25,233 bases of DNA, taken from a virus (taxonomy: Duplodnaviria; Caudoviricetes). Every line of letters starts with the position of its first letter. Position 1 is the stretch's first letter. A model generated the notes under the pieces. That model ran no database searches and was not told where the DNA came from. It saw only the letters and a list, made by a program, of their open reading frames with translations. The translations under genes were made by a program, and so were the position numbers. The stretch spans positions 1 through 25,233 of IMG/VR virus record IMGVR_UViG_3300005804_000005. One strand, written 5' to 3'. Of this stretch, positions 1-25,233 are shown in pieces.

Positions 1-4
1 CACC

Positions 5-865
5 ATGGAATGGTTCCGCTCCTACGTCGGGACGACAACAGACCCGAAGTTCCGCGTTGTGGCCAAGAAGTCCGGTGTTCGGATCGGGGACGTTTTGGCC
101 ATCTGGCAAATGCTCCTGGAGCGGGCTTGCGGCGCAGATGAGCGGGGCCGCGTTGACGGATTTGACTGCGAAGGCGCGGACGCACTTCTGGACCTTGAAG
201 AGGGGCAGGCTTGCGCTGTTTACGCGGCCATGGAGGCCAAAGGACTTGTCCAGGCCGGACATATCGCGGCGTGGGACAAACGCCAGCCGAAGCGCGAACG
301 CGAAGACGACAGCGCGGCCCGGGTGAAGGCTCACCGGGAGAGAAAAAAGCAATCCGGTAACGCCACTTGCGACAATGTAACGCCATGTAACGCCACGCAA
401 CGCCAGGAAACACCTAGAGGAGAGGAGATAAGAGAAGAAGAGAATACAAAGACACCCCCTATACCCCCCTCGGACGGGGTGGGGGGGGATTATGATTTCC
501 CAGACTCTTCCCAGGAGCCAGACGACGCCTTCGACCCATCGGACATGCCCTCAATCGACTTCGAGCAATTTTTCGACGCCTTCCCGAAGCAGGTGGACAA
601 GATCAAGGCCTGGAACGCGTGGCGCAAGCTCGGACGCGCCCGGCCGGGCCTGGACTTTCTCCTCGTCGCCATCGACGCGCAGTCCCAAAGCGACCAGTGG
701 ACCCGAGACCATGGGCGGTACATCCCCTCCCCGGCCAAGTGGCTGCAAGAGCGAAAATGGCTCGACAAGCTCTCGCCGGCCCCCACGTCTCCAGCCACAG
801 GTCAGACTTCGGACGCCGATTGGATGCGATTCGCCGGAAGCTGCGTAAAACAGGAGGCCTCATGA
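5..865 (+). CDS. Phage replication initiation protein (replisome organiser / lambda O-like), 286 aa
   Basis: N-terminal MEWFRSY..., central low-complexity linker carrying DNA repeats, C-terminal FEQFFDAFPKQVDKIKAWNAW...YIPSPAKWLQERKW motif typical of phage initiators. Confidence 0.8.
   Translation: MEWFRSYVGTTTDPKFRVVAKKSGVRIGDVLAIWQMLLERACGADERGRVDGFDCEGADALLDLEEGQACAVYAAMEAKGLVQAGHIAAWDKRQPKREREDDSAARVKAHRERKKQSGNATCDNVTPCNATQRQETPRGEEIREEENTKTPPIPPSDGVGGDYDFPDSSQEPDDAFDPSDMPSIDFEQFFDAFPKQVDKIKAWNAWRKLGRARPGLDFLLVAIDAQSQSDQWTRDHGRYIPSPAKWLQERKWLDKLSPAPTSPATGQTSDADWMRFAGSCVKQEAS
357..488 (+). promoter_or_regulatory. Putative phage replication origin inside the initiator gene
   Basis: AACGCCA at 359, 379, 389 and 399 (10-bp phase), then a purine-rich tract (~415-452) and an imperfect C-rich/G-rich inverted repeat (~455-488). 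Same layout as lambdoid origins within the O gene. Confidence 0.6.
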
Positions 866-1383
866 ACAAAGCGACGTTTGAGAGCATGCTTGGAAAAATA
901 CTGGCCATGTTCGGCAGGAATCCAAGCCAGGCCATGAACGGCGTTTGCTGGGACGTCTGTGCCGATCTACCTGACGTCTTCGCCGATTTTGCCGTCGATC
1001 AGGCGCGAGACCTGGACAAAATGCCCGGGAATCTCTCCAAGTTCCTGCGCGATTCCTGGTTTCGCTGGCGTGAGGCCCATCCGTCCATGGCCGCCAGGGA
1101 GCAGGAGTTTGGCTGCTCGGCTTGCAGCCGAGGCGTGATCCACTACGTTCGCCAGCGTCCCGGGTGCGGCTGGATGCCAGAGGCGGCGATTTGCGGGCAC
1201 TGCCGCAAGGGCGGCCTGACCTACGGCGTTATCAGGCAGGCCGGCGGCGAGGTCGTCCCGCCGGGCGAAGCCCTGAAGGTTTGCGCGGCGAGGAACGTGG
1301 TTGTCCCAGCCGGCAGGGGGCAAGACTTTGTCGCCACCGTCCAGGGTATGCAGGCACAGCCGATGGCCAAGAGGCCGCAATGA
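862..1383 (+). CDS. Hypothetical Zn-binding protein coupled to the initiator (possible helicase loader or replication accessory), 173 aa
   Basis: RBS CAGGAGG and ATGA overlap with the initiator stop at 862-865. Two CxxC pairs (CSAC, CGHC). Function inferred only from position. Confidence 0.65.
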   Translation: MNKATFESMLGKILAMFGRNPSQAMNGVCWDVCADLPDVFADFAVDQARDLDKMPGNLSKFLRDSWFRWREAHPSMAAREQEFGCSACSRGVIHYVRQRPGCGWMPEAAICGHCRKGGLTYGVIRQAGGEVVPPGEALKVCAARNVVVPAGRGQDFVATVQGMQAQPMAKRPQ

Positions 1384-1559
1384 CCACCACCCCCAAGCCC
1401 TGCGACGAGATCAATGGCCTGCGCTGCGCCCATGGCGGCTTCTGCTGGGGCAAGCACTACTTCGGCGGCAAGGTCCAGAAGACACCGCTCCAGGAAGTCC
1501 GCGTGTGCGAGTGGCACGACGTCGTGCTGGAACGGCATCGGCGGGAGGGGTCCGCCTGA
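1380..1559 (+). CDS. Small Cys/His-rich hypothetical protein, 59 aa (MTTTPKPC...)
   Basis: ATGA overlap with the previous stop, GAGG upstream, and its stop overlaps the next start (TGATG). Confidence 0.6.
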   Translation: MTTTPKPCDEINGLRCAHGGFCWGKHYFGGKVQKTPLQEVRVCEWHDVVLERHRREGSA

Positions 1560-1792
1560 TGCAGCGCCTCGACCTCATAGCTGCCTACGCTATCGCCCGC
1601 GACGTGCCAGAAGCCGAAGCCCGGCAGGCCGTGGACACGGTTACCGGGCTTATCAGGCTGGCCCTGGAGCGCGGCAACGGGGTGAGGATTCGCAGTTTTG
1701 GGGAGTTCGTGCAGGCGAAAGGCGGCGTGAGGTTTTACCAAGGTTTTCAAGTCAAGGAGAAGCAGGATGAGAAAAGCAGCCCGACGCGATGA
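1559..1792 (+). CDS. HU/IHF-like protein lacking the DNA-binding arm, 77 aa
   Basis: MQRLDLIAAYA...EARQAVDTVTGLIRLALERGNGVRIRSFGEF...VRFYQG matches the HU helices, the V.I.GFG.F motif and the C-terminal F.PG strand. RBS GGAGG and TGATG overlap. Confidence 0.7.
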   Translation: MQRLDLIAAYAIARDVPEAEARQAVDTVTGLIRLALERGNGVRIRSFGEFVQAKGGVRFYQGFQVKEKQDEKSSPTR

Positions 1793-2066
1793 CAACCACG
1801 CCGAGATCGTCCAGGCCCTGCGACAGATCGGATGCACTGTCCAAGACCTTGCCGCTGTCGGAGACGGGTGCCCTGACATCCTCGTCGGGTTCCGTGGCCG
1901 GAACTTGTGCCTGGAGATCAAGGACGGGGCCAAACCGCCCAGCGCCCGCAAACTCACCCCTGAGCAATGCGTGTGGCATCAGGACTGGCGGGGCCAGGTC
2001 GTCGTGATCGAGAGCGTGGACCAGGCTGTGAAGGCCGTTACCCAGGCCCAAACGCTCCGCGCTTAG
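1767..2066 (+). CDS. VRR-NUC family (PD-(D/E)xK) nuclease, putative Holliday junction resolvase, 99 aa
   Basis: RRDDNHAEIVQALR, GCPDILVG, LEIKDG and LTPEQ motifs. Confidence 0.85.
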   Translation: MRKAARRDDNHAEIVQALRQIGCTVQDLAAVGDGCPDILVGFRGRNLCLEIKDGAKPPSARKLTPEQCVWHQDWRGQVVVIESVDQAVKAVTQAQTLRA

Positions 2067-2084
2067 AAAAAGGGGGGAAATGAC

Positions 2085-2291
2085 GTGGGTGACTTGCTGA
2101 TCAAAGGGGCGGAGGCCATCGCCCGGGCTATTGGGGAAAGCCGCAACTCAATCCCAGACCTTGTCGAGAACGAGGGTCTTCCAGCCTGGCGCACTGGCGG
2201 ACGTGGACCATGGAAGGCCAGGCCGGAATCTTTGGATCACTGGCTGGCTGTCCAGGAGAAAAAACATTCCAAGCCGAAACCCTGTCAATAG
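2085..2291 (+). CDS. Small winged-HTH (excisionase/MerR-like) DNA-binding protein, 68 aa
   Basis: LIKGAEAIARAIG...LVENEGLPAWR...W.ARPESLDHWL pattern, GTG start after a G-rich RBS, last gene before the lysis/late region. Confidence 0.65.
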   Translation: MGDLLIKGAEAIARAIGESRNSIPDLVENEGLPAWRTGGRGPWKARPESLDHWLAVQEKKHSKPKPCQ

Positions 2292-2294
2292 GCC

Positions 2295-2330
2295 AAAACT
2301 GCTTATTTCGGCGCAAAAACTGCCCATTTC
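2295..2330 (+). promoter_or_regulatory. Direct repeat in the early/late intergenic region, candidate regulator binding sites
   Basis: AAAACTGCTTATTTC (2295-2309) and AAAACTGCCCATTTC (2316-2330): 13/15 identical, 21-bp period, in the ~108-bp gap before the late genes. Confidence 0.45.
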
Positions 2331-2399
2331 TGCATTCGCCCAATACGTGGGTTTAGCTTCGGCCCATTCACCCGGCCAGTCCGGGGCACAGGGGGCCGA

Positions 2400-2879
2400 A
2401 TGGGACTGTCAGCCGAGATCGAACAAGCCATAGGCGAGGCCGCCGAGGCCGCCAACCTGCCCGTCAATCTCGTGCGGGCCGTCGTCATCACCGAGTCCGG
2501 CGGCAACCCCGCAGCCATCCGCTACGAGCCCGCATTTTACACCCGCTACATCCAGGGCAAGCCGCTCTCCTACGTCCCGGCAGGATGCTCCCGTGACACC
2601 GAGGGCATCGGCCGGGCCCACTCCTGGGGCCTCATGCAGATCATGGGCGAGACGGCCCGCTGCGTCGGCTTTCGGGGCTGGTTCCCCGATCTCTGCACCC
2701 CGGCCGTGGGCCTGCAATGGGCCTGCGCCTACCTGCGCCGGCTGGCCGACAAGTATCTGGAAAACGACGATTGGGATGTGGTGCTTCGGGCCTACAACGG
2801 CGGGCCGGGGAATCGGCACAACACGGCCAACACATACCCGGCCAAGGTCAGGGCCAATGCGGGGAGCCGAACATGGTAG
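2400..2879 (+). CDS. Endolysin, soluble lytic transglycosylase (SLT/GH23) family, 159 aa
   Basis: Catalytic ITESGG, GLMQIM and AYNGG motifs. Confidence 0.92.
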   Translation: MGLSAEIEQAIGEAAEAANLPVNLVRAVVITESGGNPAAIRYEPAFYTRYIQGKPLSYVPAGCSRDTEGIGRAHSWGLMQIMGETARCVGFRGWFPDLCTPAVGLQWACAYLRRLADKYLENDDWDVVLRAYNGGPGNRHNTANTYPAKVRANAGSRTW

Positions 2880-3175
2880 ACCTCGCCACGCTGGTCAAAG
2901 GCGCGGCCAAGTCGCGCACCCTGTATGCCGTCGCCGGCCTGCTCGGCATCAACCTCGCGGACCCGTCCGGCCTGGACATCCGCCTATGGATCAACGGCCA
3001 CATTTTCGATTTGGGCAACCTCTCGCCCATCATTTCCATAGGCCTAGCCGCTCTGGCGACCTGGGGACGGCTTAATGCAGCCGGGCCGCTGGTGGTCGAT
3101 AAATCCGTTCGTTTGTCCATGTGCGCCAACCCCGGGGCCGGAACATCCTCCGCCGGCCCTGAGGTTGGTTGCTGA
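2873..3175 (+). CDS. Putative holin / small membrane protein, 100 aa (MVDLATL...)
   Basis: GGGGAG RBS, overlaps the endolysin end, KSRT followed by hydrophobic segments and a WGRL.A..P end typical of small phage holin-like proteins. Confidence 0.6.
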   Translation: MVDLATLVKGAAKSRTLYAVAGLLGINLADPSGLDIRLWINGHIFDLGNLSPIISIGLAALATWGRLNAAGPLVVDKSVRLSMCANPGAGTSSAGPEVGC

Positions 3176-3182
3176 GGTGGCT

Positions 3183-3569
3183 ATGAACCTGTTCGTCCCC
3201 GAGTCCTATCGCCGGGCTACTCCGCTGGAACGGTCGCGCTACTGCAACGGGTGCGGTGGGGCTGCCACTGGCTGGCTCACATGGCTGGTCAACTGGTTCA
3301 TCCCTCAGTCTGTCTGGGGTGTCTGCGTTCGCCCGGCCTGCGACATTCACGACTGGTCCTACGCCCATGCTCTGGGAAAATTTCGCTCCGACCTCATGTT
3401 TCTTTGCAACCTGCTGATCCTGTGCTGGTTCGGCGGTTCGCGCTGGATTTTCTCTCTGCGCGCCTTGCGCTGTCTGACCTACTACCTGGCCGTCACGATA
3501 TTCGGGAGGCGCTTCTACGGGCGAAAAATCACCGACAAGGTCATGAGGCTGTCGCGTGGCCGGGGCTGA
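3183..3569 (+). CDS. Phospholipase A2-like protein (C-x-x-H-D motif), 128 aa
   Basis: GAGGTG RBS, YCNGCG and PACDIHDWSY motifs and a downstream D..FL.NL, resembling the secreted/prokaryotic PLA2 His-Asp active-site fold. Confidence 0.6.
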   Translation: MNLFVPESYRRATPLERSRYCNGCGGAATGWLTWLVNWFIPQSVWGVCVRPACDIHDWSYAHALGKFRSDLMFLCNLLILCWFGGSRWIFSLRALRCLTYYLAVTIFGRRFYGRKITDKVMRLSRGRG

Positions 3570-3855
3570 TTTCGAGGCCCAGGCGCTGGGCATGCTGGTT
3601 GACCTCAAGGGTGAGGTCGGGTCGGTGCGCAGTGAGGTGACCGCCGTGCGCGGCGAGGTCGTGGCCCTCAAGGCCGGGAACGCCGAGCGATGCAGCGTGC
3701 GTGGCGAGACCATCGACGACCATGAGGAGCGCATCCGAAAGCTTGAGCAACAGACTACCTACGGCAAGGGCAAGTTGGCCGGCATCTGCACCGCGTCAGG
3801 GATCGGCGGGGCCGGGCTACTCAAGGTCGCCACGTGGCTGTGGGGAGCGAGGTAG
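3556..3855 (+). CDS. Coiled-coil protein with C-terminal hydrophobic segment, XhlA/holin-like, 99 aa
   Basis: Heptad-like N-terminus, DHEERIRKLE motif, hydrophobic Gly-rich C-terminus, located between the lysis genes and terS. Confidence 0.55.
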   Translation: MAGADFEAQALGMLVDLKGEVGSVRSEVTAVRGEVVALKAGNAERCSVRGETIDDHEERIRKLEQQTTYGKGKLAGICTASGIGGAGLLKVATWLWGAR

Positions 3856-3857
3856 GC

Positions 3858-4385
3858 GTGGCAGGTCTGAACAAAAAGCAGGCGCAGTTCGTGAAGGAAT
3901 ACCTGATCGACCTGAATGCTACGCAAGCCTCAATCCGAGCCGGATATAGCCATAAAACGGCCGAATGGATTGGCCACCAGCTGCTCAAGAAAACTCACGT
4001 TGCTGAAGCCGTCCGTTATGAGATGGAAGCCCGAGCCAAACGCACCGAAATTTCCGCAGATCGCGTTCTGGCCGAATACGCCAAGCTTGCCTTTCTCGAT
4101 CCTCGTCGCTTCTACGACGACGATGGAAACCTCATCCCCGTACATAAACTCCCCGAGGACGTGGCCGCCGCCTTGGCCGGCATGGACGTCATAACTGAGC
4201 GCTTTGGGAAAGACGCCGATGGAAGTGCCGAGTTTGCCACCGTCCGCAAGATCAAGTTTGCGGATAAGAAAGCAGCGCTGGATTCCGTAGCTCGGCATCT
4301 TGGCATGTTTAACGACAAGATTTCGGTAGATGGCAACGTCACCGTGGAGATAGTGCGTTTTGGACAGGGTCAGGATTCCAAATAG
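3858..4385 (+). CDS. terS: Terminase small subunit, ~175 aa
   Basis: LNKKQAQFVKEYLIDLNATQASIRAGYS and KKAALDSVARHLGMF motifs. GTG start with GAGGT RBS. Confidence 0.95.
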   Translation: MAGLNKKQAQFVKEYLIDLNATQASIRAGYSHKTAEWIGHQLLKKTHVAEAVRYEMEARAKRTEISADRVLAEYAKLAFLDPRRFYDDDGNLIPVHKLPEDVAAALAGMDVITERFGKDADGSAEFATVRKIKFADKKAALDSVARHLGMFNDKISVDGNVTVEIVRFGQGQDSK

Positions 4386-5664
4386 CTGGGTTCCAAGGTC
4401 CTATCAGCTTCCGCTGTGGTCCGCCCTGGAGGGCGGCTGCAAGCGGGCTTCCGTCGTTTGGCATCGTCGCGGCGGAAAGGACTCCCTGTCCCTCAACTGG
4501 ACGGCCGTGGCTGCTCATGAGCGCGTCGGCGTCTACTGGCACATGCTCCCGACGCAGAAGCAGGCTCGCAAGGTCGTGTGGGACGGCATCGACAAGAATG
4601 GCCGGCGCATCATCGACCAGGTCTTTCCCGAGTCCATCCGGGCCGGCTCAAACGCCACGGAAATGAAGATCGAGCTCAAGTGCGGCTCAATCTGGCAGCT
4701 GTGCGGTTCGGACAACTACAACGCCCTGGTCGGCGGCAACCCTGTTGGGGTCGTCTTCTCCGAATGGTCCCTGGCTGACCCTGTCGCTTGGGATTTCATC
4801 CGCCCGATCCTGGCCGAGAACGGCGGATGGGCCATGTTCATCTTCACGCCGCGCGGCCGGAACCATGGGTGGACGCTCCACAACCTGGCAACCGCAGACC
4901 CCAAGTGGTTCGCGCAAATTCTCTCCGTCGAAGACACCGGCGCAATTCCCCTTGAAGCTGTCGAGGATGAGCGCAAGGCGGGGATGTCTGAAGAGATGAT
5001 CAACCAGGAATTCTACTGCTCGTTTGAGGCCCCCATGTTCGGGGCCTATTACGCGCAGCAGATGGCCCTGGTGGACAAAGAGAAGCGCATTTGCCGCATC
5101 CCGGTGGAACAGACCGTCCCCGTGGACACCTATTGGGACTTGGGAATGCGCGACTCCACGGCCATCTGGTTCTTCCAGCAGGTTGGGAACGAGGTCCGGG
5201 CAATCGACTACTACGAGGCCTCGGGCGAGGGTCTGGCCCATTACGTCCAGGTTCTGCAGTCCAAGGGGTACGTCTATGGCGACCATTGGGCTCCTCATGA
5301 CATCCGTGTCCGGGAGCTCGGCTCCGGCAAGTCCAGACTTGAGATGGCCCAAGCCCTTGGCCTGAAGTTCCGCGTTGTGCCCGACATTGGCCTCATGGAT
5401 GGCATCAACGCCGCGCGCGCCGTTCTTCCCAAGGTTTGGTTTGACCAGGATCGATGCTCCAGGGGCGTCGAAATACTGCGTCAGTACCGCAAGGAATGGG
5501 ACGACGAGCACAAGATTTACCGGGACAAGCCTCTTCACGACTGGACCAGCCACGGGGCGGACGCCTTCCGCATGTTCGCGGTTGGGCATCAGGACAGGGC
5601 GCTCAAAGAGCAGTTTTACGGCCAGGGTAACCGGGCCAATAGCGAATATCAGATGTTCTCGTGA
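4360..5664 (+). CDS. terL: Terminase large subunit, 434 aa
   Basis: PRSYQ Q-motif, Walker A HRRGGKD, Walker B VVFSE, FTPRG coupling motif, nuclease WDLG...D and SHGADAFR. Confidence 0.95.
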   Translation: MDRVRIPNSWVPRSYQLPLWSALEGGCKRASVVWHRRGGKDSLSLNWTAVAAHERVGVYWHMLPTQKQARKVVWDGIDKNGRRIIDQVFPESIRAGSNATEMKIELKCGSIWQLCGSDNYNALVGGNPVGVVFSEWSLADPVAWDFIRPILAENGGWAMFIFTPRGRNHGWTLHNLATADPKWFAQILSVEDTGAIPLEAVEDERKAGMSEEMINQEFYCSFEAPMFGAYYAQQMALVDKEKRICRIPVEQTVPVDTYWDLGMRDSTAIWFFQQVGNEVRAIDYYEASGEGLAHYVQVLQSKGYVYGDHWAPHDIRVRELGSGKSRLEMAQALGLKFRVVPDIGLMDGINAARAVLPKVWFDQDRCSRGVEILRQYRKEWDDEHKIYRDKPLHDWTSHGADAFRMFAVGHQDRALKEQFYGQGNRANSEYQMFS

Positions 5665-5672
5665 GGTGCGAA

Positions 5673-6176
5673 ATGGCAGGCGGTACGACAGTCAGCTTTG
5701 GAGGCGGCGGAACTGGAGCCACGGGCATGGTCGGCGGCAATTCGCTTGATCCGCTCTATTATGGCCAGAACCAGGCCAAGGTTTACAGCGATGCTCAAAG
5801 CGACCTTCCGTCAGCCCTGGCGGCCTACCAGGAGCCTGACGGGAGTTTGTCCGGGGACCTTGACCCCGAACTCGTCCAGAAGGCCATGCGCTACATCATG
5901 AACATGCCCCTGGAGAGCCAATATTACGAAACCGCTTTGGACAACAGCACGGCTGGAGGCGGTTCCAAATCAGTCAAGCCCATGAATTACACATCCAGAG
6001 AACAGATGGATTTTGTTGACCAGCACGAGACCGACAAACAAGCCTACGAAACTCTGGTGAAGGACTCCAAGAAGCGATCTTCATCTTCCTCGACGACCAG
6101 TCAAGGAACGTCTGTCCTTTCTGGTGATTCCAGCCTCACATCATTGTACCAAACCCTTCTCGGGGGAGCATCATGA
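5673..6176 (+). CDS. Hypothetical virion-associated protein, 167 aa
   Basis: GAGGTG RBS, fills the terL-to-next-gene gap, Ser-rich tail ending in QTLLGGAS. Confidence 0.65.
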   Translation: MAGGTTVSFGGGGTGATGMVGGNSLDPLYYGQNQAKVYSDAQSDLPSALAAYQEPDGSLSGDLDPELVQKAMRYIMNMPLESQYYETALDNSTAGGGSKSVKPMNYTSREQMDFVDQHETDKQAYETLVKDSKKRSSSSSTTSQGTSVLSGDSSLTSLYQTLLGGAS

Positions 6177-6817
6177 CGTCTGCATCATCGTCACCCTACC
6201 TCTATGAGCAGTCTGACCCGTTTTCTGGGGCAAACACTCAATCGGTAATGCCGGTGGTCGCATCAATGATGTCCAGTCCTCAGACGGCCATGCAAGGCAT
6301 GATGGTGCTGATGGCCGCGCAGCAGCAGGACGCTCAAACAAGCCAATACAACAGCCAGCAGACATACATGGACAGCGCCTCTGCGGCGGCGGCTCAGCAG
6401 CGAGCAGCTGCAGCCAGTGCTGCCAATTCTGCAAACTCGGCGAACGCTCAGCTTGAGGCCCGCCTGAAGGCGGCTCAGGAGGCTTCTGCCAGCGCTGAGG
6501 CTGCTCGAAACAACAAGATCGATCAGATGAAGGCCAACATGGAAGCCTTGTCGCAGAAGCAGGCTGACGAAGCCGCTGCGGCGGCTGACGAGGCGCGCAA
6601 ACAAACCGAACTCCTGGCAGCCCAGGCTGCCGAGGAAGAGAAGTCCGGCAAGGTCTCGGCCATGTATGACACCATGAATTCCACGACCGACGCCAACGCG
6701 GCGGCTGCGGACAAACGCCGCAAGCTTGCCAGCGGGCGTAAGGCGACCATCCTGACCAGCGGCCTTGGCGTTTCGGGTTCGGCCAACGTGGGGCGCAAGA
6801 CGCTCCTGGGGCAGTAA
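6173..6817 (+). CDS. Pre-portal Ala/Gln-rich virion protein (T7 gp7.3-like position), 214 aa
   Basis: Helical Ala-rich body and C-terminal RKATILTSGLG...KTLLGQ, as in proteins encoded just before the portal in BPP-1-like phages. Confidence 0.7.
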   Translation: MTSASSSPYLYEQSDPFSGANTQSVMPVVASMMSSPQTAMQGMMVLMAAQQQDAQTSQYNSQQTYMDSASAAAAQQRAAAASAANSANSANAQLEARLKAAQEASASAEAARNNKIDQMKANMEALSQKQADEAAAAADEARKQTELLAAQAAEEEKSGKVSAMYDTMNSTTDANAAAADKRRKLASGRKATILTSGLGVSGSANVGRKTLLGQ

Positions 6818-6820
6818 GCC

Positions 6821-8530
6821 ATGGACGAACGCGCGAACGCCTATCTTGAGCGTTTCGGTCAGTTGAAGACGGCCCGGCAGTCCTGGGAGCAGACATGGGA
6901 CGAGGCCATTGCCTACGTGCTGCCGCGCAAGGGGTTCGGCACTGGTAAGACGGGCAGCAAGCCGACAGACAGCAAAAAGGCCGATTCCAGCAAGATTTTC
7001 AACTCGTCGGCCACCACAGCCATTCGCCGTCTCGCTGCCGGCATGCAGTCCGGCCTGACCAGCCCTATGCGTCCCTGGTTTCGGCTGACGCTGCCTGACC
7101 CTGATCTGGCTGCCAGTGCTGCCGTCAAGGGGTGGCTGCAGGCCGTCGAGAAGCGGATGTACCTGGCTCTTGGCAAGGGCGGTTTCTATGCCGCCGTGCA
7201 CGCCCTGTTCTCGGAACTGGCTGTGTTTGGCAATGCCTGCCTGTTCGAAGGCGAGTCCGACACTACGCTTCTCAACTTTCGCCCGTTCACCATCGGCGAG
7301 TTTTACCTTGCCAGTGGGCCCGGGGGGATCATCGACACCGTGGACCGTCTGACGTGGTGGACGGCCAAGGAGATGGTCCAGGAATGGGGCAACGCCTGCC
7401 CGAAGCGTGTGCTCGATTTGGCGGTGTCCCAGCCCTACGAATACAGCCAGGTGCTCCACGTTGTTCAGCCGAGATTCGACCGCGAGTCTGGAAAGGCAGG
7501 ATCGGAAAACATGCCGTTAGAATCGGTATGGATATCCTACGAGGACAAGGAAATCCTGGCCGAAAGCGGATTTCGCACCATGCCATACATGGTGTCGCGT
7601 TGGGACACCACCGGTTCCGAGGTCTACGGACGCGGCCAGGCTGAAGACCTGATCCCAGACATCAAGATGCTGATGGAGCTTGAGAAGACCCAACTTAAAG
7701 CCCTGCACAAGACAGCTGACCCGCCGCTGTTAGCCCCGTCCACGCTCAAAATGCAGGGCATCAACACCTTCCCTGGCGGCGTAAGCTACACCGACAACGG
7801 CGGCAAAGACGCCATGGGGCCGCTGTACCAGGTCAGCTTTGATGTGAAAAACGTCCAGGCCAAGATTCAGACCCTTGAAGAGCGGATCGCGCAGGGATTC
7901 TTCAATGACGTTTTCCTCATGCTGCTCCAGCGACCGAATATGACGGCCACCGAAGTTCTGGAGCGCAGCGAGGAAAAGATTCTCATGCTCGGCCCGGTCA
8001 TCGAGCGTCAGCAAACAGAACTGCTTGATCCGGTCATTGCCAGAACTTTCGACATTTTATGGAACCAGGGACGAAACATGAACGGCGAGATTGTCAATGA
8101 AGCCGCCGTCGTCATCCCTGACCCGCCGACCGAAATACAGGGCGCACCTATCAAGGTCGAATACATCGGCCTGCTCTCTCAGGCTCAGCGCATGGCCGGC
8201 GCTGATGGCCTCAATCGTTTCTTCCAGGCAGTCGGCCCCCTCGTGCAGTTGTCTCCCGAGTCCATGGACAAGCTCAACCTGGACGAGGCCATTGATCAAT
8301 ACGCCTCGAACTACAACGTGCCGGCCGAGGTCGTGCGCGCCGACGAGGAAGTCGCGAAGTCGCGCGAAGCCCGGGCCCAGGCCCAAGCCCAGATGCAGCA
8401 GGCCGCCAACGCCCAGCAGCAGGCCCAGACAGCCCAAACCCTTGCCGGTGCCGACATGAGCAGCCCGAATGCGTTGACGGCCATGATTGCCCAGCAGCAG
8501 GGGCAGCAGCAGGGAGGGCCGACGCAATGA
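6821..8530 (+). CDS. Portal protein (head-tail connector, T7 gp8 / BPP-1 type), 569 aa
   Basis: LAAGMQSGLTSPMRPWF, RW...GSEVYGRG, MTATEVLERSEEK..MLGPV..R...E.LDP motifs and a Gln-rich C-terminus. Confidence 0.95.
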   Translation: MDERANAYLERFGQLKTARQSWEQTWDEAIAYVLPRKGFGTGKTGSKPTDSKKADSSKIFNSSATTAIRRLAAGMQSGLTSPMRPWFRLTLPDPDLAASAAVKGWLQAVEKRMYLALGKGGFYAAVHALFSELAVFGNACLFEGESDTTLLNFRPFTIGEFYLASGPGGIIDTVDRLTWWTAKEMVQEWGNACPKRVLDLAVSQPYEYSQVLHVVQPRFDRESGKAGSENMPLESVWISYEDKEILAESGFRTMPYMVSRWDTTGSEVYGRGQAEDLIPDIKMLMELEKTQLKALHKTADPPLLAPSTLKMQGINTFPGGVSYTDNGGKDAMGPLYQVSFDVKNVQAKIQTLEERIAQGFFNDVFLMLLQRPNMTATEVLERSEEKILMLGPVIERQQTELLDPVIARTFDILWNQGRNMNGEIVNEAAVVIPDPPTEIQGAPIKVEYIGLLSQAQRMAGADGLNRFFQAVGPLVQLSPESMDKLNLDEAIDQYASNYNVPAEVVRADEEVAKSREARAQAQAQMQQAANAQQQAQTAQTLAGADMSSPNALTAMIAQQQGQQQGGPTQ

Positions 8531-8913
8531 CCTACGATAGCGATGTCCTGTCAGCCGAATCCGCCCGGGCCCAGGCCTCCGTGATTGATGCCGAGACCAG
8601 GGAGCGGCAGCTGCGCCAGGACTACACGCAGACCTTTCTAGATTCTCCCAGCGGCTGGCGCGTGCTGCAAGACCTCCTGGGGCAGACGGCCGTGCTTGGG
8701 GCCGCGTTCTCGGGCAATAGCCGCGACATTTACAACCAGGGCCGGCGGTCTGTGGGGATGCATATCCTGGGAGCCCTTGGGCTGGACTCTCCCCAGGGCA
8801 TGATGCTCGCCGCCATGCGCGGTGCGGTCCACGATCCGGACATGCGTCAACTTTTCGCCAAGGAAATTCAGGCAGCAACCCAGAAACTCAACGAGGAAGA
8901 TAACCATGACTGA
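8527..8913 (+). CDS. BPP-1 Bbp19-like protein, 128 aa
   Basis: F..SPSG.RVLQDL and NQGRRSVG motifs, positioned between portal and scaffold. Confidence 0.75.
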   Translation: MTYDSDVLSAESARAQASVIDAETRERQLRQDYTQTFLDSPSGWRVLQDLLGQTAVLGAAFSGNSRDIYNQGRRSVGMHILGALGLDSPQGMMLAAMRGAVHDPDMRQLFAKEIQAATQKLNEEDNHD

Positions 8914-9562
8914 TCCCAACACGCAGACTCCGACGCAGGGTGACACCGGAGCGGGTCCGCAGGGTGGACAGGCCGGGGACTCGACCCCGCAACAGCAGGG
9001 CCAACAGACGCCGCCGCAGGGTCAGACACCCCAGGCCGGCGACGCGCAGCAGGTCCAGCAGCAGGCGGGCGACAAATCCGGCGATACCGAGAAAGGCCAG
9101 AACCAGCAGGAGCAACAGGAGCCTGCCTACGTCTGGACCCCGCCCGAGGGCCTGAATGTCAAACTCGACGACAAGGCCGTGGAAGGGTTCAAAACCTTCG
9201 CCAAGGCCCAGGGCCTGACCCCGGAGCAGTTCCAGGCCTCCCTTGAGCTCTATTCCCGCCAGACTGCCGAGAGCTTCAAGGCTTTCGAGGCGGCCAATCA
9301 GGCCAACGTCGAGGCTTTGGCGAAGGAATGGGGCGGCGACTACGACAAGAACATCGGCATGGCCAAGAAGGGCCTGCAGGCATTCGCGGACAAGGACACG
9401 CTGAAAGTCCTGGAGCAGACCGGGGCCGCGTTCCATCCGTCCGTGGTCAAGATGTTCCACTCCATTGGCATGCGTCTGTCCGAAGACAAGGCCAAAGGCC
9501 AGGGCAATCCTGGCTCGGCCGGGGCTAAAACGCTGGCCGACACCCTCTACCCCCCCAAATAA
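8906..9562 (+). CDS. Capsid scaffolding protein, 218 aa
   Basis: Disordered Q/G/P/T-rich N-terminus, AKAQGLTPEQ, L.KEWGGDY and G..HP.VVKMF..IG..LSED motifs, directly before the capsid gene. Confidence 0.85.
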   Translation: MTDPNTQTPTQGDTGAGPQGGQAGDSTPQQQGQQTPPQGQTPQAGDAQQVQQQAGDKSGDTEKGQNQQEQQEPAYVWTPPEGLNVKLDDKAVEGFKTFAKAQGLTPEQFQASLELYSRQTAESFKAFEAANQANVEALAKEWGGDYDKNIGMAKKGLQAFADKDTLKVLEQTGAAFHPSVVKMFHSIGMRLSEDKAKGQGNPGSAGAKTLADTLYPPK

Positions 9563-9589
9563 TCATCAACACCATCGTGAGGTAAGCTT

Positions 9590-10585
9590 ATGGCTACTCT
9601 GGCTTCCAACTATGTGACTTTGGCCGATTGGGCCAAGCGGCTTGATCCGGACGGGAAGATCGATGCCGTCGTCGAACTGCTCGGCCAGACCAACCCCATC
9701 CTGGACGATATGCCGTTCGTCGAGGGCAACCTGCCGACCGGCCACAAGACCACGGTGCGCACCGGCCTGCCCTCTGCCACCTGGCGCATGCTCAACTATG
9801 GCGTCCAGCCGTCCAAGAGCGCGACCGCCCAGGTCACCGACTCGTGCGGCATGCTTGAGGCCTATGCCGAGGTGGACAAGTCCCTGGCCGACCTCAACGG
9901 GAACTCTTCGAGCTTCCGCCTCTCCGAGGACCGGGCTTTTCTTGAGGCCATGAACCAGACCATGGCGGCCACGATGTTCTACGGAAACACCGCCGTGAAC
10001 CCGGAACGGTTCCTGGGGCTGGCCCCGCGCTACAACGCCCTGTCCGGTGCTCAGTCCTCGGGCAACATCCTGTCCGGCTCCGGTTCGGGAAGCACCAACA
10101 CCAGCATCTGGCTGGTCTGCTGGGGCGAGAACACCGTTCACGGCATCTTCCCCAAGGGCTCCAAGGCCGGCCTGCAGCACGACGACCTGGGCGAGGTGAC
10201 CCTGCTCGACGCGGCCGGAGGCAAGTACCAGGGCTACCGCACCCACTACAAGTGGGACATCGGCCTGACTGTTCGCGACTGGCGCTACATCGTGCGCGTC
10301 GCCAACGTGGACGTGGCCACCCTGACCAAAAACGCCGCCTCCGGAGCCGACATCATCGACCTGATGACCCAGGCCATCGAACTGCTTCCCGAGATCAAGA
10401 TGGGCCGCCCTGTCTTCTATTGCTCGCGAACCGTGCGTTCGTTCCTGCGCCGCCAGATCGCCAACAAGATCGCCGCCTCGACCCTGACCCTCGATCAGGT
10501 GGCCGGCAAGCACGTCGTTTCCTTCGACGGCATCCCGGTCAACCGTTGCGACCAGATTCTCAACACCGAATCGGCCGTCAGCTAA
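9590..10585 (+). CDS. Major capsid protein (BPP-1 Bbp17-like), 331 aa
   Basis: TLADWAKRLDPDG, EGNLPTGHKTTVRTGLP, HGIFPKGSKAGL and FDGIPV.RCD motifs, strong codon bias, GAGGT RBS. Confidence 0.95.
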   Translation: MATLASNYVTLADWAKRLDPDGKIDAVVELLGQTNPILDDMPFVEGNLPTGHKTTVRTGLPSATWRMLNYGVQPSKSATAQVTDSCGMLEAYAEVDKSLADLNGNSSSFRLSEDRAFLEAMNQTMAATMFYGNTAVNPERFLGLAPRYNALSGAQSSGNILSGSGSGSTNTSIWLVCWGENTVHGIFPKGSKAGLQHDDLGEVTLLDAAGGKYQGYRTHYKWDIGLTVRDWRYIVRVANVDVATLTKNAASGADIIDLMTQAIELLPEIKMGRPVFYCSRTVRSFLRRQIANKIAASTLTLDQVAGKHVVSFDGIPVNRCDQILNTESAVS

Positions 10586-10595
10586 ACGCCAACCG

Positions 10596-10619
10596 CGGGG
10601 CCGGCTCCGGCCGGCCCCG
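10596..10619 (+). promoter_or_regulatory. GC-rich RNA hairpin after the capsid gene (attenuator or mRNA-stabilising element)
   Basis: Perfect 10-bp stem CGGGGCCGGC-TCCG-GCCGGCCCCG with no U-tract. Confidence 0.65.
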
Positions 10620-10632
10620 TATGGAGAATGTC

Positions 10633-11022
10633 ATGTACCTGGACAAGCAGCAGATGTTTTCCGAGGACCAGGCCGTAACCGCTTCGGCCGCTTCCACCAA
10701 CGTCTTGGACCTTGGCAGCGCCGACGCCGGCCGGTCTGGCCTGGAAATCTTCGCCCGCGTGTCGGAGGCCTTCAACAACCTGACCAGCTTGGGGGTCAAA
10801 CTGCAGACCGCCACCGACGCCGCCTTCACCACTCCCGTGGACATTCCCGCGCAGGAAACCGACCTTTTGGCCGCCCTGACCCTGAACAAGGAAATCATCA
10901 AGTCCAAGCTTCCGCAGGGCTGCCTGCGCTATGTGCGGCTCTACTTCACCGTGACCGGCACCGCGCCGACCACGGGCAAAATCACCGCCGGCCTCATCCT
11001 GGACCGCCAGGCCAACCCGTAG
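10633..11022 (+). CDS. Capsid cement/decoration protein (BPP-1 Bbp16-like), 129 aa
   Basis: MYLDKQQMFSEDQAVTASAASTNVLDLG and LRYVRLYFTV.G..PT.GKITAG motifs, GGAG RBS. Confidence 0.88.
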   Translation: MYLDKQQMFSEDQAVTASAASTNVLDLGSADAGRSGLEIFARVSEAFNNLTSLGVKLQTATDAAFTTPVDIPAQETDLLAALTLNKEIIKSKLPQGCLRYVRLYFTVTGTAPTTGKITAGLILDRQANP

Positions 11023-11032
11023 GAGGTGCGTC

Positions 11033-11245
11033 ATGCAGATGAAAGTTCGTGCCATTCGCGCATGCTACCTGAATGACCAGCTGTTCGCCGAGGGTCAGGA
11101 AGCCGTTGTGGACCTGCCCGAGGATCACCCCATGCTTGACCACTTTGAGGTTCTGTCCCCGAAGAAGCGCGCCAAGAAGGCTGGTCCTGAAGCCGGCCAG
11201 GACGGCGAGCCGGCCGGAGGCCAGGGCCAGGACGGCGAGCAGTAG
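11033..11245 (+). CDS. Small hypothetical virion-region protein, 70 aa
   Basis: AGGAGGT RBS, MKVRAIRAC.....EG pattern typical of small genes after capsid/cement genes. Confidence 0.75.
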   Translation: MQMKVRAIRACYLNDQLFAEGQEAVVDLPEDHPMLDHFEVLSPKKRAKKAGPEAGQDGEPAGGQGQDGEQ

Positions 11246-11260
11246 CCTGCGTAACGATCC

Positions 11261-11282
11261 GGGGCCGGCTTCGGTCGGCCCC
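11261..11282 (+). terminator. GC-rich C(UUCG)G hairpin, weak terminator or stabiliser between head and tail genes
   Basis: GGGGCCGGC-TTCG-GTCGGCCCC (9 bp, one G-U) followed by ATAAT, no clear U-tract. Confidence 0.55.
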
Positions 11283-11299
11283 ATAATCCGGGGATTCCT

Positions 11300-11860
11300 A
11301 TGGCCACTTCCATCATCGGCATCTGCAACGCATCCCTGCGCAAAATAGGCGCATCCTCTATCCTGTCGCTCGACGACGGATCAACGGAGGCCAAGCGCTG
11401 CGGCGAAGCTTTTGGCCCGTGCCTGGATGACGTGTTGCGCCAATACCCGTGGCCCTGTGCCGTGTCCCGCGCCATTCTGGCCAGGCTGTCCGAGCCGCCG
11501 GCGTGGGGGTACCTGTATGCCTACCAGCTGCCAACCGACTGCTTGCGTGTGCTGGAGACGTCCGGGGATGCCTCTGAGGACTACCGCCTGGAAGGGCGCA
11601 TGCTCCTCTCCAATGGAGAGTCTGTCTCCATCCGTTACATCGTCCGGATCACGGACATGAACCGGCTTTCAGCATCCCTGGCTGATACCGTTTCACTGCG
11701 TTTGGCCTACGAAATTGTCTACGCTTTGACGGGCAGCGCCACGCAGCAAGAGCTCCTTTACAAAATGTACCTGACAGCCCTGGCCAACGAGAAGCTTCTT
11801 GCCAACCAAGAGCAACGGCTGCCCCAGGAAGTCAATCCTTGGTGGGCTGACGCGAGATGA
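11300..11860 (+). CDS. Tail tubular protein A / adaptor (T7 gp11-like), 186 aa
   Basis: ICNASLRKIGA..I.SLDD.S.EA..C, W.CA and YAYQLPTDCLRV motifs. Confidence 0.88.
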   Translation: MATSIIGICNASLRKIGASSILSLDDGSTEAKRCGEAFGPCLDDVLRQYPWPCAVSRAILARLSEPPAWGYLYAYQLPTDCLRVLETSGDASEDYRLEGRMLLSNGESVSIRYIVRITDMNRLSASLADTVSLRLAYEIVYALTGSATQQELLYKMYLTALANEKLLANQEQRLPQEVNPWWADAR

Positions 11861-14217
11861 GCAAGGTAACTTACATCCAGAACAGCCTGACCGGTGGCGA
11901 GTTCTCGCCCCGTCTGGGCGGTCGGACCGATCTGGCGAAGTATGCAACCGGCGTCGCCAGGCTTGAAAATTTCGTGACCCTGCCCCACGGCGGGGCCACC
12001 AGGCGACCAGGGACGCGGTTTGTGGCTGCGGCCAAGCACAACGACAAGGCCTGCCGCCTCATCCCCTTCGAATTTTCCGCCGACCAGACCTATGTGCTGG
12101 AATTCGGCGAATCCTACATCAGGTTCTTTGCCGACGAAGGCCAGGTGCTGGGCGAAGGCTCAACTCCATACGAGATTCCTTCACCCTATGCGGCGTCCGA
12201 TCTTCAGGCGCTTGCTTATGCGCAGTCTGCTGACGTCATGTATCTTGTCCATCAGGGCTATCCTCCGATGAAGCTTTCTCGGGCAGGACATGCGGATTGG
12301 TCTTTGGATGCTGTGGAGTTCACGGATGGACCGTACCAGGATGAGAACAAAGACTCCGCCATTACAATCACGCCATCTGCCACGGGCGAACTGATAAAAA
12401 ACGGCGGATTTGACTCGAACATCAACGACTGGACAAGCTTTTCCGTGGCCCCGTCCACGACCGAATGGGATTCCTCGGGATGGTGCAATCTTATCGGAGA
12501 CGGAACCAACGTCGCCGGCATCAAGACCAGCTTCCCGGTTTCGGCCGGCATCACTTACCCGCTCACTTTCACGGTCAAGGCCGGCCCATTCTCGGTTAAG
12601 CTGGGCACGACGGATGGCGGCGGGGAACTGATTGCCCAAACGGCGTGCGGTTCTGGAGACCAGGAGTTCAAATTCACGCCTCCAGCGAGCGGGACGGCTT
12701 ATCTGCGGTTCTTCCACACCGCCGATGCGGCCATGGCCGTTGATTCCGTGTCCTGTCCGAACGAAAGCTCGACTTGCACCTTGACGGCATCCAGCGCTCT
12801 GTTTGAGGCCGGTCATGTCGGAGCCTTTTGGCGCATCAGGCACAATTCCGTGGTTGGCTACGTCCAAATCACTGGAGTGACTGACAGCACGCACGCCACC
12901 GCTAAAATCCTCTCCCCCCTGGGCGACACAACGCCAACATCAACATGGCGAGAAGGGGCCTGGTCTGATCTGCGAGGTTATCCTGCGGCGGTGACCTTTC
13001 ATGAATCCAGGCTCTGGTTCGGAGGCTCGCAGAACCAGCCGCAAACGATATGGGGATCAGCCTCCAGCGATTATGAGAATTTCACCCCGGGCGCGGAAGA
13101 CGCTGACCCAATCACCGTCGAGCTTTCCTCTTCCCAGATAAACAGCATCCGCTGGATTCGGTCTGGCAGGGTGTTGTTGATCGGCACCATCGGCGGCGAG
13201 TGGCGTCTTGGATCGTCCAGTTCGGACGCTCCCCTGACGCCCAGCAGCGCCTACGCCAAGCAGGAAACCACCTACGGATCGGCAGCCGTTGTCCCTGCCC
13301 AAACGGCCGGCGTCGTGCTGTTTGTTCAACGGTCAGGGCGTAAGCTCAGAGAGATGGCCTACGACTACAGCAGCGACGGGTGGGTTGCCCCGGACATGTC
13401 CATCATGGCCGAGCACATCACCGCCGGGGGCATCGTGGACATGGCATACGCCCAGGAGCCTGACAGTATTCTTTGGTGCGTGCGCGGCGATGGATTGCTT
13501 ATCGGCCTGACTTACAACCGGGCCGAACAGGTGGTCGGCTGGCACCGTCACCCCATGGATGGGAAAATCCTGGCTGTGTGCACGATATCTGCCGGAGAAG
13601 CCGACCAATTGTGGCTCGTGACGGAGAGAACAGTAGGCGGTGCGGCAAAACGCTATGTGGAGTTCATGACTCCACCGTTTGACACCCAGGAGCAGGCGGA
13701 CGCGATCTTCTTGGACTGCAGCCTGACCTACTCAGGACCGGCGGCGACGACCATTTCTGGCCTGGAGCATCTTGAGGGGCGCACCGTTAACATTATTGGA
13801 GACGGGGCGATCCTGCCGCCGCAGGTTGTTTTGAACGGAGAAGTCACGCTCCCCCGGGCCTGTTCCATGGTCCACATCGGCCTGCATTATGACTCAATCC
13901 TGAAGCCGTTGCGCATCGAGGCTGGGGGCGATGACGGCACGGCCCAGGCGAAGCTCAAACGGGTGTCGAAGGTGGCTGTCAGGCTGTGGCGAACCCTCGG
14001 TCTGCGCGTTGGGCTCGACGAGGACCACCTGCAGGACATCCCGTTTCGCCTTCCCAGCGACCCCATGGGCTCTCCTCCTGCCCTGTTCTCAGGGGACAAG
14101 GTTATTCTGAGCGGCCTTCCCTACGACCGGGACGGACAGTTCGTCATCGTGCAGGACAAACCAATGCCCATGACCGTACTGGCCATCATCTCAGAACTGC
14201 AAACGAACTCGCTGTGA
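11857..14217 (+). CDS. Tail tubular protein B / nozzle (T7 gp12-like), 786 aa
   Basis: QNSLTGGEFSPRL.GR.D, GGATRRPGTRFV, LIPFEFS, AQSADV, GYP..VTF.ESRLWF and EQVVGWHRH motifs. Confidence 0.92.
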   Translation: MSKVTYIQNSLTGGEFSPRLGGRTDLAKYATGVARLENFVTLPHGGATRRPGTRFVAAAKHNDKACRLIPFEFSADQTYVLEFGESYIRFFADEGQVLGEGSTPYEIPSPYAASDLQALAYAQSADVMYLVHQGYPPMKLSRAGHADWSLDAVEFTDGPYQDENKDSAITITPSATGELIKNGGFDSNINDWTSFSVAPSTTEWDSSGWCNLIGDGTNVAGIKTSFPVSAGITYPLTFTVKAGPFSVKLGTTDGGGELIAQTACGSGDQEFKFTPPASGTAYLRFFHTADAAMAVDSVSCPNESSTCTLTASSALFEAGHVGAFWRIRHNSVVGYVQITGVTDSTHATAKILSPLGDTTPTSTWREGAWSDLRGYPAAVTFHESRLWFGGSQNQPQTIWGSASSDYENFTPGAEDADPITVELSSSQINSIRWIRSGRVLLIGTIGGEWRLGSSSSDAPLTPSSAYAKQETTYGSAAVVPAQTAGVVLFVQRSGRKLREMAYDYSSDGWVAPDMSIMAEHITAGGIVDMAYAQEPDSILWCVRGDGLLIGLTYNRAEQVVGWHRHPMDGKILAVCTISAGEADQLWLVTERTVGGAAKRYVEFMTPPFDTQEQADAIFLDCSLTYSGPAATTISGLEHLEGRTVNIIGDGAILPPQVVLNGEVTLPRACSMVHIGLHYDSILKPLRIEAGGDDGTAQAKLKRVSKVAVRLWRTLGLRVGLDEDHLQDIPFRLPSDPMGSPPALFSGDKVILSGLPYDRDGQFVIVQDKPMPMTVLAIISELQTNSL

Positions 14218-14225
14218 GGACGCCG

Positions 14226-14672
14226 ATGTTGAGCGCTGAAGTCTACACCCCAGACCACGCCGCCGCGATCCGGCTTCGTGAAGCCGACCAGGCCTTCGTT
14301 GATGGCCTTGGCCCCATGGCAATCCCCATCGCCATGGGGCTGGCTCGACATCCCGGGATAACCCTCCTGGCTGACGGCCAGGTCGTCGCCTGCGGCGGTG
14401 TCGTCATTATTTGGCCTGGAGTTGGCGAGGCCTGGATGCGCACCAGTCATCTCCTCGGACGTTACCCAGTCGCGACATTGCGACTGACCAGGCAGTTCCT
14501 AGACGCCTCGGTCTCCTCTCTCAAGCTCCGCCGGCTGCAATGCACTGTCCGTTGTGGCTACGCGCCGGCCATTAAATGGGCCGAACGTCTGGGCTTCGCT
14601 TCGGAAGGCGTCCTGCGTGGATTCGGCCCTGACGGCGAGGACTACATCATGTTTTCGAGGGGGAACGCATGA
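14226..14672 (+). CDS. GNAT-like internal virion protein (T7 gp13-like position), 148 aa
   Basis: GAGGA RBS, ACGGV...WPGVGEAW and A.KWAERLGF.SEG.LR.FGPDG.DY motifs. Confidence 0.75.
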   Translation: MLSAEVYTPDHAAAIRLREADQAFVDGLGPMAIPIAMGLARHPGITLLADGQVVACGGVVIIWPGVGEAWMRTSHLLGRYPVATLRLTRQFLDASVSSLKLRRLQCTVRCGYAPAIKWAERLGFASEGVLRGFGPDGEDYIMFSRGNA

Positions 14673-16294
14673 GTCTGAACGTACCCGCCCTTGGGCGCGG
14701 CTATCGGCCACAGTCTCCGTCCATCCAGGTCAAGCACATGTCCCCCAATGCCGGCACTGCCTCGGCGGAAGCTGACCTGTTCGCCGCCGGGCAGAACGCT
14801 CAGCAGGCCAGGGAGATTGGCCAGGCCGGGGCCATGCTGTCAGCTGCAGGGGAAGAACTGGGGAACATCAACGCCAGGAAGATCAAGCAGGACGAATTCC
14901 TCTTTGCGAACAAGGCCGACGTGGCATTTCAGACGGCCGCAACGGACCATATGCTGGCGTTTGGCCAGGCTCTGACGGGAGAGAATACGGACCAACAGTT
15001 GGCTGACCTTGAGGGGAAGCTCGGGCAGACGAAGTCCGAATTGTTGGCCAACGCTCCCACGCCGGATGCCCAAAAATATGTCTCGGTGTCCCTGGATGGC
15101 TCAGCCGCAAAGGTCATGGCCTCAGCCAAGATGCAGGCCTGGAAGACACGCCAATCCTTTGGCCTCGATCTGACCAGTCAGAAGGACCAGGAGAACCAGG
15201 GCCGGGCACAGCGGGCAACTTCCCAGGATGAATTACAGGCGGCGCTTGGCGATATCGATAAAACATGGGCAGGAGCAGCCGCCACGGGCTTTGTCGCTCC
15301 CAGCGTAGCCCAGGCCAAGGCCACCGAAAGCAAGCAAAACGCTCTGGAGCTCAACGTCACAGGCCAGTTGACCAATCCTGCCACACGCCCCTGGATGATC
15401 AAGGCCTGGGAGGCCGGCGATTATGTGGGCCAGTTCGACAAGGAACGCCTGACGCGCTTGTCGCATCAGGTGACCGCATCCAAGCACGCCATGACTATGG
15501 ACGAGGACAGGGCTCAACGGAACGCTGCCGTGGAGTTGCAGGCCCAGCAGGACCAGAATTTCTACACTTTTTACTCCAAGCTTGGCTCTGGTGAATTTGG
15601 TCAGGCAGACGTGTCCACGGCCGTTGACCGTGGGGCCATCCGACCGGAACAGGGCCGGACGCTGCTCGACAAGATCACCGGGGCCGAAAACAAGTTCATA
15701 CCGGACAAGAACACGCAGTTGGACCTCATGAAGAAGTTCGCTGACGGCGAGTTGGACGACCAATCTATTATTTCCGCGTTCGCTGATGGTCGCATTGATG
15801 AATCCGAGGCCAAAAGCTGGATGGAAAAGAGCCGTAAGGTTGATGGCCGGGAGTCCAAGGACGCCAAAAGTAAAATAAAAGACCTTCTTATAACTACGAA
15901 GCCGAGCGACATGCGTCACGAGCAGCAGCTTACCGACTACAACACTGCAACAACAGAGATTGATCAACACATAGCCGAGGGCATGAAACCGCGCGAGGCC
16001 GCCCTTGAAGTGGCCAAGAAATACGCCCTACGTGTTCCGGTCGATCAGGCTACGCTAGGATATTACGGAGGCATTCCACCTGAAACGATAGACGATGTGG
16101 TTTCGGCCCAGGTCAAGATGGTCACAGATTTTCGGTCTGGTTCCATCGACCGCACCACGATGGCCAGCCTGGCCGCTTCGTTCAAAGACGCACAGCAAGG
16201 TATTCTCGACCGAGACAAGAAGCTCCAGAAACTGCGCGATATGTTTGGCGTTGATGAGACCGGGAAGACCAGGAAAAAGCAGGAGGTCCGGTAA
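14669..16294 (+). CDS. Internal virion / ejection protein (gp15-like), 541 aa
   Basis: Long Ala/Gln-rich helical protein in the ejection-gene position, ATGA overlap. No catalytic motif recognised. Confidence 0.65.
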   Translation: MSLNVPALGRGYRPQSPSIQVKHMSPNAGTASAEADLFAAGQNAQQAREIGQAGAMLSAAGEELGNINARKIKQDEFLFANKADVAFQTAATDHMLAFGQALTGENTDQQLADLEGKLGQTKSELLANAPTPDAQKYVSVSLDGSAAKVMASAKMQAWKTRQSFGLDLTSQKDQENQGRAQRATSQDELQAALGDIDKTWAGAAATGFVAPSVAQAKATESKQNALELNVTGQLTNPATRPWMIKAWEAGDYVGQFDKERLTRLSHQVTASKHAMTMDEDRAQRNAAVELQAQQDQNFYTFYSKLGSGEFGQADVSTAVDRGAIRPEQGRTLLDKITGAENKFIPDKNTQLDLMKKFADGELDDQSIISAFADGRIDESEAKSWMEKSRKVDGRESKDAKSKIKDLLITTKPSDMRHEQQLTDYNTATTEIDQHIAEGMKPREAALEVAKKYALRVPVDQATLGYYGGIPPETIDDVVSAQVKMVTDFRSGSIDRTTMASLAASFKDAQQGILDRDKKLQKLRDMFGVDETGKTRKKQEVR

Positions 16295-17437
16295 ATGGCT
16301 GGCGCATCGGCTGCGGCCTCTATCATCGGGACCGGCGTTTCTGTCGGTTCCTCGCTCCTCGACTCCAGCAAGTCAGACGCCGCCTCTGCCAAGGCCGAAG
16401 CGGCCCAGAAGTCGGCGGACGCCTCCTATTTCAACGCCCAGCGGGACATGCTGGACGCCGTCCGGCTGCAGAACGAATCCGACATGGAGTCGGAATTCAC
16501 GACCTTCACCTATGACCGCGAAGCGGCATGGATCGAGGCCTGGACTCCTGTTGAGGAAGCCTATCAGAAGATTTCGGTCAATCAGTCGAAGCTCTCGGCC
16601 TATCAGGACGCCGATGTCTCGGCCAAGCTGGCCGTTGACCTGGCTCTTGGGCAGGTCGGGAACATCTTCAAAACGGCCCTGTCTGAGGCGGATATTGCCA
16701 ACATGACCGCCGAGGCCAAGGCGAAATATACCGAAGCAAAAGGGCGCAGCGAGAGCAGGCAACTGGAAGCCGAGCGTGCCTACCAGCTGGACCAGATGCG
16801 GATGGAAGCCCGGCAGCAGGAAGGCGAGGTCGTGGCCAAGATTGCCAGTCAGGGCCGGGAAATGACCGGAAGCGCCCTCGATGTCATGCAAAAGTATGAC
16901 GACATCAACGGCAAGAAGGCCGCCTATCTCAAGCTCAAGGCAGGATCGCAAATATCCGACGTAGCCTTTGATGCCGGATATGATGCCGCGACAACTCGTA
17001 GATCAGGACACCTGCAAGCTCAGGAAATTATCAATGATGCCGTCAACAAGGGCGACTCTCTTATTTCCGAAGCGGAAATAAAGAATGAGGGCATCACGCA
17101 GGAATTGAACTCAAACATCAGTTTCTTGGACTCCAAGCTGGAATACAGCCTTCTTACCATGAAGACTGAATCAGAACGATCTGTCTATCTCATGAAGGAA
17201 GAGGGGTGGCGCAGCGTTTGGAACCTTGAGCAGGACACCCAGGACAGTATCTGGAGCCTGCAATATGACATGATGGACCAAATTTACGGTGGCAGCAGTT
17301 CTGCATCTGCATCGTCAAAATATGATGAACAATCATCGTCCACCGATTGGGGCTCTCTGGCTAAGGCCGGGTCAAGCCTCATGTCCGGGGTCCCGAACGT
17401 TTATTCGAGCGGGGTGAAAGCGCAATGGTGGAGTTAG
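16295..17437 (+). CDS. Internal virion / ejection protein (gp14-like, extended), 380 aa
   Basis: AGGAGGT RBS, small-residue hydrophobic N-terminus (MAGASAAASIIGTGVSVG), internal QEG...A..ASQG....GSALDV motif, amphipathic Gly/Ser C-terminus. Confidence 0.65.
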   Translation: MAGASAAASIIGTGVSVGSSLLDSSKSDAASAKAEAAQKSADASYFNAQRDMLDAVRLQNESDMESEFTTFTYDREAAWIEAWTPVEEAYQKISVNQSKLSAYQDADVSAKLAVDLALGQVGNIFKTALSEADIANMTAEAKAKYTEAKGRSESRQLEAERAYQLDQMRMEARQQEGEVVAKIASQGREMTGSALDVMQKYDDINGKKAAYLKLKAGSQISDVAFDAGYDAATTRRSGHLQAQEIINDAVNKGDSLISEAEIKNEGITQELNSNISFLDSKLEYSLLTMKTESERSVYLMKEEGWRSVWNLEQDTQDSIWSLQYDMMDQIYGGSSSASASSKYDEQSSSTDWGSLAKAGSSLMSGVPNVYSSGVKAQWWS

Positions 17438-17439
17438 GC

Positions 17440-20400
17440 ATGCTGGATGGGCAAACGGCTCAGGACGACAACTTCTGGGACGGCTACAAATCAAAGGTCG
17501 AAGACCGCCTCATCCGGGATGCCGAGCATTCCCTGGTGGACGCCGGGGCCGTGCCGCCGCCGGCCGATCCTTTCCAGACGTTCGCGCAGTCCCCGGACGG
17601 CCAGGCCGTGGCGGCCAAGGTTGAGGAGCAAAAAGCGAAGCTCTCCGTCTTTCAGCAGTCTTTCAACAAGACCGCCGAAGATCCGGCCATGCCGCAGCCC
17701 ACAGAGGCCGGAAATATCGACCTCAACAACCGGCCTGTCATCAAGAATGCCGATGGAACCATTTCCACGGTCCGCTCCATGTCCTTTAACGAAGGGAGCG
17801 GGGAAATCCTCATCCCGACCACGGCCGAAGACGGAAGCCGCATTCTTTCCGATGATGAGGCCATTCAGCAGTTCCATCAGACGGGCAAACATCTTGGGAA
17901 GTTTGCCACTCCCGAGGACGCCACGGCCTACGCGCAGCAACTCCACGAGAAGCAGTCCCAGCAGTATGGTCAGTCTCAGGACGCCCCACCTGCCTCATCT
18001 CCTTCTCGATCTCAGGCTTATGTCCCCGGCTCCATCGTCGCAAAATACGAGTCTGGAAACGATCCAGGGCTTGTCTCCACGGGAGACAAATGGGGCGATC
18101 CCGGAGGCGTGTCCTACGGTAGATACCAGCTGGCCTCGAAGACCGGGACCATGGATGCGTTCCTCAAGGCTTCTGGAGAACAGGCCCCTGGACCGGTAAA
18201 TTCTCCCGAGTTCAAGGCCTGGTGGAAAGAGCGCAGCCAAGACCCTGCGTTCAACGAAAAGCAGCATCAGTTCATCATGGACTCGCACGTTGCCCCTGTT
18301 ACCCAAAAAGCCCAGGCCATGGGCGTGGATGTCTCTTCTCCGGCCGTGCAGGAGATGTTCTACGCCATGGGCAACGCCCACGGTCCGGCTGGCGCTCAAA
18401 AGATTCTCTCCCGGGCTTTGGAAGGGACTGATCCGAAGTCGCTTTCTCCGGCCGATCTCATCCAGCGCGTTTACGCCGAGCGCATGAAGGGGTCGGGGGA
18501 ATCCCTGGAATACTGGCGGTCATCTCCGGCCAACGTCCAGGCCAGCGTCAAGAACCGACTGCGCAACGAGATGGCCGATGTCGCCGCGTTGCTGGACGGA
18601 CCGCAGGCCGGGATGCAGGCGGCAGGCTATGGCCAGGGGAAGACTTCCGGCCTCGCCACTTCTCCGGCCCGGACACCGTTCGAACAGGCAGGAGCCGCTG
18701 CGGCCAATATCTTCAGCGATGCCTGGCAGCGCACCAAGGACTACGGAAACAAGGCTCTGGGTAACACCTACGCCGGCATGGGCGGCTTCTTCCGGACCCT
18801 GGATGACCTTTCCAGTGACATCGCCACGGTCACCGGAACGGACAAGGGCGGCGTTTTCAAGGCGCTCATGGAAGAGTCCGACAAGTGGGCCGCGCACTTC
18901 AATGGCCAGGTCAAATTCGACGACTACATGACCAACGTGGTCGGCGGCATCCTGGGCAGTGCCCCAGGCATCATGGAGTTTTCCATGGGCCCGGCCTTTG
19001 CCGGCCTCAAGGGCTACGCGGAGGGAGGGCTGACCACTGCGGCGAAGTCGGCGGCGACCTGGGGCATTATGAAGGGCATCCTGCACGCCACAAATGCCTT
19101 GCCCATGTTCCTGCGTGCCCCGACGACCGGGGCGGCTTTCACCGGCCAGGCCGTGGCTGACGGCGTGACCGATCCGGGCCAGCTGGCCGAAGCCTTCGGC
19201 GTCGGAGCCGGAATGGGTCTCATGACGCCGCAAACGCGCACGCCCTGGAATGAACGCCTGCCAGGCGTCGATTACGATGCCATGACCGACGAGAATATTC
19301 TGAATCTACACCGGGCGGTGACGAACGGCGAGACCGACCTTGCCACTTACGAGGTCGGCAAGCGCCTGCTCAAGGACATCCCCGGCCTGTCAGATCGGGT
19401 TTCGGTTGAAGTCGCTCCGGCGCTCATGCTGGCAAGTAAGGAGCTTTCCAGCCAGTACGGCATCAGCGGAGAGGGCAAGATTGTCGGCAGTCATACGCCC
19501 AACGTCGAGGTTGAGCCTGGCGTTTTCCGCGACATGGTGAAGCTCTACGATGGCCATATGCCGGCCGTGGACATCCTGCATGAAGTTGGCGGCCACATCG
19601 TGGAGCGCCTGTTGCCGCAGTTCCCGAGCATCGAACAAGAACTTCTCGGCAGTTGGAAAGAGTCCGGAGCTGAAGCCAGAGGCATTGATTTCTTCGAGTT
19701 CACGGCCGACGAGGTGGCTCGATCCTACCTGCAGCAGGGTCTGTTCATGGGGCGTGGCGAAGGGTCAGCCTGGGGCGCGTTCGTTGGTCAGGTCAAGGGC
19801 GTGTTTGACCGGACCCTGGACCGCGTGGGCATGCTGCCCGAAAGCCGTGCTCCCAAGGATTTTGACCAGTTGGTGCAGCAGTCGCTGCAGGAAGGCCGGA
19901 CGTTCAAGGGGCTTGGAGCCCCTGGCCCGAAGGAAATGGAAGCCCGCGTCCGCCCCGTCGCCGAGTCCAAGAACTGGGAAGAAATCGGCAAGTGGGGATT
20001 CGGTGACGAGACCACACCTTTCGAGGTCCATGACAAGCTTCAGTCCATTGAGCCTGACGTCATCGTCAACAACCTCCCCCCGCCGCTCAAAGCCAAAAGC
20101 CTGGGCATCAACTACAGCAAGATCGAGTCCGAGGCAGACATTGCCGGCCTGATCAACAAAGTCGAAACAGCCCTGGCCCCGGACATCGACGCGGCCAGGC
20201 GTTACGAGCGCAGCCACGACACCACGTCCCAAGCCGCCGAAGACCTGGGCATGACTGAGGCTGACTTACTCAACCGCATGCGTGGCGACGGCTGGAACGC
20301 CGAGAAGACCTATGCCGCTCGCATCATCATGAACTCATCGGCCGAAGACCTGATGCGCCGGGCCAGGGAGATCAAGGAAGGCGACAACTCCGACGCCGCG

Positions 20401-22512
20401 TTGCTCGCCTTCCGACGCCGCATGGAAGTTCATGCGGCGCTGCAGGCCCATGTGGCCGGGCTGCGGGCCGAAGCCGGCCGGGCACTCAACCAGTGGAAGA
20501 TGATGGCCAGCACGCAATTTATCGACCCGCAGCTGATGGATAAGCTGACCGGCGAAGACATGGCGAAACTGACCGATCAGGCCGGCGGGCGGCGCATGAT
20601 CGAGGAGGCTGCGGCTGCCCTGGCTGATGCGTCCAAGGACGGCCCGGTCCAGGCCGGCCGGATAAACGCCGAGGTGCACAACCTGCGTCAGCGCACATTC
20701 GGGGACTGGCTGCTGGCCTACCGTTATGCGTCCATGCTGTGCGGTCCGAAAACGCATGTTGCCAACATCATGGGCAACTTCCTGGTGGCCGGCATGGCCA
20801 TCCCTGAGCGCGCCATCGCCAGCATGCTGGGCAAGGGGTTCAATAAGGCCAGGGACGTTACCGGACTAGCCTGGGGGTGGCTGTCTGATGGCAATGGCGA
20901 CGTGTCCACGCTGGAGGCCAAGGCTATGGCTTTTGCCCTGTGGCAGAACCAGGGTGACGCATTAAAACTGGCCTGGGAGGCTGCCAAGACCGGCGAGTCG
21001 ATGTTCGGCGGCAAGCAGAAGCAGGACTATCAGCCCATGTTCGGCCAGGGAGCCCCTGGCTGGATCGGCAAGATGCTTCCCGAGTCCATGAACAAGGCTG
21101 CCGACGCCTTGTGGACGGGCCTTGGCGTCCCCGGCCGGATGCTTGGAGCCGAAGACGAATATTTCAAATTCCTGGGCTACCGGCAGGAACTGGCGGCAAG
21201 GGCTTTCCGACAGGCGGCCATCGAGGGAAAGGAGGGACCAGACATCACTGCCAGGGCCAAGGAATTGATGGACCAGCCGACCGAGGAGATGAGCAAAGCG
21301 GCTCTCGATTTTGCCCGGGTGCAGACGTTTTCCCAGGACATGGGCGACACGATGTCCGCCCTTAACCGCTTCCGTAACTCCAATCTGGGACTGAAATTGG
21401 TCATGCCGTTCGTGTCCACTCCGTACAACATTCTTCAGTACAGTCTGGACAGAACTCCGGTTGCCTTTATCAAAACGAGCTTCTGGAATGATTTCCAGGC
21501 CGGAGGGGCAAAGCGTGACTTGGCCCTGGCCCGTGTGGCTCTAGGCTCCACCCTCATGGGTATGGCCGTCCAGGCAGCCGCAGCTGGGCTCATTACGGGG
21601 GACGGTCCCAGCGAACCGAAAGAGCGCGAAGCCTGGATGCGCGTCTACCAGCCAAACAGCGTCAAAGTCGGTGACACTTGGTATTCCTACGCCCGAACAG
21701 AGCCTGTCGGCACGTTGCTGTCGGCGGCGGCCAACGCTCGCATGATCATCCAGGAGTGGGATAGCGTTGGTCAGGAAAGAGACCTGCCAACCCTGACCAC
21801 TGCCTTGGCCCTAGCTGCAGCCAAAACGATCACCAGCAAGACATGGCTGCAGGGCGTTGCTGACGTTATGAACGCCATCACCTACCCAGAAGCCAAGGGC
21901 CCGAGGTTGCTGCAAGGCTTTGCGGGGTCGTTCGTCCCGGCCCTGGCCCGCGATGTTGTGGTGGAGACAGACCCCGAAGTAAAGGCCGTCTACAGTTGGA
22001 TGGATGCCATGAAATCGCGCATTCCCGGCCTGTCCGACAGCCTGCCGCCCAAGCGAGACATCTGGGGTGACCCCTACCAAGTCCACGCCGCCGGCGAGGG
22101 CATCTATCTGGGCTGGCTCTCCCCGATCAAAGTCAAGACCGGCGACGTGGCCGCTATCGACCATGAGCTGCTTCGGCTGGAATGGGGTCCTTCCATGCCG
22201 AAACGCACACAGTCGTTGCAAGGGGTTTCCGTCGAGCTCACGCCGCAGGAGTTTGATCGGATGATTGAGCTTTCGACTCAGGTCATCCGAAAGCCAGGCG
22301 AGGATGGCGTTGGCCGTTCCATGAAGGCCAACCTTGAACGGATTATTAAGACCCCAGGATATAAGCGCCAGGACGACGAGCAGAAGAAACAGACCATCCT
22401 GCGCGAAATCCAGATATACCGCCAAGCGGCTCAAATCCGTCTCATCAAGGAAAACCCACGACTGCAGGCGCTGATAACCATCGGCCTGCGTGAGAGAGGG
22501 AGAACCCAGTAA
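17440..22512 (+). CDS. Large multidomain ejection protein (gp16-like) with lysozyme-like domain, ~1690 aa
   Basis: Longest ORF in the window. KYESG...D.GG.SYG.YQL muramidase-like motif, HEVGGH motif, C-terminal PF..TP.NI / SY.R.EP / PKRDIWG motifs. Start at 17440 (GGAG RBS) preferred over 17425. Confidence 0.85.
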   Translation: MLDGQTAQDDNFWDGYKSKVEDRLIRDAEHSLVDAGAVPPPADPFQTFAQSPDGQAVAAKVEEQKAKLSVFQQSFNKTAEDPAMPQPTEAGNIDLNNRPVIKNADGTISTVRSMSFNEGSGEILIPTTAEDGSRILSDDEAIQQFHQTGKHLGKFATPEDATAYAQQLHEKQSQQYGQSQDAPPASSPSRSQAYVPGSIVAKYESGNDPGLVSTGDKWGDPGGVSYGRYQLASKTGTMDAFLKASGEQAPGPVNSPEFKAWWKERSQDPAFNEKQHQFIMDSHVAPVTQKAQAMGVDVSSPAVQEMFYAMGNAHGPAGAQKILSRALEGTDPKSLSPADLIQRVYAERMKGSGESLEYWRSSPANVQASVKNRLRNEMADVAALLDGPQAGMQAAGYGQGKTSGLATSPARTPFEQAGAAAANIFSDAWQRTKDYGNKALGNTYAGMGGFFRTLDDLSSDIATVTGTDKGGVFKALMEESDKWAAHFNGQVKFDDYMTNVVGGILGSAPGIMEFSMGPAFAGLKGYAEGGLTTAAKSAATWGIMKGILHATNALPMFLRAPTTGAAFTGQAVADGVTDPGQLAEAFGVGAGMGLMTPQTRTPWNERLPGVDYDAMTDENILNLHRAVTNGETDLATYEVGKRLLKDIPGLSDRVSVEVAPALMLASKELSSQYGISGEGKIVGSHTPNVEVEPGVFRDMVKLYDGHMPAVDILHEVGGHIVERLLPQFPSIEQELLGSWKESGAEARGIDFFEFTADEVARSYLQQGLFMGRGEGSAWGAFVGQVKGVFDRTLDRVGMLPESRAPKDFDQLVQQSLQEGRTFKGLGAPGPKEMEARVRPVAESKNWEEIGKWGFGDETTPFEVHDKLQSIEPDVIVNNLPPPLKAKSLGINYSKIESEADIAGLINKVETALAPDIDAARRYERSHDTTSQAAEDLGMTEADLLNRMRGDGWNAEKTYAARIIMNSSAEDLMRRAREIKEGDNSDAALLAFRRRMEVHAALQAHVAGLRAEAGRALNQWKMMASTQFIDPQLMDKLTGEDMAKLTDQAGGRRMIEEAAAALADASKDGPVQAGRINAEVHNLRQRTFGDWLLAYRYASMLCGPKTHVANIMGNFLVAGMAIPERAIASMLGKGFNKARDVTGLAWGWLSDGNGDVSTLEAKAMAFALWQNQGDALKLAWEAAKTGESMFGGKQKQDYQPMFGQGAPGWIGKMLPESMNKAADALWTGLGVPGRMLGAEDEYFKFLGYRQELAARAFRQAAIEGKEGPDITARAKELMDQPTEEMSKAALDFARVQTFSQDMGDTMSALNRFRNSNLGLKLVMPFVSTPYNILQYSLDRTPVAFIKTSFWNDFQAGGAKRDLALARVALGSTLMGMAVQAAAAGLITGDGPSEPKEREAWMRVYQPNSVKVGDTWYSYARTEPVGTLLSAAANARMIIQEWDSVGQERDLPTLTTALALAAAKTITSKTWLQGVADVMNAITYPEAKGPRLLQGFAGSFVPALARDVVVETDPEVKAVYSWMDAMKSRIPGLSDSLPPKRDIWGDPYQVHAAGEGIYLGWLSPIKVKTGDVAAIDHELLRLEWGPSMPKRTQSLQGVSVELTPQEFDRMIELSTQVIRKPGEDGVGRSMKANLERIIKTPGYKRQDDEQKKQTILREIQIYRQAAQIRLIKENPRLQALITIGLRERGRTQ

Positions 22513-23430
22513 ATGACCATCGAATCCACGACGAACAAGGTCCTGTATTCCGGGACTGGCGGGCAGGTGGCGTTCCCGTACAGCTTTCGCATCTTCGAGG
22601 CTGCCGACATGGTTGTCATCCTCTTGGATGCCGAGGGCGTTGAGACGCCGCTTACGCTGAACACGGACTTCGCGGTTTCTGGCGTGGGAGATATCGGGGG
22701 AGGGACCGTTACCCTCATCGGTGATTATGCAGTTTCCGGAAGCAAAGGGCCTCCTCCAATCGGGGAGAAGATTTTGCTCAAGCGCGTGCTGCAACTCAAG
22801 CAGGAAACGGACTACACCGAAGGGGGGGCCTTCCCGGCTGAATCGCATGAAGCCGCTCTGGATCGCCTGGTTTGCATTTCACAGCAGATACAGGAGCAGT
22901 TGGACAGGTCGATCAAGGTTACCGAAACAAACACGGAAACCCCGATGTCGGCCGAGGACATCCTTGATGCGGTTGGCGACCTGGAAACAGCCACCGCTGC
23001 CGCGCAGCAGGCTTCCGTGAGCGCGGCGGAAGCGAAGGCTGACGCGGAACAAGTCGCCGCTGACAGGATCGCATGCGATGCCAATTCCGCTGCCACGGAC
23101 CTGGCCAAAGGTATTGCCGTTGCCTCCGCCAGCGCCGCCCAGGGCTACGCCACATCGGCCGGGGCCAACAGCGCGGCCCCGGCCTGGTCCCCGGTGACCT
23201 CCTATAGCTTCCCGGACATCACGGCATACACCGATGGCAATACCTACCGGTGCACCGGCGCCGACATCGTAGGCGAGGCCCCTGACACCTCGGCCAATTG
23301 GGTCAGGCTGACCACGCGCATGACGGATTTTTTTGACCTGGATGACGGCGGCGACCTGATGCCGGCCGTTACCCCCGGTTACAGCGTCGAATTCGAATTG
23401 GACGTCAATGGCGACGTCCAGCCCAGATAA
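22513..23430 (+). CDS. Tail fibre / fibre adaptor with T7 gp17-like N-terminal attachment domain, 305 aa
   Basis: YSG.G....FPYSFRIF...D, Q.TDY..GG.FPAESHE.ALDRL, Ala-rich coil, then an AW.....Y...D.....G.TYRC module. Confidence 0.85.
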   Translation: MTIESTTNKVLYSGTGGQVAFPYSFRIFEAADMVVILLDAEGVETPLTLNTDFAVSGVGDIGGGTVTLIGDYAVSGSKGPPPIGEKILLKRVLQLKQETDYTEGGAFPAESHEAALDRLVCISQQIQEQLDRSIKVTETNTETPMSAEDILDAVGDLETATAAAQQASVSAAEAKADAEQVAADRIACDANSAATDLAKGIAVASASAAQGYATSAGANSAAPAWSPVTSYSFPDITAYTDGNTYRCTGADIVGEAPDTSANWVRLTTRMTDFFDLDDGGDLMPAVTPGYSVEFELDVNGDVQPR

Positions 23431-23439
23431 GGAGAATCC

Positions 23440-24969
23440 ATGGCGACCAAGAACATTGTCCCCAGGGCAAATGGTGAAGGCGGCATCGGGACCAGCGCCA
23501 AGCGATGGCTGAATGCCTTCTTTCAGAACCTTAACGGGTTGCCCGTGAGCTCCACCGGTGCGGCCACGGAAACCGCCTCCGGGCTGGTGGAGCTTTCCAC
23601 CAGCGAAGAGGCCGTGGCCGGTACCGACGCGCTTAGGGCCGTCACCCCGGCCGGGCTAAGCGCGGTGGCCACGATATGGAAGGGACCTGTCGTCTCCACT
23701 TATGCGACCGCGACCACCTTATTGGTGAGCACGGATGATGCCGCCAAGCTGACTTCGGGCATGCGCGTCAAGGCCGACTGTGGCGCTGACGGGACAAAGT
23801 ATGGGCTGGTCTCGGGCATCGCCGGGCAGACGATCACGCTGACGATGGACACGGGGCACACGCTGACGGCCAACCTCGTGCAGGTTTGGTATTCCACCCG
23901 CATCCCGACGCCGGCTGACGTCGGCGCAATGGCTCTCTCCGCAAATATCAATACCCCGGGTATTTTCTCCAGGGATATCCGGTTTGCTGCCAAAACTGTT
24001 TCGGTCGCGGCGGACAGATACATAATTTTGAGCCCGAACAGGATGCTGGTTGATGTCAACGGCACGGCTCTGGCTTTGGCCGCGCAGCAGGCCCTAGACC
24101 TGTCCTTGGCCGCCACATGGGACAGCGTGACCACCGACTATCGCGTGGCCGCCGCCCGGGCAGGCAAGGACTTCTACGTCTACGCCTGCATCAACTCCGG
24201 TTCGCTGAAGCTGCTGGTGTCCGCCAATGCCACATACCCCAGCGGCTTTGATGCCACGACCTCCCGCAAGATCGCCGGCTTCCACTGCCTCTGTGCTGCG
24301 GTCGGCACGATCAGTGGGCACACTCTTTCCGGCTACCTGGCCGGCGACATCCTCCCCGCGTCGGTGTGGGACCTCAAGCACCGCCCCGTCTGCACCCCGG
24401 AGGGCATGGTCTACGTGGATGGTCTCGGGAAGTGGGTGGACATCTACCTGGCGTCGGTAAGCGGCGGCAAGTTGGTGTCGGCCTACAACGCCACCTGTGC
24501 CGATGGGGCCAGCGCCACGCTGTTCGACTGGTACGACTTCAGCGAGTGGTTGGGCCGTATAGGCAAACGGCTCCCATTCCAATCCGAGTTCATGGCCGCT
24601 GCTGTTGGCTCAAATGAAGGGACCAACATTGCCGGCTCTGCCGATCCTGGAACGACCGGAGGGAAAACCGACACTGCCGGCCGGCGGATGATTTCCCATG
24701 CTGGCGTGGAAGATTGTTGCGGCAACCTCTGGCAATGGGGGATCGAGGCTGGAGCCGTGGCCGGGACGGCGGCCTACAAAGACCAATTCGTGGCTGGCCG
24801 GACAACACAGCGAGGACAAGGCTACAATGAGCCGACCCGTGCGCTCTTGGGCGGCGATTGGACTAATGGGGCGTATTGCGGCTCGCGCGGTTCGTCTTGG
24901 TCTGACGGTCCGCTGGCTCTGCGTTCGATTTGCGGTGCGCGCGGGGTCGCGGAGCCGTTGGCCGCATAG
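23440..24969 (+). CDS. mtd: Mtd-like receptor-binding (tropism determinant) protein with C-terminal CLec-fold domain, DGR target, 509 aa
   Basis: AGGAG RBS, tail-fibre repeat ATE...GLVEL....E...GTD..RAVTP, PEGMV...WVDIYLAS, GVEDCCGNLWQW and RALLGGDW...CGSR motifs. The VR encodes nearly all of the last ~43 codons. Confidence 0.9.
   Translation: MATKNIVPRANGEGGIGTSAKRWLNAFFQNLNGLPVSSTGAATETASGLVELSTSEEAVAGTDALRAVTPAGLSAVATIWKGPVVSTYATATTLLVSTDDAAKLTSGMRVKADCGADGTKYGLVSGIAGQTITLTMDTGHTLTANLVQVWYSTRIPTPADVGAMALSANINTPGIFSRDIRFAAKTVSVAADRYIILSPNRMLVDVNGTALALAAQQALDLSLAATWDSVTTDYRVAAARAGKDFYVYACINSGSLKLLVSANATYPSGFDATTSRKIAGFHCLCAAVGTISGHTLSGYLAGDILPASVWDLKHRPVCTPEGMVYVDGLGKWVDIYLASVSGGKLVSAYNATCADGASATLFDWYDFSEWLGRIGKRLPFQSEFMAAAVGSNEGTNIAGSADPGTTGGKTDTAGRRMISHAGVEDCCGNLWQWGIEAGAVAGTAAYKDQFVAGRTTQRGQGYNEPTRALLGGDWTNGAYCGSRGSSWSDGPLALRSICGARGVAEPLAA
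24836..24956 (+). repeat. DGR variable repeat (VR)
   Basis: 121-bp ungapped match to 25020-25140, 20 mismatches all opposite A in the other copy, located at the 3' end of the Mtd-like CDS. Confidence 0.96.
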
Positions 24970-25019
24970 CGACGCTCCGCAACGCGTATTGCTCCGCGAT
25001 TATTTGGCTGGTGCGTCTC

Positions 25020-25140
25020 CCCGTGCGATCTTGGGCGGCAATTGGAATAATGGAGCGTATTGCGGCTCGCGCAGTTCGAATTGGAATAACAGTCCGCTGA
25101 ATCTGAATTCGAATTACGGTGCGCACGGGGTCACGGAGAC
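25020..25140 (+). repeat. DGR template repeat (TR)
   Basis: Intergenic A-rich copy of the VR with 28 adenines and nine AAY codons (8 AAT, 1 AAC) in the target reading frame. Confidence 0.96.
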
Positions 25141-25233
25141 TGGGGCGGGCCAAAAACTCCAGGCTGGACGCATCAACCATGTCCGGTAGGCCGTAAGGCC
25201 GAAAGGCAAAACACACGACGGAGGGGACGGGGA

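Follow-up and report, generated by a model that had tools for sequence, protein, structure and literature searches.

In a diversity-generating retroelement (DGR), RNA of the template repeat (TR) and the spacer (Sp) is copied into cDNA by reverse transcription that makes errors at adenines, and this cDNA takes the place of the variable repeat (VR), as described for phage BPP-1. The BPP-1 cassette has the order mtd-VR, avd, TR, Sp, brt, with a 128-aa Avd encoded between VR and TR, and its reverse transcriptase (RT) is reported to operate in complex with Avd (10.1101/2023.10.23.563531). In the survey by Wu et al. 2018 (PMC5758913), avd is present in 275 of 372 DGRs, and an Avd-independent mechanism is said to have to exist. 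That survey describes TG-TR-RT cassettes without avd as Architecture A1 ("no accessory gene") and Lineage 3, lists the archaeal virus ANMV-1 as A1, and mentions a gene named PAG1 in 3 DGRs of Lineage 3, an association it calls tenuous and presents without fold or function. A further paper places crAssphage LMMB in Lineage 3 (PMC7290462). DGRs that mutate a phage receptor-binding protein and Avd-less TG-TR-RT cassettes are thus both already known. An OB-fold helper for DGRs was not found in the open-access papers and bioRxiv texts searched.

The window analyzed here is a 25,233-nt stretch of viral DNA, a contig that is also the whole assembly. Its genes form a set of late genes (terminase small subunit, head-tail connector, Bbp19, GP7-type capsid, Bbp16, tail, and internal virion proteins), and the phage is a BPP-1-like podovirus, with related podovirus genes (Bbp16, Bbp19, and the GP7-type capsid) and an Mtd-homologous target that carries VR at its C terminus. 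The target product matches Pfam mtd_2nd (E 1.4e-18) and the tail protein family PHROG 11262 (E 7.8e-71), and its residues 229 to 507 match the solved BPP-1 Mtd structures 1yu0 to 1yu4 (phmmer, best E 1.7e-32). These sequence matches support homology with the Mtd receptor-binding protein of BPP-1 and uphold the claim of an earlier note on this DNA that the target is receptor-binding. Several of the named target homologs belong to Desulfovibrio and Solidesulfovibrio, a weak hint at the host. Elsewhere in the window, no terminase large subunit was recognized between the small subunit and the connector (4360-6817), an interval that includes a 434-aa ORF whose sole match is PHROG 2472, of unknown function. 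The 1,695-aa internal virion protein (17425-22512) has a VgrG3-like C-terminal domain at residues 202 to 382, which we take to be of the lysozyme type. The features of the cassette and its upstream neighbor are given in Table 1.

Table 1. Positions in the window of the DGR features and of the gene upstream of the target
Feature	Coordinates	Strand	Basis or content
Tail-fibre adaptor-like gene, upstream neighbor	22513..23430	+	PHROG tail and tail-fibre N-terminal matches; same place as BPP-1 bbp9
Target gene, 509 aa, Mtd-like receptor-binding tail protein, VR at C terminus	23440..24969	+	Pfam/PHROG/phmmer
Variable repeat (VR)	24836..24956	+	Repeat alignment; 3' end GC-rich, likely IMH (putative boundary)
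VR-TR gap, 63 nt	24957..25019	+	Holds target stop 24967-24969; 25006-25017, upstream duplex arm
Template repeat (TR)	25020..25140	+	28 adenines, 9 AAY codons
Spacer RNA (Sp), 5' 93 nt	25141..25233	+	Cut by contig end; 25167-25178, downstream duplex arm

VR and TR, the sole long direct repeat of the window, align without gaps over 121 bp at an offset of 184 with 20 mismatches. All 20 fall on an A of the downstream copy, TR (10 A>G, 7 A>C, and 3 A>T), and differences are found at 0 of the 93 non-A positions; the hypergeometric probability that every mismatch falls on one of the 28 A is 8.8e-17. The realignment, including its check for mismatches at non-A template positions, thus reproduced what the earlier note had described, as it did the translations given there for template and gene, which differ at 14 residues. 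The statement that no template codon can be turned into a stop by A substitution was also correct (0 of the 18 A-containing TR codons). The proposed ceiling of 4^28 variants stands for DNA (7.2e16 sequences), but the amino-acid ceiling is about 2.5e15. The range realized by VR is lower still, because the Arg of a GARG motif is kept where TR reads His, both in the window and in 8 of the 8 homolog tails listed. The GC-rich end of VR departs from TR past 24954. The idea of a stable hairpin after VR gained no support, folding 3' of VR being not beyond shuffles (z -0.16 to -0.34) and the only inverted repeats found having long loops; in this the cassette may differ from that of BPP-1. With its A-only VR/TR differences, its Mtd-type target, and an RT just past TR in the relative L001, the cassette resembles that of BPP-1, and the DGR reading held. 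The window contains the target, VR, and TR part of a genuine DGR of a known kind, and of this we have practically no doubt. Here too, if BPP-1 is a guide, TR-Sp RNA would be copied with errors at A and the cDNA would replace VR, rewriting the binding site of the Mtd-type tail protein. By the same analogy, the DGR likely lets the phage switch host receptors.

No match to RT, orfX (the small gene described below), or PAG1 was found within the window. The target of L001 is 80% identical to the window target and has the same VR-TR offset; the two TRs show 5 differences over 120 nt, and TR and Sp are well conserved between them. In L001, 138 nt past TR, lies the gene for a 349-aa RT with YCDD and GNYTSQ motifs, which has 36.6% identity with BPP-1 Brt (E 2e-48) but differs from it in motif, BPP-1 having YMDD. 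The window end corresponds to L001 position 7867 and the L001 RT starts at 7912, about 45 nt beyond the window end. We also placed on L001 the contigs of run X1, which is the likely source of the window phage and hence is not independent evidence. Here, overlaps of 30 nt link the phage contig (22,493 nt, depth 12.2), a bubble of 146 nt, a piece of 65 nt (depth 19.6), and a contig of 2,221 nt (depth 13.8) that covers RT and the next two genes, including orfX. Compared with L001, the 2,221-nt contig has 263 differences and 6 gaps, with a net length change of zero (2055 on 2055 letters). The search past position 25233 for an RT in cis, suggested in the earlier note, thus led to a YCDD RT right after the same TR in L001 and in graph-linked X1 contigs. 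Judged from the L001 and X1 alignment, in which the X1 contig was placed with its letters unread, the RT of the window phage is likely intact. A second element in the same sample, a 25,868-nt X1 contig, matches Sp and the YCDD region of L001 and is probably another DGR of the same group; because it matches the same spacer, it probably accounts for the contig break near RT. Inspected by eye, the end of the L001 contig (10020-10097) resembles the 3' portion of a tRNA, a possible attachment site; ARAGORN gave none.

A predicted 12-pair duplex brackets TR, with one arm just upstream and the other about 27 nt downstream. The helix was picked by eye; in 10 aligned loci, 94% of cells pair, both partners have changed in 8 of the 12 pairs, and none of 500 shuffles scored as high. 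An automatic check was then run on 73 loci, and in 53 of them a locus's own duplex arms beat at least 90% of foreign arms. There is also a covarying 3' spacer stem, most of which lies past the window end. For the window alone, its own duplex is not significant (shuffle p 0.14), and single-sequence Sp folds are not beyond shuffles. Structured RNA around TR is supported at the level of the family, as a predicted bracketing duplex and Sp stems; the duplex resembles the cPRT Stop of BPP-1, as presented for that element (10.1101/2023.10.23.563531). Like the cPRT Stop, the covarying duplex may set the cDNA end.

The earlier note had also expected Avd, and this expectation failed. A gap of just 63 nt leaves no room for an Avd gene between VR and TR, in contrast to BPP-1. 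Pfam bAvd (PF22296) had no match in the whole records of L001 (68% complete), L004, ANMV-1, and vir525, two of these records being incomplete, nor in any of 103 representative neighboring ORFs, while the BPP-1 control matched in both searches. Another small gene, orfX, lies behind the RT in L001, a further difference from BPP-1. It is a gene of about 97 aa that overlaps the RT stop, and the L001 copy is a 99-aa ORF. An ORF spanning TR in L001 (7637-7906) was rejected as Avd, being the open frame of the template and having no bAvd match. The same holds for an annotated 64-aa ORF in the target-RT interval of ANMV-1 (L282:2711-2905), which overlaps TR (start 2694), is the TR open frame, and has no bAvd match. 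A figure legend of Paul et al. 2015 (PMC4372165) marks an Avd ORF in ANMV-1. CH1, MSL, and HRDC were rejected as partners: in Wu et al. 2018 (PMC5758913), CH1 is 160 to 169 aa and acidic and MSL co-occurs with avd, both unlike orfX, with CH1 judged by description. PAG2 to PAG4 were set aside as relatives because they are unlike orfX by eye. In L022 (6863-7485), there is an additional partial repeat between VR and TR, with three related copies.

The target recovered 50 loci, and an RT is present in 25 of them; within these 25, every one of the 20 that lack Avd has orfX, and none of the 5 that carry Avd does (near-duplicates included). A search with orfX yielded a set of 110 loci (the best 80 of 188 viral loci plus all 30 genomic ones, some of which repeat contigs of the target search). 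RT is present in 102 of these 110, with YCDD in 95. In the 102 loci drawn from this best-80-plus-30 set, orfX lies within 100 nt of RT in 81, behind one inserted gene in 19, and between VR and TR in 2, the place of Avd in BPP-1; the remaining 8 of the 110 comprise 4 that are cut short and 4 that are without RT by loss. Bacteroides phage Versailles has the RT-orfX layout with one inserted gene. In the archaeal viruses ANMV-1 (Paul et al. 2015, PMC4372165) and vir525, orfX directly follows RT (E 6e-16 and 9e-24) and bAvd has no match, as in L001. Across bacterial and archaeal hosts, orfX accompanies two different target C-terminal classes, and in no locus examined does it occur together with Avd. 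Two other families of about 100 to 110 aa, orfY (L004:9102-9413) and orfZ (L088:3694-4020), lie beside these cassettes in 62 and 17 loci. Because they also recur beside RT, adjacency to RT by itself proves little; related elements share neighbors by descent, which limits the weight of the orfX-RT adjacency. We rejected orfY as a helper, since it stays in the RT-less loci L009, L014, L015, and L016 and is more likely tail-linked.

Pfam searches with 76 orfX members gave nothing above E 0.004, the Pfam SSB families were without a sequence match among the 25 families listed out of 27, and a sequence search against PDB returned nothing significant. The structural model of orfX is a beta-barrel (pLDDT 86.9). 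Among solved structures, OB domains and SSBs come nearest to it, with modest scores (best Z 7.1, rmsd 2.9, 69 aligned), and a Foldseek search of PDB had no hit at E <= 0.001. We describe orfX as a predicted OB-fold, SSB-like protein, and a Z under 8 may mean just a common barrel. The likeness to phi29/tectivirus-type and bacterial ssDNA-binding OB-fold proteins consists of the predicted barrel and repeated weak structural matches; the context of orfX differs, being an RT cassette rather than replication genes. The median pI of orfX is 8.7. Among viral proteins, its best structural matches contain an RT (E 3.6e-7 and 9e-6), which suggests fusion to RT; these two also rank highest for the PAG1 model.

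Profile comparison links orfX to PAG1 with a score of 26.1 (shuffled maximum 18.0; E 5e-4) and to the C-terminal tails of crAss-like RTs with a score of 23.1 (shuffled maximum 16.6, thumb control 9.6), although both links are weak by hhalign probability (32% and 20%). PAG1 against the tails scored 14.7, below shuffles (15.8). The tails are about 70 extra C-terminal residues in the RTs of LMMB, L303, cr7_1, and cr55_1, and an alignment of 11 tails, of which 8 are near-copies, matches orfX over its whole length with a score higher than any of 60 shuffles. The gene L236:4718-5086 bridges orfX and PAG1; in L236, a PAG1 gene precedes TR (2791-3114) and this intermediate gene lies past RT. PAG1 turned out to be common: 120 loci were recovered by a motif scan, and where flanks were present (80 loci), 77 contain an RT. 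In 69 of 72 loci, PAG1 lies between VR and TR, beside YADD RTs. That position and that RT motif distinguish PAG1 from orfX, which mostly overlaps the RT stop, whereas the two are alike in size, in the order of predicted secondary structure, and in occurring without Avd. Profile, bridge, and fold consistently support a remote homology between them.

We built an RT tree of 54 rows, 6 of the 60 chosen loci having been dropped because they had no full frame; it includes just 3 Avd rows and does not contain the reference RT set of Wu et al. On one side of a 99/97 branch are 50 rows, whether they have orfX, PAG1, a tail, or none of these. L001 is on this side together with crAssphage LMMB and the PAG1 RTs, in a separate 100/99 subclade of 17 rows that is sister to the group of those RTs. 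The ANMV-1 RT groups apart from that of L001, with the 3 Avd rows. Given the small number of Avd rows, a single origin cannot be read from this tree. In order and in lack of avd, the cassette corresponds to the Architecture A1 and Lineage 3 of Wu et al. 2018 (PMC5758913). It differs from the Lineage 3 rows examined, which are CLec3, in that the target is an Mtd homolog, and from the A1 description in that orfX is an overlooked candidate accessory gene in this cassette type.

Between the VRs of the window and of L001 there are 15 differing sites, and homing has run in their lineage, because 13 of these sites are at template adenines and the other 2 are mirror changes that track differences between the two TRs. 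The earlier note had taken the perfect non-A identity as a sign of current or recent activity; of this, past homing in the lineage stands, whereas the X1 contigs gave a single VR contig with 0 other letters, and contigs drop rare variants. The invariant VR among X1 contigs would also fit a cassette that became frozen only recently, a relic whose RT is damaged, as would the 6 alignment gaps against L001 in the X1 RT contig and the frequency of deleted derivatives among relatives (L005, L014, L115, L135, L158, and L160). Against such a relic, no drift has accumulated at the non-A positions, the contig covering RT and orfX keeps its length relative to L001 and has a matching depth, and TR and Sp have stayed well conserved; we consider a relic very unlikely. 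The 3' half of TR and the spacer (window 25079-25224) are covered in X1 by two variant contigs (depths 5.9 and 9.9), with 8 and 1 differences relative to the window, so this sample may contain more than one form of the template region itself. Runs X2, X3, and X5 hold relatives of the window phage. In seven relatives (the six named above and L118), deletion derivatives without TR and/or RT have kept the target, and such a loss would freeze one receptor specificity.

For the cassettes that retain an RT, our proposal is that orfX joins the RT-RNA complex, where it would grip single-stranded Sp RNA or nascent cDNA and give the support that Avd supplies in BPP-1. That orfX is a DGR component at all seems probable to us; that it acts on the RT complex in place of Avd, as a candidate helper, we hold to be an even chance. 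These DGRs might instead need no protein helper, with orfX being a gene for tail-fibre assembly or for some other phage function, carried along with the tail module as orfY and orfZ would be. Three crAss-like DGRs inside the same RT group (cr52_1, cr50_1, and cr6_1) fit this account, having no Avd, orfX, or RT tail and no PAG1 in a search that had no positive control. It also fits that the whole orfX outlives TR and RT in L115 and L118, which have the same genes, and in L158, that every target examined resembles a tail protein, and that Wu et al. 2018 (PMC5758913) caution that PAG genes are possibly phage genes. A mere passenger of the tail module is harder to reconcile with the shifting position of orfX within the cassette (after RT, in the VR-TR interval, or in apparent RT fusion), its exclusion of Avd in the loci examined, its occurrence with two target C-terminal classes in both bacterial and archaeal hosts, and its absence along with RT from L009, L014, L015, and L016, where target and orfY remain. 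We regard the account without a helper as unlikely. A role after reverse transcription, in which orfX is a DGR component that coats free single-stranded cDNA and aids its pairing with VR at the replication fork, and so does not do the job of Avd, is in our estimate similarly improbable. The next-best structural matches of the orfX model point toward it, being phage and bacterial ssDNA-binding proteins, with one Atlas cluster carrying Phi29_Phage_SSB on 44% of its members (score 0.92). So do findings on reconstituted BPP-1, in which homing is reported to be inhibited by ExoI, with its nuclease activity dispensable, and the lagging-strand orientation is favored (PMC12875486). Yet the mutual exclusion with Avd suggests that both act at the same step, and the apparent fusion to the RT C terminus suggests action at RT, though a fused domain could pass on cDNA.

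Returning to orfX as a helper of RT, it may be one form of a wider family. The chances seem to us evenly balanced that a single OB-fold helper occurs in three guises (orfX behind RT, PAG1 in the place of Avd, and a domain fused to RT) across the large "no accessory gene" branch of DGRs, which would take in viruses of sulfate reducers and methanogens, gut crAss-like phages, and ANMV-1. With a helper candidate named, the question of Avd independence can be tested directly, and the present cassette suits such a test well: its phage and target are like those of BPP-1, but its proposed helper is another. Tools for targeted mutagenesis would also profit from a compact or single-chain DGR. If the three-guise proposal is true, the branch would represent a second DGR reverse-transcription machine, and its fused form would be a one-protein hypermutator.
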